A stretch of 64,000 bases of DNA, taken from Candidatus Hermodarchaeota archaeon (GTDB lineage Archaea; Asgardarchaeota; Hermodarchaeia; Hermodarchaeales; Hermodarchaeaceae). A program made the position numbers and the translations under genes. The stretch covers positions 1-64,000 of the forward strand of contig JAEOUH010000069.1 in assembly GCA_016839365.1 (NCBI GenBank), written 5' to 3'. Positions 1-64,000 of this stretch are shown one piece after another. The notes below the pieces were generated by a model, which saw only the letters and a list, made by a program, of their open reading frames with translations, had not been told where the DNA came from and did not search any database. How positions within the stretch are numbered: the first letter of the stretch is position 1; each line of letters opens with the position of its first letter.

Positions 1-192
1 ACAATTGGAATTGGGGGGTGGCTATTAATTACCTTAAGCTATTTTTGCCTCTCAGTTCTGTTTGCTTATTTCTGGCTCCCTTTCAAGAAACGGCGTTCAT
101 CTTATTGGGATATTGTTCTAACCTACCTCATCCTTTTCTTTGCATTAGGCGGACGATGGATGTTTGCTCTACTCGGACTATGGGGATTCTAA
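1..192 (+). CDS. 3' end of a membrane protein (partial, begins before the window)
   Basis: Frame 1 is open from base 1 to TAA 190-192 and reads TIGIGGWLLITLSYFCLSVLFAYFWLPFKKRR...LILFFALGGRWMFALLGLWGF, with hydrophobic helices. Confidence 0.6.
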   Translation, partial: TIGIGGWLLITLSYFCLSVLFAYFWLPFKKRRSSYWDIVLTYLILFFALGGRWMFALLGLWGF

Positions 193-263
193 CGGGATAA
201 CGGTGTGCAGACTTTATGCGTGGATAATAATTAAGTGGCACAAACTCGACAACTCTCAGTGTC

Positions 264-1208
264 ATGCCTACTCTTCGTATCGGTCATCTTTCAACTGCTT
301 ATCATACTGCCTTTGTTTTAATGGGGTCACATTGGGTAGAGAAGAAAATGGGGATCAAATCCGAGTGGACGCTTTTTCCGACTGGACCCTCCATGGTTCA
401 AGCCTTCAAAAAAGGAGTTCTGGATGTTGGATATATCGGTCTCCCTCCGGCAATGATAGGCATTGAACAGGGATTAGATATTCTCTGTGTCGCAGGAGGT
501 CATGTTGAAGGTACAGTGGTAACTGGGCTAGCAGGATATAAAACTCTCCAAGAAACTGGCTCCGTGGAAGCAACCTTACAACAATTTAAGGGAAAAAAGA
601 TCGGGACACCATCGGAGGGGTCGATTCATGATGTCATCATCCGAAAACTCGTTGCTGATGCTGGACTAGCTATGTCCGTTACTATCGAAAACTTCCCTTG
701 GGCTGATTTTATTCTGGAAGCTATGGAAGATGGAGGCGTCGCTGGTGGATGTGGGACGCCTCCACTTGCTGTTCTCGCAAACAAGTATCTGGAAGCCCCA
801 CTTGTTCTACCGCCCAGTGCTATCTGGCCCTACAATCCTAGTTATGGCATTGTGGCAACAACACAGATGATTTCAGAATCAGCGAATCTTGTAAACGGCT
901 TCTTAGAAATCCATGAAGCTGCGTGTAACCTTATGCGCGAAAAACCTGGAAAAGCTGCAGCAATAGTCGCAAAAGAGATCGGTATTGTGGATGAAGCCTT
1001 TCTCCAACAAGTCTTTCGCGTGTCGCCAAAATACTGTGCTAGTCTTCCTCCCGAGTACATCCAATCCGCCCTGGCTTTTGTTCCTGTACTTAGAGGGATG
1101 GGATACATCAAACGAGATCTCTTAGAAGCTGAGGTGTTTGACACAAGCCTAATTAAACAAGTTCATCCCAACCCGCATCACTACGACAATCCAGGTAATC
1201 TTGTGTAA
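264..1208 (+). CDS. NitT/TauT (SsuA/NMT1-like) ABC transporter substrate-binding protein
   Basis: LRIGHLS start, FPTGPSMVQAFKKGVLDVGYIGLPPA and GKKIGTPSEGSIHD are typical of the family; no obvious signal peptide or adjacent permease. Confidence 0.8.
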   Translation: MPTLRIGHLSTAYHTAFVLMGSHWVEKKMGIKSEWTLFPTGPSMVQAFKKGVLDVGYIGLPPAMIGIEQGLDILCVAGGHVEGTVVTGLAGYKTLQETGSVEATLQQFKGKKIGTPSEGSIHDVIIRKLVADAGLAMSVTIENFPWADFILEAMEDGGVAGGCGTPPLAVLANKYLEAPLVLPPSAIWPYNPSYGIVATTQMISESANLVNGFLEIHEAACNLMREKPGKAAAIVAKEIGIVDEAFLQQVFRVSPKYCASLPPEYIQSALAFVPVLRGMGYIKRDLLEAEVFDTSLIKQVHPNPHHYDNPGNLV

Positions 1209-1213
1209 ACCAG

Positions 1214-1498
1214 CTAGCCACCCGCTACTGGCGGGATAATTACGAGTTCACTTTCATCATTTACCGCAGTTTTGAACCCGTCCAAATTTGCGATGTTTTT
1301 TCCATCAATAAAATAGATGATTTGTAATCCTCGAATGTCACGACCAGAACGAATCATTCGATCAAAGGATTTTCCATATTTTTTTGACAGCATTTTCAAG
1401 ACGTCTTCGACCGTTGCGCCATTATCCACTTCGATAACCTCTTCCCGGGTGCCTGTAATTTCACGGATGACGCTAAGATATCGAATAGTGACATACAT
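1214..1498 (-). CDS. MoaD/ThiS/SAMP-family ubiquitin-like small protein
   Basis: 94 aa beta-grasp pattern ending ELVIIPPVAGG (di-glycine). Confidence 0.9.
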   Translation of the reverse strand: MYVTIRYLSVIREITGTREEVIEVDNGATVEDVLKMLSKKYGKSFDRMIRSGRDIRGLQIIYFIDGKNIANLDGFKTAVNDESELVIIPPVAGG

Positions 1499-1664
1499 GC
1501 TGGCTCAGCTGTTTCTCTGCGGGTATATGGGTTATAAACGTCACGATGATTCTATGGTTTTTCCCTCGTCCTAATGGTGAAAAAAATTAGCAGTAACACT
1601 AATTAGGTTCTCAGAAATGGTGTTCAACTAGACTTTGAGGTGTGGTGGAAAGGTGAAGTACAAT

Positions 1665-3086
1665 ATGATTCCCACCCGTTCTAAAATTGTCTGCACCATC
1701 GGCCCAGCTTGTGAAAGTAAAGAGAAGATACTCGCGATGGCGAAGGCTGGGATGGATGTTCTCCGCCTGAACCTGTCACATGGCACAATTGCTGATCATC
1801 AAGCACGGTTTGAACGAATTCGGAAGCATCTGCCAAATCATCCGATCCTCATGGACCTTGAAGGACCCCGGGTACGAATCGGACAAGTCAAAGAAGCCTT
1901 CAACCTAGACGAAGGTGACCATATTACCCTAACTACTGAAGACATTGAGGGTGATGCTACTCGAGTTAGTGTGTCGTTAAAAACACTTCCCAAACTAATT
2001 GAAGCTGGTCAAAGCATCTTCATCAACGATGGTATTGTCGAACTTCGGGTTGATAGAATCAAAGGTTCAGAAATCCACAGCTCCGTCTTGACAGGAGGAG
2101 AAATCAGTGCCAACAAGGGCGTAAACGTCCCTGGTGTCAATCTCGGAATGGCCGTGCCCACAGCACAAGACATTGAACACCTCAAGTTCATTTCAAAACT
2201 CAGCCCCGAGTTTGTGGCGATTTCAGCTGTCAAACAAAGAAGCGAGGTTGAAAAGGTTCAAGAGTTCCTCCGGAATGAAGGAACAGATATACCCATCATT
2301 TCTAAAATCGAGCACATCAAAGCTATTGAAAACTTTGACGAAATCCTCGATGTCAGTTACGGCATTATGGTGGCACGGGGCGATTTAGGGGTTGAAATCC
2401 CTCCTGAACAAGTACCTCTTCTTCAGAAAGAAATCATCCACAAGTGCAATCAAGCGGGTAAACCCGTTATCGTTGCCACCCAAATGCTTGAGTCCATGGT
2501 GCGCAACTCGCGCCCTACGCGAGCTGAAACGAGTGATGTAGCTAACGCTATCTTAGATGGATCTGATGCCGTCATGCTTTCTGCTGAAACCGCTGTTGGT
2601 CGTCATCCTGTTGCCGCAGTCAAGGCCATGGAAACAATTGGAAGACAAGTCATTCCCTCTTTCCCCCAACGAGATTTGACCTACTACGATTCCGGGCAGC
2701 ATTTGATTGCTGAAGAACTTGGCCGATCAGTGGTTTCCATCGTAAGGAACTTGGATGTCCAGACGGTTCTGGTGTTCACCATGGCTGGATATACTGCCCG
2801 CATGGTATCCAAATATCGACCGTTCGTTCGGATAATTGCCAGTACTCCCCATCTTCGTGTGCAACGACAACTAAAACTTCTCTGGGGTACTGAATCCCTC
2901 CTTATCCCACATTGTGACAACATGGACGAATTATTACAACTGGCAATCAAACACCTTCATACTGACGGTATCGTAAAGCCAAAGGAACGTATTGTAGTCG
3001 TTCGTGCTTCAGCTTTGGTGCCAGGAAAAACGAACGTCCTTGAAGTGTTTACCGTCAAAGATGTTCTTGAAGCAAAAGTACTCTAA
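1665..3086 (+). CDS. pyk: pyruvate kinase
   Basis: KIVCTIGPA, RLNLSHG, DLEGP, IMVARGDLGVE, ATQMLESM, PTRAETSDVANAILDG; ATG 1665 follows SD-like GGTGA. Confidence 0.97.
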   Translation: MIPTRSKIVCTIGPACESKEKILAMAKAGMDVLRLNLSHGTIADHQARFERIRKHLPNHPILMDLEGPRVRIGQVKEAFNLDEGDHITLTTEDIEGDATRVSVSLKTLPKLIEAGQSIFINDGIVELRVDRIKGSEIHSSVLTGGEISANKGVNVPGVNLGMAVPTAQDIEHLKFISKLSPEFVAISAVKQRSEVEKVQEFLRNEGTDIPIISKIEHIKAIENFDEILDVSYGIMVARGDLGVEIPPEQVPLLQKEIIHKCNQAGKPVIVATQMLESMVRNSRPTRAETSDVANAILDGSDAVMLSAETAVGRHPVAAVKAMETIGRQVIPSFPQRDLTYYDSGQHLIAEELGRSVVSIVRNLDVQTVLVFTMAGYTARMVSKYRPFVRIIASTPHLRVQRQLKLLWGTESLLIPHCDNMDELLQLAIKHLHTDGIVKPKERIVVVRASALVPGKTNVLEVFTVKDVLEAKVL

Positions 3087-3147
3087 TCAGCCGAAAAGCG
3101 GATTAGGAATGATTTCTTCAATAGTTCAACAAAAGGAGGTTATATTC

Positions 3148-3723
3148 TTGGAGTTTGATGACTTGGTAAAGATGCGTCGAAGTATTCACTATTTCACGGA
3201 TGAAGCTGTCTCCAATCAAGATGTTTATTATATTTTGGAAGCAGCTCGATGGGCCCCGTCTGCAGGCAACAATCAACCCTGGCGGTTTATCATTGTCCGA
3301 GACCCAAAGACTATTGAACGAATCTGGGAAACTACCACGGGGATAGAGGTGCCCATCTCATCACGCCGTTCAATTACGGTTACTCCCCAAAATTTCATTA
3401 AAAAAGCTCCTGTGATCATTATCGTGTGTACAGATACCCAGGCCTACAAAGGTAAACAGAACAGCATCTATTCTGACCGATTTTGCGTTCAGGACTCCGC
3501 TATCGCCACAATGAACCTTCTTCTCGCAGCAGCTAATAGGGGTCTTGGTGCATGTTGGGTTGGTATGTATCGGGAAGACGCCCTAAGTGAGGTTATCAAA
3601 TTACCCTCCACAATTCGCCCCATGGCCATTATCCCATTAGGGCATACCACATCTAAAGAGAAACCCCGCCCTCGGAAACCACTTGAAGAACTCATTCACT
3701 ATGAAAGTTATGGACTAAACTAA
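3148..3723 (+). CDS. nitroreductase family protein
   Basis: RRSIH, EAARWAPSAGNNQPWRFII, GLGACWVG; TTG start chosen after GGAGG. Confidence 0.9.
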   Translation: MEFDDLVKMRRSIHYFTDEAVSNQDVYYILEAARWAPSAGNNQPWRFIIVRDPKTIERIWETTTGIEVPISSRRSITVTPQNFIKKAPVIIIVCTDTQAYKGKQNSIYSDRFCVQDSAIATMNLLLAAANRGLGACWVGMYREDALSEVIKLPSTIRPMAIIPLGHTTSKEKPRPRKPLEELIHYESYGLN

Positions 3724-3744
3724 TTGTTGGGGGGGATTGCCGGG

Positions 3745-4218
3745 TCATCCGCTTTGTGTTAAATCAAGATGATCCGGATATTTCCCTAGCATTTGAAGGG
3801 CTAAAACAACTCGATTTCTCACAGACTCGGTAGGATCATGCAAAGCCTTCGTCAAAGCCGTAACAGCTCGAAAATCACCAAGCAACCCTAAGGCTAACGC
3901 TACCTGCTCACGTACTGTATAATCACTATCACCAAGTGCATCAATTAACGGTTCAACAGCCCGTTGATCACCAAGTAATCCCAAAGAAAGTGCCGCACAA
4001 CTCCGCACACCAAAAGCTTGATCCTGCAATGCGCTAATGAGAGGATCCACAGCACGCGAATCACCGAGCTTACCCAAGGTTAATGCGGCCTGGCGGCGTT
4101 TCCCAGCCACCCTACTGCGTAGTGCCTTAAGATGGCGTTCCACTCTACCAGCTTTGTGAGGCAGTGGCTTCGTATCCCTTGGTTTCAAGGTGATCGTTGG
4201 CTTCTCTTGTTGCTCCAA
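3745..4218 (-). CDS. HEAT-repeat (PBS-lyase type) protein
   Basis: Repeats of VRxxAALxLGxLGDxRAVxPLIxAL. Confidence 0.88.
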   Translation of the reverse strand: MEQQEKPTITLKPRDTKPLPHKAGRVERHLKALRSRVAGKRRQAALTLGKLGDSRAVDPLISALQDQAFGVRSCAALSLGLLGDQRAVEPLIDALGDSDYTVREQVALALGLLGDFRAVTALTKALHDPTESVRNRVVLALQMLGKYPDHLDLTQSG

Positions 4219-4378
4219 TCTGATAGCTCCGCTGGACGATGTGGCAGTATTAGCGCAATTCGACTTTATATTTCCTACGACAATTTAAGTCGGTTCAGAT
4301 TTTCTTGTCAAAACGGTGGGAAGCCTTTTATCACATCTAGATACCCTTGATTGTGAAATTAATTTTCGGTGAACACCC

Positions 4379-5290
4379 TTGACTGAAGCTGCAATAGAAG
4401 ACAAACGCATCACACTTGAGGAAGTCACCAAAAAGGTCCCTGATGGAGCGCACATTGCCTGGGGTGGTTTTGGATACCAACGTCCCCCCGAAGCATTTGC
4501 CATGGAACTCATTCGACAGAAGAAACGTGGAATCCGTGTATACACCTGCGGTTCAGAACATGACTTGGATATCCTTGTCGGTGCCGAAGTGTGCCTAGAG
4601 TTTGAAGTAGCCTTTTTTGCCATTGAAGCCTTGGGCCTTGCGCCAAATCTCCGACGCCGTTCTCAAGAGGGCAAGGTCAAGTTTGAGGATTATTCGAATC
4701 TGGCAATGGCGTTGCGATTTCTGGGTGGTGCCTTGAATGTGCCGTTTATGCCGATTCGCCATATGATTGGTACGGACATGATGGAGAAGACCCGGCTCCG
4801 GAAGGATAAGGCCAAAGTGATTGACTGTCCTTTCACCGGTATGTCGATTACGTTGTTGCCTTCAATCCAAGCGGATTTCGGGGTGATTTGTGCCCAGAAA
4901 GCCGACCAGGCAGGGAATGTCCAGATTTTCGGGATAAAAGGTGAAGACAACGAAATCACCAGATGCGCTAAAAAATCGATTGTCTTCGTTGAAGAAATCA
5001 TTTCCAATGAGGAGATTCGACAACACCCAGATATGACGATGATTCCCGGCCTCTACGTCGATTATGTCGTTGAACTGCCTTTTGGAAGCTGGCCGATGCA
5101 AGTATTTGGCATTTACGACTATGACTTGGCCCACCTGCAATATTATGTGCAAGAATGTAAAACGGAAGAAGGCTGGCAGAAATACTTGGATGAATGGATT
5201 CTTGGTGTGGAAAACCATGAGGGGCTGTTGAAAAAGATTGGCGAAAAACGGTTGAAGGAGTTACGAGCAGATCCCAAATATGGGTATTAG
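4379..5290 (+). CDS. CoA-transferase subunit A (glutaconate CoA-transferase-like)
   Basis: GGFGYQRPP, EDYSNLAMALRFLGGALNVPFMP, QKADQAGNVQ; paired with subunit B. Confidence 0.88.
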   Translation: MTEAAIEDKRITLEEVTKKVPDGAHIAWGGFGYQRPPEAFAMELIRQKKRGIRVYTCGSEHDLDILVGAEVCLEFEVAFFAIEALGLAPNLRRRSQEGKVKFEDYSNLAMALRFLGGALNVPFMPIRHMIGTDMMEKTRLRKDKAKVIDCPFTGMSITLLPSIQADFGVICAQKADQAGNVQIFGIKGEDNEITRCAKKSIVFVEEIISNEEIRQHPDMTMIPGLYVDYVVELPFGSWPMQVFGIYDYDLAHLQYYVQECKTEEGWQKYLDEWILGVENHEGLLKKIGEKRLKELRADPKYGY

Positions 5291-5296
5291 GAAGAA

Positions 5297-6079
5297 GTGA
5301 TGGAAATGACAGAATATAGTTCAACAGAAATGATGGCTGTCTGTGGTGCGCATGCGGTCAAAGATGGTGAACGTGTCTTTGCAGGAACTGGGCTTCCCGT
5401 ACTTGGAGCCATGTTAGCAAAGGTAACCCATGCCCCGAATGCGATCATCATCTATGAAGGAGGTTACGTTGATACGCAAAACAAAGACCTAGCCTTATCA
5501 GTGGCGGATTCACGATTGGGTTATCGCGCAGCAGCATCCATCGGGCTTATCGAAACCCTCGGATTCCTAATGATGGGTGGACGCGTTGATGTGGGCTTTC
5601 TTGGCGCGGCACAAATCGACGAATATGGCAACATCAACACCTCCTACATCGGAGAGTTCGAGAAGCCCAAGGTTCGATTACCCGGTAGCGGTGGTGGAAA
5701 TGACATCGCTAGTTCAGCAGGACGCATCATCCTCATGTTCACCCACGATGCACGCAAGTTTGTGAAAAAACTCGATTACCTGACTAGCCCTGGACACCTT
5801 TCCGGTCCGGGAAGTCGCGAAAAACTGGGATTAATTGGTAAAGGTCCAGCATTGGTGGTCACAGATAAGTGCCAGATGGATTTCAATCCGGATACAAAAC
5901 GGATTCGATTAAAGTCGGTCCATCCTGGCGTGACACCAGAATGGGTAAAAGAGAACGTGATGTTTGACTTAATCATTCCCAACGATATTCCCACTACTGC
6001 TGAACCAACAGCCCAGGAATTGGAGACGCTCCGCACCCTCGATCCTCAAGGGATCTATCTCGGAAAGGGGCAGAAATAA
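5297..6079 (+). CDS. CoA-transferase subunit B
   Basis: VFAGTGLP, YEGG, DVGFLGAAQIDEYGNIN, RLPGSGGGNDI. Confidence 0.9.
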   Translation: MMEMTEYSSTEMMAVCGAHAVKDGERVFAGTGLPVLGAMLAKVTHAPNAIIIYEGGYVDTQNKDLALSVADSRLGYRAAASIGLIETLGFLMMGGRVDVGFLGAAQIDEYGNINTSYIGEFEKPKVRLPGSGGGNDIASSAGRIILMFTHDARKFVKKLDYLTSPGHLSGPGSREKLGLIGKGPALVVTDKCQMDFNPDTKRIRLKSVHPGVTPEWVKENVMFDLIIPNDIPTTAEPTAQELETLRTLDPQGIYLGKGQK

Positions 6080-6086
6080 CCACGCC

Positions 6087-6509
6087 TTAGGTATCTCCAA
6101 CAGCTTGCACGATGAGTTGGCGTGAGCGTGGTCGAACATCCAAATCCAAGAACGCGATCTGCTGCCAAGTGCCCAAAGGCATCTTCCCATCTAAGATGGG
6201 TATCGTGAGGCTTGGACCAATAATGGCAGCTCGGACATGGCTGTGTCCGTTACCGTCCTGCCATCGCAGATGATGCTCATAGACCGCATCTTTTGGCGCA
6301 AACCGTTCCATAGCCGTTGGTAAATCTTTGAGAAGTCCAGGTTCATATTCGATAGTGGTCACCGCTGCTGTTGACCCGGTGCAGAAAACATTAATCAAAC
6401 CAGACCGGATTTTGCTTTTCTCGACATGAACTTTGACCTGTTGGGTGATGTTAACGATGTCAGGTTCTCCTTGTGTTTCCAACTGGATTATACCGGAATA
6501 GGTAGGCAT
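6087..6509 (-). CDS. yjbQ: YjbQ/UPF0047 family protein (secondary thiamine-phosphate synthase-like)
   Basis: GSTAAVTTIEYEPGL, YEHH, GNGHSHVRA, LGTWQQI. Confidence 0.9.
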   Translation of the reverse strand: MPTYSGIIQLETQGEPDIVNITQQVKVHVEKSKIRSGLINVFCTGSTAAVTTIEYEPGLLKDLPTAMERFAPKDAVYEHHLRWQDGNGHSHVRAAIIGPSLTIPILDGKMPLGTWQQIAFLDLDVRPRSRQLIVQAVGDT

Positions 6510-6606
6510 GAAATCACCACACTGATGAGTTAGGGCATACCTTGTAAAAAGTCTGTGTTGTTAATGGGAAAGGTAAAATGGAGGAAGACAAGAGGGAAGC
6601 CGACCT

Positions 6607-7518
6607 TTGATGATAGTGATTGGTGTTATTGCAGCCCTTATTGCTGCGTTTTCCTGGGCAGTCAGTGCTGCTTTTTATAAAACTGGTGCAAAAGATGTGT
6701 CGCCACTCACAGCGAATTTGGTTCGCATCTTACTCCCACTACTCATCCTCATCATAATGGTTGCCGCACTAAACTTGTTCCCACAAATATTCTTGATGAC
6801 TCCACTGGAGTGGTTTCTAATCTTCGGGAGTAGCTTGTTTGCTTTCGTTATCGGGGATGCTCTCTATTTTGTGACAATTCAAAATATCGGCGTAAGTCGG
6901 GGGGTACCAATCACGGCCACCTATCCACTGTTTGTTCTACTTTGGCAAATTCTCTTCCTGGCCCAACCGATACACCTGTTGATGATTCCCGCTGCACTGA
7001 TTACCGTAGGAGGGGTAGCGCTGCTTAGTCGCCAATTAAACATTTCTACGCAATCTAATGAAATCTTCACCCGACGGAGGATTTGGATTGGGATGTGTGC
7101 TGCACTTGGTACTGCATTCAGTTGGAGCATCAGTATCCTCTTGCTTTCCACAGTCTTGCAGACAACCAACCTTGTGTTAATCGCTGTCATCCGATTAATA
7201 ATCGCACTAGCCATCCTCAGCCCACTGGTTGTTGGTGAACAACTTACAAAACCAGAAACTACACTTAGTCGTCGTAAACTCCTGTTCCTGAGCGTTGGAG
7301 GGCTTTTCGCTCTCATATTGGGCTACTTAACATTCGCACTGGCTTTGCAACTTATGGACACAACCTCAGTGGCCCTCCTATCCTCGCTAACTCCACTGTT
7401 TGCTGTGTTCATCGGATGGAGGAGTCTCCAAGAACGCTTTGATTTAAAGACCTTGATTGCAATCATTGCCTGTGTCATAGGAATCATCCTCATCACAATT
7501 GCCGTTGGTATTGTCTGA
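6607..7518 (+). CDS. DMT/EamA family transporter
   Basis: About 10 TM helices in two repeats; GDALYF...IGVSRGVPITATYPLF and LSSLTPLF...QER. Confidence 0.88.
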   Translation: MMIVIGVIAALIAAFSWAVSAAFYKTGAKDVSPLTANLVRILLPLLILIIMVAALNLFPQIFLMTPLEWFLIFGSSLFAFVIGDALYFVTIQNIGVSRGVPITATYPLFVLLWQILFLAQPIHLLMIPAALITVGGVALLSRQLNISTQSNEIFTRRRIWIGMCAALGTAFSWSISILLLSTVLQTTNLVLIAVIRLIIALAILSPLVVGEQLTKPETTLSRRKLLFLSVGGLFALILGYLTFALALQLMDTTSVALLSSLTPLFAVFIGWRSLQERFDLKTLIAIIACVIGIILITIAVGIV

Positions 7519-7587
7519 TGAAGGACCGCGTTAAAGCGAATGCTTTTAGGTCAACTTGACGCCTTTCTTCCACTTGGAGGATCGCCG

Positions 7588-8820
7588 ATGAAATATGAGG
7601 ATTTTTACAATCCCAAATACAATCCCTCAGCGACGGATACCATCTGTACGTTTCGCATTGAACCACGAGATCCAAAACGCAGTATGAAATGGCTGGCTGG
7701 GGGTGTGGCCGCCGAAAGTTCCATCGGCACATGGACTGAATTGACCACCGAAAAGCCGTATATGAAGAAACTAGCCGCAACAGTCTTCGAGCTCGCCGGA
7801 AACAGTGCCCAAATTGCTTACCCCATTGAACTATTCGAACCCGGCAATTTACCAAATATTATGAGCTCTGTGGCTGGGAATGTCTTCGGACTTGGAGATC
7901 TTCGGTACCTTCGCTTGCTCGATATCCACTTACCAAAAGAACTTGTGAAAAGTTTTCTAGGACCCGCCTACGGCATTTCGGGCATCCGAAAAACCATCAA
8001 AGTCACCAAACGACCTCTAGTTGGGACCATAGTGAAACCCAAACTCGGGTTACGCACCAAAGACCACGCAGCAGTAGCATACGCCGCCTGGGCAGGAGGC
8101 TGTGACATCGTGAAAGATGACGAAAACCTATCCAGCCAAGCGTTCAACCCCTTTGAAGATCGAGTCATCACTACACTTGACCAGCGGGACCGCGCCGAAG
8201 ATGAAACCGGTGACAAGAAGGTCTATTTGATTAACGTAACAGCCGAAACCCAAGAGATGCTCCGCCGGGCCCAGTTCATCGAAGATCATGGGGGGCGGGT
8301 AGCGATGATTGATATTCTCACCTGTGGGTATTCAGCCGTATCCACCCTTCGAAACCATGGATTCAAGCTAATTCTGCATGGCCATCGGGCTATGCATGCC
8401 GCATTTACGAAACTGCCCAACCATGGGATTGCAATGCCTGTGATTGCAACTGTTTCTCGCTTGCTGGGCATTGACCAGCTTCATGTGGGCACCGCCGTAG
8501 GGAAGATGTCTGAGGATCGTGAAGAGGTAGAAACTAATATTCGGAAATGCAAAGAGCCCCTTGGAGATTTGGAGCCCACCCTGCCTGTTGCTTCAGGAGG
8601 TCTTCATCCACGTCATGTCCCTGCCCTCATCGACATTTTTGGGATAGATTTCGTAATTCAAGCTGGCGGTGGTATTCATGGTCACCCAAAGGGCACTCGT
8701 ATCGGTGCTACTGCCATGCGCCAGGCGGTGGATGCAACCCTGGCAGGACAGACTCTTGAAGAGTATGCGGCATCACATTCTGAACTCGCCGAAGCACTCC
8801 AACATTGGCCTACGGGGTAG
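7588..8820 (+). CDS. rbcL: RuBisCO large subunit, form III-like
   Basis: AAESSIGTW, GTIVKPKLGL, GCDIVKDDENL (carbamylation motif), HGHRAMHAAF, HVGTAVGKM, SGGLHP, QAGGGIHGHP; ATG 7588 after GGAGG. Confidence 0.95.
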   Translation: MKYEDFYNPKYNPSATDTICTFRIEPRDPKRSMKWLAGGVAAESSIGTWTELTTEKPYMKKLAATVFELAGNSAQIAYPIELFEPGNLPNIMSSVAGNVFGLGDLRYLRLLDIHLPKELVKSFLGPAYGISGIRKTIKVTKRPLVGTIVKPKLGLRTKDHAAVAYAAWAGGCDIVKDDENLSSQAFNPFEDRVITTLDQRDRAEDETGDKKVYLINVTAETQEMLRRAQFIEDHGGRVAMIDILTCGYSAVSTLRNHGFKLILHGHRAMHAAFTKLPNHGIAMPVIATVSRLLGIDQLHVGTAVGKMSEDREEVETNIRKCKEPLGDLEPTLPVASGGLHPRHVPALIDIFGIDFVIQAGGGIHGHPKGTRIGATAMRQAVDATLAGQTLEEYAASHSELAEALQHWPTG

Positions 8821-8942
8821 AGCCTTTCACTTTATTGAGGATGCAATTGCTAAGGCTAAGCTTGTTCAGTGAAAGAAACCGTAGGCATTTAATAAACAGA
8901 GGAAATTCATCACTCATCTATTAATAAACCAGTTAACATTTT

Positions 8943-9809
8943 TTAGAAGCCTAAACTAGCTAGAACTTCAAGGATGATACCAGGAATCCAAGGGATGATC
9001 CCGAATAACACCACAACGAGTCCTGGGATTGGTTTTTCGATGCGTCGTGAGAAGAGAATGACTAAGACTGCGACACCAACCAGGAGCATTAATCCTGAGG
9101 CCAATCCATAGACGAGCCCAAAATAGACTAAGGAATGGGCTACGATGGCTGAATATGAAACAATATCACCGACTCCCATGAATGTGCCACCTAGCATGGT
9201 TCCAAGAAAGTCCATGCCATCGACACGCTTCCGCCAGTCTGATTTCACAGCTTGAGCTGTGAAAACATCCATGGCTGCCAGGGCCAAGAAAAGGACAAAT
9301 AGGGGCAAAGTGGGCATAGCCACACCTAGGAAGGCGCCGATACTGCCACCATACCAGATGACCATAACCTGCTTCCCCCAGTTAGGAAGCATATCAAGGA
9401 TAATGAAGAGGATGGCAAACATGGAGAAATAAATCGAAGCGAAGGCCACAATGCTGTAGAGGAAGAGGTTTTCAACTCCTTGTAAAAAGAATAACAAAAT
9501 GATATGACCAACCAATAATGTGGCCAGGAAGAGTAGAGGGGACAGGAGTACCGAGACGAAAAGACGGTCAGGTCGAAGGCTGGAAAACCGGAAAAACAAG
9601 TTCAATATGAAAACGATTCCTAACCCAATAACCGCATAGATGAGAATCATGTAGACATTCAAGGGGAAGGGATACACAGCTGTTAATGAGATATAGGCAA
9701 GATCAGTGGTTGTGAGGAGAATAAAGGCCAAGGCGCCTCCAAAAAGGGATGCAATGCTGACTTGGGCGGCGATTGTGAGAAACCGGTGTTTGTCGAAGTC
9801 AACTGTCAT
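8943..9809 (-). CDS. presenilin/signal-peptide-peptidase-like (GxGD, A22) intramembrane aspartyl protease
   Basis: About 9 TM helices; LAAMDVF (YD-equivalent Asp), MGVGDIV (GxGD), PIPGL (PAL-like); ATG 9809 after GGTGA. Confidence 0.75.
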   Translation of the reverse strand: MTVDFDKHRFLTIAAQVSIASLFGGALAFILLTTTDLAYISLTAVYPFPLNVYMILIYAVIGLGIVFILNLFFRFSSLRPDRLFVSVLLSPLLFLATLLVGHIILLFFLQGVENLFLYSIVAFASIYFSMFAILFIILDMLPNWGKQVMVIWYGGSIGAFLGVAMPTLPLFVLFLALAAMDVFTAQAVKSDWRKRVDGMDFLGTMLGGTFMGVGDIVSYSAIVAHSLVYFGLVYGLASGLMLLVGVAVLVILFSRRIEKPIPGLVVVLFGIIPWIPGIILEVLASLGF

Positions 9810-9821
9810 TGTATTCACCTG

Positions 9822-9856
9822 AAAAAAAGAAAGAGGGGGTAGGGCCGAAGCCCTAC
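9822..9856 (-). terminator. hairpin plus U-tract terminator/attenuator after the peptide-binding protein gene
   Basis: Minus strand GTAGGGC-TTCG-GCCCTAC (7-bp stem, UUCG loop) followed by CCCCTCTTTCTTTTTTT. Confidence 0.7.
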
Positions 9857-9867
9857 ATACGTTTAGG

Positions 9868-11793
9868 CTACTTTCTGATTCTGAAGAAGTAGACACCAGC
9901 GATGATGATGATAACAATCACCACAACGGCAATGCCTACCCAGAGCAGCGGGTTCGGTGGGGCTGGACAAGGTGTTCGGGCCGGTTGCGTCATAGCAAAG
10001 TGCCATGTTGGGTTGCGGTCCAGAATGATGTATTGTTCAGTCACACGGGTGACCCACTTGTATGCACTGGTACCAGTCATGTCGTATGGAGTCGCAGGGC
10101 TCCAGGTGAAGTTATCAGCTTCATATGGCTCCCAGATGTGCTTGGGCAGAATCTGCACCTGAGTAGCACGGGTGAACTCCATGTATCCAGGATTGTTGGA
10201 ATAGATTTCCACAGTGTAGTCATCCGGGGTATCAACCCGGTACACACTTTGCACGTTGACTGAGGTGTAGGTGCCAAATGGGTGAATGTTCATCAAGCTG
10301 TATTGGACGTCTTCAGAGGTGAAGGGTGTGCCATCGTGCCAGGTGATGTTTTCATACAGGCTGAAGGTGTACAACAGTCCATCTTCAATATCACCAGAGG
10401 CAACGGTGGGTGTGATGGTCCATTCGTAGGCCAGGTTGGGTCCAATCCCAAGATCCTCATCGAGGGGATCAACAGCCCAGAGACCGTCGTAGATGAGTCC
10501 CATGATGGTCTGTGTGTAGCCCGATGAACTCAAAATGGTATTGGTAAAGTCCATACCTTCAGAGAGCACCGTGACATATTCGGTTGGGAAGCAACCGAAG
10601 GGACCACCAGCTGACTCCTTCAGACGAATCTGATGGTATGTGTAGGATTGACCACTCATCACGTTGATACCAACTTGTGGTACATAGCCTTCCCAGATAT
10701 CAGTTCGATAGGCGTGAGTGTATTCGTCGTTGTAGCAGACAATCATGGGCATTTCTTCCATGAGTATCGCACAAGCGTTCCACGCCCAGTTTCGAGCCTC
10801 TAATCGGGTCTCGGCGGCCAGCATCATTGAGGAGTTATAGTCGAATTCAGTGTTGTTGTAGCGGTAGAAGAAGGCATTGTTGTCACCAGCTGTGTGGAAG
10901 AAGTCGTACAGCAGGAATGGTTCACCTGGAGGATTGATGTTCCAGCTGAAACAACCAAGGCTGTATTCACCAGTACCAAGGCCTGCAATCAGAGCATCAA
11001 AGTCGACTTCAACAACTGAACCTTGGAGACCACACAATTCCATACCAGCAACCTGAGCGGTTACCGCTTGGATAGCTGGGTCATAACCCGCAGAAGCCCA
11101 TAATTCGATGGCCATTCCGTCGGGAGCAGCAATGTCACCACGCTTATCGATGCCAACATCATAGTTGCCGTCCTCGTTAGCGTCATAGTAACGCCAACCT
11201 GGGTGGGGCGAGTCGGGAGTATCAATGATGTGTGCCGCATCAAGAGTGGCGTTCGCTAATGCAATGTCTTGGGTGTAGAAGTGCTCACTCATCTGGTCCT
11301 CGTAGGTCCAGAATGTATAGGGGAGGGGAATGGGGTTGTCCATGGGTTGGGCAAATCCACCCCGGGCGTTGGCAACGACTAAAGTTTTATCCAACGCATA
11401 GGAAAGAGCAACACGATACCCGGTAATGTTGGTGGGGAATCGTGAACATTGCATGGTTAACTGTCGATAAATAGCTCCAGGGATAGAGCTGACTGTGATG
11501 GCTGGGTTAGCCTCAAGCTCAGCGACGGATTGGTGTGGGATTCGCTCGTCATAAGAATAAACTTCGCCAGACTGGAGTGCAAGCAGTGCTGTTGCAATAT
11601 CCTCAGATGGATAGACGATGAAAGTTAATCGATCAACGTAGCCACCGTGAGGATTGTAACCGCTTGGATAAGTCCAATCAGCTTGGACCGAAGCGTTTTG
11701 GGGAGCGATGTACGCAAGAGATAGGAAGAGGCCCACTAGTGCGATAGCAGTCACTAAAGAGATTTTTTTAATTTTTGTCAATTCGGAATTCAT
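9868..11793 (-). CDS. family 5 (Opp/Dpp) peptide ABC substrate-binding protein, circularly permuted, with C-terminal TM anchor
   Basis: Signal peptide; YVDRLTF, YRVALSYALDK, YNNTEFD, then LAYEW..YTFSL..WHDGTPFTSEDVQYS and GTSAYKW..LDRNPTW; C-terminal TM plus RIRK. Confidence 0.85.
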   Translation of the reverse strand: MNSELTKIKKISLVTAIALVGLFLSLAYIAPQNASVQADWTYPSGYNPHGGYVDRLTFIVYPSEDIATALLALQSGEVYSYDERIPHQSVAELEANPAITVSSIPGAIYRQLTMQCSRFPTNITGYRVALSYALDKTLVVANARGGFAQPMDNPIPLPYTFWTYEDQMSEHFYTQDIALANATLDAAHIIDTPDSPHPGWRYYDANEDGNYDVGIDKRGDIAAPDGMAIELWASAGYDPAIQAVTAQVAGMELCGLQGSVVEVDFDALIAGLGTGEYSLGCFSWNINPPGEPFLLYDFFHTAGDNNAFFYRYNNTEFDYNSSMMLAAETRLEARNWAWNACAILMEEMPMIVCYNDEYTHAYRTDIWEGYVPQVGINVMSGQSYTYHQIRLKESAGGPFGCFPTEYVTVLSEGMDFTNTILSSSGYTQTIMGLIYDGLWAVDPLDEDLGIGPNLAYEWTITPTVASGDIEDGLLYTFSLYENITWHDGTPFTSEDVQYSLMNIHPFGTYTSVNVQSVYRVDTPDDYTVEIYSNNPGYMEFTRATQVQILPKHIWEPYEADNFTWSPATPYDMTGTSAYKWVTRVTEQYIILDRNPTWHFAMTQPARTPCPAPPNPLLWVGIAVVVIVIIIIAGVYFFRIRK

Positions 11794-11986
11794 TCCTTCC
11801 GTTTACTACCCTTGCGGCCTTGCAGTTTAGCACTGCCGCTAAAGGTCAGACTTCAATCCTCAATGTGATATATATACACTGTGGTATAGGCTGAAACACC
11901 TACATCAAAACCCCATTCAGAAAAAGAGGATGGCTTGAAGACACATTCTGGAAATGGTTCAGCAATCAATCCTTCTGGTTATCTTC

Positions 11987-12259
11987 TTAATCCTCTTCTT
12001 CCAAATCCTCGCTTAGTGGAGGTGGAACAGGGCGTTGTGCTCGAAGTGCACGTGTACTGATTTCGAGGGATAGGATTATTGCCAGCAGAATTCCAAGTGT
12101 AAGGACACCGATAAGCAACAGCATACCTCCAAAAAGGGCGACTAGCCCATTAGTCGTCCAAAAAACAAACAAGAGTACAGATCCTATTGCCAATAACAGA
12201 ATGGGAACTAGAATCGTCCATCGCCGATAGACGACTTTTACTTTACGCTTTTCTGTCAT
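11987..12259 (-). CDS. small two-TM membrane protein
   Basis: 90 aa, two hydrophobic helices, acidic tail, co-oriented with the dpp genes. Confidence 0.6.
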   Translation of the reverse strand: MTEKRKVKVVYRRWTILVPILLLAIGSVLLFVFWTTNGLVALFGGMLLLIGVLTLGILLAIILSLEISTRALRAQRPVPPPLSEDLEEED

Positions 12260-12305
12260 TTTGTAGTTCCTTCATGATATGAATAATCAAATGGGATGCT
12301 GGTGA

Positions 12306-12725
12306 CTAAATTAAATCCTTTGTTCGGGGTTCTAGGACGAATTCGTTGAAGATAAGCCCTGCAACAGTTCCTAGTGAATACGATATGACCAAGGGAAAGA
12401 AAAGCGGGGCAGAAACCGCAAATTGGGAGATAATGAAGAAGGTCGCGTCTTGGGTGACGATTCCTAAGAAAACGGGCGCTGCTCGGGCGAGGGCGATGGC
12501 AAAGACCGAAAGGAGCATGGTCGCTACCATCGCAAGGATTGCGTCCTTGAATTCAAGGCATATTAATCCGAGGAAAAATGCGGGAATGAAGAGGAGAAAA
12601 ATGGCATACTGGGTAAGGAGAGGAAAAAGGTTAGTATAGGTGGTGTGCAGAATTGCCGTGGTGATGATTACTGCACCAGCTATACCATAAGCTGTGAATG
12701 CTATGCGGTATTTTGTATAGGACAC
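12306..12725 (-). CDS. hypothetical four-TM membrane protein
   Basis: 139 aa hydrophobic ORF between dppB and dppA. Confidence 0.6.
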   Translation of the reverse strand: MSYTKYRIAFTAYGIAGAVIITTAILHTTYTNLFPLLTQYAIFLLFIPAFFLGLICLEFKDAILAMVATMLLSVFAIALARAAPVFLGIVTQDATFFIISQFAVSAPLFFPLVISYSLGTVAGLIFNEFVLEPRTKDLI

Positions 12726-12761
12726 TGCAAGAGCCTCTAATGTATTTTTGGATTAAGATTC

Positions 12762-13793
12762 TCAACCATATTTAATCCGTGGATCGAGAACACCATACAG
12801 TATATCTGCGATGATATTCGCTATAATGACTGTGGCGGCTATCATGAAGAATATCCCTTGTGCAACGGGCCAATCATTTCCAGTTAACGACGCATACAGA
12901 AGCCGTCCCATTCCAAGCCAGATGAACACAGTTTCAGTGAGGATTGCTCCACTGATAATGAATGCGAAGTTAATTGCAATTAGGGAGATAAGGGGTAAGA
13001 AGGCGTTGCGAACCCCGTGCTTGTATAAGACGGTGCGCTCTTCTAGTCCTTTTGCTCTTGCCGTAAGAATGTAATCTTCTGTTAAGACATCGACAAGCGT
13101 GTTCCGCATGAGCAACATGTATCCACCAAAGAACGCTAATGTCAAAGTCAACGCAGGTAACACAAGGTGCCAAGCTACATCAAGGGAATATGATATAGGG
13201 TCATTTGGTACTTGACCTGGTGGGCTAGTTGTGTGACCTAATGGGAATATTGGAAATCCAAAGTAAAGCATGGGAAGTACGGAGAACAATAGGAGAAAGA
13301 GCATTCCTAGCCAAAAGACAGGAACGCTGTAAAGGGTCAGGCTAGCTGTAATGAGGCCCGTGTCGAGTGCTCCACCATGGCGGCTTGCAGCGATGATACC
13401 CGTGACCACACCCAGGATTACGGCTAGAATCGTTGAAGTGCCCATAAGGAGTAAGGTATTGGGTAACCGTTCCAAAATATCTTGAGCAACAGGATTACCT
13501 GAACTGAAGCTTATGCCCCATTGGAGCGTAAACATGTTCCGCATATAAGCAAGAAAATGGAGCCACCAATCATACCAGGTTGCATTTGCAGGTGGAAGCT
13601 GGTATAGTGCTCGAATTCGCTCAATGGCTCGAAGATCCATACCTGGTTGAATATACAATATTGCTGGATCGATGCCAAAAATGAAAACGGGCAAGCGGAA
13701 CAAGAAGAAGTTGAAGATGACAATCGCAATGAACAGAGCAATTGCAATAAGAATCCGCTTTATCAGGTAATTACGTAATCCCATTATTACCAC
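12762..13793 (-). CDS. dppB: peptide ABC transporter permease DppB/OppB
   Basis: RLPNTLLL, SVPVFWLG, HLVLPALTL, EDYILTARAKGL (EAA loop), TETVF, DILYGVLDPRI. Confidence 0.93.
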   Translation of the reverse strand: MVIMGLRNYLIKRILIAIALFIAIVIFNFFLFRLPVFIFGIDPAILYIQPGMDLRAIERIRALYQLPPANATWYDWWLHFLAYMRNMFTLQWGISFSSGNPVAQDILERLPNTLLLMGTSTILAVILGVVTGIIAASRHGGALDTGLITASLTLYSVPVFWLGMLFLLLFSVLPMLYFGFPIFPLGHTTSPPGQVPNDPISYSLDVAWHLVLPALTLTLAFFGGYMLLMRNTLVDVLTEDYILTARAKGLEERTVLYKHGVRNAFLPLISLIAINFAFIISGAILTETVFIWLGMGRLLYASLTGNDWPVAQGIFFMIAATVIIANIIADILYGVLDPRIKYG

Positions 13794-13901
13794 ATCAGTT
13801 GGAATATATCGTGGAATCTGAAATACTAAGACTAATAAAATTAACTGAAGAGGTATTTTGTTAGATGTGTTCTATGGATTAGAACACGAATAAGCTAGAA
13901 T

Positions 13902-14162
13902 ATGGGTGAGAATACGATAATGTCTGGTCAAATAGGGTATCGTGCTCTGATTGAAACAAGATCCACGTTAAAATGGTTCATTGTCATTGGAATCATTTTA
14001 ATCGTCATTGGTGTCTTGGTTTCCTTTGTAAGTCCATTAGCAATATTGATTATCTGGTTAGGGATTGCCCTCATTGCACTTTCCTTTATCATTCTGCTCT
14101 ATATTTGGTTAACCGATAAGCTTCTCCCGCAACCTAGTATGGATCGGGTTACTTCGGTTTGA
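13902..14162 (+). CDS. small two-TM membrane protein
   Basis: 86 aa with two hydrophobic helices. Confidence 0.55.
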   Translation: MGENTIMSGQIGYRALIETRSTLKWFIVIGIILIVIGVLVSFVSPLAILIIWLGIALIALSFIILLYIWLTDKLLPQPSMDRVTSV

Positions 14163-14180
14163 AAACTGGTTGATTCTTTG

Positions 14181-14684
14181 TTAAGGAGGAATGATTCGTA
14201 CACCCTCAAAGGTGTTGATGCGTATTACTTCAAGACTTTCAAGGAAGCCAGCATTTACATATGGCTCTTGATATAAGAACCAACTCCAAGTGTCTGTGTC
14301 TTGAGCTTCTTGTAGTAGTTCCCAGTCGTCTTCTGGAGTGGGATAATAGAAGCTAAAGGTTCGATTTTCACCAGGCTGAAGATAAAATGAGGAACCCTTA
14401 ACCCCCCAACCGTACCTAAGGGTTTCGTTATTTAACCAAATCCGGGTATCTGTGTGTACAAATTGAAGTGGTGTGTTATGTGAGGGATTATCGATGTTCA
14501 CGGTCACTTCAACTCGGTGGAACCGTCCACTAGTTTCGTTTTTGATCACACGAATATCTGTGATTTCCATATTGAAGCTGAAGGCTCGATAAGTATCTCC
14601 CTGATAAAGCATGGAGATACTAAGGATGAAACTAAATCCGATGATGATTGCAAGGAAAATTATGCTGCGGCTTCGTCGTATCAT
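14181..14684 (-). CDS. membrane-anchored LEA14/WHy-like beta-sandwich protein (tentative)
   Basis: N-terminal TM then beta-rich domain with VTVNIDNPS..PLQF and LQPGENRTFSF. Confidence 0.5.
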   Translation of the reverse strand: MIRRSRSIIFLAIIIGFSFILSISMLYQGDTYRAFSFNMEITDIRVIKNETSGRFHRVEVTVNIDNPSHNTPLQFVHTDTRIWLNNETLRYGWGVKGSSFYLQPGENRTFSFYYPTPEDDWELLQEAQDTDTWSWFLYQEPYVNAGFLESLEVIRINTFEGVRIIPP

Positions 14685-14870
14685 ATCAAAATCATCTTTC
14701 CATTCATTTTTAGAATAAACGCAAATCGTTTTAAACCATTGGTAAAGGCATTTGGTGTTTTCCTGCTCATACCGTCAACTTAATATAACTTTTAAGTAGG
14801 TTCGGATTCTGATTATACTCATTCAAAATCTTGGGCACCTATCTTCAGGGGTTTCCTGGGTGATCAACTT

Positions 14871-16382
14871 ATGAGTGAAAAAAGATACAAACACCGGTTA
14901 TCGATTTTTGAACGGGCTAAAGGCGTTTGGAGTCGATATAGAGAGGTTAAACAAGGGCTTTTTGGCCTGATTGTTGTAATCTGGTTTTTCTTAATGGCTG
15001 TTTTAGCCCCCACCTTGTTTCCAATTTACCCTGGAGTATTGGTGAGGTCGGGACCAGATTATGCTGCTCCGCAGTGGATGTCTTGGACTTCCCCTGCTGA
15101 TTTAGGTAATAATATCGCAAGCCCACCTGCGCAAAACTTTATTCCAGACCCCTTTTTTGATTTTGATAATGGTTGGGTTATTAACGATTCATCTGCTCAG
15201 GCTTCATATTATTACGATAATGTTGACTTCGTTGGGAGTAATACTGGGAGAAATCGATCTCTCGTATTGCAGTTAACCGATACTTCCAATAATGAGACAT
15301 TCTATGGTGAAGCAGTTTCTGCTGAAATAACATTTAACTGGCCACATATACCGCCAGCACTTGCGTATTTGTACTTTCAAACACAAGTGGCAATAACCGG
15401 GAATTTAACTGAAAATGCCGTGCAAATTTACTATCAAATCCGGAATGAGGCACTATTCACTGGTGTAATTTCTCCAACCCAATACACCTTCATCGTGTAT
15501 CCTCGATATCCGCCCACTTGGCGGTTATATACTAACATTTTAACAAGCCAGGTGATGAACCGGGCGTTTCAAGCAGGTGAGGAAGTCACGATTCGAATCT
15601 GGATGGAATTCCGCGCTCCATCTGGAAACGCAAATCAGGTTGGAACGGTATCGCTTTGGTCCGATGATATTCAGCTCCAAGGCTATAGCCATTTCTGGGG
15701 TCCCTTGGGAACAAGTGATGTCGGTCAGGATGTCATGGCGCAGTTGTTCTGGGGCGCACAGGTTTCGCTGTATATCGGAATTATTGCCACCTTCATTGGA
15801 GTCGCAGTGGGTCTAATCTTAGGTCTTGCAGCAGGATATTTTGGTGGTGCGGTCGATGAAGCAACAATGCGGGTCACTGATTTCTTTATCATTATACCAA
15901 CACTTCCTGTGATGATGATATTATCTGCGATATTGAATCCGAGTCTTGGAATTACGGTTTTCGTGATAGCGCTATTCGCATGGCCGGGTCCGGCTCGGAT
16001 CATTCGTTCTCAGGTCCTAGTGGAAAAGGAGAAAGCTTATGTCGAAGCAGCGAAAGCCGCTGGAGCAGGCGATGTCTATTTGGTCTTTCGCCATGTCTTT
16101 CCGAATGTTCTCACTATCGTTTTTGTACAACTCGCCACAGGGGTATCAGGTGCAATCCTTGCAGAGGCTGGATTAAGCTTCCTCGGACTCACCCCGCAAA
16201 ATCTTGTATCCTGGGGTCGTATGTTACAAGCGGCGTATAACCAAGCAGCCCTCACACAGATTCCTCCAGCCTGGTGGTTCTTCGTTCCACCTGGGCTCTG
16301 CATTGCCTTGCTTTCCATGGGCTTTATATTCATAGGATATGCAGTTGACAAAGCACTTAATCCACGACTTCGAAGACTGTAG
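14871..16382 (+). CDS. dppC: peptide ABC transporter permease DppC/OppC with a large extracellular insertion
   Basis: PLGTSDVGQDV, AGYFGG, ARIIRSQVL, YVEAAKAAGA, RHVFPNV, EAGLSFLGL, SWGRML, LNPRLR. Confidence 0.93.
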   Translation: MSEKRYKHRLSIFERAKGVWSRYREVKQGLFGLIVVIWFFLMAVLAPTLFPIYPGVLVRSGPDYAAPQWMSWTSPADLGNNIASPPAQNFIPDPFFDFDNGWVINDSSAQASYYYDNVDFVGSNTGRNRSLVLQLTDTSNNETFYGEAVSAEITFNWPHIPPALAYLYFQTQVAITGNLTENAVQIYYQIRNEALFTGVISPTQYTFIVYPRYPPTWRLYTNILTSQVMNRAFQAGEEVTIRIWMEFRAPSGNANQVGTVSLWSDDIQLQGYSHFWGPLGTSDVGQDVMAQLFWGAQVSLYIGIIATFIGVAVGLILGLAAGYFGGAVDEATMRVTDFFIIIPTLPVMMILSAILNPSLGITVFVIALFAWPGPARIIRSQVLVEKEKAYVEAAKAAGAGDVYLVFRHVFPNVLTIVFVQLATGVSGAILAEAGLSFLGLTPQNLVSWGRMLQAAYNQAALTQIPPAWWFFVPPGLCIALLSMGFIFIGYAVDKALNPRLRRL

Positions 16383-16393
16383 GTGAAATCAGA

Positions 16394-17401
16394 ATGTCAT
16401 TAAAGGTTGAAAATCTAGTTGTCTACTATTGTATGCGTCGAGGTGACTGTAGAGCTGTCGAAGATGTTACCTTCGAAATCGAGTCGGGTGATTCCGTCGG
16501 TTTAGTCGGTGAATCAGGATGTGGCAAGAGTACGGTTGCGTTTGCTATTCTGCGCATGCTTCCTGAACCGGGGGAAATCATGAGTGGGCACATCTATTTT
16601 GATGGTGAGGATATCGCTCTGTTAGGTGTCGAGGAGCTGCGGAATTTCCGCTGGACAAAAATAGCCATGGTGTTCCAAGGTGCCATGAATGCACTCAATC
16701 CTATTCTCCGAGTCAGCGACCAAGTTAGTGAAGCCATGCTCAGACACGATGAGAACCTCACCAAAGAGGAAGCTAAGGATAAAACCAGGGAGCTGTTCAA
16801 ACTTGTGGGAATGGATCCAGAACGAATCGACCATTATCCATTCGAATTCAGTGGAGGCATGAAACAACGAGCCATGATCGTAATGGCTCTTGCCTGTGAT
16901 CCCAAGTTTCTCATAGCTGATGAACCTACAACTGCCTTGGATGTCACTGTTCAAGCCCAGATTATGGAATTGTTAAAACGCCTCGTCAAGGACTTGGGGA
17001 TTACACTCATGTTAATCACCCATGACCTCTCCGTCGTGGCTGAGACCTGCAACAATGTTATTATCATGTACGCAGGCAAAATTGTTGAAACTGGATCTGT
17101 TCTTGAAATCTTTCAGAAACCCTGGCATCCATACGCTCAAGGCCTCATCTCATCGATTCCGTCCATTGAGAAATCCAGTGATCAGACTCTCGCCTCAATT
17201 CCTGGCTCCCCTCCGAATCTCCTTGATCCACCGCTTGGTTGCCGATTCCATCCACGATGCATGTATGCCCAGGATCTCTGCAAGGTTGAAGATCCCCCAT
17301 TGCTAGAGGTTAGCCGAAAACACAAAGCTGCCTGTCACTTAGCCAGTGGTCGAATCAAAGATGATAAATGGTCACCGGGTAAAATGGAGGTAGAAAGATG
17401 A
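16394..17401 (+). CDS. dppD: peptide ABC transporter ATPase DppD/OppD
   Basis: GESGCGKS, FSGGMKQR, IADEPTTALDV, GCRFHPRC. Confidence 0.95.
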   Translation: MSLKVENLVVYYCMRRGDCRAVEDVTFEIESGDSVGLVGESGCGKSTVAFAILRMLPEPGEIMSGHIYFDGEDIALLGVEELRNFRWTKIAMVFQGAMNALNPILRVSDQVSEAMLRHDENLTKEEAKDKTRELFKLVGMDPERIDHYPFEFSGGMKQRAMIVMALACDPKFLIADEPTTALDVTVQAQIMELLKRLVKDLGITLMLITHDLSVVAETCNNVIIMYAGKIVETGSVLEIFQKPWHPYAQGLISSIPSIEKSSDQTLASIPGSPPNLLDPPLGCRFHPRCMYAQDLCKVEDPPLLEVSRKHKAACHLASGRIKDDKWSPGKMEVER

Positions 17402-18450
17402 GTAAATCGCAAGAACCCATCGTATCCTGTCGTGGTCTGAAAAAATGGTTCTCTGTCAGTGCTGGATTCTTTGCTCAGCTAGTTGGCGGTGAAACGTATC
17501 TCAAAGCCGTAGATGGTGTAGATCTTGACGTCTATCCTGAAGAACTCTACTGCCTTGCTGGCGAATCGGGGTGTGGCAAAACAACCACCGGAAAACTCCT
17601 TGTCGGGCTCCTGAAACCAACCGGTGGTGAGGTCACATTTGTTGGTGAGAACCTCGACAAAGTTAGCCGTCGTAAACTTCGAAAACTGAGGGCTAAGATG
17701 CAAACGATTTTCCAAGATCCCTATTCTTCACTGAATCCACGGCTCAGCCTCTATGATACAATTGCTGAACCCCTTCGATTAAACAAAATCGCTCAAGATG
17801 GAGCAGACGAGGAAGAAAGGGTGGTTCGTGCACTGGAGGCTGTTCAACTTGTACCTGCCGCAGACTTTACCTTTAGGTACCCCCACGAACTCAGCGGTGG
17901 CCAACGTCAACGTGTGGCAATCGCTCGCGCAATAGTGGTGAACCCCGAATTCATCGTAGCTGATGAACCCGTCTCAATGCTCGATGTATCCATTCGTTCC
18001 GAGATTCTCAATCTACTTGAAAAAATCCGAAGAGAATTCCATATTGCTTACGTGTACGTTACCCATGACCTGTCAGTTGCTAGCTATATTGGCGACCGTA
18101 TCGCGATCATGTACCTCGGTAAGATCATGGAGAAAGGGACCATCAAGCAAGTGATTCATGGTTCGATTCATCCCTATAGTCAAGCATTGATTTCCGCCGT
18201 TCCCTCACCGGACCCAACGATTTCAAGAAAACGGAAAGTACTCCCCGGTGAACCTGGGAGTCCAATTAACACGCCACCAGGCTGTCTATTTGCCCCCCGT
18301 TGTGAATTTGCCCAGGACCAGTGCCGTCGTGAAGAACCTCCACTAGAAGAGCTCGAACCTGGTCATTGGGTTTCCTGTTGGTTCCCTCGACCCCCATTAC
18401 TGCTAGGATTTGATCCTGCGGATGCTTTGAAGGAAAAGGCTAAAGCCTAA
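17398..18450 (+). CDS. dppF: peptide ABC transporter ATPase DppF/OppF
   Basis: GESGCGKT, LSGGQRQR, VADEPVSMLDV, GCLFAPRC; ATGA overlap with dppD. Confidence 0.95.
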   Translation: MSKSQEPIVSCRGLKKWFSVSAGFFAQLVGGETYLKAVDGVDLDVYPEELYCLAGESGCGKTTTGKLLVGLLKPTGGEVTFVGENLDKVSRRKLRKLRAKMQTIFQDPYSSLNPRLSLYDTIAEPLRLNKIAQDGADEEERVVRALEAVQLVPAADFTFRYPHELSGGQRQRVAIARAIVVNPEFIVADEPVSMLDVSIRSEILNLLEKIRREFHIAYVYVTHDLSVASYIGDRIAIMYLGKIMEKGTIKQVIHGSIHPYSQALISAVPSPDPTISRKRKVLPGEPGSPINTPPGCLFAPRCEFAQDQCRREEPPLEELEPGHWVSCWFPRPPLLLGFDPADALKEKAKA

Positions 18451-18470
18451 TCGCCCGCATTTGTAGCTGG

Positions 18471-18887
18471 TTGTGCATCCAGTTGGGTCAAGACCCAATC
18501 CTCAAACAATTACGCCATATCATCGATTTGCTTAATCGTATCCTCGAACTACTTGATGAAATTAATCGACCAAAGAGCCGGTATGTATTTTGGCGGCTTT
18601 TCTTCCCTTATGGTGAATTTTCAGGGCAAAAGAATGCGGCCAAGCAAGCTTCCTTGCTTATGCTTGATGTACAGATACGAATGGATGATATGGAAGAGAC
18701 CCTTCATAAACGCACCCATCCTCTTGCCACTTCTATTCGTGAGCTGAATTATCTCGATCTGAAAGAGTTAGGGATTCAGCTTGTGGAACTACCCACACGT
18801 GCTCAATATATGGGTGATCAGATTGAGGAGTATGGTAAGAAAATTAAGTCTCTGATCAAAGAACTTGAACAACCAGGCAAAACCTAG
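18471..18887 (+). CDS. hypothetical helical protein
   Basis: 138 aa ORF filling the gap between dppF and trpB2; no recognisable motif. Confidence 0.55.
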   Translation: MCIQLGQDPILKQLRHIIDLLNRILELLDEINRPKSRYVFWRLFFPYGEFSGQKNAAKQASLLMLDVQIRMDDMEETLHKRTHPLATSIRELNYLDLKELGIQLVELPTRAQYMGDQIEEYGKKIKSLIKELEQPGKT

Positions 18888-18943
18888 GTTAGGCAGTTCT
18901 GATTATGTAGTGGTGCCGTCTTTGGTTGAGACTTACTCTCTTG

Positions 18944-20269
18944 TTATTCGAGTTTCAGTGGTTTAGCATAAGCTTGCATATCCAAGAAGCCGTGTCCTGA
19001 AACATTGAAGGCAATCACAGCATCTTCGCCTTTTTCCTTGAGTTCGAGGGCCTTATCTATGGCTCCAGCGACGCCATAGGAAGATTCTGGTGCTGGGATG
19101 AAGCCTTCGGTTTGAATAAACCGTCGCGCTTGGCTATATACATGAACTTCATCAACAGGATACGCAATTGCGTCTAGCAGGTCAAGGTTCCTTACAGCAC
19201 TCATAATGGGTGCGGCGGCTGAATATCGAATCCCTTCAGCCCAAATTTCGGGCATTTCTACATCATGACCTAGTGAATACATTTTCAGCAGGGGTGTGAG
19301 TCCTGCGTGGTCTCCATGGTCATACATGTATTTGCCTTTGACGAGGTTTGGTGATGCTTCACTTTGTGCGGCAAGGAAGTTGCATTCGCGTTTACCTTGG
19401 AGGACTTCACCGATGAAGGGAAGGCTAAATCCACCAAAATTGCTTCCGCCTCCAAAACATCCGACTAGGAGTGTGGGATTATCCTCTGCAATTTTAAATT
19501 GTTCAATGGTTTCTAATCCGATGACTGTCTGGTGTAACAATACGTGGCTAAGCACGCTCCCCAAACAATAGATGCTTCCATCCCGATTCAGTGCGTCTTC
19601 GATGCCTTCGCTGATAGCAATCCCTAGACTTCCAACATGTTGTGGATTCTCTCCAAGGAGCTTGCGCCCAAACTCTGTTTCTTTACTAGGGGAAGCAAAG
19701 ACATCAGCGCCATACAGGTTCATGAGGGTCCGTCGACCCGGTTTCCAACGATACGCTGCACGCACCCAAAAAACTCGGCATTTTAGCTCATTTAACGAAG
19801 CGGCATAAGATAACGCTGATCCCCATTGGCCTGCACCCGTCTCGGTAGTGACCTCTGAATAACCTTCCTTTACCGCATAGTAGGTTTGAGCTAATGCTGT
19901 GTTGACTTTATGGGAGCCTGTGGGTGAAAGGTCTTCACGTTTGTAATACAGACGAATATTGTCAGGGAGTTTCAACGCTTTTTCTAAGCGTAACGCACGC
20001 ATAAGGGGGCGTGGACGACCAGCTTGAATATAGAGTTCGCGAATTCCTTCAGGTATGTCTATCCATCGGTCCGTGGAATTCTCTTGGTCTAGTACTGTCT
20101 TCAGCAGAAATTTCGGAAGCATTTCGAGGCGTGAGGGCCCGTCCTTTGGGTCCATCGGTGGTGGTAGGGGTTCAGGTAAATCAGCTGCGAGATTGTACCA
20201 ATGTCGAGGAAGCTGATCAACAGGTAAGTTGTATTGATTAATCATTTCAGGCATCATAACCGCCATCAT
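18944..20269 (-). CDS. trpB2: TrpB-like PLP enzyme (TrpB2), stand-alone
   Basis: WYNLAADLP, KREDLSPTGSHKVN (PLP lysine), TETGAGQWG, GGGSNFGG, PAPES, SGHGFLD; no trpA nearby. Confidence 0.93.
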   Translation of the reverse strand: MMAVMMPEMINQYNLPVDQLPRHWYNLAADLPEPLPPPMDPKDGPSRLEMLPKFLLKTVLDQENSTDRWIDIPEGIRELYIQAGRPRPLMRALRLEKALKLPDNIRLYYKREDLSPTGSHKVNTALAQTYYAVKEGYSEVTTETGAGQWGSALSYAASLNELKCRVFWVRAAYRWKPGRRTLMNLYGADVFASPSKETEFGRKLLGENPQHVGSLGIAISEGIEDALNRDGSIYCLGSVLSHVLLHQTVIGLETIEQFKIAEDNPTLLVGCFGGGSNFGGFSLPFIGEVLQGKRECNFLAAQSEASPNLVKGKYMYDHGDHAGLTPLLKMYSLGHDVEMPEIWAEGIRYSAAAPIMSAVRNLDLLDAIAYPVDEVHVYSQARRFIQTEGFIPAPESSYGVAGAIDKALELKEKGEDAVIAFNVSGHGFLDMQAYAKPLKLE

Positions 20270-20482
20270 AAACTTCTAGGATTGTAACCCTTGTACTGCA
20301 ATCTTACTCCCAAAAGGGCTTTCGCTTCCAACTAGAAATTTAATTTTCAGAAAGAGTACACGGCTCTCGGGCTTATTTCGTTGTAGATACCCTAAACTTC
20401 AGCCCTTGCGCTGATTTCAACACGAAGCACTTAAAGGCATGTCAGTGAGTGATAAATTAGGAACCCAGAGGGTGAAACCTGG

Positions 20483-21034
20483 ATGGAAGAACTAGCTGAA
20501 GTTGTCTACAAAGTCATAGTTGTCGGCGACGCAGGGGTCGGAAAGACATCACTTGCCCGCCGTTACACCACCGGTCAATTTGATGAAAGTTATCTCTTCA
20601 CATTAGGTGTTGATTTTTTCACCAAGCAGATCAAGCTCAAAGATGACACGAATATTAAACTTGTCATCTACGATACTGGTGGACAAGAACGCTTCGATTT
20701 CATTCGCGGCTTATACTTTGAAGGCGCTGCTGGAGCAATCATCGCCTATGATGTTACCGATCAGCAATCCTTTGATCGAGTTGACCATTGGATGCAGCAA
20801 GTCTATCAACGATGTGAGGGTATTCCACTCCTCCTGGTCGGATGCAAAACTGATTTGAAAGACCAACGGGTCGTAGAAGAATCGGAAGCCAAAACCGCGG
20901 CAAAACAATTGAAGATGGACTTCATAGAAACAAGCGCAAAAGATGACCTTCACGTGAACGACGTTTTTGAATCCCTCGCAAAGAAGATTTATTCCTCATA
21001 TGAAAAATCTGGGAAACCCTGGGATAGAATTTAG
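20483..21034 (+). CDS. Rab-like small GTPase
   Basis: G1 GDAGVGKT, G2 TLGVDF, G3 DTGGQERF, G4 CKTD, G5 ETSAK. Confidence 0.93.
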   Translation: MEELAEVVYKVIVVGDAGVGKTSLARRYTTGQFDESYLFTLGVDFFTKQIKLKDDTNIKLVIYDTGGQERFDFIRGLYFEGAAGAIIAYDVTDQQSFDRVDHWMQQVYQRCEGIPLLLVGCKTDLKDQRVVEESEAKTAAKQLKMDFIETSAKDDLHVNDVFESLAKKIYSSYEKSGKPWDRI

Positions 21035-21048
21035 GTTGGTATGGATTA

Positions 21049-21948
21049 CTAATCGGATGTTTCTTCTTCAACTTTCTTAATGAGTCCTTCAGCGATGGGT
21101 TGATTCAACACTAGTCGATCCATGTTTCGATAAGCTGCTTCATCTGGTTGGAATTGAGACCCACACTCTGTGCATAATAGGGTTACTACAGGTTCACTTG
21201 TAGTGTGTTGACAGGTCAGACATGAATAGAAAAGTTCCATTGGTTTGCCAGAGGTGTTCGCTTTTTGTGAACCTCCTTCCTTAGAGGTTGGATATCGGAC
21301 AACATCAAGTGCTGTGACACTACATTGAGGGCAGGCCAAGCGGCTTACCACCTTGAATCCCAAACAGATGGGGCAATGCGTAACTCCAATCACAGGCTCA
21401 CTGGTAAAAATGCCTGCTAAGGTGAGCTTCTCTAAGAACAGTCGAGTATCATAGCTGTTCAGACCAGTAAGATGGTCAGCTGCAGGATAGGTGGCTCCGA
21501 TTTCGAAGCTGAAGTGGGGATCAAAATACAGGATATCCAATTCAATCATCTCCTTGAGGAAATCCGTGGTCTTTTTTGATGTCAACAAATCTGCGACAGG
21601 AGAGCTCTGAATTTCAACAAGGAGATCATGGTAGAGGTTTTTCCACTCTTCTGGCTTGGGCTCATCTGGGAGACTACTTGCATTGAGGATTTTTTTCATG
21701 GGTTCTCGAAGTGGTCCAATGGGTTCATCGGGTCCTAGAAGCAGCGCAATTATCCAGGGGGGAAACACATAGGTAGCCCAAGTCCGGTTACTCACATGGA
21801 CACCGCGAAAACCTTCACGGAACAAGTTATGGGTGGCAAAAATCGCGAGGACCTCTTGATGAGTAACTGTCTCAATCGTGTCGCTCTGATAGACATATTG
21901 GGGTCCGATTTTCGGGTCCATGCGAAAGACGGCAAAGCCTTTAATCAC
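21049..21948 (-). CDS. longin/uDENN-like N-terminal domain fused to a TackOD1-like winged-helix/multi-Zn-ribbon domain
   Basis: N-terminal FAVFRMDPKIGP; C-terminal ATYP..LEKLTLAGIF followed by CPIC, CPQC, CLTC, CTEC. Confidence 0.6.
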   Translation of the reverse strand: MIKGFAVFRMDPKIGPQYVYQSDTIETVTHQEVLAIFATHNLFREGFRGVHVSNRTWATYVFPPWIIALLLGPDEPIGPLREPMKKILNASSLPDEPKPEEWKNLYHDLLVEIQSSPVADLLTSKKTTDFLKEMIELDILYFDPHFSFEIGATYPAADHLTGLNSYDTRLFLEKLTLAGIFTSEPVIGVTHCPICLGFKVVSRLACPQCSVTALDVVRYPTSKEGGSQKANTSGKPMELFYSCLTCQHTTSEPVVTLLCTECGSQFQPDEAAYRNMDRLVLNQPIAEGLIKKVEEETSD

Positions 21949-22104
21949 GGTCTATCTTCCCCTGGGCCGTGTACTCCTTTTCTAGACACTTGTGCAGGTT
22001 GTAATAAAGAGTCTTTCGTCCCACGGGATGGAGCACCGGAGAAACCCAATTTTCCGATAATCGAGTAATTTTATCTCGCTAGTTTACATTTATAGCAAGG
22101 AAGT

Positions 22105-23436
22105 TTGATGCTACCACAGATAACTCATCGGAAAAGGTGCTCTGTGGTGTCCTTGAATTTATGTTCCCTGGCAGAAACCGACGATTTGTATCGCCCGGAT
22201 TATACCCAAAATATCTATCGAGTCTTACCCACTGCACTACGATGTATGGGAGTAGCTCTTCCCCGGGGTGATCTCTTTGGAAATCAGAAAACTCTGAGGC
22301 ATCTAAAAGCAAACGACGCTACAAACGCCCATCGAGTCATTGTCTGCATTGTCGATAGTGTAGGTATACAGAATTTTCAGGGAACTAAACTTGCAGGGTT
22401 CTTCGATGAACTCGGAGGGGTGAGTCTAAGCAGTACTTTCCCTTCGATTACCTCAGCAGCAATTTCCAGTATCTATATGGGACTTCCACCAACCGCCCAT
22501 GGAATTCTTGGGCATGTAATTTACTTCAAGGAATATGGGGCTCTTATCGATACACTCAGAATGTCTGGTGCAACGACCCACTTTCGTGATGCCATTACTC
22601 AAGCAGGAATTGATGTTAGGGCACTTCTATGGGAAAAAGGAATTTCAGAACTTATCAAAGGAACGCATCCTGATCTTATATATGCTCAAGGATTACCCCG
22701 TGAAATTCCTGGTACTGGATTAGGGCGATTCTATGTACTTAGAGAAGATGTCATTTCCTATTATGGCTTCATTGACGGTTTCGGTATGGTTAATCGAGTG
22801 TTAGAAGAATATCCTTCGACTCCCCTTCTTTGCACAGTCTATTTTCCCCTCATCGATACACTTGCCCACAAATATGGTATCAATTCACCACAATATCGGT
22901 CGGGTTGTAATACCTTCTTTCATCATCTTCGAGAGTTCATCGAAGCTATTCCCTCCTCTGAGGCAAAGAAAACCACGATTGTATTCTGCAGTGACCATGG
23001 GCAAAATTCATTCAACGAAGACCGAGCTATTGTCATCACCCAAGAGGAATTTAATGAGGTCCGGGACACCATTAAGGTGCCCCCTGGCCACTCTGGAAGA
23101 GTGGCTCATTTCTACTGCAAAACTTCACAAAAAAGGCGTAAACTGAAGAAATGGTTACAATCACGTTCTGAAGATCGGGGTATTATCCTAGATCCCAAGG
23201 AACTCGATCAAAGTGGACTCCTGCCCACTCCCATTAATCGAGGGATAATTCAACGACTTGGCGACCTACTTTTAATTGGTCGAAGTGGTGTAAGCCTTCG
23301 GATTGATCGGGAAGATTACACCTTTGATTCTTCAGCGCTTCTTCCAAGAGCCGATCTCAAAGGGAACCATGGCTCGATTACCATTGAAGAATTGGAAACA
23401 CCATTTCTGGCATTCAAGGCAAAGAATATTCAATAA
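22105..23436 (+). CDS. alkaline-phosphatase superfamily nucleotide pyrophosphatase/phosphodiesterase
   Basis: VDSVG, TFPSIT nucleophile, DTLAHKYG, SDHGQ, GNHGS; true start may be a few codons downstream. Confidence 0.85.
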   Translation: MMLPQITHRKRCSVVSLNLCSLAETDDLYRPDYTQNIYRVLPTALRCMGVALPRGDLFGNQKTLRHLKANDATNAHRVIVCIVDSVGIQNFQGTKLAGFFDELGGVSLSSTFPSITSAAISSIYMGLPPTAHGILGHVIYFKEYGALIDTLRMSGATTHFRDAITQAGIDVRALLWEKGISELIKGTHPDLIYAQGLPREIPGTGLGRFYVLREDVISYYGFIDGFGMVNRVLEEYPSTPLLCTVYFPLIDTLAHKYGINSPQYRSGCNTFFHHLREFIEAIPSSEAKKTTIVFCSDHGQNSFNEDRAIVITQEEFNEVRDTIKVPPGHSGRVAHFYCKTSQKRRKLKKWLQSRSEDRGIILDPKELDQSGLLPTPINRGIIQRLGDLLLIGRSGVSLRIDREDYTFDSSALLPRADLKGNHGSITIEELETPFLAFKAKNIQ

Positions 23437-23643
23437 TTGGGGTCACATCCCAGTTAATCATAATCGACGATTTTATGGTTTGCTTTGTCCAACGAACTAA
23501 CATCCCTCACCCTTGTAGCTTCTTTATCAATTTGAGATTTTCAAAGTACAAAACTCTAAAGGTATAAAGTGTTAATAACTGCACAAGAGAATATCTCTTT
23601 TGATACCTTGTTCCATGCTACTTGGCTTTAGGAGTAGCAATGC

Positions 23644-24642
23644 ATGACCAAATACGATACTCAAAGCTTCATTAAACTCATCGGTGAAAATGATGAAATC
23701 TATTCAAGATTGAAGCTAATCGAAAAGACAATCCGCTATCATATCAACGCTGATGCGACACAACCGAAAAAGCTCCGTGAAGCTGCTTATCACCTCATCC
23801 GAGCGGGTGGAAAACGGTTTCGTTCCCTGATAGTCTTACTATCCTGCGAAGCAGTTGGTGGCAAAATAGAAGGCGTTTTGCCTCTGTGTGTGGCAACCGA
23901 GTTCCTACAGACCGCTAGTCTAATCCATGACGACATCATCGACCACGATGACATTCGCCGCGGTGTCCAATCCGTTCACAATAAATTCGGGGCTGATCTC
24001 GCAATCCTTGCCACTGATTTTCTAATCTTCAAAGCCTACTCAATCATAAGTGAATATGGCAATCCAGAACTGGTTAACGTCATTAGTAAAGCAGGTGAAG
24101 CAATCACCTGTGGTGAGGCTGCAGAACTTTTCATGTTTCCTAAAGATTCAACGATCCACAACCGAAATGAATACCTAGCAATGGCTCAGGAAAAAACGGG
24201 GGCGTTTATCAAAGGCGCAGCTCATGCTGGTGCTCTAATCGGAAATGGTGATGATGACCAAATCAAAGCATTAGTCACCTATGGGCGGTTTATTGGATTA
24301 GCATTTCAAATCCGTGATGATATCTTAGATATCACAGAAATCCATCAGCTTCCAAAAACGGCAGTGAATTCAGATTTGAAATTCAAGCGAGCGAACCTCC
24401 CCTTGATTCTAGCCCTTGAAGGCTCAACTGAAAATCAAGTACAAAGATATATTCAAGCCCTGGAAAATCATGACTACTCCTATATCCACGATTTGCTTGT
24501 TGAAACGGATGCAATAGCCAAAGCCATGACAATCGCACATTCTTACATCAAACAGGCACAAGCTGCTCTAGAAGGAATAGAGCTTAAGCATCGGTCTACT
24601 TTAGACCACCTCGCTGAGATGGTCCTCACTCGGATTATCTAG
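23644..24642 (+). CDS. idsA: polyprenyl (geranylgeranyl) diphosphate synthase
   Basis: GGKRFR, HDDIIDHDDIRRG (FARM), KTG, FQIRDDILD (SARM). Confidence 0.9.
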   Translation: MTKYDTQSFIKLIGENDEIYSRLKLIEKTIRYHINADATQPKKLREAAYHLIRAGGKRFRSLIVLLSCEAVGGKIEGVLPLCVATEFLQTASLIHDDIIDHDDIRRGVQSVHNKFGADLAILATDFLIFKAYSIISEYGNPELVNVISKAGEAITCGEAAELFMFPKDSTIHNRNEYLAMAQEKTGAFIKGAAHAGALIGNGDDDQIKALVTYGRFIGLAFQIRDDILDITEIHQLPKTAVNSDLKFKRANLPLILALEGSTENQVQRYIQALENHDYSYIHDLLVETDAIAKAMTIAHSYIKQAQAALEGIELKHRSTLDHLAEMVLTRII

Positions 24643-24708
24643 CCTAATTTGCATTAGAGGTTTTGGAACATTAATAACAAAATAAATCACCACAACTGAA
24701 GTGATCTC

Positions 24709-25176
24709 ATGAAATATCTTGTAGCCTACTATTCTCGAACAGGACATAACAAAACCATTGGCGAAGCTATCGCCAAGGCACTTTCAGCTGACGTCGATGA
24801 AATCATCGACAAGAAAAAACGATCTGGACGGATTGGCTGGTTACTCGCAGGCCGAGATGGCACGTCTGGGAAAATGACCGAAATTCAAACCGCAAAGAAT
24901 CCCCAAGACTATGATATCGTCATTCTTGGGACACCCCTCTGGGCTGCTAATATGACCCCTGCGATTCGCACCTATCTGACCCAAAATAATCTTACTGGCA
25001 AAAAGGTGGCTTTTTTCATCTGTTCCGGTGGGGATGGGTATACGAATATTTTCCCCAAACTGATGGAGCTCGCATCTGGAGCTACGCAACTTGCCACCTT
25101 GGGCATTACCGAAGAGCAATTCAAGAATAATGCTTACCAGTCACAACTTGAGGCATTCATTGCAAAGCTCAAATAA
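24709..25176 (+). CDS. flavodoxin family protein
   Basis: YYSRTGHN, YDIVILGTPLWA, GKKVAFFICSGG. Confidence 0.88.
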   Translation: MKYLVAYYSRTGHNKTIGEAIAKALSADVDEIIDKKKRSGRIGWLLAGRDGTSGKMTEIQTAKNPQDYDIVILGTPLWAANMTPAIRTYLTQNNLTGKKVAFFICSGGDGYTNIFPKLMELASGATQLATLGITEEQFKNNAYQSQLEAFIAKLK

Positions 25177-25196
25177 CCCATACTTGTCTGTCTAAT

Positions 25197-26525
25197 TCAA
25201 GTGTAGATGGGTTCAATTCCAAGAATTTCGCAAAGATCGTAGAGCTCATCCACTAAGTCTCCATACACCATATGCAGATGATTGGATCGCAGGTGTTGAA
25301 CGAAAAGGTCCGGATCACCTTCAAGGTTAATGAAGGCATGTGGCCACCGCTCCCGCGCCTCCTTGAAGGTCTCCTTGTCTTGGACAAAGGCTTCACCATT
25401 GGCGATTTGCATCACATACTCACCACCCACACGAGCCAGTCGTGCCAGGGTCACCAGTCCCTCTTTGCAACAGAATGTTGGACAGGCACCGCTGGCTTTG
25501 CCCATATACTCGTACTGTGGATTCCACTCCACATCCTTGGGTGAAGGAGCCATGTCTGTGGCGATGGTTCCACAATTCACTAGCCGCAGGGTGCCAGAAT
25601 TCATATCCAAATCATTGACATCAGCAAAGAGCACAGGTTGCCCACTCAACAGATGCAGGATACGCATCGTAAATGCGGCGTTCATATCGGCTTCACAGGA
25701 TATCATGATACCCTCATTAATCAACCAGGAAATGGGCAAACAGCCACTAACATAATTATCGATGAATTCCGGCTGACACTTAAACCCTCCAAAGGCATAT
25801 CCTTCTGATTCCATCACCTCTTTCATCGCAAAATAGAGGCGGACGCTTTTTTCAAGCACTTCATCTGAGACATTCACCGATCCATAGTTCTTTTTTGCCC
25901 AGTCCATTTTTACCTTCACTTTTTTTGCGGGTACTTTTTCAGCATTAAGGTATAATCGGAGCATGTCAACGTGTTCAATTTCTGTTCCAAAGATATCTTT
26001 CATCTGACTAAAGTCAACGGCTGAGGTTACCATACCCATGGTTTTTCCACCAATAACCACTGCCTTGCTGCGGCTGAGGTCATCAAATGCCATGGCGGCT
26101 CGAGAATAGCTTGTGATAGCTGTCAGAATCTCGGGTGAATCCGGCTCGCCATAGATGAAGCGGTGTTGGAGGTCGAGTTCATCTAAACTTCCGTGTGTGA
26201 TAGCTGCACCTACCAGGCTGAATGCTGTGGGGCTACGGTAACCATATACGATGCTGGGTAATCCTGTGACCTGAACTGCAGAGACAACCATCGGCGCATA
26301 AATCCATGACCCGATGTTGTAGATGATACATTGGATATGGTTGTGAACCATATCTTCGGAGATTCGCACCGAATCTTCCATTGTCAATACTAACCCGTCA
26401 TGGGGTAGGACATCGAGGGGTTGCGTTTTCAGAGCCTTAAGAAGCTCCTTGTGGGCTTGTTCAGCGATATCAGTTCGTTCCCGGGCTAGCGACAGGGTAA
26501 TGAGTCCGACTTTGGGCTGTTGCAT
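25197..26525 (-). CDS. L-fucose/L-arabinose isomerase-like protein
   Basis: SLVGAAITHGSL, KCQPEF, SCEADMNAA, FADV, NCG, VTLARL, WPHAF, SNHLH. Confidence 0.8.
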   Translation of the reverse strand: MQQPKVGLITLSLARERTDIAEQAHKELLKALKTQPLDVLPHDGLVLTMEDSVRISEDMVHNHIQCIIYNIGSWIYAPMVVSAVQVTGLPSIVYGYRSPTAFSLVGAAITHGSLDELDLQHRFIYGEPDSPEILTAITSYSRAAMAFDDLSRSKAVVIGGKTMGMVTSAVDFSQMKDIFGTEIEHVDMLRLYLNAEKVPAKKVKVKMDWAKKNYGSVNVSDEVLEKSVRLYFAMKEVMESEGYAFGGFKCQPEFIDNYVSGCLPISWLINEGIMISCEADMNAAFTMRILHLLSGQPVLFADVNDLDMNSGTLRLVNCGTIATDMAPSPKDVEWNPQYEYMGKASGACPTFCCKEGLVTLARLARVGGEYVMQIANGEAFVQDKETFKEARERWPHAFINLEGDPDLFVQHLRSNHLHMVYGDLVDELYDLCEILGIEPIYT

Positions 26526-27086
26526 TTTCTTCCCTCAGGTAGATAGAATGTATGCTATCTCCTCAAATCGTGAAGATAAAAGCCTTTCATCCCGACTTGG
26601 TCAATGAGGGATAATTTCAAATGAGACTGAACCAGGAACCGACCGGTTAAGCATGAACTGCAAGGCAAACGAGGCTACATAGAATCTAGCCGCTTCATCT
26701 GTATTCCACTCATAAATCCATTGAGTGAAACCTGTGGATTCGTTTACCATTCAAAGCTTAGACCGGAATCCTGAAAGACCTATGATGGGAATTGGGATCA
26801 AAGAAAAGCGAATATTTTGTATGAGTGTCATGCCTGCCACCTTAAACTGCACGTAAAAAATCACCTTTGGGATTGTGTGCTGGTTTGATCTTGGTTTGAC
26901 GATAACTTGGCAGAATATAGTCAACTCTTCACCATCATCCATGATGAAGTGCTCAACTTTTCAATGTCGGAGGAATTGCAATTGACCTTGAAAGAGGAGG
27001 GATAATGCTCTAAATGCAGAAAGGAATAGGGAGTTGTTCATACCAATAATCCCTACCTGCTTATCTCCTAGCTATCCTCTTATTCG

Positions 27087-27905
27087 TTATGAACTCTTTT
27101 CATCAAAACTTCCAAAGCGGTAACCTCTCAAATCCACCGTGACAAACTCATATCCCAAGGTTTTCAGCTGCTCGATTACTTGTTCAGAAATATGAGGTTG
27201 AAGCAGTTTGAGCACATCATTTGATACAACTTCAATTCGGGCTAATCGACCATGGTCACGTACTCGTAGGATTCCAACGTCGATGATTATTCTAATCGCT
27301 TTCTCAGCCGCCGCTACCCTAGCAAGGCGCTCCTCAGTGAGCTCTTCTCCATAAGGGATGCGAGTCGCTAAGCAGCTGTTTGACGGTCGGTCCGCCACTG
27401 GAAGCTTTAGCTCTCGGGCGATTTGACGTGCTTCGCTCTTTGTAATTCCTGCATCCAAAAGCGGACTGATTACCGCTAGCTCCTTGATTGCCTGGAGTCC
27501 TGGCCGGTGCTCTCCCAGATCACTGACTGACGTTCCATCCACTACTGCGCTCAGTCCCAGTTTGACTGCAAGCACCTTAGCTTCGCGAAAACGGTGAAGC
27601 TTGCAATGATAGCATCGATCGGATGGATTCAGGGTAATAGAGGATACCTTGAGTTCATTCAGGGATTGAATCTGATGACGAATCCCAATCATTTTGGCTA
27701 CTGCACGCGCATCTTCAATTTCTTCAGGAACGATAAGGGGGGAATCAAACGTAATAGCCACAGCATTCTCGCCAAGGGCTTCATATGCCAGTGCTGCGAC
27801 CAAGGCGCTGTCAACGCCACCAGAAAGCGCCACTAAAACGGAGCCTAATTCTTTAAGATGAGAGATGGCTCGAGCACGTTTTCGCTGTAATGAACGACTT
27901 CCTAT
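27087..27905 (-). CDS. larE: ATP-dependent sulfur transferase LarE (nickel-pincer cofactor biosynthesis)
   Basis: SGGVDS PP-loop, RCYHCK, DGT, RPG, SCLATRIPYG, RVRDHG, ARIEV; frame stays open upstream of GTG 27833 to an ATA at 27905 (start inferred). Confidence 0.9.
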   Translation of the reverse strand: MGSRSLQRKRARAISHLKELGSVLVALSGGVDSALVAALAYEALGENAVAITFDSPLIVPEEIEDARAVAKMIGIRHQIQSLNELKVSSITLNPSDRCYHCKLHRFREAKVLAVKLGLSAVVDGTSVSDLGEHRPGLQAIKELAVISPLLDAGITKSEARQIARELKLPVADRPSNSCLATRIPYGEELTEERLARVAAAEKAIRIIIDVGILRVRDHGRLARIEVVSNDVLKLLQPHISEQVIEQLKTLGYEFVTVDLRGYRFGSFDEKSS

Positions 27906-28723
27906 CGAGATGATGACTCACCTTCCTGTGGAGTGGATGTTAATGATGATTTTCCTAGCACAAATCGGAGAAGATTAGGAACTCCGGGGATTTCTCCAGT
28001 GCCTGCTCCATAGCCAACTGCTATCGGAACGAGCTCAGGAAACACCTGGGTCGAAACGGGATTCAAGGCTGCGAGAAGTGAGATGCCTGTCGGAGTTGCC
28101 ATCTCATGGGTATGGGGTCCACCTTTGAAAGTGAGTTTATACTTGGTCAGTATATTTGTCACTGCAGGTCCAGGAGCAGCTAATTGGCCATGGCCACTCA
28201 TGAAAGTTCCTCCACCAACTGCAATGGGGAGTGTATAATATTTTGTCGAATTTGCGTCAGCGATGCCAAGATTTTCAAGCGCGGTGGCTGCTCCGATAAT
28301 ATCAAGAACTGTATCCACTGAACCGGCTCCGTGCAGATGGACTTTTTCTGGAGGATGTCGATGGACCATGGCTTCAGCATCCACAAGAATTTGAATAGCT
28401 CGTTTAGCATACACTGCCGCAGGCTTTGAAAGCCTGAGGTCTTTGGTCATCGTTTGAACCGCGTTGAGGAGGACTTTCCCAGGGCGGGTCGTATAGGTTT
28501 CTTCTATGTGGATGTCTAAGAATAAACCACCGATATGACTTCGAGCAATGGGTTGGGGCTTTACAGTCACTGTGTCACAGTTGGGGACGTAGTTGACTGA
28601 CGCTTCCATTGCAGCCACGACCGCATTAATATCTGCTCCGAGGTCCATGAGTGCTGCTACAAACATGTCGCCTGCGATGCCAGCAAGCTGGGGGTCAATG
28701 ACTAGAATTTTCTGGTCAGTCAC
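27902..28723 (-). CDS. larC: LarC nickel-insertion protein, N-terminal (LarC1-like) part only
   Basis: AGIAGDMFVAALMDLG, AEAMVH..VHLHGAG..DTVLDIIG, GHGQLAAPGPA, EMATPTG, GYGAG, PNLLR, then stop at 273 aa. Confidence 0.85.
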   Translation of the reverse strand: MTDQKILVIDPQLAGIAGDMFVAALMDLGADINAVVAAMEASVNYVPNCDTVTVKPQPIARSHIGGLFLDIHIEETYTTRPGKVLLNAVQTMTKDLRLSKPAAVYAKRAIQILVDAEAMVHRHPPEKVHLHGAGSVDTVLDIIGAATALENLGIADANSTKYYTLPIAVGGGTFMSGHGQLAAPGPAVTNILTKYKLTFKGGPHTHEMATPTGISLLAALNPVSTQVFPELVPIAVGYGAGTGEIPGVPNLLRFVLGKSSLTSTPQEGESSSR

Positions 28724-28804
28724 AGAGAAATCCCACCGTTGAGTTGTGAAATCTTCAAGCTTTAATATGCTTGGTCCTTCTATGAGAAACTGGTGGTAGC
28801 AGCA

Positions 28805-29581
28805 ATGACCGAGCTTCGTGATATTCTAGAAAAGGTGGCTTCTGGTGATTACACCGTGAAAGAAGCAGAAACCAAATTACGTATCTTCAACATCATCGAG
28901 GTCGCCCGGATGGCAAAACTGGACGTCCAACGTGAATCCCGAAAGGGCATCCCTGAAGTAATATTTGCTAAAAATAAATCCATATCTGATTTATTGGAAA
29001 TCATCAAAGTAGGCATGAAGGAAAAGAACCTCCTCATCCTTAGTCAACTCTCTGAAGAAAAAGCCCAGAAGATTAGGGAAACCTGTGGAGATAAATTCGT
29101 ATTTGAGCTCTCATCTGCTGGAGAAATTGCTACCATTCGGAAACCCGATTATCAGATTCCACAAACAGGAGGAAAAATCGGGATTATTTCAGCAGGAACA
29201 TCTGATCGCCACATTGCTGAAGCGGCACGTATGATGGCAGAAAACATGGGCTGCCAGGTCTTTTCTGCCCATGATGTGGGTGTTGCAGGTGTGCATCGGC
29301 TGTTTCCTGAATTAGCTGAAATGGTTGAACAAGGGATTGATGTTCTTATTGTCGCCGCTGGAATGGAAGGTGCTCTCCCCTCCCTCGTCACTGGGCTAGT
29401 GGATATCCCAGTAATTGGTCTACCAGTCTCCACAGGCTATGGATTGGGAGGTGAAGGACTCGGTGCACTCATTTCTATGCTCCAATCCTGCTCACTTGGC
29501 CTAGCAGTCGTGAATATTGATAATGGTATTGGCGCTGGAGCCATAGCTGCTCTAGTTGCCAATCGGATTGCTCAAAAATAG
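28805..29581 (+). CDS. larB: LarB (PurE-like carboxylase/hydrolase, nickel-pincer cofactor)
   Basis: RKGIPEVIFAKNK, AGTSD, DVGVAGVHRL, AGMEGALPS, PVSTGYG, SCSLGLAVVNIDNG. Confidence 0.93.
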   Translation: MTELRDILEKVASGDYTVKEAETKLRIFNIIEVARMAKLDVQRESRKGIPEVIFAKNKSISDLLEIIKVGMKEKNLLILSQLSEEKAQKIRETCGDKFVFELSSAGEIATIRKPDYQIPQTGGKIGIISAGTSDRHIAEAARMMAENMGCQVFSAHDVGVAGVHRLFPELAEMVEQGIDVLIVAAGMEGALPSLVTGLVDIPVIGLPVSTGYGLGGEGLGALISMLQSCSLGLAVVNIDNGIGAGAIAALVANRIAQK

Positions 29582-29771
29582 GCAAGATTCAAGATTATAG
29601 AAAATCGCAACTTTCCCCCTTAAGGTACGATTTACACGAGAGCTTTTAAGAGGGACCTCAACGGTTTTTCTACCTGTGCTCATCGAACCGGCTACACCTC
29701 ATTAAGGAGGAGACGATGAGTAAGGAACCAGCGGCATCAAACACTAGGGTAACCGTAAGAATCAGTGGGGT

Positions 29772-30368
29772 ATGATCGAGTTGCAGTCAAACCCAGTCGG
29801 ATGGATATCTACAGGAGATGCAAGTCTACCCAGGAAAGCAGTTCTGAAATTGATTGTCGTTGGAGACGGAGGTGTGGGAAAAACCACCCTCATCCATCGA
29901 TACTTGACCGGCACTTATCTGGACCAACGCATGACGGTTGGTTCTGGCTTCGCCACCTGCGACCTTAATATGGAAGGGGTAACTATCACCTTAGCAATTT
30001 GGGATTTCGCAGGTGAAGAACGGTTCCGCTTCCTTTTGCCCACCTATTGCCGGGGAAGCCTCGGCTGTATTCTAGCATTCGATTTAACACGCCCTCCCAC
30101 TTTCTACCACCTGGATCAATGGCTAACTTTAGTTCGCAGCAATACTGATGATATACCAATTTTACTCGTCGGAAACAAAAGTGATGCTGGGGATAAAAAC
30201 AGCGATTTAGCAAGAGATTACACTCAAATAAATAATTTAGCTGATTACTTGGAAACAAGTGCTAAGGAAGGCTATAATGTGATCAAAACCTTCGAAACCA
30301 TAGCCACTCTCATGTGGACCCGGACAACCACAGCAGCGCCCCAATCTCTACTCACTACTGCAACCTGA
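29772..30368 (+). CDS. Rab-like small GTPase
   Basis: GDGGVGKT, TVGSGF, WDFAGEERF, GNKSD, ETSAK. Confidence 0.92.
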   Translation: MIELQSNPVGWISTGDASLPRKAVLKLIVVGDGGVGKTTLIHRYLTGTYLDQRMTVGSGFATCDLNMEGVTITLAIWDFAGEERFRFLLPTYCRGSLGCILAFDLTRPPTFYHLDQWLTLVRSNTDDIPILLVGNKSDAGDKNSDLARDYTQINNLADYLETSAKEGYNVIKTFETIATLMWTRTTTAAPQSLLTTAT

Positions 30369-30517
30369 TTAGCTCTCTTCTAATCCCCCCATTAGAGTAG
30401 GGATTATTTCGTAACCATAAGCCCAACAATCCAAGGAGTCAGACTTGACTGTTCAATACGTAATAATTGAAGCAATTACTCAAGGTTCAAGTTACAACAG
30501 GTTTGGCTAAAACGTCC

Positions 30518-32335
30518 CTACTTGTTCGATACTTGATTCAAGAAAAACTCGATTACCTTTCCATACTGTTTCTTTAAGTGATCCGCTTTTTGAGCTCCAT
30601 GTCCTGCTTCCTGTTCAACATAGATACCAACTGGTTTGTCAAAGGAGACTGCCTTACCCACGAAAGTATAAATGGGTTCAACGGGGCACCGCGAATCGTT
30701 GGCCCGATGAACAATGAAGAGGGGCTCGTCAAGTTGATTTACATAATTAATTGCAGATCGATCAAGGTAGAGCTCGCTATTCTCTTCCGGTTTTCCAAAG
30801 AAGTGTTCTGTGAACGCTTTGAATACTGCATCACCCAGGCGATGCATTTCAAACCAATCTGTGATACCGACTATGGCGGCGCCTGCATCAAAGGTCCCTG
30901 GATACTTGGTTAAGCCCAGGAATGTAATGAATCCACCATAACTGGCTCCTGTCAGGAAGATTTTGTTGCTAGCTGGATACCTCTTTCGCAAATAGTCGCG
31001 AGCCGCTACAACATCCTTTAAATCTGCTCCCCCTAAATCTAAGATATTTGCTTCGAGGAATTCACGTCCATATCCAGTGCTTCCACGAATATTAGGACAG
31101 AATACACGAAAACCTGAAGCCGCATATGCCTGTATGATAATCCCCATTGCCCCCCAATCATACGAGAACTCCCATGATGGACCCCCATGAATCAAGACTA
31201 TTATTGGATTACCTGGGAGTTCTGGGGCATCTTCGGTTGGGGGAACATCAAAACCCGGAATTGACCAATTATCAACACTAGGATACCAAGTGAGTTGTCC
31301 TTGTGATAACTTAGAAATGACTTTGGGTTTGGAATCTGCCAAGACTTTGAATTGACTTTTTTCAGGTAAATACTCCCCGATTTGAGTTGGTGTATCAAAA
31401 CTTGACCATGCAAGAAAAAGGCGTCCAGTTTTTTTATCAATTCGGATTGCGCTGACCCAGCCTGGGTCTAATGGCAACTCGACAGGGGGACTGGAGGCAT
31501 CAAGCGGTTCCCGATATAATCGTGTTTGTCCTTCCTTCTTTGCCGCGTAAAGAACCTCCTTACTTTTCGGAATGACCTTTACATCCACATAGTCCAACGC
31601 TAGTCCTAGTTGAGTGGCCTGAAGATAGTGAATATTATGGTTTTTTCGATTCCAAACTGCTAATGTCGGCTCTCCTGGCTCATTCGTACTAAACACCAGA
31701 TTATCTCCGGTTTCGTCCCATACCCTGTGATAATTTTCGCTCGTTTCAGACACAGAGATGGTATTAACGAGATCGCCAGTGCGATAGTCCATCATCTTGA
31801 TCAACGTCGCTGTTCGAGATCCCTCACGATACTCAGTCCATGCCACAAGGGGCTTGTTTGGGTTGACAGGTCCAATTTCACCCAGCTGCTGTGTCTGATA
31901 GATTTGTGAAATCGCCTGCTCAGAGAGATTATATTTCCATATCCCATATTTCTCTGGTGAAGAGCCCGCAAATAGAATAACATCATCTGGCGTCCATTTT
32001 AGGCCACTGACTCTCATCGAATCTAATTGCTTGAAGACCGTGGTTTCATTCTTTCCAAAATCATACAAGTATAAATGGTGCTTTTCACTCCCACCACGAG
32101 CCATGGGAAAGAGGAATTGCGAATCATCCTTCGACAATGCTCCCTCTAGCACTCGGTCCTCTCCTAACGTAATCGGATGCCAGCTTTCGGGCTCATCAAG
32201 TGGGATTTGGTAAACGTGATGAACATTCTCTTTGTTACTCACAAATAGTAAAAACGATCCATCATGTGACACGTCTAACAAACTTAAATCTGGGATACCA
32301 AAAATTTTCGCAACATTCTTACTAAATGCTACCAT
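30518..32335 (-). CDS. S9 family serine peptidase (acylaminoacyl-peptidase-like)
   Basis: N-terminal beta-propeller; IHGGP, PNIRGSTGYG, GASYGG nucleophile, ND.RCP, AGHG. Confidence 0.92.
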   Translation of the reverse strand: MVAFSKNVAKIFGIPDLSLLDVSHDGSFLLFVSNKENVHHVYQIPLDEPESWHPITLGEDRVLEGALSKDDSQFLFPMARGGSEKHHLYLYDFGKNETTVFKQLDSMRVSGLKWTPDDVILFAGSSPEKYGIWKYNLSEQAISQIYQTQQLGEIGPVNPNKPLVAWTEYREGSRTATLIKMMDYRTGDLVNTISVSETSENYHRVWDETGDNLVFSTNEPGEPTLAVWNRKNHNIHYLQATQLGLALDYVDVKVIPKSKEVLYAAKKEGQTRLYREPLDASSPPVELPLDPGWVSAIRIDKKTGRLFLAWSSFDTPTQIGEYLPEKSQFKVLADSKPKVISKLSQGQLTWYPSVDNWSIPGFDVPPTEDAPELPGNPIIVLIHGGPSWEFSYDWGAMGIIIQAYAASGFRVFCPNIRGSTGYGREFLEANILDLGGADLKDVVAARDYLRKRYPASNKIFLTGASYGGFITFLGLTKYPGTFDAGAAIVGITDWFEMHRLGDAVFKAFTEHFFGKPEENSELYLDRSAINYVNQLDEPLFIVHRANDSRCPVEPIYTFVGKAVSFDKPVGIYVEQEAGHGAQKADHLKKQYGKVIEFFLNQVSNK

Positions 32336-32520
32336 ATATAATCCTCACTAATCTGAAGCTTACCATACTCTTCTTCTCATCTTCTTCAAATAAGTAACAG
32401 TATTTTCATTTCTCCCTTGTGACCAACCAAACATCGAAGAAGGGAAATACACTTAACTGACTCACCGAACCGTCCTAACCCCAACTGGAGGGGAAATAGA
32501 CATTATCGAGATGCACGTTA

Positions 32521-33882
32521 ATGACCCAAGCTGAACGCCCCCCAACCAAAGAAGAGCTCCTCGAAAAGGCCAAACAACCGGCCAAAGAAGCTATGCAACT
32601 CCACCCCTACTACAAAGGCAAAATCCAAACCATCCCCAAGTGCACAATCCGGGGATTCGACGACTTTGCTATCTGGTACACTCCAGGTGTCGCTGCTCCA
32701 TGTCGCGATATCCAAGCAAATCCAGACAAGGTCTGGGAGCACACCAACAAAGCCAATATGATCGCTGTTGTTACCGATGGTAGCCGAGTACTCGGATTAG
32801 GAAACATCGGTCCCGAAGCCTCATTACCAGTTATGGAAGGCAAATCATTAATCTTCAAGTATCTGGGCGGAGTTGATGCGATTCCGATTGCCTTGAATAC
32901 CCAGGATCCCGAGAACTTCATTCGCGCGACTAAGCTTCTGGAACCCGCTTTTGGTGGAATTAACTTAGAGGATATTGAGAAACCCAAATGCTTCAACATC
33001 TTACACCGATTGAAAACGGATATGAAAATTCCCGTCTTTCATGACGATCAGCAAGGAACTGCGACCATCATTCTAGCTGGTTTAATTGGTGCATTACGCT
33101 TCGTAGGGAAATCACTAGACCAGGTTCAAATCGCCATGCTCGGTGTGGGTGCAGCGAACACTTGTACTGCGGAGCTACTAATTGAGGCTGGTGTACCCGC
33201 TGGTAACATAATCCTCTGTGACCGTGATGGGCTGCTTTACAAGGGTCGTGAGGATTTGAAGGCAATGAAAGAGGATGAGCATGAGAAATATGACCTGGCC
33301 ATCCTGACTAACGAGGAACAACGCTCCGGTGATTTTGGTGAAGCCCTTCGTGGTGCTGATGTCTGTATCAGCGCCTCCGCACCTACTCCAGGTCTAATCA
33401 AGAAGGTGTGGGTTGAAAAGATGGCTAAAGACGCCATCGTCTTTGCTTGTGCCAATCCGCTTCCCGAAATCTGGCCTTGGGAAGCCAAAGAAGCTGGCGC
33501 TAAGGTGGTTGGAACAGGTCGCAGCGACTTTGATAACCAAATCAACAACAGCCTCGGATTTCCCGCCATCTTTCGTGGAGCCCTCGATGTCCGAGCCATG
33601 GAGATTACCGATGAGATGTGCATCGCCGCAGCAACCAAACTAGCTGACCTCGCTGAACAACGTGGATTACGAGAAGATTATGTGATTCCCAGTATGCAAG
33701 AATGGGAACTCTATCCTGCTGAAGCAGTTGCAGTTGGCATGAAGGCTATTGAACAGAAGATTGCCCGTAAAGAGTGGGAAGAGAATGAACTCCTTGCACA
33801 TGCTACTAAGATCATTAAACGCTCCATCGATGTGACTCAGTCCCTCATGGACAACGGGTTCATTCCCAAAGCACCCTTCTAA
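32521..33882 (+). CDS. NAD(P)-dependent malic enzyme
   Basis: YTPGVA, VTDGSRVLGLGNIG, PVMEGK, INLEDI, FHDDQQGT, ANP.PEI, TGRSD..NQINN. Confidence 0.95.
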   Translation: MTQAERPPTKEELLEKAKQPAKEAMQLHPYYKGKIQTIPKCTIRGFDDFAIWYTPGVAAPCRDIQANPDKVWEHTNKANMIAVVTDGSRVLGLGNIGPEASLPVMEGKSLIFKYLGGVDAIPIALNTQDPENFIRATKLLEPAFGGINLEDIEKPKCFNILHRLKTDMKIPVFHDDQQGTATIILAGLIGALRFVGKSLDQVQIAMLGVGAANTCTAELLIEAGVPAGNIILCDRDGLLYKGREDLKAMKEDEHEKYDLAILTNEEQRSGDFGEALRGADVCISASAPTPGLIKKVWVEKMAKDAIVFACANPLPEIWPWEAKEAGAKVVGTGRSDFDNQINNSLGFPAIFRGALDVRAMEITDEMCIAAATKLADLAEQRGLREDYVIPSMQEWELYPAEAVAVGMKAIEQKIARKEWEENELLAHATKIIKRSIDVTQSLMDNGFIPKAPF

Positions 33883-33999
33883 ACCAGGGCGCTTTTTTAC
33901 TCCTATACGAAAACTATAGACTCTACAAGGACAAACCTTTAACCGCTTGATTTCGAACTCGTGCTAGACTAGCTTGTTATTTCATGGGAGACCTATGCC

Positions 34000-34674
34000 A
34001 TGCCAATCTTGGTATCAGATTTAGATGGAACCCTTCTCGATGTCCGAGACCGGTTCATCCATGCACAGATCAATGCGCTAGCGGATTTCGGATACACAGT
34101 GACAATTGAGCAGGTCAGTCCACTCACAGAATTTACGATGGATTACAAACAATTCCTCGGAGGATTAGATGTCCAACTTTCCCAAGAGGACCTCATCCAC
34201 TATTTCCTACGTATCGAACAGGAATTCTACAAAGGCTGGCAATACTCCTATGTGTTTCCTGGCGTCATCGAAGCCCTTAAGGAGATCCGTCCTCGCGTCG
34301 ATGCTCTACGTTTGATTACATCACGGGCGTGGGTTGAGGAGACACGGGACGAAGTCAATCATTTTGGATTGGATATCCTCTTTGATCGTCAAGTGGTTAC
34401 TCGCGGTGACTTGGCTCGTGCCGAGGGCGTCCAAGAAGTTCCGCTCTACCCATTTTTAGATCATCGGCAACGACTAATCCAACTTGCCATTGCTGACCTG
34501 GAAACACCAAATGATGTCTGGGTAATCGGTGATTCACCCAATGAAATGGAAGCAGCACAGAGACTAGGATATACCTCGGTTGGGGTATTAACTGGTTTCT
34601 ACACACCTGAAGCCTTGGACCCGTATTGCACCCACGTCCTCAATTCAGTAGCAGATATCGACACCCTTCTCTAG
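34000..34674 (+). CDS. HAD-superfamily hydrolase (paralog 1)
   Basis: DLDGTL motif I, ITSR motif II, VIGDS motif IV. Confidence 0.85.
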   Translation: MPILVSDLDGTLLDVRDRFIHAQINALADFGYTVTIEQVSPLTEFTMDYKQFLGGLDVQLSQEDLIHYFLRIEQEFYKGWQYSYVFPGVIEALKEIRPRVDALRLITSRAWVEETRDEVNHFGLDILFDRQVVTRGDLARAEGVQEVPLYPFLDHRQRLIQLAIADLETPNDVWVIGDSPNEMEAAQRLGYTSVGVLTGFYTPEALDPYCTHVLNSVADIDTLL

Positions 34675-34739
34675 TTTGTGTTCAGTTCCTGACATAGTCA
34701 AGCTTATAACCGAACTAAACCTCCATCCCCCCAGTCACA

Positions 34740-35417
34740 ATGAAGTTGAAAGCATTCCTTTCCGACCTCGATGGCACCCTCATCGATACCCGAGAAAGAG
34801 CTATCCACGCCCACGCTAGCGGTCTGCACAGTATAGGTTATGATGTAACAGCCGAACAGGTACAGAGTCTATATCGATACTCCTTTGATACACGAGATCT
34901 CCTCAACCGCTTAAACATTCAGCTCTCAGAATCCGAGTTCATCCACTATATCATGGGTTTCCGTGAATTCTTCTTTTCACATTCTGAACTCTCCCATATC
35001 ATTCCAGGCACCATCGAAGCGCTCGAAAAGCTTCAACCGCAAATCGAACACATGCGAATTATCACATCACGACAAGACAGTGACCAAACTCGCCAAGAAA
35101 TCCGACGCTTTGGATTCCACAAGTGGTTCGAGGACATTTTCACTCGTGGTGACTTGGCCCAAGCTGAGGGCAAAGATCGCATTCCCCTATTCCCATATCT
35201 CCCCCACCGTCGCGGACTTATACGATTGGCTGTACAAGATGTCAAGACCGAAGGTGACGTCTGGGTGGTCGGTGATTCGGCGGGTGAATTGGAAGCCGCG
35301 AAAAGCCTCGGATGCTTCACCATCGGTGTCCTCACGGGATTTGGTACTAACGACGATTTAGCCCCCTTCGCTAGTCGCATATTCGACTCTTTCAAGGAAA
35401 TTGTGCAACTTATCTAA
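34740..35417 (+). CDS. HAD-superfamily hydrolase (paralog 2)
   Basis: DLDGTL, ITSR, VVGDS; clearly similar to the upstream gene. Confidence 0.85.
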   Translation: MKLKAFLSDLDGTLIDTRERAIHAHASGLHSIGYDVTAEQVQSLYRYSFDTRDLLNRLNIQLSESEFIHYIMGFREFFFSHSELSHIIPGTIEALEKLQPQIEHMRIITSRQDSDQTRQEIRRFGFHKWFEDIFTRGDLAQAEGKDRIPLFPYLPHRRGLIRLAVQDVKTEGDVWVVGDSAGELEAAKSLGCFTIGVLTGFGTNDDLAPFASRIFDSFKEIVQLI

Positions 35418-35435
35418 GACACTACAATATGGTTT

Positions 35436-36905
35436 GTGGACATGTCTCCCACACCCTCTCAACCCACCAACTGTGACACCGATTCCACACGATTTGACAC
35501 CCGACAGTATCAAGAACATATCCTCCGACGAATCAAGGAAAACCGGAACCATAACATCTTGGTAGAATTAGACTGTGGGCTAGGCAAACGCGTCCTCACC
35601 TACAAATTAGTCACCGAGCAGTTTCCACAAACCCGGTTCATCATCACAGTCAACTCGTCATCCTCACTTCAAGAAACCGCCCAATATCTGGAAAAAGAAT
35701 ACGGCGGTGTTGAAGGCTTAGGTATCCTGGCTCCCAACGTTCAAGGACCTCATCGTGAACAACTCTTGCGAGAATCTCGGGTAGTCTTGTGCACACCTCG
35801 AGTGCTAGCCAACATTCTTAAAAAAGGCAATCTGACGCCAACCAACTTCGACGGCTTGATGATCAACGAAGTAGACACTATCATTAGGCGGGTTGGACAG
35901 GAGCGGGTGCTTATCCAACCGTGGAGTTATCTCCTCGAATTCTTTAAAGACAATTGGATTATTGGGCTCAGCGGTACCCTTCGCGACGATCATGTAGTGT
36001 TCACTGAAGAGCAGCTCCAGATCCGTAATGAACTCCAAACCCTTGCAGTGTTTCTACCTAACGTCGAACTGATCAGCATGAACGAATTGGCCGACACTGA
36101 TTTGAGCGAGTTCATCAAACCCACAATCTTGGATGCGGTTCCAGTCACCAGTCCAGTGATTCGAGCCACCTCCCTGGTCATCGACGACCTCATCCAATCC
36201 ACCCGGGAAGAAATTCACCAAAGGGTTCGCGAAGAAACCGGTCAGTCGATAGGGGAACTTCCAGAATCCACACGTATTCTACATTTAATCCTCCACGAAC
36301 TCCCCATCTCAGAAGAACTCGCTCAAAAATACAGCGGACTCCTAATGACCCGGAAATATTTGTACGGCATGGCATCTAAAAGCTTCCGCCGCTACCTCCA
36401 CCACCCCACCCTCAAATCTAACATCGATGTTAACCGCATGATGCAGGATTGGCCTAAAATCACTCCCAAATCACTGAAAGCCCAAGAGCTTGCATTAAAC
36501 GCTGACAAAACCGTCATCCTTACCTCATACCTCAACGTCGTCAGTGAAATAGACAGCTTGCTCAAAGTGAGGGGAGTAAATACTTTTCAACTCACCGGAC
36601 GCACCCAAGACAAACAAGCAGTGCTATCACAATTCAAACAGGCCAAACCACCTGCCGCAGTCATTTTATCTCCGGTCGGTGAGCGTGACCTTGACTTACC
36701 CGATGCCGATTTGCTTATAATTTGTGATACCGTCAATACGACGAAAACGGTCTATCAGAAAATGAAGCGTAGCCGTGGTGGACGAGTTGTTTTCTTGGTG
36801 TATGCAGACACCTCAGAAGTGGAGAAACTCCGACGCCTCCTAGATAACATCATGGAGCGGTATCCCTGGTCATCACGACTCGGCGATATGAAAGATTTGC
36901 GCTAA
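35436..36905 (+). CDS. superfamily-2 helicase-like protein (Hef/FANCM-like) with degenerate motifs
   Basis: RQYQ Q-motif, LDCGLGKR, VLCTP, INEVD, GLSGT, GERDLDLPDAD, QKMKRSRGGR. Confidence 0.7.
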   Translation: MDMSPTPSQPTNCDTDSTRFDTRQYQEHILRRIKENRNHNILVELDCGLGKRVLTYKLVTEQFPQTRFIITVNSSSSLQETAQYLEKEYGGVEGLGILAPNVQGPHREQLLRESRVVLCTPRVLANILKKGNLTPTNFDGLMINEVDTIIRRVGQERVLIQPWSYLLEFFKDNWIIGLSGTLRDDHVVFTEEQLQIRNELQTLAVFLPNVELISMNELADTDLSEFIKPTILDAVPVTSPVIRATSLVIDDLIQSTREEIHQRVREETGQSIGELPESTRILHLILHELPISEELAQKYSGLLMTRKYLYGMASKSFRRYLHHPTLKSNIDVNRMMQDWPKITPKSLKAQELALNADKTVILTSYLNVVSEIDSLLKVRGVNTFQLTGRTQDKQAVLSQFKQAKPPAAVILSPVGERDLDLPDADLLIICDTVNTTKTVYQKMKRSRGGRVVFLVYADTSEVEKLRRLLDNIMERYPWSSRLGDMKDLR

Positions 36906-36930
36906 CAAAATACCCTGATATTGCCCTCCC

Positions 36931-37455
36931 CTACCAGGTCAGCCATCGAAACCAGACCATAAGGCTCACCATGATAATATAAACCAATACTACAAAATTC
37001 AGGCCCATCAGAAGAAGAAGTGAATTAACGATACTGCGAATATCAACGAGAAGAGAGGATAAAGTAGAGAAATACCCAAGAATGAAAGTTGTCCATTGGA
37101 TCCAAATTGCTGCCACCATGATAGACGCAATCGCACTTGCGAAGAACCATCGAGTATTTTGTGGGACATTCGTAGGATGCGAACAAACGCTGACCAATAC
37201 GCTACAAAGCCACGGTCCGAAGACAATAACACCAAAGGAAAGAGGAAAGTGAACCAGACTCAACTGGTTAAAAAACAGAAGCCCTCCCCCAGGTGTAGGA
37301 TAATATCCTATCCGAGTAATTAAGTCAAGTGAAATAATCATCTGGGCGAATACAATGATGAACTGTGTAGCTACAGCAACTGAGAGACCAACGAACACCA
37401 ATCGCCAAGCTAGATTACTGCCCAGGTATTCATCGTAATCGTATACAACACCCAA
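36931..37455 (-). CDS. four-TM membrane protein (paralog of the next gene)
   Basis: Y.GS..AWR, GPW, HP and C-terminal WFRWL shared with 37482-37997. Confidence 0.6.
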   Translation of the reverse strand: MGVVYDYDEYLGSNLAWRLVFVGLSVAVATQFIIVFAQMIISLDLITRIGYYPTPGGGLLFFNQLSLVHFPLSFGVIVFGPWLCSVLVSVCSHPTNVPQNTRWFFASAIASIMVAAIWIQWTTFILGYFSTLSSLLVDIRSIVNSLLLLMGLNFVVLVYIIMVSLMVWFRWLTW

Positions 37456-37481
37456 ACATGTTCCCTCGCTCCAATCCTGTT

Positions 37482-37997
37482 CTAAGGGTTATTTAAAACC
37501 TCAGATACAGGCTTTAGCCACTTCCACCAAAAAACCACACTTATCCCAACAATGGTGAACCCCACGATCCCATAGAGGATAGATGTGGTGACCAACTCAA
37601 ACAACACAAATGGATCCGGTGGGTAAGGCCAGGTAACATGGTTGTATAACAGGATTAACTCTCCCCAACACATACCGATAAACGTCATAATCAAAAATCC
37701 CTGGCCTAGCCATTGCCAATACTGGGATCCGTATTTTGGATGTGTGCTGCCAAAAATCACAATCATACCAAACCATGGGCCAATAAGCGTGGTGATTATC
37801 AGAGTAAATATCAAACTGAAGAATTGCATAGTCCCACCAAACGACCAATTCGATAGGAGAAAAGCTTGGCGTGTCAATTCAAATAACACGATTTGACTCA
37901 CGATCAGGCATAGGCTAGCACTTGTTAGAATAATGAATCCCCACCGCCATGCCCGTTTTGAACCAGGATAAACTTCAACAGACTTTTTCAATTCCAT
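37482..37997 (-). CDS. four-TM membrane protein
   Basis: YPGSKRAWR, GPW, THP, C-terminal WWKWL; ATG 37997 after GGAGAGG. Confidence 0.6.
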   Translation of the reverse strand: MELKKSVEVYPGSKRAWRWGFIILTSASLCLIVSQIVLFELTRQAFLLSNWSFGGTMQFFSLIFTLIITTLIGPWFGMIVIFGSTHPKYGSQYWQWLGQGFLIMTFIGMCWGELILLYNHVTWPYPPDPFVLFELVTTSILYGIVGFTIVGISVVFWWKWLKPVSEVLNNP

Positions 37998-38112
37998 ACA
38001 TTTTCCTCTCCATAAAATAGTAACCAAGGCACCCAGAGGGCTTGTATCCAATTAATTCTTAGTATTACAAGGATTTAACAATTCAGAACAATGTTTCAAC
38101 TTGTGAAACTGA

Positions 38113-38736
38113 ATGACCACCCACAATCAGCATTCCAAAGAAGAATCAACAGCTCCTACGGTCTTTCCTGTCTACGTCTTTGAGAGAACTAGCAAATCAA
38201 TCTTCAACTATTGTCTCAACAAAGCCACAGGGTCATCTCCGCGTGAAGCCCTGGGCGTCGTTCTGGGCTTTCGTCGACAATGGCAGGGAGAGAAGTATAT
38301 CCGTATCACCGATTGGGCCACCGGACACGTAGAAGCCAGTATTGCCCATGCCCGGTTCACTCCAGAAGGTATCCTCGAATATCGGCTTACCCTGCACGAT
38401 CGGTATGGCAATAATCCCCATTCTCCTCGCGTCGTCGGCCTCTGGCACTCCCATCCCTTTGGTGGCGATCCGCAGTTCTCCTCAACGGATTTACGTACAT
38501 TCTTCAACACGCCTTTCTGTGCTGAGGGCAACGTCTTCTTTTTGATTGATCCCCTCAGCCGGATCTTCAAAGTGTATATGCTTCGACCACGGCCCGAACA
38601 GCCCGGCTTACAGCTAGAAAGGGTAGAATGGTGTACCTATCGTCCATCAGTCCCCGCTGGGGAACCAATGCTTCAGGATAACTCGCTAATCCATGAGGAG
38701 GAAATGCGTGATGACGAAGAAGCCCACACCGATTGA
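38113..38736 (+). CDS. JAB/MPN+ (JAMM) metallo-isopeptidase
   Basis: REALG (catalytic Glu) and VGLWHSHPFGGDPQFSSTD (HxH-x7/8-SxxD), LIDP. Confidence 0.9.
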   Translation: MTTHNQHSKEESTAPTVFPVYVFERTSKSIFNYCLNKATGSSPREALGVVLGFRRQWQGEKYIRITDWATGHVEASIAHARFTPEGILEYRLTLHDRYGNNPHSPRVVGLWHSHPFGGDPQFSSTDLRTFFNTPFCAEGNVFFLIDPLSRIFKVYMLRPRPEQPGLQLERVEWCTYRPSVPAGEPMLQDNSLIHEEEMRDDEEAHTD

Positions 38737-39574
38737 TTTAGAGTATTTTGAGAAGGATCAGCATGATCGAACACGACGCTGGTTGGGGGCTACCAATCTT
38801 GAGGCCGTTCGTCAGTCAACGGTACTGATGGTGGGCGCAGGGGCAGTCGGGAATGAGGTCTGTAAGAATCTCGGCTTGTTAGGGGTTGGGAAAATCGTTT
38901 TGGTGGATCCCGATAAAGTGGCCGCCTCCAATTTGAACCGCTGTGTTTTCTTTCGTCCAGGAGACCACGATATTAAGTTCAAAGTCGATGCAGTGGCTGA
39001 GCGGCTCCCTGAACTCGCAACCGATACAGTGGTTGAACCACATGCCATACCGATACAGGTTGCACCGGACGAAGTGTGGGATGTTGACTTAGTGTTGGTC
39101 GGTGTTGACAACCATTATGCCCGCTACCTGCTGAATGCTAAAAATCTCAGCATCGAGCCACCCTTGCCAGTGATAAATGGGGCTATGGGAAAGGACTTCG
39201 TGTCAGTTGAAGTCCTCGCGCCACCAAAGACAGCGTGCTTGGTGTGTTCGTGGAGTAAAGACTTCGTCGATCATGTCATCACCAACGAAGTACGCACACG
39301 ATGTGATCCTTTCTTTGTTGACACTATGCCCCGATTTCCCATGATTAGTTTTGTTACCTCCGTTGTGGGCGCAGTGATGGCGTGGGAAGCCACAAAGATG
39401 CTTGCTGGATTACAGCAGTGGCGTCTAACGGGGCAATGGCAGGAGGGGCTCAAACCAGCACTTGGCCGGTTCATCCAATACGACTTACACAAGCATAAAT
39501 CCATGACAGGACCAATTATGGCAAATCCACGGTGTACAGAAATTTTCTGTCGCGATAAGCGGAAACATCTCTAA
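38711..39574 (+). CDS. ThiF/E1-like ubiquitin-like activating enzyme
   Basis: VGAGAVG, DPDKVAASNLNR, VDNHYAR, TACLVC, downstream RCD (candidate catalytic Cys), C-terminal PRCTEIFC; overlaps the JAB stop. Confidence 0.92.
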   Translation: MTKKPTPIDLEYFEKDQHDRTRRWLGATNLEAVRQSTVLMVGAGAVGNEVCKNLGLLGVGKIVLVDPDKVAASNLNRCVFFRPGDHDIKFKVDAVAERLPELATDTVVEPHAIPIQVAPDEVWDVDLVLVGVDNHYARYLLNAKNLSIEPPLPVINGAMGKDFVSVEVLAPPKTACLVCSWSKDFVDHVITNEVRTRCDPFFVDTMPRFPMISFVTSVVGAVMAWEATKMLAGLQQWRLTGQWQEGLKPALGRFIQYDLHKHKSMTGPIMANPRCTEIFCRDKRKHL

Positions 39575-39578
39575 CCCG

Positions 39579-41180
39579 TTAGATTAAACCAATGGTCTTC
39601 TGCCAGACCGTTGAAGTCGGTTTCTGATCAGCCCACAAGCGTAGGTTCAGAGTTACTTTGGGGGCTCCATTTGGCATAGGGAGGTTCATCCAAATATTCA
39701 CAGGGGAATCTAATCGAGGTGCGAAGGGTTCAATAGCCACTACCTGGTCCATAAGGCCGTCTGAAACGGTTGCTGTCATCACCATTTGGTCTAACGGATG
39801 GGCACTGCTTGGTTTTGGAATCAATGAGACCTTCAAGGGCAACGTACTCCCACGTGGGACAGCATCAGGGGCGTTAACCTCTAATTCTGCGGGGGCTTCT
39901 CTCAACCGGGCGGGAACCGATTCGGGGACACCCACCACTCGTTTTACTTTCCACCCGGTCTCAATCTTGGGCTCAGAACGCTCTCCCTTTTTTCCATCAA
40001 TGGCAACAGTATCAGAGTACCAACTGACTTTGAATTCTTGGCGGACGCGAGTATCCATCCAGTTTCCGATGATAAGGGGAATATGACGGTTTGTCACTCC
40101 TAACAATCCCATGGCCCCATGCCAGGTCGGATCAACAGGGATCCATTGACCCCGAATCCAAATTTCACTCCAAGCATGACGCTCCCAGGACTGCCCATTA
40201 TAAGCATAACCCGCTTCCAATCGGGCTGGTATTTTGTTCGCGCGACACAACGCCGCAAATAAAGCGGCATATTCAGTGCAATCACCAACCTGCTTTTCGA
40301 TAGCATAAGCTGCTCCTCTTTCATACTCTTGACGAACATACCGCATCTTCTTTGTAACTGCCCTCATCGCTGCTTGTGCAAATTGTATCGGTGTTGAATG
40401 ATCTTTAGCAATATCTCGGGCAAGATCTTTGATGAGGTGGTGGTGTGATTCTATGAAATTTTCTGGTTGGGTGAACTTAACGATATTGGATGGAAAGGCT
40501 GAGTTGCGAGTTTCTGGCGGAATATTATACCGTAGTGCGCGATTCCGAATGAGAGCTGTGTACCCACAGGTAAAGGCTTCTCCAACAGCAAGACTAGCTT
40601 GATGAAATCGTATCCATTGATTTCCGATTGTATCATTCTGTTGTTGTCCATCCTTCGGAGAGAACTGGATATCAAGTACCGTTTGCCGAGGAGGCAGCGA
40701 AGGCGGAGCAGCTATTATAACTCGAACATTGCTGATTCGAGCACGTGTAATGTTCTTCACAGTCGCTGAATAATTGACCCTGTGCACTACAATTGGTGGA
40801 TGTCCTCCTTCAAAGCGAAAGCATCCCATGACATAATGATCGTCGGGAGGTCCTCGATAGGGATACTTATCGATTGCGGCTTTGATGCGGGTTTCCTGCA
40901 ATGCAACAACGATTGTATAGAATCCAGACAGCAGATTTGCCGTCAGTGGCACACTAAATTCACCTGTATTAGTCTTACCAAAATGAAACGGGACCTTACT
41001 CACCATTCGCCCGAAGGGATCAATGATGTAGACGATCCCATTGTCAACCTTTACATTCGATTTTGCTTGACCCTTTCGTTTCAACTGAATAGAAATCCGT
41101 TGACCGGCTTTAACACTCGGAACACCATCTTGCCTCGTAGGGGCGATAATTTTCAAAGACACGGGAAGATTACTCGTCAT
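39579..41180 (-). CDS. transglutaminase-like cysteine protease/ligase with flanking Ig-like beta domains
   Basis: GDCTEYAALF..LCRA..IPAR, HAWSE, WIPVDPTW (Cys-His-Asp triad); no signal peptide. Confidence 0.88.
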   Translation of the reverse strand: MTSNLPVSLKIIAPTRQDGVPSVKAGQRISIQLKRKGQAKSNVKVDNGIVYIIDPFGRMVSKVPFHFGKTNTGEFSVPLTANLLSGFYTIVVALQETRIKAAIDKYPYRGPPDDHYVMGCFRFEGGHPPIVVHRVNYSATVKNITRARISNVRVIIAAPPSLPPRQTVLDIQFSPKDGQQQNDTIGNQWIRFHQASLAVGEAFTCGYTALIRNRALRYNIPPETRNSAFPSNIVKFTQPENFIESHHHLIKDLARDIAKDHSTPIQFAQAAMRAVTKKMRYVRQEYERGAAYAIEKQVGDCTEYAALFAALCRANKIPARLEAGYAYNGQSWERHAWSEIWIRGQWIPVDPTWHGAMGLLGVTNRHIPLIIGNWMDTRVRQEFKVSWYSDTVAIDGKKGERSEPKIETGWKVKRVVGVPESVPARLREAPAELEVNAPDAVPRGSTLPLKVSLIPKPSSAHPLDQMVMTATVSDGLMDQVVAIEPFAPRLDSPVNIWMNLPMPNGAPKVTLNLRLWADQKPTSTVWQKTIGLI

Positions 41181-41565
41181 TATCTCGACCTACTTGGTCG
41201 GCTTCAGAGCGGGATTCGATTCCTTCTTCTTCTGGAAGAATAACTACTTTTCCACCCAGTGGTTGAGGTGAGCGTCGGGGGACATCGCCCAATATTCTCA
41301 CAGATGTTCGTATCTCCGTAGGTTGGCTTCCTAAATCCAATCGGGGACCCAAAAACCGAGTAAAGTGTGGAGAGTGGGCTTCACCGCCACGAACGATTGC
41401 TCCGGGACAGGTGCCTTGCCCTGATTCTAAGAAGAGGGCACGACACGAAGGACAAATATAGCTACCACAGACTGTACAAATCCACCATTGGCTCCGTGCA
41501 TTTTCAAGTGAAACTTGAGTGGCACAAGCCGCACACCGCATTTGGGATGCACCATGTATACTCAT
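41170..41565 (-). CDS. RING-like/PHD-like Zn finger with SIM-like tail (candidate E3)
   Basis: C-x2-C-x15-C-x2-C-x4-C-x2-C-x11-CP-x9-H; tail RTSVRILGD and KVVILPEEE. Confidence 0.65.
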   Translation of the reverse strand: MSIHGASQMRCAACATQVSLENARSQWWICTVCGSYICPSCRALFLESGQGTCPGAIVRGGEAHSPHFTRFLGPRLDLGSQPTEIRTSVRILGDVPRRSPQPLGGKVVILPEEEGIESRSEADQVGRDNDE

Positions 41566-41789
41566 GATGGTCTCTCCTTAAGCTCACGTCGTTTCTTTTT
41601 ACCATGAATTCTAATGGAATAATAAGGCGAAAAGTTGGGAGGTCGTTCTTCTTCAAAAGGGATGTCTCTCTCTCGGAGAATCTGAATCCGGGTTTCCCTC
41701 TCAGATTCATTCGTTGATTTTTCAGGTTCTTCCTCATACTCGTCGGGGCTTTCTTTCTCCTCTGAAGGTGGATCCGACATAATTGACAC
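41562..41789 (-). CDS. small acidic/disordered protein with SIM-like motifs
   Basis: 75 aa, Glu-rich, RIQILRE and SIRIH; 5 nt from the E2 stop and ATGA overlap with the Zn-finger gene. Confidence 0.55.
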   Translation of the reverse strand: MSIMSDPPSEEKESPDEYEEEPEKSTNESERETRIQILRERDIPFEEERPPNFSPYYSIRIHGKKKRRELKERPS

Positions 41790-41794
41790 CTCGT

Positions 41795-42547
41795 TTATCT
41801 CTCATCATCAAGAATCCGAACCGATGTACGTCTACTTGGTTTATCCAAAACGCGGGGCGCCCTTCGAACAGATTCCGCGCTTGATGATGAGGACTCAAGT
41901 ATGCGTACACGTCCCTGCCGTGAAGCCGCAGCTGGCCCATCCTTGTGCTGGGCTTCCCAGAGCTGATCAAGGGTTTCAACGATTCTGTCTGCATCTTGCT
42001 CATACCATGCCATAGCCGCCATATTTAGACCATGATCGGATTGAAACTGAGATGGTGGTTCTACTCGGTCTGGTTTTAACAATACAAAAAAGGGGAGATC
42101 TTCAAGGATACGATCTAATTCTCCACGAACCGAGTAGCAGGCATGTCCAGTCCCGCTCGCCGCCAGTCTGGGGTGATACAGGGGCGTTTCTGCTACAGGT
42201 CGAATGGCGCCTATGTTCTGAGGGTACTCTCGGGGCAAATCAAAGATGAATCGATGCTCATAACGTATGGCGCTTGTATCCTCAAGGTTTCTGGGTTTAC
42301 GAACGAAGCCGGGGAGATTACGCATAGTAAAGCGAATCCGTTTAAAAGCTCCATCGCGATATCGGGCGATGGTGGAAACGGTGAAATCGCGATTGCTCCA
42401 AGCTGTGTCTTCGCGGTGCGGAGGATCTGGATCCCACCCTCGTCGTCCAAAGAGATTGTTCATAGTGTCAAAAAATGTCTGAATCTGGGTTTCCACTCTG
42501 GCGTTAAACAGCTCAGTAGAGAATACTGGTCGGGTCACGATTATCAC
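41795..42547 (-). CDS. E2/UBC-fold ubiquitin-like conjugating enzyme
   Basis: FIFDLPREYP, TPLYHPR (HPN-like), GHAC (catalytic Cys position), LNMAAMAWY helix; low-complexity tail. Confidence 0.8.
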   Translation of the reverse strand: MIIVTRPVFSTELFNARVETQIQTFFDTMNNLFGRRGWDPDPPHREDTAWSNRDFTVSTIARYRDGAFKRIRFTMRNLPGFVRKPRNLEDTSAIRYEHRFIFDLPREYPQNIGAIRPVAETPLYHPRLAASGTGHACYSVRGELDRILEDLPFFVLLKPDRVEPPSQFQSDHGLNMAAMAWYEQDADRIVETLDQLWEAQHKDGPAAASRQGRVRILESSSSSAESVRRAPRVLDKPSRRTSVRILDDER

Positions 42548-42591
42548 CCTCAGTTCCTGTATTCGTCTCGGGTGTGTGAAGATTTTTTTTG

Positions 42592-42912
42592 TTATTGTCC
42601 GACTTCAGGGACTACATCGAGGAGGAAGAATTCATCATCGGTGATTTTTGGTTCTAGCTCCCCGAAGGTTATACCTGGACTTAGCCGGGTGGGTTCAGGG
42701 GCTTTACGGATGAGCACAAATTCTGCACGCTGGTCCCCGATTTTCGCTTTAGCCCAATCGTCAATACTGACGCCCTCATCACGGGCCTGGGTGACAAGAG
42801 TGCGGATGACTTCATCGACACGGGTATCTTCATCAATGCCGATTCGGAATTCCTTTTGACGGGGCTCAACATCGACGATGATTGAGCGCCAAAATCCTTC
42901 ATCTTTACTCAA
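42592..42912 (-). CDS. ubiquitin-like (beta-grasp) protein with a capped C-terminal glycine
   Basis: SIIVDV..KEFRIGIDEDTRVDEVIRTL...FVLIR..LSPGITFGEL..ITDDEFFLLDVVPEVG-Q; TTG start after GGTGA; first gene upstream of E2. Confidence 0.72.
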   Translation of the reverse strand: MSKDEGFWRSIIVDVEPRQKEFRIGIDEDTRVDEVIRTLVTQARDEGVSIDDWAKAKIGDQRAEFVLIRKAPEPTRLSPGITFGELEPKITDDEFFLLDVVPEVGQ

Positions 42913-43154
42913 GACTGTTCACCTACAAAGGGAGGGTCACAGCACGCACTTTAACTTTACTCGAATCTTAGACGCAAGCTCGCCCTTCTTTAATCGTGAA
43001 AGAGAATAGGTCGGCTCAAAATCACAGACTGATGGCGCTTTGTCTTTGGTTGGTGTGAAAGTTTAAGAGTGATGGACTATTGTGACTTAATGTACTTGGG
43101 CAATACTGAACATGCTAGCTGCTCAGGATAATCCGCGGGAGTGCACTCGAGATA
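42913..43154. promoter_or_regulatory. divergent promoter region between the Ubl-E2 operon and the SMC operon
   Basis: Minus-strand GTAAAGTTAAAG (~42949-42960) and plus-strand GAAAGTTTAAG (~43057-43067) resemble BRE+TATA boxes. Confidence 0.45.
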
Positions 43155-46049
43155 ATGACCACTAGGCACAAGCCATCCTTATCAACTTCACCAATCGTGT
43201 TTCGTAGTATCCGTCTAGTGAACTTTGTCATTCACCGTGATACCACAATCCAACTCGATCAATCCCCTGTCATTCTTATTACAGGCTCCAATGGAAGCGG
43301 AAAAACCTTGATTCTCGACGCCCTGTTGCTCGCAATTGGCGTTGAATCTCGAAGAGCCCAACGTCAACGCAATTCGGCTTTCATCGGTCGATTCGAGAAA
43401 TATGCTGAAGTCATTCTAGAACTTAACAACTACCAACTCAATGGGCGACGAGTCTTAAGAAGCCCCGATCCTACCATGTCTGCGCTTCTTGATAAGGACG
43501 TTGTGTCGATCCGGCTACGAGTCGATGAAACAAACCGAATATCCTATTGGTTGAATGAAAAACGATCAGTGAATGGCCATCAGATTGCTCGTAAAGATAT
43601 TCGGAAACTCTTCCAAGCTGCTGGACTCTTTGGAGATTCTCCCTTAGCTGTTACTGAGGCTGAGACTTTAGACCACTTTGCCTCCCAATCTCCACGACGA
43701 AAGTTCGAGACTCTCCTGAACGAAACTGGGCTCCGTAATTGGATGGAAAAACTCGAGGAAGCCCGTCTCCTCGTATTACAGGCAAGAGCCAATGTCAAGC
43801 CCCTCGAATACCGGATCCGCCATGAAGAACAGCGCCTCCAGGTTCTGAAGGCAGCCTATGAAGCTTTTCAACAAAAACAGCAGCTCCAACAGAGACAGAA
43901 GGATCTCGACGTTGAAGCGGCCTGGGCTGAAGTGGCTTATCGTGAGGAGCTTGCTAGCCAACTCCAATCACAAGTTACCAGTCTGGAAACCCAACTCTCC
44001 GACCAAAATGAGAAATTGGACAAGTTAGACCAAAGGAAAACCAGCTTGAAAGAGAAGTGCGAAGCGATTGAAGCAAAACGGGAAAAGCTCCTAACAACCA
44101 TGGACTCGCTACACGATGAGCGGTTGCAAGCACAAGGCCATCGGCGAGGGCTAGAGAATGAACTCAAAGGCATGCTAAATCGAACAGAACGATATACCAA
44201 GCGTCGGAAGCCCGCAACAGGCAAAATTGACGCCATTCAGAAGGAGTTAGCAACGATTATCCAGGATCGAGATGGCATCGATGATCAACTCGCTCAGGTC
44301 CGACAAGATATTGCCTCAACGGAAGAGTACCTCTTTACCAAACCCCAACGGTATCCACATTTTGAAGAGACAATACTTCGGGGCTGCCTCCGATACCGGT
44401 CTGAACTTGATAAACTCGCACTCTCTGATGCAGTGATTGGGCCCCTTTTTGCGCTCATTCGTATGAAACCGGAGTATGCACAGTACGAAACCGCGGTCAA
44501 ACTGGCCTTGGGACGCTACTCCTATGCATTCATTGCTCTGAATCGAGAGGTCTTCGTTGAGGCTAAAAACTTGTATGATCATCTCTGGCCACATGAAAAG
44601 CCAGATCTGGTGGTCGCCCGGACAAATCCCACGACCGCGATAACGCGAGATCGCCCAACGGTTTCTTTACCCGTGATTGGTTGGGCAGCTGATCTCATTG
44701 AAGGGGATATATATGCCATTAGTTTCCTAAGCCGTGTCATAAACACAGCTATCGCGGAGGAAGGAGCCGATCCCAACACGCTAGTCGATGCCTCTCAACA
44801 ACTCAATTGCAACATCATTACTAGTGAAGGAACAAGTCATTATCTCCGAATCGGCGCCTTTGCCCGACCACCCCGACCCGTTACGGTAAGTTTGGATGTC
44901 TCTCTCAACGATTTGGGACTAGCCCAGGATGGCGCTGATACACGCATTCAACTCCGTGAACTTCGTGAACAAGAAGCTAAACTGATGCGAGACCGAATGC
45001 GCATCAATTCTGAAATAAGTCAACTTCGGGCAACCCTCCAAGACCTTCAGCAAGTGCACATATCTCATCTTTCTGATGGGGAAAGAACAGCCCTGGTCAC
45101 TAGTTCTGAACATCGAGTCGCTGAATTACAACAACTGATTCTTGAACTGGAAACTGAATGCGACAGGCTTAGCCAAGATTATCAGGAATATAACTTAGAA
45201 TTATCACCGATCCATTCCCGACAGCAAAAACTATCCGAACAACTCCAAAACCTTGACCTTCGACGATCACGCCGTCAGGTTGAAATCAACCACCTCGTTG
45301 CAGAGCTCAAGCAACGCGAAGATGAATATGAGCATCTCATTAAACAAACCAAACATTTCCGTAAGGCTGCCACAGCACTGGGAGAACGCCCTCAGGCTGT
45401 TCGAAACCCTACTGCGATTCGTGATGAACAAATCCAAATCCAGGCGATGATTGATACTATCACCGCCACAGCAGACGATCGGCAAGCCTTTGAAGACCAG
45501 GAACAAGTCGTCTCCCAACTCCAAGACTACCTCAAACAACGTCAGCTCCACTTAGAAAATCTGATGACGGACGTTGATCGAAGACTTCTCGAGTGGAGAC
45601 GGCAACTCCAAGAGACGGTTGAAATCCTCAACCACCGTATGAACCAATTACTCAGCCACTTCCTCAAGCAAGTCAAACTGCTTATTCGATTCCCCGATGA
45701 ACCCAGTCGTGCGGAGCTCCACCTTCAACTTGCCATTAACCGCAAAGGCGACTGGCGGACCTATCAAGAAATGTCTGGGGGCGAACGGGTCCTAGCCACC
45801 CAGACTTTCATTTTAGCCCTACACACTCTCGCCAAGAGTCCCCTCCATGTGATTGATGAATTTACCCAACGCCTCGATGAAGCAAGCCGTGCAGCTATTC
45901 TCAGTGTTGTTCAACGCGCCCTCGATTTAACCCAAAAAGACTCACTAATTCATCCACAGTTTCTTCTAATGGCTCCCTCCACGGTCGGACTCGAGATCCC
46001 AGAGACTATGCACCACGTCGTGCTGATCAAAGGACAGGTGAAAGTCTAA
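43155..46049 (+). CDS. SMC5/6-like ATPase
   Basis: IRLVNFVIH, Walker A GSNGSGKT, long coiled coils, hinge VIGPLFALI..AVKLALG..AF, signature MSGGER, Walker B/D-loop HVIDEFTQRLD, H-loop QFLLMAP. Confidence 0.88.
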   Translation: MTTRHKPSLSTSPIVFRSIRLVNFVIHRDTTIQLDQSPVILITGSNGSGKTLILDALLLAIGVESRRAQRQRNSAFIGRFEKYAEVILELNNYQLNGRRVLRSPDPTMSALLDKDVVSIRLRVDETNRISYWLNEKRSVNGHQIARKDIRKLFQAAGLFGDSPLAVTEAETLDHFASQSPRRKFETLLNETGLRNWMEKLEEARLLVLQARANVKPLEYRIRHEEQRLQVLKAAYEAFQQKQQLQQRQKDLDVEAAWAEVAYREELASQLQSQVTSLETQLSDQNEKLDKLDQRKTSLKEKCEAIEAKREKLLTTMDSLHDERLQAQGHRRGLENELKGMLNRTERYTKRRKPATGKIDAIQKELATIIQDRDGIDDQLAQVRQDIASTEEYLFTKPQRYPHFEETILRGCLRYRSELDKLALSDAVIGPLFALIRMKPEYAQYETAVKLALGRYSYAFIALNREVFVEAKNLYDHLWPHEKPDLVVARTNPTTAITRDRPTVSLPVIGWAADLIEGDIYAISFLSRVINTAIAEEGADPNTLVDASQQLNCNIITSEGTSHYLRIGAFARPPRPVTVSLDVSLNDLGLAQDGADTRIQLRELREQEAKLMRDRMRINSEISQLRATLQDLQQVHISHLSDGERTALVTSSEHRVAELQQLILELETECDRLSQDYQEYNLELSPIHSRQQKLSEQLQNLDLRRSRRQVEINHLVAELKQREDEYEHLIKQTKHFRKAATALGERPQAVRNPTAIRDEQIQIQAMIDTITATADDRQAFEDQEQVVSQLQDYLKQRQLHLENLMTDVDRRLLEWRRQLQETVEILNHRMNQLLSHFLKQVKLLIRFPDEPSRAELHLQLAINRKGDWRTYQEMSGGERVLATQTFILALHTLAKSPLHVIDEFTQRLDEASRAAILSVVQRALDLTQKDSLIHPQFLLMAPSTVGLEIPETMHHVVLIKGQVKV

Positions 46050-46840
46050 TGATAACTAATGATACTTCTACATTTCTCCGTGCCTTTCCGCGCCGCAAGG
46101 CCTGGTATGACACTTTCCAATACAACTACAAGCGAACACGACTATCATCTTTTGGAACCAAAGGGATAGTAATTACGCTATGGAATCTGACCAAAAAGTA
46201 TGAGGTTGCCCTAAAACAGCACGATACGTTCCCGATTAAGGAAGCGGAGATTGACCGTGAAGAAGTTGCCGATGCATACCGCGTCCTTGATACCCCCTGG
46301 GAACGAACTCTCGATGGGCGTTTCTACTATAATCTCGCTTCAATGCAACATCACCGGGATTCTCAATTGGCTGCTCCTGAAATCGCTCCCGAGGAATGGA
46401 TTTCCCAATTTGCCAATGAGGTCAAACGACGCGCGACTCCGGTACTCTTTTTAATTAATCAAGAGCGGACCATCCCACCTTTCCAATTGCCTCCTGCTGA
46501 TTCGCCGGTCGCAATGGACGATGCCCCTACCCAAGATGATAAACAGGCTATGCGCAAACACCGTATCTCTTATGAAGAGATCTCCATAGACGCTCTCGGC
46601 GCTAGAAGGGCGGATATCCTGAAACGGCTACAAGGCAAACGATACAACTATGCAGCCCTATCCGAAATCCTAACCAACTGGGAACTCGATTTACTCAGCC
46701 AGATGATTCGGGATAACATCTGTCCTGCAACGTTCGAAAAAACGGCTATCATTTTTCGACACCCTCCACCTAAAACAAATCCTGCTTTCACTGCTGTTGC
46801 CATTACCGCACAAAACCATGAGGAGGTTCCTCGAAAGTGA
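46049..46840 (+). CDS. putative kleisin-like subunit (ScpA/Nse4 position)
   Basis: TAATG-coupled to SMC and GTGA-coupled to the KITE; helical N-terminus, Pro/acidic linker, possible C-terminal winged helix; call is mainly positional. Confidence 0.45.
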   Translation: MITNDTSTFLRAFPRRKAWYDTFQYNYKRTRLSSFGTKGIVITLWNLTKKYEVALKQHDTFPIKEAEIDREEVADAYRVLDTPWERTLDGRFYYNLASMQHHRDSQLAAPEIAPEEWISQFANEVKRRATPVLFLINQERTIPPFQLPPADSPVAMDDAPTQDDKQAMRKHRISYEEISIDALGARRADILKRLQGKRYNYAALSEILTNWELDLLSQMIRDNICPATFEKTAIIFRHPPPKTNPAFTAVAITAQNHEEVPRK

Positions 46841-47484
46841 CCTCAGATCCAATACCTACTGACACCATCTCTTCCACAAGCGAGGATTCAGAAGAAGAGG
46901 TGTTAGAGCAACGTCATCTCATTGGTCAGCTCTTTGCCGCCCTCACAGCAAGGTTTCGGAATGAGGAAGGCCAACTCAGCATCGGGGTCAAACGGCAAGA
47001 TCTTTTAGAAGCCCTTCATATCAATAAGACTGGCTTAGTCCGCCTCCTCGATTTACTCCGCCAGCAAATATCTCCCCTGGGGCTAGAATTGGTTGAATAT
47101 CGAATGGGACGGGACACGCTCTATTGTGTTCGAACCATTTACGGAGTTCCTGGCGAGCTCACTGATCCTGAATACGCCGTATTAGGAGTCATCATTTCCA
47201 CTGTAGAACAGGTGAGTAAACTCCATCGTCCACGCCGGGTGGCCACAAAAGACATCGAAACAATCCTTGTAGCCCGTGGGCGCCTCTCCCGCTACCAACT
47301 CGATCGTATTTTACGACGACTAACCGAGCTAGGCTATATTACGCGAACCGCACGACGAATTACTTACGGTCCACGACTCGAATTGGAATTTGATGCTGAA
47401 CGCCGTGAAGCCATCGCCAGCGCAGCAACCCTGTATCTCGCAGGGGCTACAGCTGATTCGGAGGAAGACCTGAATGAAACTTGA
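46837..47484 (+). CDS. KITE protein (tandem winged helix, Nse1/Nse3-MAGE/ScpB-like)
   Basis: LRQQISPLGLELVE, LTDPEYAVLGVII, LDRILRRLTELGYI, ITYGPRLELEF (GPR..E motif of Nse1/MAGE WH-B). Confidence 0.72.
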   Translation: MTSDPIPTDTISSTSEDSEEEVLEQRHLIGQLFAALTARFRNEEGQLSIGVKRQDLLEALHINKTGLVRLLDLLRQQISPLGLELVEYRMGRDTLYCVRTIYGVPGELTDPEYAVLGVIISTVEQVSKLHRPRRVATKDIETILVARGRLSRYQLDRILRRLTELGYITRTARRITYGPRLELEFDAERREAIASAATLYLAGATADSEEDLNET

Positions 47485-47935
47485 TCTCTCCACCGTTGGC
47501 ATCAGTTGTGTAGCCTGTGGAACCCGAATCACACTTGAGGAGGCAATCCAGAAGGAATGGCACCAATGTTTACGGTGTCAGTTCTTCATTGATCCCCATT
47601 GTCTTGGAATTGTCCAAAACACCATGGGTGGGGTCTGCCCCTCATTTAGCCAAGGAGTGACCCGTCATTCCTTGCAAGCTGCTGATATTCCTACAGAACA
47701 GATCCTCATATTCGTCAAAGATCAATATCAGAAAGGTCACGGAGGTGCTCTCATCGACTCCTTATTTTATACCAGACCTTCAGCTTTAAAGAAACCACAA
47801 CACCCAAGTCAAATGGAATCGAACTCTGAAGAACCTCTCACCCGAGAAGAAATCTGGCAACGCTTTGGACTCGTTTTAGTGCAGCGGTCCCAAGGTAAAT
47901 GGAAAACTTGGGAAAAAGTTGGCAGTACTAGCTGA
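47474..47935 (+). CDS. RING-like Zn finger protein (paralog of 41170-41565; Nse1-RING-like)
   Basis: C-x2-C-x16-C-x2-C-x4-D-x2-C-x11-CP-x8-H; overlaps the KITE stop. Confidence 0.65.
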   Translation: MKLDLSTVGISCVACGTRITLEEAIQKEWHQCLRCQFFIDPHCLGIVQNTMGGVCPSFSQGVTRHSLQAADIPTEQILIFVKDQYQKGHGGALIDSLFYTRPSALKKPQHPSQMESNSEEPLTREEIWQRFGLVLVQRSQGKWKTWEKVGSTS

Positions 47936-47937
47936 TA

Positions 47938-48369
47938 TTGTCCAAGGGACATAAACTATTTACCTATCAACCACTCATGCCTTCCTATACGAATTGGCTT
48001 GCATCATTTTTGGAGTTGATGGGTTTGGGTGACGAAAAGGCTCCCAGTTGGGTAAAACACGCCGTTCGGCGTTGGAAGCAATTCTATAATGAAATTCAGT
48101 TCATCGATGGACAAATTGATACTGCAAATCCGTTGAGTGTAATTTTCCGAAATGAAGCTCTCTTAAATCAAGTAGTATCCCAATCACAGGCTGTCACCTC
48201 ACCCATTGAACCAACCCTTTCAAAGAAAGAAGAATCAGCTCCATCTCAACCTGAAAAGACTCCTTCGCCAAATCCCGAAAAAAAGCAGCGCAAAGGATGG
48301 TTCATTTCTAAACTCAAAGACCTCCAATACCTATTCAATCGCCCTCTTTGGTCCTGGGATTCTTTCTAG
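47938..48369 (+). CDS. hypothetical protein, last gene of the SMC operon
   Basis: Starts 2 nt after the upstream stop; helical N-terminus, Pro/Ser linker, aromatic C-terminal helix. Confidence 0.6.
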   Translation: MSKGHKLFTYQPLMPSYTNWLASFLELMGLGDEKAPSWVKHAVRRWKQFYNEIQFIDGQIDTANPLSVIFRNEALLNQVVSQSQAVTSPIEPTLSKKEESAPSQPEKTPSPNPEKKQRKGWFISKLKDLQYLFNRPLWSWDSF

Positions 48370-49346
48370 ATGGGATCATCCAAACCCATTTTGGAACGAA
48401 TCTTCTCGATGACATCTTCTCCCATCCGCTTCGTTTCTGCTGACTCCGTCGTAGGCTCATCCTGCACATCCTCAGACAGTTGAGGGAGACCCGCTAGTTT
48501 TCTCACGATACCAGAAATTGCATGCTTTGCCACAGAAACCTCAGAACCGCCAGAGAGTAGCACCACCAACCGTCCCTCACAGACTTCTTCCGCTGCCTGC
48601 ATCAAAATATCTGTCATTGCAGGAAAGGCACGCAACGAAAGATTAAACCCACCATAGTCTAGGGCATGGGCATCATGACCCATGTTCCACAAGATCATCT
48701 CAGGGCGAATCCGCCTGGCCCAAGGCAGCGCTAAACGACGTACGGCTTCGACAAAGGAGTCATCACTACTCGAACTTGGGAAAGGGACATCCACATGCCG
48801 ATGTGTCACCGTATCCAGGCTTTCCCGGAAACTCGCCTCGAAGTTTAAATGGTATACTCCTTCATCATCCCCAAGGACATCACGAGTTCCATCCCCTGGA
48901 TGAGGATCCGTATCAACAATGAAAAAACGATTAACTCCATGCATATGTTGCAAATTTCGAACAAGTAAAGCAGAGTTGTTGTAATAGCAAAAACCCCAGG
49001 ATGAACCACGACTAGCGTGGTGCCCAGCACAGCCAGTAAAGGCAAAAGCATTGGCTGCCTCGCCAATCCAAACCGCCTCACCTGCTCTTACCGCGGATCC
49101 CCCCGACACGAGTGAAGCAGAATCATATCCTGATCTTCTAACATGTTGAATGTGATCAGGGGTGTGCACCTGCAGGAGTAAATCCTCACCTACTCTGGGC
49201 GCTTCTTCCAAAATAACCTGAGTAGTCTCCAATGTTCCCGAATCGCGTAAATAGTCAAGTGCCGGTTGTACACGACCAGCTAGCACCGGGTACCCTTCAA
49301 CTGCCATTAAAGGATGGTAGAGTACGAGTGTTGGCTTCTTTTTCAT
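48366..49346 (-). CDS. histone deacetylase/AcuC family protein
   Basis: VHTPDHI, AGHHA, GFCYYNN, DTDPHPGDGT, GHDAHALD, LSGGS. Confidence 0.9.
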   Translation of the reverse strand: MKKKPTLVLYHPLMAVEGYPVLAGRVQPALDYLRDSGTLETTQVILEEAPRVGEDLLLQVHTPDHIQHVRRSGYDSASLVSGGSAVRAGEAVWIGEAANAFAFTGCAGHHASRGSSWGFCYYNNSALLVRNLQHMHGVNRFFIVDTDPHPGDGTRDVLGDDEGVYHLNFEASFRESLDTVTHRHVDVPFPSSSSDDSFVEAVRRLALPWARRIRPEMILWNMGHDAHALDYGGFNLSLRAFPAMTDILMQAAEEVCEGRLVVLLSGGSEVSVAKHAISGIVRKLAGLPQLSEDVQDEPTTESAETKRMGEDVIEKIRSKMGLDDPI

Positions 49347-49420
49347 TCTTATTCACTGCTTGGCATATTGGAGCAAAAAAGGATTTAACAGCATTTATCA
49401 TTTTACTCGAGTAGCCTAGG

Positions 49421-50632
49421 ATGGATATTCTGATGATAGAAATTCGGAAAATTACTAAAAATGAACGCCCCGCCATCATGGATCTTTACCGATATGCGTA
49501 CACAAAATGGACAGATCGGGAGGTTAAGAACGAAGAAATTGATGACATTATTGAGGATGAAACTCTGGGCCTGTTTGAACAAGGGCGCCTGGTCTCTTCT
49601 TTAAGGGTCCACGAATTCCAGCAATCAATCCGTGGTGTACTCAAGGATTGTGGAGGGGTAGCCGGGGTTGCCACATACCCGGAGGCACGACGGAAGGGAT
49701 ATGTACGAAAATTAATGCAGGAAGGTTTCAAGATGATGCGTGAGAAGGGGCAATCGGTCAGTATGCTCGATCCCTTTAAGCAAAGTTACTATGAAAAATT
49801 CGGGTACGTTGCTGCAAATACTGCCTATATTGTTGAAGCCCCACTCAAACAGCTACGCATATCAGACACGACGCCTCAGAATGTGGATTGGACCTTTGAA
49901 AGGGTTCGCGCAGTAAATGCCAAAGACGAATATCTAAAGTTTGTCCGCGAAGTAGGTCCTAAACAGTATCATGGTTACATCATTTTCAAAACCTTTCCTG
50001 ATGCTATGTGGAGACAGCGTACAAAAGAAAGTCTCATTGTCTTTGTCAAACATAAAGGAAAAATTCAGGCTTTAGGCCGGTATCGGATTAAAGGGGAACG
50101 AATCAAGGCTGAATTCCGCACAAATATGCAAGTGATCGATCTCTTATGGCGAACCCGAGAAGCTCGTGACAAACTCTTTTTCTTCTTCAGACAACACTGG
50201 GACCAAATCCATAATATCAGCATACATGCTCCCTTCGATACTAAGGTCGAACATTGGTTCAAAGATGCACGTTTGAAGATTGAACGTAAAACTCCTTGGA
50301 TGGTTCGCATCATCGACGCAAAGAACGCAATCCAGAATCTTCCAGGCCTTGGAGAAGACATCGTCACCCTTGAAATCACAGATCCTAATTGTCCCTGGAA
50401 TAATGGAACTTACTCCCTTCAATCAGAAAAAGGGCGTTTACACCTAACTAAAAGCTCAGGGCATCCTGAAGTAAAAGCTACTATTCAAGCGCTCTCAGCC
50501 TTAGTCTATGGAACACAACTAGTAGAGGAATTAGAGTTTCAAGAGGAACTATCAGTCACAGAAGAATGGGCTAGACATACTCTTCAACGGTGGTTCCCGC
50601 CTCTCCACCTATATAATGTCGTGTACTTCTAA
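49421..50632 (+). CDS. Eis-like GNAT acetyltransferase (double GNAT plus SCP2-like domain)
   Basis: GVAGVATYPEARRKG, SMLDPF..SYYEKFGY, WMVRIID, CPWNNG, ALSALVYG. Confidence 0.88.
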   Translation: MDILMIEIRKITKNERPAIMDLYRYAYTKWTDREVKNEEIDDIIEDETLGLFEQGRLVSSLRVHEFQQSIRGVLKDCGGVAGVATYPEARRKGYVRKLMQEGFKMMREKGQSVSMLDPFKQSYYEKFGYVAANTAYIVEAPLKQLRISDTTPQNVDWTFERVRAVNAKDEYLKFVREVGPKQYHGYIIFKTFPDAMWRQRTKESLIVFVKHKGKIQALGRYRIKGERIKAEFRTNMQVIDLLWRTREARDKLFFFFRQHWDQIHNISIHAPFDTKVEHWFKDARLKIERKTPWMVRIIDAKNAIQNLPGLGEDIVTLEITDPNCPWNNGTYSLQSEKGRLHLTKSSGHPEVKATIQALSALVYGTQLVEELEFQEELSVTEEWARHTLQRWFPPLHLYNVVYF

Positions 50633-50706
50633 TGAAAACCGAAACACGAGCCTTTTTTAGGCAGATATTGCATTGAATTGACTCCTAACTCACTGAGGGT
50701 TCAAAA

Positions 50707-51099
50707 ATGGGCTTTGAAATCCCCTTTGATAAAATCCGTGATGCGATTCAACAATACTTAGCATTTAAAGCTGACTCGACGACCCGGACTATTACCTTGG
50801 AATTTAAAGGATCTATTTACGAAGAGATGCCATTTGGGGATATGCTCGAAGATGAAGAGGGACTAAAACGCATGGCCAAGAACTTAATGGACCAAGACAT
50901 CGAATACACCGCAGAGCCATTACCTGAAGGTAAAGGCGTTATCCTTCACTTCGAAACAGATGAGGATTATCAGAAGATGTACAACTTCATTGATGGCATT
51001 GTCAATGGGAATCTTATCCAAGAACTCATGGCAAAGGTTATGCAATCCATGTTCTCTGCAATAGACAATGATAGCTCCGAATTCGATAATACGACCTAG
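50707..51099 (+). CDS. hypothetical acidic protein
   Basis: 130 aa ORF preceded by GAGGG; no recognisable motif. Confidence 0.6.
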   Translation: MGFEIPFDKIRDAIQQYLAFKADSTTRTITLEFKGSIYEEMPFGDMLEDEEGLKRMAKNLMDQDIEYTAEPLPEGKGVILHFETDEDYQKMYNFIDGIVNGNLIQELMAKVMQSMFSAIDNDSSEFDNTT

Positions 51100-52856
51100 C
51101 CAACTTTATCGCACGACCGATTATGCTCCCTCTTTAGGAAAAATCGCTCCACTTCCTGGTTAATGATTGCCCGCATTTTACCCCGGTCAATGTTCGGATT
51201 GTCGAATTCCGCGGCAACACTCAATAAGTAGCTATTCCGAGCATCATATGTGATAGATAAGGTGGGTTCCTCACCTAACCATCGGTCTTTGTCGGTTTCA
51301 GACCAAGTTACCTTGAGAACATCCGACACACCATCCTGCTTGCTAATGCGGCTTTTCACAGGTCTACTATCAAGGTAGGATTCGAGTTGGGATACATTGA
51401 TGGGTTGATCAAATCGTACATTCATGGAAAGATGGGGTTCACTCTTCCTCGTTAGATATCGCATCATAAAAAACAGACCTGCAGCAACAACTGCCCAAGC
51501 ACCTAATGCGAGTAGGAATACAATGCCCATTCCTAGGAGGAATAGGCCTTCAAACAATCCCATGATACTAAGAATTTCAAAAAAGGCCAGTGCCAAAGTG
51601 CCTGCCACAATAACTTCAATAATAGTCAACGCATGACTTGACCGCTCACTGGCTACGAGAACCTCCTCAGTGGAACGGGAACTGTCTTGGAGCGCCTCAT
51701 ACATACGTTTCATCTGTTTATCCGCTAAGGTGCCCACGACACTTTGTAAACCTTCCACTTCACGCTTCAATCCCTCCACAACCTTCTCAGCGTCGTCAAT
51801 TCGGCTCTCCACACGATCAAAGAAACGGCGTATATGTACCTTCTCAGCAAATTCACGTTGGGCTGGACTTGCCTGCTCGTACAAATGGTTCACTTGTTTT
51901 TTCGTAAAACAAACGGTTTCTATCAGATACTGTTTCAGTGTTTCAAGAATCACGCCGTCAGCACCTACTCGTGACAGGGCTTCTTTTGCCTTCGTCACGA
52001 TAGTCGGATCACGTTCTGACTGCTCGAGAATCATCCGACGGATATGCAACGATTCGTCCCATCCAAGCCATAGCCGAGCGAAGTATTCGTCCATGAACAA
52101 ATCTAATGCCCGAACCAACGCATAAAGGCCAACAAAATCCTCGAAATCCTTTAGATTTTGGGTGACCAGGATTGAACCCAAGGTCCCAACAAAAATGAAC
52201 GATCCATCCTTGAGGGTTTCTGCTTCCTCAAGGGTACCGATGATCTGCTCGAGCTCGTTCTGATAATCTTCCCCATCCCTGTACTCGGAAGCTGATTTCA
52301 GGTGGGGCGCGATGTCTTCTCCAATCGCCATAATGAATTTTCCACGATTATGAGATTTCCCACGATACATCGCATCAAGAATACGAATCTGATTATGTGT
52401 AAGGAGGGTATCTAGAATAGTCGAGGAATCCACAACAAGGTCAGCGTTGACCCGTGTTAATTTATCTAATGAGACGGTATTGGCGATACCATCGACTTCA
52501 ATCAAATCAAGGGCAAACACTACAAGACCTTGCTCGGAGATATGCACAGCAAATTCCTCTTCCTGCACGATTCCTTCGGCTTCAGGAATATCAACTTGAG
52601 CTACAAACTCTACAAATCGGGTCATATCAAAATCATTAACGACAATTCGTGAATGCACAGGATCAGATTCGAAGATGGCATTCTGTGGGAACTCATCAAC
52701 TAGTGCAGTCAATAAGGTGCTCTTTAGCCGTTCAAGCGACCCAAGTTTGTGATTGAGTGCAGCAATCTGATTATTCCCAAAGGGAATCCATTCCGAAATA
52801 ATAATCGAAGGGGTCTTGAGAAAAAGGATTTCTTCCAGTTCATCTCTGATAACCAT
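51096..52856 (-). CDS. hypothetical membrane protein with coiled coil and two TM helices (CorA-like topology)
   Basis: Large soluble domain, long helical stalk, two adjacent TM helices, C-terminal soluble domain; no GMN motif. Confidence 0.6.
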   Translation of the reverse strand: MVIRDELEEILFLKTPSIIISEWIPFGNNQIAALNHKLGSLERLKSTLLTALVDEFPQNAIFESDPVHSRIVVNDFDMTRFVEFVAQVDIPEAEGIVQEEEFAVHISEQGLVVFALDLIEVDGIANTVSLDKLTRVNADLVVDSSTILDTLLTHNQIRILDAMYRGKSHNRGKFIMAIGEDIAPHLKSASEYRDGEDYQNELEQIIGTLEEAETLKDGSFIFVGTLGSILVTQNLKDFEDFVGLYALVRALDLFMDEYFARLWLGWDESLHIRRMILEQSERDPTIVTKAKEALSRVGADGVILETLKQYLIETVCFTKKQVNHLYEQASPAQREFAEKVHIRRFFDRVESRIDDAEKVVEGLKREVEGLQSVVGTLADKQMKRMYEALQDSSRSTEEVLVASERSSHALTIIEVIVAGTLALAFFEILSIMGLFEGLFLLGMGIVFLLALGAWAVVAAGLFFMMRYLTRKSEPHLSMNVRFDQPINVSQLESYLDSRPVKSRISKQDGVSDVLKVTWSETDKDRWLGEEPTLSITYDARNSYLLSVAAEFDNPNIDRGKMRAIINQEVERFFLKREHNRSCDKVG

Positions 52857-52858
52857 GC

Positions 52859-53455
52859 CTACTCCTCCTTGACGCTATTGTGGTCATTTCGGTACGGCAA
52901 TCGTAGAAATTTTGCTTTTGATATGTAACTGACATCTTCAATATCGAAAATCCTAATTTCCCGGATACAGTTACAGACAGGACATCGGAAGAAATACCGC
53001 TCGAAGTTCTCACACTCAATCTGCATCAACTCCCCCTCACAGTCACTGCACCGAATAATCGCATTAACGCCTTCTCGCTCGCTATTTGGAATAGTGGCAA
53101 GAACTTCACGGCCCTTGTCCGTTAACCGATAACCCGTCACCGTTCCATATTGACTTGTGCTGATCTTGAGGTGGTCGAGTAAGCCCATCTCCCGAAGGTC
53201 GTTCAAATCATCAACACCCTCACGCGAGATATTCATGAAACGTCGATAGCCATCTAAACACAGAATGGACATTGCCGCATAATCATAGGTTTCGAACACG
53301 CCTTCAACAGTGAGTACATACATCACAGCAAGTAATGGCCCATCCTTGAACCAATGTTCTTGATCATCGGAGGTCTGTTTTTCATGAGCATAAGACCCGA
53401 TGAGAAACACTAATTTCTGCTGGTCCTTCGTAAGTTCCACTTTGTCCACCGTCAT
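52859..53455 (-). CDS. hypothetical winged-helix/Zn-ribbon protein
   Basis: YDYA, NISREGVDDLNDLRE, YRLTDKG, CSDC..CPVC, EDVSY; 2 nt from the downstream gene. Confidence 0.6.
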   Translation of the reverse strand: MTVDKVELTKDQQKLVFLIGSYAHEKQTSDDQEHWFKDGPLLAVMYVLTVEGVFETYDYAAMSILCLDGYRRFMNISREGVDDLNDLREMGLLDHLKISTSQYGTVTGYRLTDKGREVLATIPNSEREGVNAIIRCSDCEGELMQIECENFERYFFRCPVCNCIREIRIFDIEDVSYISKAKFLRLPYRNDHNSVKEE

Positions 53456-53572
53456 ATCCCCTAAACGCAACAGTAAACAACAATTTCTGACCATAGTTAA
53501 AAAGCTTCATAGTGCTTAACCACTTGGGCTGCAAAGTGTTTAGGAAACCTTAGCGAAAGGAACCTGAATTGG

Positions 53573-54943
53573 ATGATTCGTAACATCCCAGAACTCATCA
53601 AAGGCCCTCCTCTGACTCAATATGCACGACAGCGCGCTCTAGCACTCCTTAATGTCGCCCTCAATGCGGCAAATCCCCACGTCCTCGTTGAAAATACAAT
53701 CAAAGTCACCAGCCGCACGATTCGGTTTGTCGATAACGAAATAGGGTTTAATGATTTCGACGGAATTTATGTCATCGGCGCTGGAAAAGCGGCAGGTCGA
53801 ATGGCCGAAGCCATCGAAAATCTTCTCCAGAATCACCTGGTTGATGGGCTCATCATTGTTCCCGAAAACACCCTCACTACCTATACGCTACACAAGATAT
53901 CCTTGCAAGCTGGTGGGCATCCCGTACCCACCGAATCCAGTATCACTGCCACTCACCAACTGCTTGATCTCATCGACCAATCCCCCAAGGATGCCCTAAT
54001 CCTTAGCCTCTTTTCTGGCGGCGGATCCGCCTTACTCGCCGCTCCCACTCCACCACTTACCCTTGAAGACCTCCAACACACAACACGCTTACTCCTACAA
54101 GCAGGCGTACCAATACACCAACTCAACACGGTTCGCAAACATCTTTCCCAAGTCAAAGGCGGCTATCTCGCACAACACATTCATCCCCGTCGACATTGGG
54201 GGCTACTCATTTCCGATGTACCTGGTGATCAACTCAACATGATTGCCAGCGGTCCCACTCTCCCCGATCCCACCACATTCGCCAATGCAGTGCAAGTCTT
54301 GGAAACCTATGGGGTTTGGGAACAAGTGTCAGCGCAGGTACGAGAGCACCTCGCTGCAGGTCGTGAAGGGAAACTCAAAGATACACCAAAGCCCCAGGAG
54401 CCAGTTTTTGACCATTCGATTCATCAGCTCATCGGGAGTAACCAACTAGCCTGCCAGGCAGTCCTTGAACAAGCTCAACACGAAGGCTTCACCACCCGTA
54501 TTTTAACAACCGACTGTGAAGGCGAAGCCCGTGAAGTTGGCGACCAACTCGGCGCCCTCGCAAGAAAATTAACCCAACACCCCGAATCTCATGTGCTAAT
54601 AGTTGGTTCGGAAACCACTGTCACCGTCCGGCATGAAGGAAAAGGAGGTCGAAACACCGAGCTCATCACCGCTGCGCTCTCTCATCTCAAAGGAACGGAA
54701 GGTCTTGTCATCGCAAGCCTTGCCACCGATGGGATCGATGGACCCACTAACGCTGCTGGTGCAATAGCTGATGGTGACTCGGTTAATCGGGCTGAAGACC
54801 TTGCTCTCTCTCCTGTTCAGCTCCTCGAGACCAACTCAACCTACAACCTCTTCTACGCCCTCGAAGATCTGATTATTACCGGACCCACGCACACCAATGT
54901 CCGCGATGTCACCGTGATCCTCTGGACAGGCACTCCACCCTAA
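53573..54943 (+). CDS. glycerate kinase type 2 (GckA/TtuD, MOFRL)
   Basis: GAGKAA, GHPVP, SGGGSAL, RKHLSQVKGG, SDVPGD, IASGPT, ETTV, GGRN, TDGIDG, TGPTHTNV. Confidence 0.93.
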   Translation: MIRNIPELIKGPPLTQYARQRALALLNVALNAANPHVLVENTIKVTSRTIRFVDNEIGFNDFDGIYVIGAGKAAGRMAEAIENLLQNHLVDGLIIVPENTLTTYTLHKISLQAGGHPVPTESSITATHQLLDLIDQSPKDALILSLFSGGGSALLAAPTPPLTLEDLQHTTRLLLQAGVPIHQLNTVRKHLSQVKGGYLAQHIHPRRHWGLLISDVPGDQLNMIASGPTLPDPTTFANAVQVLETYGVWEQVSAQVREHLAAGREGKLKDTPKPQEPVFDHSIHQLIGSNQLACQAVLEQAQHEGFTTRILTTDCEGEAREVGDQLGALARKLTQHPESHVLIVGSETTVTVRHEGKGGRNTELITAALSHLKGTEGLVIASLATDGIDGPTNAAGAIADGDSVNRAEDLALSPVQLLETNSTYNLFYALEDLIITGPTHTNVRDVTVILWTGTPP

Positions 54944-54968
54944 ATGCCACTCATCATTATTTTGGAAA

Positions 54969-55109
54969 GAACATTGGGAAAAATGGCGGATTAGGCACCT
55001 CCATAAAAAGGACATTTGTCCTAATAGGACACAATTGGAGGGGAGAGGGAATGGTTTTCTAGGGGGAGATTTTGGGAAGTGCCATTATCTTTCGCCAAAC
55101 CCAATGTTC
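54969..55109. repeat. nested inverted-repeat element between convergent genes
   Basis: GAACATTGGG/CCCAATGTTC, AATGGC/GCCATT and CCTCCA/TGGAGG nested around AGGACA-TT-TGTCCT-AAT-AGGACA. Confidence 0.55.
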
Positions 55110-55235
55110 CCACTTAATGCGCTCAAATGTCTTATTTAAAGATTTCATTTAACGCTGAAACTATAAATCACCTTACGGTCATAAAAATTTGCGTAAATCG
55201 GCATTCTGTTGATTCATTCCAACTTTGTGGACAGC

Positions 55236-56699
55236 TTATCTCCGGTGTAAATAGGGAGGTTCGGGAAGGTTGGGGTGTCGTTGGTAGTGGTGGTAAATGA
55301 GATTGAGGATATCGGCGGCTTCGGCGATGTTGGAGAAGACGGGAAGATTGGCGTCGCGGAACTGATTACGGGTTTCCAAGTTTTCTTGTGGATAGCTAAC
55401 AGCAGGGACTGCGACAAAGAAGGGTTTTCGGAGCTCACGGACACAATATTGACCGGCTTGAATCATCATGTCCCAATAAGTGGTGGCCATGCCCTGCAAG
55501 TCCATATGGTTAGCCATAAAGTTGACATAGTGAGGGGCGGCTTCGACGATGATGGCGTCGATATTTTTGTCTTCTGCGACATGTCGGATGGTCTTTACCG
55601 TGTTTTCGGGATAGAAGTAACTGGAAGCCATATCCACGGGATTTCTGATATTCGTGCCCACGGCATTGATGACATCGGATAAAGCTTCAATGGTTTCTGA
55701 ACTTAGTCGGGGCACTTCAAAGCCAAAATGGGCAAGTGAATCAGTGCCTGCAACACCTGCTCCGCCACTGATTGCGATAAGAGCAACTCGTTTACCTGGC
55801 GGACGTGGGCAGCGAATAAATGTGACAATTGTGTTCACCAGACGCTCAAAGCTGTCCACGGAAACTGCGCCTGTTTGACGGAGTAAGGCATTCCAGATGT
55901 CAGTGGATCCAGCTAAGGCTGCGCTATGGCTGGACACAGCTCGTTGACCTTCTTCTGTCACTCCGGATTTCCAGATAACGATGGGCTTGTCGGGAGCACA
56001 AGTAGCAATAGCCTTGCGTAGACGAGGTCCATCTCGGACACCTTCGATGTAGATGCCGATCACTTGGGTTTTTGGATCTTCGTGAAGATATTCGACCAGT
56101 TCCCAACTGCTGATATCGGCCTCATTGCCATAACTGAAGACTTTACTGCATCCAAGCTTGGTTTCTGTTACCGCAAGATATGCATCAATAGCTTTTCCAC
56201 CAGATTGGGAAATGAATCCCACAGGTCCTGGATTCCGTTTTAAATCAGGCCGAAATGCAAAATACGATTCAGGGCATGTCAAACCCATGCAGTTTGGACC
56301 AAAGGCCCGCATGGGGCTAGCATGTATTTTCTCAGCAATCGCTCGTTCACGTTGCCAGCCTTCTTCTGTGCCAAGTTCACTGAAACCACTAGTAAAGATA
56401 GTGACACATTTGACACCCTTCGCGATGCATTCATCCAACACCTGCAACACGCTCTGGGCTGGAACCCGTAAAATGGCATAATCCACGGGGTCGGGGATCT
56501 CACTCAGAGACTTGTAGAACTTGTATCCGAGGGCTTCATCGACCCGTGGGTTCACCGGGTAGAGCTTTCCTGGAAATCCAAAATTGAGAAAGGACCTGAA
56601 CCAGTAGAAACCAGCTGAGCGGCTTGTTCCAATTAAAGCGACGGATTTGGAGTGGATGAACTCTTCGAACTGCTGAAAGGTCTTGGCATCCATAGGCAT
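55236..56699 (-). CDS. ADP-forming acyl-CoA synthetase, alpha (CoA-binding) subunit
   Basis: SVALIGTS, YPVNP, FTSGFSE, GPNCMG, ISQSG, SYGNEAD, YIEG, SHSAALAG (phospho-His), SGGAG, NPVD; start at 56699 or 56693. Confidence 0.9.
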   Translation of the reverse strand: MPMDAKTFQQFEEFIHSKSVALIGTSRSAGFYWFRSFLNFGFPGKLYPVNPRVDEALGYKFYKSLSEIPDPVDYAILRVPAQSVLQVLDECIAKGVKCVTIFTSGFSELGTEEGWQRERAIAEKIHASPMRAFGPNCMGLTCPESYFAFRPDLKRNPGPVGFISQSGGKAIDAYLAVTETKLGCSKVFSYGNEADISSWELVEYLHEDPKTQVIGIYIEGVRDGPRLRKAIATCAPDKPIVIWKSGVTEEGQRAVSSHSAALAGSTDIWNALLRQTGAVSVDSFERLVNTIVTFIRCPRPPGKRVALIAISGGAGVAGTDSLAHFGFEVPRLSSETIEALSDVINAVGTNIRNPVDMASSYFYPENTVKTIRHVAEDKNIDAIIVEAAPHYVNFMANHMDLQGMATTYWDMMIQAGQYCVRELRKPFFVAVPAVSYPQENLETRNQFRDANLPVFSNIAEAADILNLIYHHYQRHPNLPEPPYLHRR

Positions 56700-56838
56700 C
56701 CCTGAAAGAGACTCGTTCGGATAGGCGAAGGGCAAGGATGTTCTACTATTTTATGCTGTCGTTTATCAGAACTACGTAGCTATGCATCTGTATAGAAGTC
56801 GTCACGTTTTATTGATAGCTGTTCACGCTTCGTTAAAG

Positions 56839-57342
56839 TCAGGATTCCTTCGAGTTGACGAAGATTTGGGGTAATGCCCTTTTAACGGCAAACATCACGG
56901 CGACGCCAATGGCACACAGGATGGCAGTGCTAATGAGGATGCCTGGCATCAGGAGAATGTAGGGCGTGAAGACCAGGAACTGAAGATAGGCTGGGACGCC
57001 TAACCCGATGATAAGAGTGGGGTATAACCAGGCGAGGAACCAATAGGGACAGGTTTTCCGGTTCATCACTAATACACCCGCTAGCAGATTGAGGAGGCTC
57101 CCAAAAACAACATCAATGGCTCCTAACCCACCGAAGATATTGGCAACGAAGCCCCCGATAAACAGGGCTAAAGCCATTGGCCAGCCAAGGATGTAGGGAA
57201 AAGGTAACAGCATATCAGCAACGCGAAATTGAATGCCATAATAACTGAGGGATCCTAACGCAATGGTGACCGCTGCATATACAGCAGCCATAATTGCCAT
57301 CACGGCAATACCTTGAGTACGATTTAAATTAGTTCGTTTCAT
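56839..57342 (-). CDS. queT: QueT family (7-deazaguanine precursor) transporter S-component
   Basis: MAAVYAAVT, SYYGIQFRVAD, IGGFVANIFG, DVVFGSL; ATG 57342 lies 8 nt after GAGGTG. Confidence 0.85.
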   Translation of the reverse strand: MKRTNLNRTQGIAVMAIMAAVYAAVTIALGSLSYYGIQFRVADMLLPFPYILGWPMALALFIGGFVANIFGGLGAIDVVFGSLLNLLAGVLVMNRKTCPYWFLAWLYPTLIIGLGVPAYLQFLVFTPYILLMPGILISTAILCAIGVAVMFAVKRALPQIFVNSKES

Positions 57343-57350
57343 GACAATGA

Positions 57351-57412
57351 CACCTCGCAGCCCGGGATTTATTTGAATGAGCGGAACTCGGCACGAGGAA
57401 CCCACCCGCTCG
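57351..57412 (-). promoter_or_regulatory. candidate riboswitch-like pseudoknotted leader of queT
   Basis: GAGCGG/CCGCTC stem, A-rich linker, loop CCTCGTG complementary to TGCGAGG overlapping the SD; TTATAA box at 57435-57440. Confidence 0.45.
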
Positions 57413-57562
57413 GAAATCGCCACGTTTTTGCTCCTTATAACTGCTTTGTCAAATCAACCAACATTCATAAAAGGGATGAGTATCTGTGCTTGGAGTCTCA
57501 CGAACTTGAAGTAAACTTCTAATTATAAAAGGAGTTACACACGAAACCAATAGACTGCAAGG

Positions 57563-59497
57563 GTGGGCAACACGATGCCGATACACATCGAAGATGAGTT
57601 GTACCTTGATGAAAAGCAGGTCTTTTACAACCCAAACGACCAATGGTTTGTCGAATACCTCAAACTGTACTATGTCCACACCATAGATGGACAATATCTC
57701 TTTGGCAACACCCAGGCGGGTCGACGACCCGATCGTGCTTTCTACATTATCCCCGAAGGGTATAAACTGGGAAAAGGTCAACGCAGCTTCGACCGGAAAA
57801 TCGGACTCCAACTCTTTGAAGTTGTTCTCCAGTATCTCAAAACCGCCAAAGTCATCGTCCAGGATGGAATCCAAGGGGAAAGTGGATATAAGACAGGGCT
57901 TCGAATTGTACTCAGCGTAGAGAACCCCCATACAGCTTATATCACTTGGTTTGGCCGTTTGATGATTTATCCACCGGAAGAGAACATGAAAATCAATTGC
58001 TGGAACTATGTTGTACAGGAACGCTTACCCGGTGACTTAATCCGGGAAATTCAATCTTTCTGGCCCGCTTTTGACCCCGATGAGCCCCTTACGTTGTATG
58101 ACTTGACTCGTATGGACGAGGATCATCGTCGGGTGATGAGTCTACGGGTCGATTATTTTGGCGGAGCTTTTAAGAAACCCAACCTAACCATGGTCTGGAA
58201 TCGTGGGGAAGCTGATGGGTGCATATCCTATCACGCTGGTTGCACTAGTAGCCGTGTGCTTAAAGGCCTCTCAGGCACTGGCAAAACAACTCTTACTGTA
58301 GGCCCTCAACTTGAACAAGATGATGCTGTGCTTGGATTACCCAAACATAATGCTACGTCCAGGATAAGAGAGGTGCAACTAATCGGACTTGAAGCTGCAT
58401 CTTATGCGAAGAGTGAAGGCTTGGTGCCAGATAGCCCTGAATGGCCAGGGCTCATGAAGTCGAAGTATATCCAGCCTGATGGAACCAGACCAGTTGTTCT
58501 TGCCCAAAACATTGACTGTGAAGGAATTGAATATCGGATAGAAGAAATCGCCGGATATCACGTCAAGGTTCCTCGAGTGCTCCCTGGTCAACAGGTGGGC
58601 CACCTCCAACCAACACGTTACGAACAATCAGGAACTACCAATGGCCGGTTCGTCTTCCGTTTCTATGACCTGAATCCTGACTGGAAACCGGGATTACCCA
58701 AGAATCTACACACAGAAATGTTGTCATTTCGGCGATTTGACATCTTTCCCTTAGTCGTTCGCATCACTGACCCAGTCATGGCCGTCGCCCTTGATTCCGC
58801 CTGTGAATCAGTGATTACCTCCGCTATCGGCGGGAAGATACCTGGGACCCGAGTCCGCTCTTATGCCGCAACCGATTTCATGGCCCGTGAACAAAGCCAC
58901 CAAGCACTCCTCAAACTGGATATGTACACCGACATGAACCTTGGCCTTGATGGACAACTCGTATTCGCCATCGTAAATTCGGGATATGTGGGCGAATATG
59001 CCCTCGATGGGCAACAACGTCGGCGCCTTGATGAGAAAGGGCAACCTATACCAAAAATCGATGAAGCTACTGGAAAACCCTATCTAAACGCTCAAGGAAA
59101 ACCTGAATACCTGGGTTTAGGTGAAAAAATTAAAGTTGGCGACACCAAACTCCTTGTAACACTAACAGAAACCCGTGCAATTAAGACATGGCACCCGCAC
59201 CCAGTCTTCGGTGACGCCTACCTGATCCCAGACCCCACTGAACTAGAAGAAACCCATGGGCTCTCCAATTACCGGGAACGGTTCAATCCCCTCCGCTTCT
59301 ATTCACCCAAAGAATACTTGGCATTCTGCCTACATGATATTGATGAACGCAGCACCTATCTTAACGACCTGTTTTCCGGACAGGAACACGCAGACAAATT
59401 ACAACCAATCATCAACGTGTGGCGTAAGGTGACCCTTCCATCAGAAAAAACAATCCAGACCTTTTATGAAACCCACTTCGGGAAAATCAGCCCATGA
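57563..59497 (+). CDS. phosphoenolpyruvate carboxykinase (ATP)-like protein, divergent
   Basis: YFGGAFKK, YHAGC, GLSGTGKTTL, EQDD, LEAASYAK, TTNGR match PEPCK kinase-1/kinase-2 and substrate motifs. Confidence 0.78.
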   Translation: MGNTMPIHIEDELYLDEKQVFYNPNDQWFVEYLKLYYVHTIDGQYLFGNTQAGRRPDRAFYIIPEGYKLGKGQRSFDRKIGLQLFEVVLQYLKTAKVIVQDGIQGESGYKTGLRIVLSVENPHTAYITWFGRLMIYPPEENMKINCWNYVVQERLPGDLIREIQSFWPAFDPDEPLTLYDLTRMDEDHRRVMSLRVDYFGGAFKKPNLTMVWNRGEADGCISYHAGCTSSRVLKGLSGTGKTTLTVGPQLEQDDAVLGLPKHNATSRIREVQLIGLEAASYAKSEGLVPDSPEWPGLMKSKYIQPDGTRPVVLAQNIDCEGIEYRIEEIAGYHVKVPRVLPGQQVGHLQPTRYEQSGTTNGRFVFRFYDLNPDWKPGLPKNLHTEMLSFRRFDIFPLVVRITDPVMAVALDSACESVITSAIGGKIPGTRVRSYAATDFMAREQSHQALLKLDMYTDMNLGLDGQLVFAIVNSGYVGEYALDGQQRRRLDEKGQPIPKIDEATGKPYLNAQGKPEYLGLGEKIKVGDTKLLVTLTETRAIKTWHPHPVFGDAYLIPDPTELEETHGLSNYRERFNPLRFYSPKEYLAFCLHDIDERSTYLNDLFSGQEHADKLQPIINVWRKVTLPSEKTIQTFYETHFGKISP

Positions 59498-60264
59498 AAA
59501 GGTTCTCAAATGTGAAGATTTATGGCAAATTTGCACAGTTGTACGCATCAGGAGATTTTCCAGAATTCAGCGCACATATGGCACAGCTCCTTCCATCACT
59601 ATTAGACAAGTTTCAGATGCAACCTAAGACTATCTTGGACTTAGCATGTGGTGAGGGAACTTTCGCAGTTGCCATGGCAAAAGCGGGATTCAAGGTTTCT
59701 GGTATTGATCGATCATCAGAGATGCTCGACCTTGCCCGCAAGAAAGCCCAAGCCGCAAGCGTAACAATTCATTTTTATGAAATGGATATGCGACACCTTG
59801 AACTCAACACCACCTTTGATTTAGTTACGTGCTGGTTTGACAGCCTCAACTACCTCCTCGCCCTTGATGACCTTGAGAGTGTCTTCAACAGAGTGGCACG
59901 GCATTTAGAGCCTGGTGGTCATTTTGTCTTCGATATGAATACGATCTATTGGTTGACTACTCTCGCCCAACGCTATGCAGTAACACTTGAACGGGAAACG
60001 GAGAGCATTTTCCAAGTTCATCGCCATTCCTATGATGAGAATGCTCGTATCGCTACCTTTGAAATCACTGGTTTCATTAAGGATAATAGCTGCTGGAGGC
60101 GTCAAGTTGATGAAACGCATCATGAACGCGGATACACAATTGAAGAAATTCGTTCCTGTTTGAACAATGCCGGGCTCACTGAAATCGCCTGTTATGGGAA
60201 CCTTGAAGAAAGTCTCCCATATGCTCCTGAGAGTAAACGCGTATGGTTCATCACCCAAAAATAA
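59494..60264 (+). CDS. class I SAM-dependent methyltransferase
   Basis: ILDLACGEG, GIDRSSEML, DMR, FDLVTCWFDSLNY, LEPGGHFVFD. Confidence 0.9.
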   Translation: MKRFSNVKIYGKFAQLYASGDFPEFSAHMAQLLPSLLDKFQMQPKTILDLACGEGTFAVAMAKAGFKVSGIDRSSEMLDLARKKAQAASVTIHFYEMDMRHLELNTTFDLVTCWFDSLNYLLALDDLESVFNRVARHLEPGGHFVFDMNTIYWLTTLAQRYAVTLERETESIFQVHRHSYDENARIATFEITGFIKDNSCWRRQVDETHHERGYTIEEIRSCLNNAGLTEIACYGNLEESLPYAPESKRVWFITQK

Positions 60265-60269
60265 CTCAA

Positions 60270-60614
60270 CTATTTCTCCAAAACGAGCGCGTTCTGATAA
60301 CTTTTCATAACCCAGGGCATTACTTTCTTTAGTGCAAATCTATTCTTGACCAGGAGCTGTACCCATTTTTTCATCATGCGCTGGTCGGATTCAAAAGATT
60401 TCGCCCCGGGAAGCTCATAGGCCTCTGCCCTTTCGTTTTCCGATAAACGAGTTAGAACAACACCATCTGTTACAATGAAAGCAAACAGCTTCCCGCCAGC
60501 CTTGTAACACGGACAGCCAAACATCTTCTTAGTAGACAGATGGGGATGCTGCAAAATTTCTGCTTCGAATTCTTCGCGAATCGCTTTCATTTTCTCTTCA
60601 GAGTAAAATTTCAA
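60270..60614 (-). CDS. TfoX N-terminal domain-like protein
   Basis: KKMFGCPCYKAGGKLFAFI, MKKWVQ; TTG 60614 (or ATG 60650) start. Confidence 0.7.
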   Translation of the reverse strand: MKFYSEEKMKAIREEFEAEILQHPHLSTKKMFGCPCYKAGGKLFAFIVTDGVVLTRLSENERAEAYELPGAKSFESDQRMMKKWVQLLVKNRFALKKVMPWVMKSYQNALVLEK

Positions 60615-60720
60615 AGCCACCAACTCCGATTCGACTAGAACCTTTCCCATATGGCTTATAGATAATTTTAACAAGCCACTCCATATAAGACATCTGAAAC
60701 CAACACATACGTGAGAACAG

Positions 60721-61929
60721 GTGGTACAAATGGAAATCCGAAAACTAACCAAAGAGGACATGACTAAAGTTATCAAACTCCATCAATACAGCTACGGATT
60801 CTGGACCGACCATGATGTCCGTGACGAAGACCACAACTATATGATTCCTGAAAACAGCATCGGGCTCTTCGAAAACGATAATCTCGTTTCGGTTGCCACC
60901 ATTATGCATACCCAGCAATCAATTCGTGGTATCCTCAAGGGCATGGGCGGAATTTCCATGGTCTGCACCTATCCAGAAAAACGGATGAAAGGCTATGTCC
61001 GATCAATCATGCAAAGTGCCTTTCTTGAAATGAAAGAAGCTGAACTCTCAGTTAGCATGCTTGAACCCTTCCGGGAATCCTTCTACACAGACCTCGGCGA
61101 TGTCCCTGCCCATGACAAATACCGATTGAAAGCCCCTCTGAACGGCTTACGTGTACCACCAGACATTAGGATTGGTGATGAATGGACAGTTGAACGTATT
61201 CCAGGACACGAAGCTAAAGAACGCTATATGGCTTTCATCAAAGCCTTCGCACCAACCAAGTTTCATGGATTTGCCTACAACCCTTCAATCCGGGATGAGG
61301 AATGGCGCCGCCGCAACAAAGACCATCACTACGTCTTCATTAAGAAAGCCGGTCAAGTCGAAGCACTCGCTCGTTACACACTCAAAGGGTACATGCACTT
61401 TGAACAACCAGGAGAACTCATAATCAGAGAAATGTACTGGCGCTCCCTTCCCGCCCAAACTGCCCTCTTCCATTATCTGGGTAAACACCGGGATCAAATC
61501 CAAACCCTTCACATAATCTTGCCCTACGGAACCGATTTTCAACACTGGTTCGAACACCTCCAAGACTGGATTGAAATCAAGGTTTGGCACCCTTGGATGG
61601 TGCGTGTCATTGACGCCAAAGAAGCTCTTACAGGACTCCCCGTATCAACTGACGGCGAACTCACTTTCACACTGACAGATCCTCAGTGCGGCTGGAATAA
61701 CGGCACTTACCTACTCAAATCAAACAATGGTCAACTCGACGTGAGTATGACAAAACGGAGTGTCAAACTCGAAGCCTCAATCCAGGGGCTTAGTGCTCTT
61801 GTCTACGGCACTCATTCCATTGAAGCCCTTGAATATATTGGGTGGATAAAGGGAGTAAGCGACACCACCCGAAAACTCCTACATAACTGGTTCCCACAAC
61901 TACCGCTGTACAATCCCTACACTTTCTGA
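60721..61929 (+). CDS. Eis-like GNAT acetyltransferase (paralog of 49421-50632)
   Basis: GGISMVCTYPEKRMKG, SMLEPFRESFY, WMVRVID, CGWNNG, GLSALVYG. Confidence 0.88.
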   Translation: MVQMEIRKLTKEDMTKVIKLHQYSYGFWTDHDVRDEDHNYMIPENSIGLFENDNLVSVATIMHTQQSIRGILKGMGGISMVCTYPEKRMKGYVRSIMQSAFLEMKEAELSVSMLEPFRESFYTDLGDVPAHDKYRLKAPLNGLRVPPDIRIGDEWTVERIPGHEAKERYMAFIKAFAPTKFHGFAYNPSIRDEEWRRRNKDHHYVFIKKAGQVEALARYTLKGYMHFEQPGELIIREMYWRSLPAQTALFHYLGKHRDQIQTLHIILPYGTDFQHWFEHLQDWIEIKVWHPWMVRVIDAKEALTGLPVSTDGELTFTLTDPQCGWNNGTYLLKSNNGQLDVSMTKRSVKLEASIQGLSALVYGTHSIEALEYIGWIKGVSDTTRKLLHNWFPQLPLYNPYTF

Positions 61930-62180
61930 GTAGGGATTGTACCTTCGCCATAATCATCGCCACACGCTCCATTACCTTCCTTCTCACCATCCCCGGCATT
62001 GTTCAATCTGTCTTCATCACTTTCTATCCAGGTGGCATCTTGTCCTTCATCCTACTACCCATATAGGAGCCACAAAGTGGATTTGGTAAAAAAAGTCGAC
62101 AACCATCACTTATGGATGACACTCCGCAAAAATCATAAAGTCTAATACGCTTCCTCAAAGCTGGGAGGTGCGACGAACAA

Positions 62181-64000
62181 GTGGCCACTTCACGTACATT
62201 CGAACTCAACCCAGATTATACCCCAAGTGGTGATCAACCCAAAGCTATCCAGAAGCTCATCAAAGGCTACAAAGAGGGTAAACGCCAACAGACACTGTTA
62301 GGCGTGACAGGATCTGGCAAAACCTTTACAGTGGCCTATATTGTAGAAGCCCTCCAAAAACCGACGCTGGTCATTTCACCTAACAAGACCCTTGCTGCAC
62401 AACTCACAAGCATGTTCCGGGACTACTTCCCTGAAAACGCGGTAGAATATTACACCTCTTATTACGATTACTTTCAACCCGAAGCGTATATGCCCACATC
62501 AGATACCTACATCGAGAAAGATGCCTCAATTAACGAAGAAGTAGAACGGATGCGATTATCAGCGGTTGCCTCTCTTGCTGTCCGAAGAGATGTACTCATC
62601 GTTGCCACCGTCTCCTGCATCTACGGCATTGGAGCCCCTGGCTCCTATCGAAACCTAGTCGTAGAGCTTGCACAGGGTCAAGAGATTCCACGTGATGAGC
62701 TTTTCGCCCGGTTAGTCCATATAAACTATACCCGGAATGACTTTGACTTCCACCGAGGAACCTTCCGCGTTCGTGGTGACGTAATCGAGGTCTTCCCGGC
62801 CTATGCCAATCATCCAATTCGCCTTGAAACATTTGGTGATACCATTGAACGCATCGCCGACATTGCCCCAATCAAAGGAACAGTGCTCTACGAGCGCGAA
62901 AAAATCAAAATCTTCCCGGCAAAACAATTCACCACCGACCAGCGAATCCTTCCTGAAATCTTGGAACAAATCGAAGATGAACTCGAGGAACGGCTGAAGG
63001 AACTCGAGACTCAAGAGAAAATCCTGGAAGCTGACCGATTGCGACGACGTGTGAAATATGACATCGAAATGATGCGCTCTGTTGGATGGACCGGTGGCAT
63101 CGAGAACTATTCACGCTACTTTGATGGACGGAAACAAGGACAGAAACCCTACTGTCTATTAGATCATTACCCTGAGGACTTCCTCCTTGTAATTGATGAG
63201 TCCCACATCACTGTGCCACAAATTGGAGGGATGTATTATGGTGACTTATCCCGAAAACGAAACCTCGTTGATTACGGCTTTCGACTACCCTCCGCCTTTG
63301 ACAACCGTCCCCTAACCTTTGAAGAATTTGAACCCTATATGCGTACCGTTCTCTACACGTCTGCCACCCCCTCAAGTTATGAACGAAAGCATTCAGACAA
63401 GGTGGTAGAACAAATCATCCGCCCCACCGGGCTAGTGGACCCTAAAATCATCGTGCGACCTACCGAAGGACAAGTCGAAGACCTGCTAGGAGAGATCCGT
63501 ATTAGAGCCAAAAAAGATGAACGCGCCTTGGTGACTACTCTAACAAAACGCATGGCTGAAGACTTAGCTGATTACATGGTCCATGCTGGAGTCAAAGCCG
63601 AATATCTTCACTCCGAGGTCGGCACCCTTGAACGTATCGAGGTACTACGCAACCTACGTCAAGGTAAACACGAGGTAGTCGTTGGTATTAATTTACTGCG
63701 GGAAGGTCTGGACTTACCAGAAGTATCACTCGTAGCGATTCTCGATGCGGATAAGGAAGGCTTTCTCCGCTCCGATACCAGCCTAATTCAAATCATGGGA
63801 CGGGCAAGCCGAAATGTCAACGGAACAGTAATTCTGTATGCGGATCGGATGACTGATTCTATGACTCGGGCGATCACTGAAAACAATCGACGCCGAGCCA
63901 TGCAACTCAAGTACAACAAGGAACACGGCATCACTCCCACAACAATTGTGAAATCAATTACTGATATTGCTGAAGGAGTGGAACGTGTAACCGCGAGTTC
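62181..64000 (+). CDS. uvrB: excinuclease ABC subunit UvrB (runs off the window end)
   Basis: GTG 62181 after GGAGGTG; [65 protein letters not shown]; no stop before 64000, so it is absent from the ORF track. Confidence 0.96.

Follow-up and report, generated by a model that had tools for sequence, protein, structure and literature searches.

Is there, in an archaeon, an SMC complex that comes with a protein-tagging pathway of its own? In eukaryotes, the SMC5/6 holocomplex contains Smc5-Smc6, the kleisin Nse4, the KITE proteins Nse1 and Nse3, of which Nse1 is a RING-like ubiquitin ligase, and the SP-RING SUMO ligase Nse2/Mms21. The question is raised by 12 genes whose ORFs lie at 38113-48369 of contig JAEOUH010000069.1 of Candidatus Hermodarchaeota (Asgard); the window, that is the whole stretch of DNA analysed, is 64,000 nt long. 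We consider it likely that the locus encodes a dedicated two-part system, in which a second, SMC5/6-related archaeal SMC complex is joined to a private ubiquitin-like (Ubl) conjugation pathway. Its features are the following.

38113..38736, plus strand: JAB, left side, Pfam Prok-JAB
38693..39574, plus strand: E1, left side, Pfam ThiF, 293 aa
39579..41180, minus strand: transglutaminase (TGase), Pfam Transglut_core, 533 aa
41170..41565, minus strand: ZnF1, paralogous to ZnF2 by blastp, with a shared 8-ligand pattern
41562..41789, minus strand: acid75, acidic, 75 aa, no family match, conserved position
41795..42547, minus strand: E2, UBC fold (AF2, Foldseek, VIA)
42592..42912, minus strand: Ubl candidate, 106 aa, terminal Gly, beside E2
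42913..43154, no strand: divergent control region, 242 bp, two BRE/TATA-like boxes
43155..46049, plus strand: second, short-arm SMC ATPase, Pfam SMC_N, 964 aa
46049..46840, plus strand: kleisin-position protein, 263 aa, named from its position and the published operon description
46837..47484, plus strand: KITE-like winged-helix protein, 215 aa, weak profile matches
47474..47935, plus strand: ZnF2, RING/U-box-like finger (weakly assigned) and C-terminal beta domain
47938..48369, plus strand: hyp143, trailing ORF, poorly conserved

The initial annotation described two operons that diverge from a spacer of about 240 bp, with near-abutting or overlapping genes rightward and a JAB-E1 pair that converges on the left operon across 4 nt. 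The coordinates bear this out. The Ubl and SMC starts are 242 bp apart, genes of the right-hand operon overlap at stop/start by 1, 4 and 11 nt, and 4 nt separate the stops of E1 and the transglutaminase. The two boxes of the spacer, at 42947-42960 (read on the minus strand) and 43055-43070 (plus strand), share AAAGTT(T)AA(A)G and are invariant or nearly so across 12 orthologous spacers; they are putative promoters. The trailing hyp143 occurs in only some genomes of the genus (41-77% identity), the other families are without it, and it is no part of the conserved set and probably none of the system.

The SMC half probably forms a complex of an SMC homodimer, the kleisin-position protein, the Nse1/3-like KITE and ZnF2; a homodimer is expected because there is only one SMC gene. 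The SMC (SMC_N, 3.2e-22) has intact Walker A, signature and Walker B motifs, and the Q-loop Gln is missing family-wide. It belongs to a clade separate from canonical Smc, and in a phmmer search of solved structures SMC5/6 does not come out ahead of Smc or SMC3. The kleisin-position protein always lies between SMC and KITE, or ahead of KITE. It has no detectable similarity to Pfam or ScpA profiles or to any kleisin family, and it is a candidate kleisin by position and published operon description. The KITE matches a winged helix (MarR_2) in 9 of 19 members, with sub-threshold matches to SMC_Nse1 (3/19), MAGE (1/19) and ScpB (1/19); hhalign gives a weak colinear match to ScpB (P 0.049). The same genome carries a separate canonical Smc-ScpA-ScpB operon and, on contig C71, a separate cluster of canonical ubiquitin and UQ_con, and therefore the locus is a second, dedicated system in its host.

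The two halves share a zinc finger. The initial annotation had tied the operons together by paralogous fingers, and ZnF1 and ZnF2 are indeed 33% identical over 58 residues of the finger (blastp, E 4e-8), with eight ligands conserved in ZnF2 and the same pattern in ZnF1. The AF2 model of ZnF2 has a pLDDT of about 90 over residues 1-88. Of its best 50 VIA matches (Z at most 5.0), about 45 are to ligase domains of the RING, U-box or SP-RING type, Nse2/Mms21 among them, and Foldseek matches are weak (E > 0.6); the model points weakly to a RING/U-box-like fold. A conserved C-terminal beta domain follows the finger. In Asgard genomes ZnF2 always adjoins KITE, also where the operon is split. ZnF1 has weak Pfam matches to zf-UDP, FYVE and RING-type fingers and a tail that bears SIM-like motifs. 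No Nse1 turned up when 1.84 billion proteins were searched by profile.

On the conjugation side, the families named by the initial annotation for JAB, E1 and transglutaminase, as for SMC, are those that Pfam returns. JAB (Prok-JAB, 1.3e-8) has an invariant Glu and H-S-H...S-x2-D (JAMM) motif (A12) and is a predicted Ubl-processing and deconjugating JAMM metalloprotease. E1 (ThiF, 1.5e-34) is a minimal ThiF/MoeB-type adenylyltransferase; its NCBIfam matches to ThiF, MoeB and SAMP-E1 all fall under cut-off, the ThiF and MoeB ones far under. The two genes are always paired. The transglutaminase (Transglut_core, 4e-24, residues 252-351) is a Cys-His-Asp protein. E2 has no annotation of its own, its relatives have sub-threshold UQ_con matches, and the UBC fold proposed for it is confirmed by structure comparison. 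Its AF2 model (pLDDT 77) has more than 40 Foldseek matches with E at most 0.001 among solved structures, nearly all of them E2s and the top ones at probability 1.0, and VIA Z values of 8.0-8.4 over 135-146 residues. The HPR...Cys motif, with Cys137, is invariant, and the disordered tail repeats a [RK]-[IV]-x-I-[IL] motif. The Ubl candidate always adjoins E2 and is 85-98% identical within the family. It ends in V-G plus one residue, and the invariant Gly is followed by 0-3 variable residues across orthologues. Against Asgard ubiquitin hhalign found no match, and the orthologue in family f5 has weak RA and YukD matches only. A family search with acid75, which is probably disordered, also gave no match; the protein is conserved directly after E2 in families f1, f5, f20 and f21 and in one Planctomycetota locus.

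Do these genes stay together in relatives? The synteny survey asked for by the initial annotation finds that they do: four Asgard families link them, in three distinct arrangements. The four-gene core SMC-kleisin-KITE-ZnF2 does not vary among the Asgard families that have it. The f1 arrangement is kept in 13 genomes, which count as one observation since synteny extends to the flanking genes (g489, a deacetylase-like gene, g403). Family f21 has nine genes in one string and one direction, SMC-kleisin-KITE-ZnF2-JAB-E1-Ubl-E2-acid75, spaced by -4 to 128 nt. In f5, one contig carries SMC through ZnF2-JAB-E1 and another Ubl-E2-acid75-TGase, and in f20 ZnF2-JAB stands at a contig end, in addition to Ubl-E2-(acid75)-TGase. 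JAB thus adjoins ZnF2 in f5, f20 and f21, and the transglutaminase follows Ubl-E2-acid75 in f1, f5 and f20 and lies near those genes in f21. Because rearranged versions recur in other families, the arrangement is not due to chance. Co-occurrence is conserved as well. Of 400 Asgard genomes, 32 have a match to the E2 profile; each belongs to a KITE-positive family (f1 18/18, f5 1/1, f20 2/2, f21 10/12) and none lies outside these four, so that the E2 distribution is nested within that of the SMC operon. Family f4 has KITE in 28 of 31 genomes and E2 in none, and E2 is likewise not detectable in KITE-positive f17, f18, f10 and f15. Ubl was not found in the f4 and f17 genomes searched, f4 JAB matches are distant only, and no Ubl genes lie near a Hodarchaeales locus; f4 has a transglutaminase homologue at 0.8-7 kb from its SMC operon. 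The SMC operon is present without the Ubl system in f4, f17 and f18, and therefore the SMC complex needs no Ubl system.

The system is also found in one order of Planctomycetota. Among nine genomes, six have E2 and KITE, one KITE only, two neither and none E2 only. Orthologues of SMC, ZnF2, JAB and E1 (the last at 45-49% identity) each occur in 5/5 members searched, and the whole set is present in the four genomes searched with every query (G400, G402, G404, G405), where its genes are dispersed rather than adjacent. Folds, arrangements, E2 nesting and this retention together support the earlier proposal of an SMC5/6-like complex tied to a dedicated Ubl-E1-E2-JAB set through RING-like fingers.

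The halves could instead be independent neighbours, with a Ubl system for general proteostasis or another pathway that merely shares a neighbourhood or regulator with the SMC operon. The syntenic f1 flanks would allow inherited gene order, and the Ubl-free families and the dispersed Planctomycetota genes fit this account. We nevertheless hold it to be quite improbable: the sets keep together in three arrangements in four families, among them the nine-gene string and one in which a JAB-E1 pair directly continues the SMC operon and Ubl-E2 lies elsewhere, each half has one of the paralogous fingers, and not one of the 400 Asgard and nine Planctomycetota genomes searched has E2 but lacks the KITE operon. 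A sulfur-carrier pathway (MoaD/ThiS/SAMP-type) made of E1, JAB and the small protein, with no protein conjugation, would suit the minimal E1, whose best NCBIfam matches are ThiF and MoeB. It is very hard to reconcile with a conserved UBC-fold E2 with its catalytic Cys, two RING-like proteins, a Ubl end predicted to be a single Gly with a cleavable tail, and a neighbourhood without sulfurtransferase, molybdopterin or thiamine genes.

Anti-plasmid or anti-virus defence, with an SMC-type DNA sensor (Wadjet, Lamassu-like) and Ubl conjugation (Bil, CBASS Cap2/Cap3-like), is in our judgement unlikely; it is not wholly separate from the main reading, since eukaryotic SMC5/6 restricts episomes too. 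Like Wadjet (JetABCD), Lamassu and MukBEF-type systems, the locus encodes an SMC ATPase with kleisin and KITE partners in one operon; like Bil and CBASS, it is a prokaryotic locus in which a minimal E1 and an E2 occur with a Ubl and a JAB protease. The PADLOC models LmuB (1.8e-21), JetC, JAB and the E1 part of Cap2-like E1-E2 fusions match SMC, JAB and E1 (the last two weakly), NCBIfam gives weak matches to the 6A-MBL cap2_3 model, and the gene set has apparently passed between Asgard and Planctomycetota. However, the PADLOC matches amount to generic domain similarity; kleisin, KITE, ZnF2, E2, Ubl and TGase match no PADLOC defence model, and JetA, JetB and JetD have no match in the cluster. 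It has no nuclease, cyclase or other effector gene, E1 and E2 are separate genes and not a Cap2-type fusion, the SMC groups apart from canonical Smc, and RING-like partners and the Ubl cascade are linked to the SMC instead. The module is single-copy and near-universal in its families (f1 SMC 17/18 and E2 18/18, f4 28/31, f21 10/12), its inheritance looks vertical and core-like, and the locus is stably placed amid housekeeping genes, not in a variable island.

Among the known systems closest to the proposed dedicated SMC-Ubl system is eukaryotic SMC5/6. Both have an SMC-kleisin-KITE assembly with a RING-type finger, coupled to a ubiquitin-like pathway with a UBC-fold E2, and short arms; a KITE always beside a RING-like protein reproduces the domain order of Nse1. 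Unlike the eukaryotic complex, the archaeal locus has one SMC gene, no Q-loop Gln, no Nse5/6 that we could see, and a RING-like protein that is encoded on its own, carries an additional beta domain and cannot detectably be linked by sequence to Nse1 or Nse2. The locus has a modifier, E1 and E2 that are private to it and differ from the canonical ubiquitin system of the host, and it further encodes a transglutaminase-fold protein and an acidic mini-protein. The initial annotation knew of no description of the gene combination, and this holds in part. A second SMC-kleisin-kite operon beside canonical Smc-ScpAB, of three genes and with a kite of the Nse1/3-like archetype, is already published for TACK and Asgard archaea, in a study that regards the Nse1 RING as an innovation of eukaryotes which archaeal kites lack (van Hooff, Raas, Tromer and Eme, bioRxiv 10.1101/2024.01.07.573240). 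The present operon shares its placement and kite type with those, but it has an invariant RING-like fourth gene and a full Ubl cascade linked in four families, and we found no description of either in the literature. Eukaryote-like ubiquitin operons with E1, E2, RING-E3 and Rpn11 are known from Caldiarchaeum and Asgard archaea (Hennell James et al. 2017, PMC5654768; Hatano et al. 2022, PMC9192718). They too encode a Ubl, E1, UBC-fold E2, small RING-type protein and JAMM protease together, whereas here Ubl and E2 fall under the Pfam thresholds for ubiquitin and UQ_con, the modifier ends in a single Gly, and the link is to an SMC operon, not to ESCRT; the canonical type is the one that the host holds separately on C71.

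The system may work like the ligase-bearing eukaryotic complex. JAB would trim the residue or residues beyond the terminal Gly of Ubl, and E1 would adenylate Ubl and hand it to Cys137 of E2. ZnF2 on the SMC complex, and perhaps ZnF1, would act as RING-type adaptors that bring E2~Ubl to its targets, either the SMC complex or proteins at the DNA that this complex has captured. The tails of E2, acid75 and ZnF1 carry SIM-like motifs that may bind Ubl non-covalently, and JAB, the transglutaminase-fold protein or both may remove the marks or cross-link them. The complex, its ligase activity and these targets are what we infer. Because the gene set stays together in other Asgard families and in one bacterial order, the tie between SMC5/6 and a tagging ligase seen in eukaryotes may predate eukaryotes.

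The module is an SMC5/6-related complex joined to a prokaryotic ubiquitin-like (Ubl) cascade. The link between an SMC complex and a dedicated Ubl system, which the initial annotation had claimed, is supported in its main claim. The genes form two divergent operons and a pair that converges on the left one:

38113-38736, plus strand: JAB, overlapping E1; Pfam Prok-JAB at 1.3e-8
38693-39574, plus strand: E1; Pfam ThiF at 1.5e-34 over residues 31-270
41180-39579, minus strand: transglutaminase-fold protein (TGase) of 533 aa; Pfam Transglut_core
41565-41170, minus strand: ZnF1, a paralogue of ZnF2
41789-41562, minus strand: acid75, a 75-aa acidic protein
42547-41795, minus strand: E2, with a predicted UBC fold
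42912-42592, minus strand: Ubl candidate
43155-46049, plus strand: SMC; Pfam SMC_N
46049-46840, plus strand: kleisin-position ORF, labelled from its position and the published operon description
46837-47484, plus strand: KITE-like ORF, with winged-helix matches in family members
47474-47935, plus strand: ZnF2, RING/U-box-like by weak structural matches
47938-48369, plus strand: hyp143, the trailing ORF of the right operon

The ORF map bears out the arrangement first described base for base. The divergent spacer, put at about 240 bp, measures 242 bp from the Ubl start to the SMC start. The convergent gap claimed at 4 nt is indeed 4 nt between the stop of E1 and that of the minus-strand operon. 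Stop/start overlaps in the right operon are 1, 4 and 11 nt. The fingers of ZnF1 and ZnF2, said to be paralogues placed in both operons, have 33% identity over 58 residues (E 4e-8). E2, Ubl, kleisin, KITE and acid75 stay below every curated threshold of Pfam, NCBIfam and PADLOC. Two blocks of the spacer (42947-42960 and 43055-43070) are invariant or nearly so in 12 orthologous spacers. They have AAAGTT(T)AA(A)G in common, one faces each operon, and they may be a pair of similar archaeal BRE/TATA elements. A 326-aa minus-strand ORF at 48366-49346 converges on the SMC operon and is syntenic within the host's family; by motifs alone it looks like a histone-deacetylase/acetoin-utilisation-type deacetylase.

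The host assembly (2.2 Mb, 84% complete) encodes a canonical Smc of about 1195 aa together with ScpA and ScpB on contig C15. A canonical Asgard ubiquitin gene lies between two UQ_con-type genes on another contig of the host genome, outside the window (G000, C71:38400-40685). At this locus the host thus has an SMC complex and a Ubl system beyond the canonical ones.

To our knowledge, no SMC complex other than eukaryotic SMC5/6 carries ubiquitin and SUMO ligases among its own subunits; the latest evolutionary study regards these subunits as additions made in eukaryotes. SMC5/6-related SMC-kleisin-kite operons have been described in TACK and Asgard archaea, and the RING of Nse1 was reported to be absent from archaeal kites and to be a eukaryotic innovation (van Hooff et al., bioRxiv 10.1101/2024.01.07.573240). 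A fourth, RING-like gene and the link to a Ubl were not found in that paper, in Yoshinaga and Inagaki (PMC8665677) or in full-text literature searches.

In the SMC protein the Walker A, signature and Walker B motifs are all intact. Throughout the non-canonical family (43155-46049 and orthologues) the Gln of the Q-loop is missing, and a T-E/G-E type motif stands there instead. In a quick tree of Asgard proteins that held no eukaryotic sequences, 19 non-canonical SMCs split from 4 canonical Smc proteins with an SH-aLRT of 100; its internal backbone is not resolved, and gains and losses therefore cannot be counted from it. The SMC scores far below the NCBIfam SMC cut-offs, and phmmer against solved structures ranked Smc, SMC3 and SMC6 without separation. 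The placement with SMC5/6 comes from published work (van Hooff et al., bioRxiv 10.1101/2024.01.07.573240). Two distinct SMCs corresponding to Smc5 and Smc6 were not found, as each operon has one SMC gene and the only other SMC in the genome is canonical, whereas eukaryotic SMC5/6 has two SMC proteins. With this, and with its clade, kleisin type and ligase activity standing as putative, we call the complex SMC5/6-like in architecture and logic, and not a member.

The other ring subunits are identified mostly by context. The kleisin-position gene always has SMC on one side and KITE on the other, or stands ahead of KITE. None of 19 such proteins has a relevant Pfam match, and hhalign found no similarity between their family and the ScpA family of the host. 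Winged-helix matches occur in 9 of the 19 KITE proteins. Below threshold, SMC_Nse1 is matched by 3/19 (best 0.0021), MAGE by 1/19 (0.0012) and ScpB by 1/19 (0.054), and hhalign gives a weak colinear match of the KITE to the host ScpB family (P 0.049). Profiles of KITE, ZnF2 and kleisin returned nothing significant against solved structures. Complex prediction for KITE with ZnF2 scored 0.06 against a mark of 0.32, which is no evidence either way.

ZnF2 is the candidate RING-like subunit of the complex. Its model is well predicted over residues 1-88 (pLDDT about 90); behind this part come a disordered linker and, at 122-148, a sheet of three strands. Eight ligand positions are kept across families (C12, C/H15, C32, C35, C/D40, C43, C55 and H65) with the spacing C-x2-C...C-x2-C-x4-[C/D]-x2-C, and W29 is invariant. 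Foldseek gave no match to the model below E 0.6. Comparison with structure representatives by a second aligner (VIA) gave Z of 5.0 or less, and about 45 of the best 50 rows were RING, U-box or SP-RING ligase domains, including those of RNF4, TRAF6, Ring1b/Bmi1, APC11, Prp19, CHIP, Rad18, Slx1 and Nse2/Mms21; Nse1 was absent from these 50. These rows are support for, not proof of, a RING-type cross-brace fold. A search of 1.84 billion proteins with the ZnF2 profile returned 72 matches, with no Nse1 and no KITE-ZnF fusion among them. The longer matches join this zinc finger to Ras-family GTPase domains or to coiled-coil proteins that have a winged-helix-like segment (P0111, P0113, P0121; P0098-P0108, P0127).

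The E2 is the best-defined component of the cascade. Its AF2 model, built from 18 homologues, has a pLDDT of 77, with the core above 90. Foldseek against solved structures returned more than 40 matches at E <= 0.001; almost every one is a UBC-fold E2, with a probability of 1.0. VIA aligned 135-146 residues with many E2 families at Z 8.0-8.4. H125-P126-R127 and C137 do not vary between the Asgard families compared, which range from Hermodarchaeota to a Heimdall-group family. The UBC fold is accompanied by an HPN-type motif and, about 10 residues further on, by the predicted catalytic Cys. The E2 call of the initial annotation is upheld by this predicted fold in both aligners and by the invariant HPR and C137. 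UQ_con (Pfam) scores in its relatives stay below threshold. A SUMO-specific E2, suggested by Ubc9 in the top Foldseek rows, was rejected, since every E2 family scores alike, at Z about 8. The protein ends in a disordered stretch of 45 residues that contains 2-3 copies of [RK]-[IV]-x-I-[IL] followed by acidic or Ser residues, which are kept in both Hermodarchaeota and a Heimdall-group family. Similar motifs are seen in the disordered tails of acid75 and ZnF1 (41795-41930 for E2, 41562-41789 and 41170-41330). To judge by their sequence, the motifs of all three tails resemble SUMO-interacting motifs.

E1 is assigned by its Pfam ThiF match to the ThiF/MoeB/Uba superfamily, which is marked by an adenylation domain with a nucleotide-binding GxGxxG motif. 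JAB carries the metal site Glu...H-x-H-x7-S-x2-D, and E45, H112, H114, S123 and D126 are invariant in the JAB set. Of all proteins of the locus, the candidate Ubl is conserved best (85-98% identity within the family). The terminal Gly never varies; the proteins of family f21 and of one member of the host family f1 end exactly at V-G, and the others have 1-3 further, variable residues. This ending has the appearance of the classic signature of a processed modifier. The Ubl family gives weak RA and YukD matches (E about 0.07), no match to solved structures in a profile search, and no similarity in hhalign to the canonical ubiquitin family of the host. Homologues of Ufm1 have been reported in Asgard archaea (PMC12962969). 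The Pfam Ufm1 model, run over the host genome, had no match at the Ubl locus, so the candidate could not be tied to those homologues. In the TGase translation, Cys, His and Asp are found by inspection in the expected contexts. Within one genus the TGase occurs in a long form of about 533 aa and a short one of about 290 aa (L012, L014, L015, L016 and L018, compared with 39579-41180 in the window).

A KITE profile run over 400 Asgard genomes was positive in 63, and 20-kb regions around the hits were read with local HMMs. In the host family, 13 genomes keep the cluster whole; the flanking genes are conserved too, so these count as one observation. The arrangements in Asgard lineages were as follows.

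Gene arrangement around the SMC operon in Asgard lineages
All KITE-positive families with loci read (f1, f4, f5, f17, f18, f20, f21, and Kariarchaeaceae and Hodarchaeales contigs): SMC-kleisin-KITE-ZnF2 core; contigs of f10 end before ZnF2
Hodarchaeales: SMC-kleisin split from a divergent KITE-ZnF2, with KITE and ZnF2 still paired
f21 ("Heimdallarchaeota" MAGs): co-directional SMC-kleisin-KITE-ZnF2-JAB-E1-Ubl-E2-acid75, gaps of -4 to 128 nt; in one genome ZnF1-TGase follows 6.8 kb further on
f5: SMC-kleisin-KITE-ZnF2-JAB-E1, then housekeeping genes; Ubl-E2-acid75-TGase on another contig
f20: ZnF2-JAB at a contig end; Ubl-E2-(acid75)-TGase on short contigs
f4: core with a TGase homologue 0.8-7 kb away; E2 in 0/31, no Ubl, JAB matches distant only

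The claimed linkage of SMC and Ubl genes therefore recurs in rearranged form in other Asgard families, including the single string of f21. It is not the case that the two are never adjacent in related genomes, as they adjoin in that string and in the ZnF2-JAB-E1 of f5. The E2 profile matched 32/400 Asgard genomes, every one in a KITE-positive family and none in any other. Because ZnF2 persists where the cascade is absent, its main role must be sought in the SMC complex; in such lineages it may not be a ligase. The f4 homologue of TGase lies near the SMC operon in five genera (L024-L034, L047-L049; closest at L030:4714-6339), and TGase may relate to the SMC complex itself. In one Hodarchaeales contig (L128, JBSWQY010000054.1), a cluster of SMC_N, Metallophos and DUF87 genes with a Rad50-Mre11-HerA look lies about 1.5 kb from the split operon, with an actin gene further along.

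Outside Asgard, Ubl-E2 pairs with 37-43% identity were found in five Planctomycetota MAGs in a search of one genome per species. They sit among housekeeping genes with no SMC nearby. The other parts are also encoded there: a kleisin-KITE pair (E about 1e-55), a full-length SMC (26-30% identity), ZnF2 (E 1e-36 to 1e-39), JAB (E about 1e-60) and E1 (45-49% identity). Each part is present in 5/5 members searched for it, and the full set in the four genomes searched with every query (G400, G402, G404 and G405). The parts lie on separate contigs, or 185 kb from each other where they share one (order G400-G408; loci L135-L153). Across the 9 genomes of this order, E2 and KITE occur together in 6, KITE only in 1 and neither in 2; E2 alone occurs in 0. 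In the Planctomycetota examined the relation is thus one of co-occurrence, not adjacency. That the set is complete though scattered gives independent support for functional dependence, and it suggests that the whole set moved between domains, in one direction or the other. The gene after the Planctomycetota KITE was considered as ZnF2 and rejected, being ECF-sigma-like by motifs. In four MAGs the Ubl ORF runs past V-V-G into a homologue of the E2 N-terminal helix (L085:9588-10528, L086:9612-10546, L087:1862-2799, L089:4999-5924). In all four the frame changes at a run of ten A, and the remainder of E2 is read in the new frame. The pattern looks like either a Ubl-E2 fusion that arises through programmed frameshifting or slippage in transcription, or a homopolymer assembly error that recurs. 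The fifth MAG (L088) also has its Ubl and E2 ORFs in different frames, but the shared A-run was not seen there.

These data best support the reading of an SMC5/6-type ring whose RING-like partner is obligate and which is joined, in some lineages, by a private cascade. In such a module, JAB would mature the Ubl, E1 would activate it and a thioester would form on Cys137 of E2. Transfer would be RING-assisted, and ZnF2 and its paralogue ZnF1 could aim the cascade at the complex or at things trapped on DNA. The tail motifs would bind the Ubl non-covalently, and JAB or TGase might reverse or cross-link the marks.

The initial annotation had read the SMC5/6-Ubl module as either an evolutionary precursor of SMC5/6-coupled SUMO/ubiquitin signalling or an anti-mobile-element defence system. 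For the latter, PADLOC with its defence models matched only the generic SMC, JAB and E1 domains. It detected no full Wadjet, Lamassu, Bil or CBASS Cap2/3 set, effector or nuclease included. There was no PADLOC match to kleisin, KITE, ZnF2, E2, Ubl or TGase, and no JetD- or LmuA-type partner. The locus is not a recognisable defence system. Its distribution is core-like and vertical, with a single copy set among housekeeping genes, and this speaks against a classical defence island. A role against episomes, as in human SMC5/6, is a further reading. A bolder proposal is that the KITE and ZnF2 pair is the unfused ancestor of Nse1, a KITE-RING protein, and that SMC5/6 was already coupled to a ubiquitin/SUMO-type E2 in the Asgard ancestor of eukaryotes. 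We consider this proposal rather unlikely; were it true, the ligase arm of SMC5/6 would be an archaeal inheritance and not a eukaryotic innovation.

The module offers a minimal test system of about eleven small proteins and one SMC, and a concrete hypothesis for the origin of Nse1. To the known Ubl systems it adds a compact one, in which the candidate modifier ends in a single Gly, the UBC-fold E2 bears SIM-like tails and a transglutaminase-fold protein is a partner. What an SMC-coupled ligase of this kind might do includes modifying itself when DNA is captured and marking trapped DNA-bound proteins.

Follow-up and report, generated by a model that had tools for sequence, protein, structure and literature searches.

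A predicted single-glycine ubiquitin-like modifier with its own E1, E2 and JAMM genes, linked to an SMC6-like operon in Asgard archaea

The 64,000-nucleotide stretch of Candidatus Hermodarchaeota DNA analyzed here (the window) carries an unannotated gene for a 106-residue ubiquitin-like protein (Ubl), which sequence and fold model best explain as the modifier of a private E1–E2–JAMM kit, separate from host ubiquitin and SAMP. We assign a probability of roughly 0.7 to a mechanism in which the JAMM protease trims the Ubl constitutively, the E1 adenylates Gly105, the Ubl is relayed to E2 Cys137 and conjugated to lysines, and the JAMM reverses the reaction. Its basis is the gene itself, the modeled fold, sequence conservation, and the linkage and co-occurrence of the kit genes; the chemistry is a proposal. 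The features of the Ubl are:

42592..42912, minus strand: Ubl, 106 aa; ubiquitin-type beta-grasp model, no Pfam family
42739..42765, minus strand: extra helix of the Ubl (residues 50-58), between helix 1 and strand 3 in the AlphaFold2 model, with invariant Trp53 and with Gly59 directly after
42598..42600, minus strand: Gly105, predicted mature C-terminus (Val-Gly) and predicted conjugation site, from Gly/Ala conservation in 102 homologues
42595..42597, minus strand: Gln106, a one-residue cap, unconserved by homologue tails, tree and DNA alignment

The Ubl open reading frame starts with TTG and its last codons, GGA CAA TAA, encode Gly105-Gln106-stop, so that the C-terminus is VVPEVGQ rather than GG, as the first-pass annotation had read it. 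Orthologues are present in 17 Hermodarchaeota-type genomes (84-99% identity), and the Hermodarchaeota DNA is conserved at codon positions 1 and 2, varies most at third positions and ceases to be conserved at the Gly codon. Because of these orthologues and this codon-position pattern, the reading frame is, on sequence grounds, a genuine gene.

AlphaFold2 modeled the Ubl with a pLDDT of 86.7, placing strands at residues 9-15, 20-26, 63-69 and 94-102 and helix 1 at 32-45, and all structure searches with the model returned ubiquitin-type beta-grasps, in agreement with the fold expected earlier. Matches to ubiquitin, SUMO, FAT10 and EccD5 reached Z 9-10.8 (rmsd 2-2.5 Å over 75-88 residues). EccD5, kindlin F0, FAT10, SUMO, ubiquitin, Caldiarchaeum subterraneum ubiquitin and BilA were effectively tied, with Z 10.1 for BilA (8tyx), 10.3 for the C. 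subterraneum protein CsUb (6fnn) and 10.3 (TM 0.68) for EccD5/YukD-type entries among the best matches; the fold matches listed did not include UFM1, MoaD or Urm1. A Pfam scan of the Ubl gave no family above cut-off, and YukD matched its family weakly and below cut-off (6 of 26 members, best E 0.017). An extra segment after helix 1 had also been noted, and the helix at residues 50-58 bears this out; the extent then quoted, residues 43-60, does not stand, as it includes the last turn of helix 1, and the true insertion is therefore about residues 47-61. Trp53 and Gly59 are invariant across 19 diverse aligned homologues, and the alignment identifies the insert as a trait of the whole family. The insert may make the Ubl specific to its private E1, E2 or JAMM. 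MoaD/Urm1-type beta-grasp carriers also have an extra helix at this point; the feature is not unique to this family. Together, sequence and model point to a ubiquitin-fold (beta-grasp) protein with a conserved small C-terminal residue, whose conjugation is predicted from gene linkage and catalytic residues.

The C-terminal glycine proved conserved: the residue after the last strand is Gly in 97 of the 102 non-redundant homologues and Ala in the other 5, preceded by Val in every aligned Ubl homologue. Divergent homologues whose last strand ends in Val-Ala include L062:10001-10306, L080:127-438, P0040, P0041 and P0044, and at L062 the cognate E1 comes directly after the Ubl. Tails beyond this residue are absent in 43 of the 102 homologues, one residue long in 29, two to five in 16, six to twenty in 2 and longer in 12, counts that take in close kin and are not independent events. 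The first tail residue has 14 identities and is Gln in 10 of 59 tails (10 of the 102 homologues). Among Hermodarchaeota a tail is present in 16 of 17 loci, and one orthologue (L013, 87% identical) ends at the Gly. Tailed and tail-less Ubls are intermixed among close relatives in five clades of the Ubl tree, whose deep nodes are weak and which supports no donor or direction of transfer. In family f12 (Gerdarchaeales-type genomes labeled Heimdallarchaeota or Gerdarchaeota at NCBI), all 10 genomes encode a tail-less Ubl together with the cognate JAMM, and catalytic residues are intact in all five f12 JAMMs aligned. A Gly that is conserved, beside a tail that is variable, often missing and that flips among relatives, indicates that the Gly is under selection and the tail is not. 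The JAMM probably trims the Gln-ended allele found here, and since tail-less lineages still carry an intact JAMM, it is probably kept for a reason other than trimming, of which deconjugation is the simplest.

The genes of the kit lie downstream of the Ubl on the same strand, followed by two on the other:

41795..42547, minus strand: cognate E2, UBC fold, HPR-x9-Cys137 (profile and model), with a disordered tail bearing SIM-like peptides
41562..41789, minus strand: small conserved kit protein with a hydrophobic strand and a PPN motif, also present in bacterial copies
41170..41565, minus strand: RING-like Cys/His zinc finger, E3 candidate, paralogue of 47474-47935
39579..41180, minus strand: transglutaminase-like protein, whose linkage is frequent, not constant
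38693..39574, plus strand: cognate minimal E1 with one ThiF domain, 293 aa (Pfam, invariant motifs)
38113..38736, plus strand: cognate JAMM/JAB protease with conserved catalytic residues

Pfam and PADLOC scans placed the E2 in no family. Its profile aligned Cys137 to the catalytic Cys of eukaryotic E2s, and its model matched UBC folds at Z up to 9.5 (UFC1, Z 6.6), a distant likeness with HPR in place of HPN and a TM-score by query of about 0.35. His-Pro-Arg and Cys137 are invariant in all 35 sequences, and the orthologues start three codons later, at a GTG at 42538. The linked JAMM and E1, on which the earlier reading depended, both look intact. All 25 E1 sequences share the nucleotide-binding motifs, the zinc cysteines and Cys204, the putative catalytic residue; the E1 profile scored UBA6 (1e-18), UBA1 and UBA3 ahead of UBA5 (5e-10), and the PADLOC BilD model covered residues 42-150 only (E 3e-7). 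In the JAMM, E45, H112, H114, S123 and D126 are invariant (19/19). The same genome encodes three further E1-like proteins and two further JAMMs, so the pairing of enzymes with the Ubl rests on linkage. SIM-like peptides resembling that of the small protein recur in the E2 tail (near 41795-41930) and in zinc-finger tails, including those of distant homologues; complex prediction of the Ubl with the conserved peptide of the small protein scored 0.05, which weighs neither for nor against binding. Nearly all Hermodarchaeota loci have the cluster flanked by tandem HAD-like paralogues and a helicase-like ORF (34000-36905 in the window). In an Asgard-like lineage (L064, L105), a row of Ubl, E2, small-protein and transglutaminase genes is flanked by genes for Arf/Ras-type GTPases, TackOD1 and a Pel-like glycosyltransferase.

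On its other side, across 242 bp, the Ubl gene diverges from an SMC operon:

43155..46049, plus strand: SMC ATPase, SMC6-like by profile scores, the second SMC of the genome
46049..46840, plus strand: ORF263, in the kleisin position of the SMC operon
46837..47484, plus strand: winged-helix KITE-like subunit, with weak Nse1/MAGE signals
47474..47935, plus strand: RING-like zinc finger, always last in the SMC operon by gene order, E3 candidate

A profile built from these SMCs gave its best scores with SMC6 (146-162 bits, near full length; next best, 111), a likeness in profile score, and the canonical SMC of the genome is separate, on contig C15. For the KITE-like subunit, signals were weak (SMC_Nse1 at E 0.002 in 2 of 12; MAGE cluster, 0.81). 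Profile searches with ORF263 gave no match, and neither its profile nor that of the KITE found anything in the PDB. The kleisin, KITE and E3 assignments are accordingly weak. A promoter scan of the 242-bp gap, of a kind that excludes archaeal promoters, gave no sigma-70-type promoter, and no terminator was found there.

Across the 400 Asgard genomes searched, 31 encode the Ubl, 32 the E2 and 30 the cognate JAMM subfamily, each in single copy; the three sets of genomes are nearly the same and come from families f1, f2, f11 and f12; in the sole Asgard genome with the E2 only, a contig break lies just upstream. The kit is tied to the SMC6-like operon across three gene orders. In Hermodarchaeota, the Ubl stands head-to-head with the SMC–ORF263–winged-helix–finger operon at all 16 loci with upstream sequence. 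In f12, a single row holds SMC, ORF263, KITE, finger, JAMM, E1, Ubl, E2 and small protein, and in f2 (labeled Asgardarchaeia) the SMC operon runs into JAMM-E1 with Ubl-E2 elsewhere. The KITE gene is followed by finger and JAMM in one f11 genome and by finger, JAMM and E1 in an f29 genome. Asgard families f6, f7 and f8 have this SMC operon but no kit (KITE in 62 of the 400 genomes), so the complex can do without the tag and the dependence is one-way. The SMC–ORF263–KITE–zinc finger operon minus the Ubl kit is seen at L067-L069, L076 and L078; in a complete genome (G015), the N-terminus of the SMC is duplicated as a 214-aa copy (L067:16636-17280, minus strand), about 2 kb upstream of the full-length gene. 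A transglutaminase homologue is still present within roughly 10 kb of the kit-less SMC operon in family f7.

Copies of the kit also occur in bacteria. A Ca. Coatesbacteria genome has a JAMM–E1–small–Ubl–E2 row, with SMC–ORF263–KITE elsewhere in the genome. A second bacterial clade (6 of 41 genomes examined) carries the first E2 helix (41-53 aa) as an extension of the Ubl beyond its Gly, and the catalytic part of this split E2 is a separate downstream gene (L111-L116; genomes G400 and G404-G408). The cognate JAMM, E1 and SMC6-like ATPase were found at scattered positions in 5 of 5 such genomes tested, and KITE was absent from 4 of 5 Ubl-negative relatives (draft genomes). Whole Ubl-E2 fusions exist among the homologues too. 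In their sequence, these fusions mark the Gly as a predicted cleavage point independent of any Gln.

The Ubl is distinct from the two other ubiquitin-like proteins of its host, as the first-pass annotation had inferred. A canonical Asgard RING–ubiquitin–E2–E1 operon lies separately (L106; genome G000, contig C71, 37318-41768) beside Vps23/UEV and Vps28 (ESCRT-I) genes. It matches Pfam ubiquitin and UQ_con, neither of which had a match in the Ubl kit; its ubiquitin already ends in GG, and profile comparison with the Ubl revealed no similarity. Pfam assigns the ORF at 1214-1498, which ends in GG, to ThiS (E 3e-13); this supports its earlier description as a SAMP/MoaD-type protein, and its profile comparison with the Ubl likewise gave no similarity (probability 6%). 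We therefore rejected the Ubl as a SAMP/MoaD/ThiS protein (single Gly rather than GG, no ThiS match), as canonical archaeal or Asgard ubiquitin (Val-Gly rather than di-glycine, no Pfam ubiquitin match) and as SUMO (no di-glycine end).

Among described systems, type II Bil (BilABCD) resembles the kit in its single beta-grasp Ubl with a conserved Gly and short variable tail, JAMM, E1 and Cys-E2, and confirms the earlier remark that prokaryotic defence Ubls can use a single Gly (10.1101/2023.09.26.559546). There, BilC cuts BilA at Gly97-Ala98 and also removes conjugates, and BilA tails after the single Gly reach nine residues, with one residue in Ensifer aridi (10.1101/2023.09.26.559546). In contrast to the IAD-AAD-CYS architecture of the Bil E1, the kit E1 is a lone 293-aa adenylation domain; the loop of the kit E2 is of the eukaryotic HPx...C kind, an extra helix is present in the Ubl, and the locus, with RING-like fingers and an SMC operon attached, is single-copy and conserved, not a defence island. 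Type II Bil was rejected as an identity for the kit on E1 architecture, on the lack of PADLOC BilA/BilB matches to the Ubl and E2 and on the alignment of the E2 with canonical UBCs. Type I Bub (BubAB-BubCD-BubE), where one Gly is the point at which BubCD cleaves a fused Ubl-E2 (10.1101/2024.11.21.623953), is matched by some relatives of the Ubl family in its fusion, single Gly and JAMM. However, Bub uses Tyr/Ser oxyesters and DUF6527, whereas the kit keeps Cys in both enzymes (E2 Cys137, 35/35; E1 Cys204, 25/25), and no Pfam match to DUF6527 (BubE) was found among the cluster genes scanned; the kit was not accepted as Bub on these grounds.

The E1-E2-RING-JAMM logic in an archaeon is shared with the ubiquitin operon of C. 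subterraneum and Asgard archaea, where the Rpn11 JAMM both trims pro-ubiquitin and deconjugates and where C. subterraneum pro-ubiquitin is refractory to E1 (PMC5654768); unlike the kit Ubl, canonical ubiquitin has a GG end and a Pfam ubiquitin match. The predicted mature end of the kit Ubl is Val-Gly, like that of UFM1. The UFM1-UBA5-UFC1 system combines a mature Val-Gly end, a short removable tail and a minimal E1. It was rejected for the kit, as the HPR...C E2 ranks canonical UBCs first, ahead of UFC1, and the linked protease is a JAMM and not UFSP. The E1 scored better with UBA6/UBA1/UBA3 than with UBA5. Overall, the sequences point to the kit as a second E1–E2–JAMM Ubl pathway, which is predicted to work like type II Bil and archaeal ubiquitin but departs at defining points from canonical ubiquitin, SAMP, Bil, Bub, UFM1 and SUMO.

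With eukaryotic Smc5/6 (Nse1 RING, Nse2 SUMO ligase), the locus shares an SMC6-like ATPase, KITE-like and RING-like partners and a link to Ubl conjugation; here, though, SMC and KITE are each single, the zinc finger stands alone and the Ubl is a private one other than SUMO. Archaeal SMC5/6-related operons have been published, and the passages searched in that paper attribute the ubiquitin/SUMO ligase link to eukaryotic innovation and make no mention of the Ubl kit (10.1101/2024.01.07.573240). The literature searched, which took in few subscription papers, contained no description of an SMC-linked Ubl kit.

In the mechanism that we favor, the Ubl would be made with one residue past Gly105, which the linked JAMM would probably remove constitutively. 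With similar confidence, we expect the E1 to adenylate Gly105 and to pass the Ubl via Cys204 to E2 Cys137 and then to target lysines, and the conserved job of the JAMM is likely deconjugation. If the JAMM cuts after Val-Gly whatever follows, the tail would therefore drift neutrally, between none, a few residues and, in some bacteria, a fused E2. We put about even odds on the linked SMC6-like complex, or proteins engaged by it, being the targets, with the RING-like finger as E3, in parallel with SUMO and ubiquitin acting on eukaryotic Smc5/6. A narrower reading, in which a prokaryotic Smc5/6-type complex has this undescribed Ubl family as its dedicated modifier and the RING-like subunit of the operon as the ligase, is tentative, and we hold it at somewhat below even odds.

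The rivals to this mechanism differ from it either in the role given to Gln106 or in the fate of the Ubl. The first-pass annotation had proposed that JAB must clip the terminal Gln before E1 can act, which would make Gln106 a selected mask and its regulated removal an activation checkpoint. By analogy with C. subterraneum pro-ubiquitin (PMC5654768), the Gln-ended allele would not be adenylated at Gly105 before trimming; the near-constant tail of Hermodarchaeota (16 of 17 loci) and the separate transcription units of JAMM-E1 and Ubl-E2 in this genome are also consistent with a checkpoint. However, a special role for Gln sits poorly with 14 identities at the +1 position, with tails absent in 43 of the 102 homologues, with their gain or loss among relatives such as L013, with DNA conservation that ends at the Gly codon, and with the 10 of 10 tail-less Gerdarchaeales-type genomes that keep the JAMM, and we regard a checkpoint as quite improbable. 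The lack of Gln conservation equally leads us to set aside Gln106 as substrate of the co-transcribed transglutaminase in an ATP-independent ligation, to which we give the faintest chance of all: a transglutaminase-like gene does close the Ubl operon in several lineages, but only 10 of 102 homologues have Gln after the Gly, and the enzyme gene is linked to Ubls with other or no tail residues and persists near the SMC operon in Ubl-less genomes.

A different target with the same chemistry would be expected of a Bil-like anti-virus system that marks proteins of viruses or other foreign origin and in which the SMC senses foreign DNA in the manner of Wadjet or Smc5/6. The parts list and single-Gly style match type II Bil, the spread is patchy with transfer into bacteria, and the kit has been lost in some Asgard families that retain the SMC operon; against this, the kit is single-copy, near-universal and syntenic within families, with housekeeping neighbors and a Ubl 85-99% identical across a family, none of the PADLOC models covers the Ubl, the E2, ORF263, the KITE or the zinc finger, and searches of viral contigs and plasmids with E2 queries found no relatives. 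Defence is thus unlikely. It is harder still to credit the Ubl as a non-conjugated beta-grasp protein, either a sulfur carrier or a YukD/EsaB-like adaptor. EccD5/YukD-type proteins and kindlin F0 are among its top structural matches, YukD matched 6 of 26 members weakly and MoaD/Urm1-type carriers share the extra helix, but the Ubl is strictly paired with a Cys-E2, E1 and JAMM, bears no profile resemblance to the ThiS-family protein of its own genome (the 6% comparison above), and has no sulfur-pathway or type VII secretion genes near its locus.

A masked single Gly is by itself ordinary, as type II Bil shows it too. The interest lies in the family, a second, orthogonal E1–E2–JAMM pathway predicted in Asgard archaea, invisible to Pfam and tied to an SMC6-like complex. 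As a four-protein kit of 106-293 aa, it makes the view of the Smc5/6 ligase link as a eukaryotic innovation testable in vitro. The series of tails (none, one residue, a short peptide, a fused E2 helix, a whole E2) suggests that Ubl pro-peptides can arise without selection, given a deconjugase. If the reading of the Ubl as a dedicated modifier of the complex is true, the bacterial JAMM cut at the Ubl Gly would also free part of a split E2, and Ubl ligation would have been joined to Smc5/6 before eukaryotes arose, as a unit that can move into bacteria.

Follow-up and report, generated by a model that had tools for sequence, protein, structure and literature searches.

The locus examined here raises the question of whether the RING-type ligase domain of Nse1, a subunit of the eukaryotic SMC5/6 complex, had a forerunner in archaea as a separate gene. 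SMC5/6 is the least understood of the eukaryotic SMC complexes and, to our knowledge, no other has ligase subunits of its own for ubiquitin (Nse1) and SUMO (Nse2); in the current evolutionary account, these ligase parts are eukaryotic additions. Nse1 is composed of the winged-helix domains WH-A and WH-B and a C4HC3 RING-like domain, which are represented in Pfam by SMC_Nse1 (PF07574) and zf-RING-like (PF08746). The SMC5/6-related operons described from archaea consist of three genes, for a second SMC, the kleisin that belongs to it, and a kite related to Nse1/3 (PMC8665677; bioRxiv 10.1101/2024.01.07.573240), and the Nse1 RING has been called a eukaryotic innovation that is absent from archaeal kites (PMC8665677, Yoshinaga & Inagaki 2021; van Hooff et al., bioRxiv 10.1101/2024.01.07.573240). 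For a Hermodarchaeum genome, a published table gives SMC5/6-related SMCs and a single kite related to Nse1/3 (PMC8665677; bioRxiv 10.1101/2024.01.07.573240). In the window, i.e., the whole 64,000-nt stretch of a Candidatus Hermodarchaeota contig analysed here, a sequence-only reading had noticed a KITE gene immediately followed by a gene for a RING-like finger, and had proposed that the pair may be a split Nse1 in its pre-fusion state.

The pair belongs to a four-gene cassette on the + strand. The first gene (43155-46049) encodes a 964-aa SMC protein (Pfam SMC_N, 3e-22), the PDB phmmer matches of which are the heads of Smc, SMC3, and SMC6/5. This is a second, non-canonical SMC, the canonical 1195-aa SMC being encoded on a separate contig (C15), and its orthologues are the first gene of the same cassette in eight GTDB families. 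The second gene (46049-46840) encodes a 263-aa protein that is kept in every cassette examined (alignment A5) and is a candidate kleisin by its position; single-sequence and profile searches of Pfam and the PDB gave no sequence similarity to kleisins. The KITE gene (46837-47484, 215 aa) and the finger gene (47474-47935, 153 aa) complete the cassette, and the 11-nt overlap between them claimed earlier was confirmed at 47474-47484, the reading frame of the finger being shifted by +1 from that of the KITE. The ATG of the finger gene is the earliest possible start past an in-frame TGA, and a GGAGGA sequence (47460-47465), which may function as a Shine-Dalgarno-like site, is located 8 nt upstream of it within the 3' end of the KITE gene; the two genes are probably translationally coupled. 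A programmed frameshift that would join the KITE and the finger was also considered and is unlikely because other families show a 1-nt overlap or a 20-nt gap at this junction. The downstream ORF (47938-48369, + strand, 143 aa) has no Pfam match and gave no phmmer match beside the cassettes examined in six other families.

The identity of the KITE was examined by means of an AF2 model with a mean pLDDT of 81. The tandem winged-helix fold that had been read from the sequence was borne out by two-domain matches to Nse1, ScpB, and JetB (Z 9-11 over 144-161 residues), but the protein does not end with YGPRLELEF, as had been stated; these residues (177-185 of 215) close the second winged helix, and a 30-residue helix and tail come after. 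Foldseek matched the model to ScpB, MAGE-G1 (Nse3/MAGE), Nse1, MukE, and JetB with E values of 2e-4 to 5e-3. In VIA, the best whole-length matches were Nse1 chains (Z 9.2-10.9), including 7dg2_A (Z 10.9 over 159 aa), 7tve_C (10.0), and 5hvq_C (9.9); Nse1 chains occupied ranks 1, 2, 4, and 5 (Z 9.7-10.9), with ScpB (Z 9.3-9.4) and JetB (Z 9.2) within about 1.5 Z. In the profile comparison, PF07574 was matched by one of 22 KITE members with an E value of 0.13. Pfam and NCBIfam gave sub-threshold matches only, and neither single-sequence nor profile searches of PDB sequences returned a significant match. An ordinary ScpB, which would have told against the proposal, was rejected: none of the 22 members matched PF04079 (ScpB) at E<=10, and the true ScpB of the genome (110 bits to PF04079) adjoins the canonical SMC on contig C15. 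According to the model, the KITE is probably of the Nse1/3 type, only slightly closer structurally to Nse1 than to ScpB or JetB. As in the ScpB, MukE, and JetB systems, a tandem winged-helix protein is encoded by one KITE gene beside an SMC gene and a kleisin gene (here the candidate kleisin), although a PF04079, JetB, or MukE sequence match is lacking here. We know of no RING-like partner gene in any of those three systems. Each genome gave one KITE match and each cassette contains one KITE gene, as the sequence-only reading had supposed in letting one KITE stand in for Nse1 and Nse3; there is no pairing with a second KITE (Nse3/MAGE), and the protein is therefore presumably a homodimer in place of the Nse1/Nse3 pair.

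The finger domain covers residues 1-72 of the 153-aa protein (47474-47689). Its ligand spacing, C12-x2-C15-x16-C32-x2-C35-x4-D40-x2-C43-x11-C55-P56-x8-H65, agrees by residue count exactly with the one first reported and is that of an eight-ligand cross-brace. Among 20 sequences with identities down to 19% (alignment A3), C12, C32, C35, C43, C55, and H65 are invariant, which indicates that the conservation of the motif is not due to chance; at least 90% of the sequences share W29 and P56, and the two variable ligands (C/H/D) both fall in predicted site 1. The family pattern is C4-[C/D]-C-C-H with the His 8-9 residues past the CP. Position 40 is Cys in almost all other lineages, in one Hermod-like homologue, and in the paralogue of the window itself, so that D40 is, judging from the alignment, a derived Hermod state. 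The AF2 model, which was built from a shallow alignment, has a mean pLDDT of 60 but reaches 76-88 over residues 11-70, and places a helix at residues 41-50, past ligand 6. More than 40 of the best 50 VIA matches of the model are RING, U-box, or SP-RING domains, at Z scores (5.8-3.9, with 50-63 of about 70 residues aligned) that are modest for a fold claim. The PDB profile search gave sub-threshold matches to RNF4, TRIM21, the CesA RING, CNOT4, and p44; PDB sequences otherwise gave nothing significant, Pfam and NCBIfam matches were sub-threshold only, and the ESM Atlas gave Prok-RING_1 as a weak lead at 0.75. C4C4 RINGs (CNOT4, the N-terminal RING of CesA corresponding to Pfam zf-UDP, and TFIIH p44) are the best of these sequence matches, all scores being below the family thresholds, and share with the finger an all-Cys or nearly all-Cys cross-brace with a C-x2-C-x4-C-x2-C centre and a CP at ligand 7, whereas the last ligand and its spacing differ and there is no common domain context.

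Zinc-binding folds other than the RING were considered for the same domain, among them the FYVE and PHD folds that had been named at the outset as telling against a split Nse1. FYVE domains are marked by a basic RHHCR patch, PHD fingers by a Trp before ligand 7, and C1 domains by an N-terminal His; none of these signatures is present in alignment A3. Pfam scored C1_1 (best 0.0057) and FYVE (0.0029) below their cut-offs, and no FYVE or PHD domain appeared among the top structural matches. FYVE, PHD, and C1 were rejected on these grounds, and the domain models as a RING/U-box-type binuclear cross-brace. The C-terminal part of the protein (47690-47935) is modelled at a pLDDT of 30-54 and carries a conserved motif, REExW-x3-G-x-VLV-x-R-x2-GK[WF]-x2-WE, which is kept across the orthologues in SMC operons, has degenerated in f8, the most divergent family, and is absent from the paralogues in Ubl operons.

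The distribution of the pair was followed across Asgard genomes, the GTDB families of which are labelled here with f-numbers (f1, f2, f6, and so on). This KITE was found in 62 genomes of eight families, belonging to Hermodarchaeia and to the class with Heimdall-, Kari-, Gerd-, and Hod-labelled MAGs. The finger gene lies directly downstream of it on the same contig in 60 of the 62, and in the other two the KITE and the finger are each at contig ends. The KITE-then-finger order noticed in the window holds in every cassette of this type; the order SMC, kleisin-like protein, KITE, finger is identical in f2, f6, f7, f8, f11, and f12, and the KITE-finger spacing ranges from an 11-nt overlap to a gap of about 20 nt. 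Within whole families, almost every genome has the cassette (18/18 genomes in f1, 28/31 in f7, and 11/12 in f12). Five genomes without the finger gave no match to the cassette SMC at E<=1e-10, and a looser search of these five gave one weak SMC match (3.4e-7) in one genome. Since the identity ranking across families is about equal for the SMC, the KITE, and the finger, the cassette appears to have been inherited as a unit. Unlike the published three-gene operons, this subtype invariably has a fourth, RING-like gene, which, on the evidence of the alignments and the gene order, is a real, conserved, and apparently undescribed component of an SMC5/6-like cassette. The finger nevertheless appears confined to one subtype, being absent from the examined SMC5/6-like cassettes of the Loki type (G134, G249), f24, and f14. 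In f14, a different C4HC3 RING, more Nse1-like by sequence, is encoded upstream of the cassette, and operons of this kind have therefore acquired a RING on more than one occasion.

The only other copy of the finger in the genome is a 131-aa paralogue (41170-41565, - strand; BLASTP 33% identity, E 4e-8) with Cys at the D40 position and without the C-terminal motif. It is encoded in a neighbouring Ubl-conjugation cluster, together with a Prok-JAB protein (38113-38736, + strand; Pfam 1.3e-8), a ThiF-type E1 (38693-39574, + strand; Pfam ThiF 1.5e-34), and candidates for an E2-like protein (41795-42547, - strand) and a Ubl (42592-42912, - strand). PADLOC gave matches to E1-E2 and JAB in this cluster, and the E2-like and Ubl candidates are divergent from the SMC operon, with about 240 bp between. 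In the Heimdall-class family f12, the finger and the paralogous finger are likewise paired, the paralogue again lying within an adjacent JAB/E1/E2-like/Ubl cluster, and orthologues of the E2-like and Ubl candidates adjoin the cassette; the finger family is thereby linked to Ubl signalling. In four f7 genomes, the E2-like and Ubl genes gave no match with these queries. The family f7, two closed genomes included, keeps the cassette among genes of housekeeping metabolism unrelated to the Ubl cluster, and the finger therefore cannot depend on that Ubl system everywhere.

Whether the finger is a direct ancestor of the Nse1 RING can be judged from both sides. As in Nse1, a tandem winged-helix KITE of an SMC5/6-type complex is followed by a RING-type binuclear finger; the gene order does mirror the domain order of Nse1, with the RING at the extreme N-terminus of the downstream gene. 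The central spacing, C-x2-C-x4-[C/D/H]-x2-C-x11/12-CP, is identical to that of the human NSE1 RING, for which a similar spacing had been claimed, but the likeness ends before the eighth ligand, a His 8-9 residues after the CP in the finger and the CPxC cysteine in Nse1. Ligand 5 is also different (Cys or Asp instead of His), and the C-terminal motif is an extra part relative to Nse1. The finger superposes on Nse1 RINGs (2ct0, Z 4.5; 7dg2_A residues 176-232, Z 4.2), which are tied with dozens of other RINGs. On the sequence side, the comparison with the zf-RING-like family gave no PF08746 match among the close homologues or among the 25 of 45 families listed for a diverse set; no Nse1 appeared in the PDB profile search of the finger; and the 79 clusters obtained at E<=1e-3 from 1.84 billion proteins contained no recognisable Nse1 and no recognisable protein of eukaryotic SMC5/6 otherwise, about 20 of the multidomain matches having been scanned with Pfam. 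Natural KITE-finger fusions were looked for and none was found in any locus, in a word-index search for longer forms, or among the 79 finger-family representatives (91 sequences scanned, including extra cluster members). Instead, a full HMM search found the finger domain fused to a Ras-like GTPase, to SWIM, and to coiled-coil/PCI-like N-termini, of which that of P0126 is PCI-like in the ESM Atlas as a weak lead at 0.83. The coiled-coil/PCI-like group showed no relation to the KITE (hhalign probability 0.8%; no kite.hmm match), and the fusion proteins turned up neither in the genomes searched (400 of the phylum and 83 of the class) nor in a metagenome scan; by its domain contexts, the finger appears to be a mobile module of Asgard archaea that is joined to other partners. 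A specific homology of the finger to the Nse1 RING lineage is not supported. A true split Nse1 would imply that loss of the KITE stop codon in a stem eukaryote produced the WH-WH-RING fusion and that the C-terminal motif was lost later. Nse1 chains as the best whole-length matches of the KITE, and a cassette in the Heimdall class with one orthologue labelled Hodarchaeales, also speak for such a history, which we nevertheless consider unlikely; the cassettes examined without the finger, and the more Nse1-like RING of f14, argue against it. The pre-fusion state is kept as a conjecture because there is no Nse1-specific signal, ligand 8 differs, the finger protein has an extra C-terminal part, no fusion was found, one cassette subtype is involved, and the domain is mobile.

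The same observations could also be accounted for by a structural or regulatory zinc module without an E3-like role, which might stabilise the KITE-kleisin part or interact with DNA or some other partner. RINGs canonically contact the E2 through a hydrophobic residue before ligand 2, and in the finger this position varies (A, V, G, F, N, E, or S). At site 1, Asp or His can take the place of Cys, the f7 cassette persists although searches there did not recover the neighbouring E2-like and Ubl genes, and, according to two articles, the ligase activity of Nse1 is disputed whereas its RING matters for Smc5/6 stability (PMC8750328, PMC11335289). However, ligand 7 is followed by a conserved Pro, the structural matches are to E3 domains, a finger paralogue is located inside the Ubl/E1/E2-like/JAB cluster, and f7 may use other E2s outside the queries used, so that a purely structural role appears rather doubtful. 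A finger gene that merely happens to adjoin the cassette, or that belongs to a mobile defence island of the Wadjet or Lamassu kind, and does not encode a chromosome-maintenance subunit, is very improbable. The SMC does match LmuB and JetC models, weakly and generically, but PADLOC gave nothing for the kleisin candidate, the KITE, or the finger and found no JetA, JetB, or JetD; Wadjet (JetABCD) and Lamassu were rejected in the absence of Jet or LmuA/LmuC partners by PADLOC. The near-universal presence of the cassette within families and its housekeeping surroundings in f7 are likewise at odds with patchy islands.

On balance, we slightly favour the reading in which the 153-aa protein is a RING-type adaptor and the dedicated fourth subunit of one Asgard SMC5/6-related subtype, drawing on the gene structure, ligand conservation, KITE fold, RING-like model, and strict synteny described above. 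As the synteny suggests, the complex would consist of the SMC, the kleisin-like protein, a single Nse1/3-type KITE, and the finger. The N-terminal 70 residues of the finger may hold two zinc ions in a cross-brace of the RING type, with the invariant C32, C35, C55, and H65 forming site 2, and C12, C15, C/D40, and C43 forming site 1, where His or Asp would be tolerated. The conserved C-terminal motif most likely docks the protein onto the KITE/kleisin module, and the finger would most probably recruit a charged E2-like enzyme, or some other partner, to the SMC complex; where present, the neighbouring Ubl-E1-E2-JAB cluster with the paralogous finger is the likely partner. By analogy, the finger may be the functional counterpart of the Nse1 RING or of the Nse2 SP-RING. 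Like Nse2/Mms21, it is a separate small polypeptide with a RING-type domain, its membership in an SMC5/6-type complex being suggested here by synteny, and Nse2/Mms21 structures match it as well as Nse1 does (7p47_A, Z 4.5; 7qcd_C, Z 4.3). The neighbouring non-ubiquitin Ubl system is a further likeness to this SUMO ligase. In contrast, the SP-RING binds one zinc whereas the finger has eight ligands, and the helical N-terminal domain by which Nse2 docks on the Smc5 arm is absent from the finger protein.

Eukaryotes are widely held to have arisen from within the Heimdall class of archaea. Since a RING-like gene is invariable in an SMC5/6-related operon of that class, coupling of an SMC5/6-type with a RING-type protein would already exist in archaea, in some lineages together with Ubl conjugation, independently of any descent of the Nse1 RING from the finger. 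Such descent, with the KITE and finger pair as the unfused ancestor of Nse1, is improbable. If it had taken place, the ubiquitin-type ligase arm of SMC5/6 would predate eukaryotes and would have begun as a separate archaeal subunit, contradicting the published view of the Nse1 RING as a eukaryotic innovation. The four-protein, single-KITE system also offers a small set-up for biochemical tests of the role of a RING on an SMC complex. An apparent second finger-bearing cassette in one genome (G079) was rejected; the extra finger there is the N-terminal finger of a coiled-coil protein.

The locus was read as five closely packed ORFs on the + strand: an SMC gene (43155-46049, 964 aa; Pfam SMC_N, 3e-22), a kleisin-like gene (46049-46840, 263 aa), the KITE gene (46837-47484, 215 aa), the finger gene (47474-47935, 153 aa) and, 3 nt past the latter, a fifth ORF (47938-48369, 143 aa). 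The 11-nt overlap of the KITE and finger genes claimed in the sequence-only reading was read directly from these ORFs, and the first ATG past an in-frame stop is the start of the finger gene; a GGAGGA precedes this ATG by 8 nt. A canonical 1195-aa SMC with an adjoining true ScpB (PF04079, 110 bits) is encoded elsewhere in the genome, so that the window's operon constitutes a second SMC system. Second SMC systems of TACK and Asgard archaea have been described as SMC5/6-related three-gene operons of SMC, an Nse4-related kleisin and an Nse1/3-related kite, the kites being stated to be without the Nse1 RING, which is regarded as a eukaryotic innovation (Yoshinaga & Inagaki 2021, PMC8665677; van Hooff et al., bioRxiv 10.1101/2024.01.07.573240). 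In contrast to those three genes, the window's cassette possesses a fourth, RING-like gene, and this finger gene beside the KITE is real and undescribed within the literature that could be searched. The 143-aa ORF gave no family match, and no homologue of it was detected beside those cassettes of other families that were examined; it is possibly a fifth gene specific to Hermod.

Profiles of the finger and the KITE matched 68 and 62 of 400 phylum genomes, respectively, in the same GTDB families (f1, f2, f6, f7, f8, f11, f12 and f29, of which those from f6 to f12 fall in one class). Of the 62 KITE genomes, 60 have the finger gene directly 3' of the KITE gene on one contig; in the remaining two, each of the genes sits at a contig end. 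At every locus examined, SMC, kleisin-like gene, KITE and finger follow one another in this order. Conserved order and shared distribution thus indicate that the four genes behave as one inherited unit; the cassette SMC had no match at E<=1e-10 in five finger-less genomes. Source labels of the finger cluster members were Heimdallarchaeota, Kariarchaeaceae, Gerdarchaeota and Hodarchaeales. Several finger gene calls (P0073-P0079) take an internal Met, Met51, as their start (101-103 aa) and thus are without six of the eight ligands; the contig of at least one of them equals in length (31,631 nt), and presumably is, one that encodes a normal 215-aa KITE, and the short calls are probably start-site miscalls owing to the gene overlap. 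In families f7 and f11, ORFs of ~220-330 aa, located close to the cassette or away from it, match the cassette SMC over its N-terminal head part only (E 1e-26 to 1e-30); they lie at L089:16639-17307 (G015:C1; ~2 kb upstream of the cassette), L120:708-1364 and L121:3-980 and may be either fragments or a separate head-like protein.

The spacing claimed for the finger is exact, C12-x2-C15-x16-C32-x2-C35-x4-D40-x2-C43-x11-C55-P-x8-H65. Six residues, C12, C32, C35, C43, C55 and H65, do not vary among 20 sequences that reach down to 19% identity; W29 and P56 are retained in at least 90% of them. Nearly all lineages have Cys at position 40, the Asp being a Hermod novelty; in some families of the Heimdall class, ligand 2 is replaced by His or Asp. 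In the cross-brace assignment, both variable ligands fall in site 1, and no ligand of site 2 varies. Of the positions for E2 contact, the Pro following ligand 7 is kept, but the hydrophobic residue preceding ligand 2 lacks conservation. The AF2 model is confident over residues 11-70 only (pLDDT 76-88); residues 73-153 hold a strongly conserved motif and were modelled poorly. Foldseek gave no significant match for the model, the list consisting of RING, ZZ and U-box domains. Structural re-alignment (VIA) against 48,161 chains gave Z scores of 5.3-3.9, almost exclusively to RING, U-box and SP-RING domains, including those of Prp19, APC11, listerin, RNF4, TRAFs, Ring1b/Bmi1, Slx1 and p44. No FYVE or PHD domain was among these matches, and thus the FYVE/PHD fold, which had been named as telling against the split-Nse1 reading, is not borne out. 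Sub-threshold matches were scattered in Pfam (C1, FYVE, several RING families, IBR and B-box) and, in a PDB profile search, which brought up no Nse1, fell on RNF4, TRIM21, CesA RING, CNOT4 and p44. The finger is best described as a predicted, unclassified binuclear treble clef.

By sequence methods the KITE was recognized only as a MarR-like helix-turn-helix, and its AF2 model is a tandem winged helix (mean pLDDT 81) with significant Foldseek matches to ScpB, MAGE-G1/Nse3, Nse1, MukE and JetB. The top two-domain VIA matches were Nse1 chains (7dg2_A, Z 10.9 over 159 residues; 7tve_C, 10.0; 5hvq_C, 9.9; 7ymd_B, 9.7), above ScpB (9.3-9.4) and JetB (9.2), giving Nse1 a lead that is small and not decisive. 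With the true ScpB sitting with the canonical SMC, the claim that the KITE is something other than an ordinary ScpB holds. The YGPRLELEF motif, placed earlier at the protein end, is present at residues 177-185 and closes the second winged helix.

In the sequence-only reading, the two genes may represent a split Nse1 in its pre-fusion state, for which the gene order, the finger spacing and the KITE leaning to Nse1 stand. The Nse1 RINGs (2ct0, Z 4.5; 7dg2_A residues 176-232, Z 4.2) and the Nse2 SP-RINGs (Z 4.5 and 4.3) superpose on the finger; however, neither group stands out among its VIA matches. The zf-RING-like family (PF08746) did not appear among the Pfam matches listed, for close homologues and for a diverse set (best 25 of 45 families). 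Furthermore, the 79 clusters matched by the finger profile among 1.84 billion representative proteins, whose named members are all Asgard, contained no recognised Nse1 and none of the KITE-finger fusions looked for. Other partners were fused instead: the domain stands behind Ras-like GTPases (P0133, P0135, P0141), SWIM fingers (P0131, P0139, P0146, P0156) and a coiled-coil/PCI-like region (P0126, P0127, P0130, P0132, P0134, P0149), and it precedes a long coiled coil (P0119; L119:7371-7892). The only two fusion groups carrying labels, P0126 and the P0141 cluster, are both Hodarchaeales. The domain is a mobile Asgard module. The case for its ancestry to the Nse1 RING comes down to gene order, a shared generic spacing and a slight KITE preference for Nse1, and direct descent of that RING from the finger is possible though unlikely. 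The evidence best supports a reading in which the finger protein would be an accessory subunit, RING-like and dedicated to one Asgard SMC5/6-related complex, and would correspond in function to the RING of Nse1 or the SP-RING of Nse2.

Cassettes without any finger were found with the window's SMC in a closed 4.36-Mb genome (probably Prometheoarchaeum) and in representatives of families f20 and f24. SMC5/6-related components are also known from a published table in Thor, Loki, Hel, Jord, Baldr and Sif lineages, in whose families the finger profile had no match. In genus g28 of family f14, the operon encodes, in 6 of 6 genomes, an HExxH metallopeptidase-like protein (L118:610-1350; G116:C1:1913609-1914349) followed by an AAA+ ATPase (459 aa), SMC (835 aa), a kleisin-like protein (218 aa) and KITE (172 aa) at L118:1694-6701. 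The metallopeptidase-like protein carries an HELGH motif and terminates in a true C4HC3 RING (C-x2-C-x12-C-x2-C-x4-H-x2-C-x10-CPxC), for which phmmer matched the RING of Arkadia at E 8.8e-4 and that of human NSE1 (2ct0) at E 0.0097. The window's finger aligns with it in register, without significance, and the g28 RING is by sequence the more Nse1-like of the two. Recruitment of RING-type modules to such operons therefore happened at least twice.

A finger paralogue lies 6 kb off, inside a JAB/E1/E2-like/Ubl cluster neighbouring the cassette, in which JAB and E1 were confirmed; Ubl and E2-like candidates and a second finger are also co-located with the cassette in f12. In f7, the largest group, with two closed genomes included, the cassette stands in unrelated neighbourhoods, and neither an E2-like nor a Ubl gene was detected there when the window's own were used as queries. 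The finger is therefore tied closer to the SMC cassette than to the Ubl system. Just upstream of the JAB/E1 genes, a superfamily-2 helicase (35436-36905, +, 489 aa) shows ResIII and Helicase_C and a weak ERCC3/XPB C-terminal match. A 211-aa ORF (52859-53494, -) has a weak PadR-like winged-helix match (E 0.05) and a C-terminal CxxC pair resembling a zinc ribbon.

Follow-up and report, generated by a model that had tools for sequence, protein, structure and literature searches.

A pseudoknot RNA motif in the leaders of archaeal queT genes: a probable new class of riboswitch

In bacteria, riboswitches of class preQ1-I control the genes queT and queC by means of pseudoknots that bury the Shine-Dalgarno (SD) sequence (PMC11625349), and members of this class also precede yhhQ. 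The preQ1-II (RF01054) and preQ1-III (RF02680) classes are likewise located before COG4708/queT, exert translational control via the SD, and fold into larger pseudoknots of the HLout type with 4-5 helices, a 10-nt pocket and U-A-U triples (PMC11625349). The 2024 review of preQ1 riboswitches makes no mention of archaea (PMC11625349), and two papers name just one natural riboswitch with experimental proof in archaea, the fluoride riboswitch of Thermococcus kodakarensis (PMC8241225, PMC11549558), an ion sensor whose class is common to bacteria. The archaeal queT leader described here differs from the fluoride riboswitch in that it was found in archaeal-type contexts only, among the matches listed, and in that it is tied to a tRNA-modification pathway. 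Comparison with its relatives indicates that it belongs to a real, widespread and covarying archaeal RNA motif, a strong candidate for an undescribed class of riboswitches. The motif is absent from Rfam 15 and from the largely open-access literature searched.

The stretch of Hermodarchaeota DNA analysed (64,000 nucleotides, referred to as the window) carries on its minus strand a gene whose leader had been described in an earlier note, from the letters alone, as a TTATAA box followed by a 6-bp stem, an A-rich linker and an SD that could be masked by pairing with the loop of the stem. All letters and spacings quoted there were found on the minus strand, with a gap of 23 nt between TTATAA and the 5' arm of the stem, the A-rich linker at 57378-57367 and CCCGGG at 57366-57361. 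The downstream open reading frame (ORF), taken for queT in that note, does match the corresponding Pfam family well above cut-off (Table 1), and the open frame of QueT in relatives is of similar size (165-168 aa). An N-terminal extension of QueT from an in-frame GTG at 57423 was considered and discarded, as relatives have a stop codon directly before the AUG. Genes of the EcfT family are present elsewhere in the window's genome, and the substrate of archaeal QueT is presumed here by analogy with bacterial QueT. The SD starts at -14, and the window genome's own SD peak lies at -14 to -11. The leader occurs as a single copy in the window's genome, and the idea of a mobile or repeated element was abandoned.

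Table 1. Coordinates of queT and of the elements of its leader within the window.
Feature	Coordinates	Strand	Remarks
queT ORF	56839-57342	-	167 aa, ECF S-component-type transporter; PF06177, E 4.2e-26, 92.4 bits, cut-off 33.7
TATA-like box TTATAA	57435-57440	-	sequence; putative function
P1, 5' strand	57405-57411	-	100% pairing among 20 copies of the Hermodarchaeia/Helarchaeales type; C-G in place of G-C in 24 copies from elsewhere
Loop L1 with conserved U-G-R-G	57399-57404	-	U 193/195, G 182/195, purine 195/195, G 177/195
Anti-SD strand of pseudoknot helix	57392-57398	-	covaries with SD tail
Conserved CCG	57389-57391	-	pairs with CGG 57364-57362; CCG 190, CUG 5 (U-G pair kept); partner GG 185/195
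Loop L2	57386-57388	-	3 nt in the window, mostly 1 nt in other copies; no conservation of the last base
P1, 3' strand	57379-57385	-	starts with invariant U of G-U pair
Loop L3	57365-57378	-	variable linker of 5-14 nt, then conserved A-N-AAA-H-CC
Pseudoknot helix, 3' strand	57353-57364	-	CGG, 2-nt bulge, 7 nt overlapping SD; pairing in 93% of cells, change on both sides in 3 pairs
Shine-Dalgarno GAGGUG	57351-57356	-	8 nt before AUG (57342)

Across 195 instances, the A+T content peaks at 0.82-0.91 between -33 and -29 from the core of the motif, and TATA-like words are concentrated between -37 and -29. The usual archaeal distance between TATA box and start would place the first transcribed base about 3-6 nt upstream of the core, and with such a start the motif would make up nearly the entire leader.

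When five spans around the leader were folded as single sequences, they were no more stable than shuffled versions (z scores of +1.31, +0.37, +0.26, +1.05 and -0.85), and therefore the case for a structure rests on comparison with relatives. For this comparison 195 instances were parsed, 2 of them incorrectly. The stem P1 reads GCGGG/UCCGC in 168 and GCGCG/UGCGC in 24 of the 195 copies, which amounts to a two-sided swap. This internal swap arose several times, with only 4 informative independent pairs (p 0.125). The pair flanking P1 is formed in 96% of copies versus 72% in shuffles, and when it is followed along the QueT tree, about 7.5 of 11 independent comparisons show both of its sides changed and none shows the opposite (p 0.008). 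P1 closes with a G-U pair in every copy that was counted. The 6-bp stem of the earlier note (57411-57406 with 57384-57379) is present but is one G-U pair longer (57405 with 57385) than described.

The second helix is formed between the loop of P1 and the tail that contains the SD. It is anchored by the pairing of CCG in the loop with CGG, which had been overlooked previously, and continues as the predicted pairing of the loop with the SD, for which compensatory changes were found among the archaeal leaders. The full pseudoknot is 95% paired in the 20 Hermodarchaeia-type copies, including that of the window, and 91% paired in 38 copies of the Bathyarchaeia type, versus 34-56% in controls with slid partners. 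Duplexes between each loop and its own tail have a mean energy of -16.6 kcal/mol (-15.2 kcal/mol in the window), versus -14.4 kcal/mol in permutations, the best of which reached -15.0 kcal/mol. The preference for the own tail holds also in copies with a decayed SD, in which both strands have changed together. The shuffle controls ignore relatedness, and more reliance is therefore placed on the tree-based test and on the controls with slid partners. An SD match of 4-8 nt was found in the tails of 183 of 193 copies. These comparisons support a leader that folds as an H-type pseudoknot, with P1 and a loop strand paired with CGG and the SD tail, in a core of 37-58 nt containing two helices only. 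In one subtype (loci L227, L229-L231 and L333) an A-run replaces CGG after the Cs and a single G-C pair is left at the junction; this subtype should be useful for defining the minimal core.

Two further pairings proposed at the outset did not hold. A helix between GGG of the loop and CCC after the linker is possible in the window but shows no covariation: in most copies the loop reads G-A-G with CCC unchanged, and 11 G-to-A changes at position 2 of L1 have no change in the partner. Pairing of CUCG with CGAG inside the loop, suggested as the ON state, gives a hairpin of -2.5 kcal/mol in the window but falls below -1 kcal/mol in only 4 of the 20 copies of this subtype, and no conserved competing fold was detected in these 20 Hermodarchaeia copies. 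The Bathyarchaeia copies have a hairpin within the loop that is 96% paired and mutually exclusive with the anti-SD helix; it could represent the ON state there or instead a third strand.

Among the unpaired positions, L3 has A at -2 in 190 and AAA-H-CCC in 194 of the 195 copies, the base counts of L1 and L3 being conditioned in part by the search pattern with which copies were found. The two Cs of L3 are without covarying partner and are candidate ligand-reading bases. The conservation of unpaired bases also bears on another explanation, a constitutive or temperature-dependent structure that damps translation or protects the 5' end, or else a DNA operator. In its favour, the loop-tail duplex is strong by itself, and other Asgard queT genes do carry palindromic DNA boxes. 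However, plain helices need no fixed unpaired bases, whereas those of the motif are near-invariant across two phyla, and an RNA rather than a DNA site is indicated by changes compatible with G-U pairing, by loops that vary from 8 to 21 nt and by covariation between loop and SD. An explanation of this kind is hardly probable.

The motif is widespread, with about 190 distinct archaeal instances in six Asgard families, in Bathyarchaeia and in records labelled Nitrososphaeria. All 16 other genomes of the window's family that have this queT carry the same leader. A degenerate pattern built from the element matched 28 of 400 genomes of the Asgard phylum, once each and in six families, whereas the reversed pattern gave 0 matches in the same 400 genomes; apart from one match that lies at the end of a contig, each of the 28 stands before a QueT-like ORF. 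A GTDB-wide scan with one genome per species, in which the pattern comprised the outer parts of the motif only, gave at least 119 matches. Among the matches listed, 66 have the inner core, which was not part of the pattern, together with QueT directly downstream, and 47 bacterial ones have neither. The 6 mixed cases among the matches listed comprise a QueT leader with the CUG variant, two matches truncated at sequence ends, one that precedes a divergent ORF plus QueC, and two chance matches in bacteria. The bacterial matches without QueT, 49 among those listed, were treated as chance. True matches among those listed carry the labels Hermodarchaeota, Odinarchaeia, Atabeyarchaeum, Helarchaeota, Bathyarchaeia and Nitrososphaeria, among others. 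Of three true matches with bacterial or Methanocella labels, one lies on a contig identical to that of a genome assigned to the window's phylum, whereas in the QueT tree the other two fall among Bathyarchaeia. Viral sequences gave 0 matches in one search and then 1, a chance match inside a coding frame.

A covariance model detected the motif in 114 of 151 genomes of Bathyarchaeia (E<1e-3) and in 29 of 151 genomes of the window's phylum. Inspection of 111 of the covariance-model matches placed 103 before QueT and 5 before an unclassified membrane protein, with 2 false matches and 1 at a contig end. The unclassified protein of 229-234 aa, headed by the motif in five Bathyarchaeia copies (L250:1114-1800, minus strand; L257:216-917, plus strand; L260; L271; L274), had no match in Pfam or NCBIfam, and the Atlas clusters closest to it bear the name of ECF S components; it is a candidate for a new family of 7-deazaguanine transporters. 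The QueT genes of six other Asgard families had no motif match with the covariance model, and 13 motif-less Asgard queT loci gave none even with filters off. The motif-less queT leaders of families f16 and f30 (L363-L383) mostly have 2-3 tandem palindromic boxes of the TACGTA type before the SD, and at L365 and L375 a divergent small ORF starting with MxKKKLTLTV, ribbon-helix-helix-like by eye, lies upstream of queT. The boxes and the small ORF are possibly a repressor-operator system that replaces the RNA motif. At L032, L033, L232 and L362, loci of Atabeyarchaeia and of some Bathyarchaeia, the distance from the motif to the first in-frame start or QueT match is large, or a short ORF intervenes, and at these loci the start codon or the switching mechanism may differ.

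The earlier note had proposed a candidate riboswitch of preQ0/preQ1 type, and membership in preQ1-I, preQ1-II or preQ1-III was not borne out. Rfam searches at E<=10 of the window and of 19 related loci or spans gave unrelated weak matches only. RF00522 (preQ1-I) had no match at E<=10 in window spans of 91 nt and 1.2 kb and 18 related loci. When 5 genomes were searched with it at E<=1, the motif was not matched, although a control of the B. subtilis type was detected. With preQ1-I (types I-III) the motif does share a small H-type pseudoknot with the SD buried in P2, a G and then a U at the top of the 5' strand of P1, a U at the start of L1, the A-run of L3 and the location before queT/queC. It differs in several respects from the class. 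In preQ1-I the 3' strand of P1 is preceded by the specificity C of UC/AC, whereas the base at this place in the motif is U in 170 copies, that of the window included, C in 22 and A in 3 of the 195; when P1 is counted as 4 bp, the specificity position corresponds to the invariant U of the motif. The floor of the preQ1-I pocket is a Watson-Crick G-C pair, and in the motif a G-U pair lies atop P1. In addition, the motif has an extra H-C-C between A-run and P2, a P2 of about 10 bp with a bulge, and archaeal hosts that mostly lack QueF. In the case of preQ1-II and preQ1-III, the Rfam models gave no match either, and the motif, with its two helices, lacks a conserved C on the 5' flank of the loop. 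The bases of its core map onto no known preQ1 pocket; the motif works like preQ1-I but is not a member of it.

A likeness of another kind was found with the guanidine-III riboswitch (RF01763; PMC5696562), which has a similar H-type topology and of which the third strand with G7, A8 and G9, the pairing CCG:CGG and A-N-A-A are common to 72-100% of copies of the motif. Two guanines that bind the ligand in guanidine-III are shared, G7 in 94% (A in 11 copies) and G17 in 100%. By contrast, other guanidine-III bases are absent, namely A5 (0%), C6 (1%), C20 (0%) and G34-A35 (0%), together with the pair U18-A35, and a search of the genomes with RF01763 gave no match to the motif at E<=1. This order of the core could speak for a riboswitch with a ligand other than a 7-deazaguanine, such as guanine, another purine or a guanidinium-type cation, in which case archaeal QueT would carry something else, and the five copies that head a different S-component-like gene would fit as well. 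The missing guanidine-III bases, the tight linkage to queC and the opposite logic, guanidine-III turning export genes ON and the motif burying the SD of an importer, make such a ligand decidedly unlikely. As a resemblance only, the likeness to guanidine-III is a lead that makes the amidinium-bearing archaeosine base worth considering as a candidate ligand and is not evidence for it.

Genes of the 7-deazaguanine pathway were searched in genomes of these archaea. TgtA, the archaeal tRNA-G15 enzyme, has preQ0 as its known substrate (PMC4770233). Each of five motif-bearing genomes tested contained one tRNA-guanine transglycosylase (TGT), and the three TGTs scanned were TgtA over cut-off. QueC gave only partial matches in the window's genome, which is 84% complete, and in two closed Asgard genomes, and the one weak Asgard match that was scanned proved to be LarE. 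QueD/PTPS was absent in these two closed Asgard genomes. The window's genome has a stand-alone gene of the PTPS family (L305:1489-1980, minus strand), below the QueD cut-off, in a genome where no QueC was found. Bathyarchaeia yielded 44 QueC genes that scored over cut-off, and 37 of these follow the motif at a distance of no more than 800 nt, in the arrangement queT-queC where inspected. QueD/PTPS was detected in only 1 of the 37 genomes with motif-linked QueC, and QueC is missing in 74 of the 114 motif-bearing Bathyarchaeia genomes. The queT-queC pair looks like a salvage operon and not like a part of de novo synthesis. QueF was over cut-off in 2 of 151 Bathyarchaeia genomes, as judged with a Pfam model that may miss QueF-like enzymes, and with QueF nearly absent preQ1 has little source or use, so that preQ1 is unlikely as the natural ligand. 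ArcS was found in 0 of 151 Bathyarchaeia genomes and in none of the Asgard genomes tested. The base-binding loop of TgtA (L185-L189, L311) reads GSPT or GSPV versus GGVV in Pyrococcus, a change that may alter the base accepted by the enzyme. Some archaeal TGTs may insert the archaeosine base directly, and the archaeosine base deamidates to preQ0 (PMC5699537). Imported CDG/ADG may be what the motif-linked QueC uses, or its product may be the archaeosine base.

With these data, the proposal of an OFF switch sensing a 7-deazaguanine is the best reading of the leader, given the covariation, the SD inside the pseudoknot, the fixed position of the putative promoter and the association with queT or queT-queC. 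The queT-leader motif most likely constitutes an undescribed riboswitch class, and the leader probably acts as a translational OFF riboswitch that senses a salvaged 7-deazaguanine base. If the sensed base is a 7-deazaguanine, preQ0 is its likeliest identity and may well be the true one, the archaeosine base is a rather unlikely second candidate, and CDG/ADG or preQ1 would be very unlikely. It is rather likely that the class is specific to archaea (Asgard and Thermoproteota) and reads preQ0 or the archaeosine base by a new pocket, possibly an amidinium-binding fold like that of guanidine-III. In the proposed mechanism, transcription would start a few bases 5' of P1, as suggested by the position of the TATA-like box; P1 would fold and the loop strand would pair via CCG:CGG into the SD tail, the covariation-supported step that yields the H-type pseudoknot. 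By analogy, the ligand might bind at the junction of P1 and P2, contacting the invariant G-U pair, U and G of L1, the adenines of L3 and the two unpaired Cs. Once bound, it would lock the helix over the SD, and translation of QueT and of co-transcribed QueC would stop, presumably when the substrate of the archaeal TGT is plentiful.

An invariant core and masking of the SD are also typical of leaders bound by proteins. The pseudoknot might be a translational operator recognised by a protein of the pathway, TgtA or QueC, or a substrate of TGT, and the SD would then be closed through protein binding or exchange of a base. TgtA is present in all genomes tested and may act on RNAs besides tRNA (PMC4770233), but the motif precedes transporters and not the gene of an RNA-binding protein, no tRNA or leader of Rfam was matched, and, as far as QueC is concerned, most motif-bearing Bathyarchaeia are without it. 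A protein-bound operator is unlikely on this evidence, and a ligand-sensing RNA is preferred.

If the riboswitch reading is correct, SD-masking riboswitches would be widely used by archaea, in about three quarters of the sampled Bathyarchaeia and in six Asgard families, and a fourth aptamer fold for 7-deazaguanines would be added to those described. It would also point to cross-feeding of tRNA-modification bases in sediments. An archaea-specific class that reads preQ0 or the archaeosine base would mark a salvage route: lineages without QueD, ArcS and QueF would take up 7-deazaguanines and complete or insert them through an unknown step. Archaeal genetics could gain a small ligand-controlled switch. 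As the RNA has 50-60 nt and most candidate ligands can be purchased or made, the claim is directly testable.

Some neighbouring genes of the window were also recorded. On the same strand and 3' of queT, positions 55236-56735 encode an acyl-CoA synthetase with CoA-binding and ligase flavodoxin domains; at least 9 Hermodarchaeia loci have such a gene behind queT in the same orientation, with no evident link to the pathway. The divergent gene at 57563-59497 on the plus strand encodes 644 aa and has a weak match to PEPCK_ATP (E 3e-7, residues 70-249), from which its product might be an unusual PEP carboxykinase-like protein. Also on the plus strand, two ORFs of about 400 aa (49421-50632 and 60721-61929) look similar to each other and acetyltransferase-like when their translations are compared by eye.
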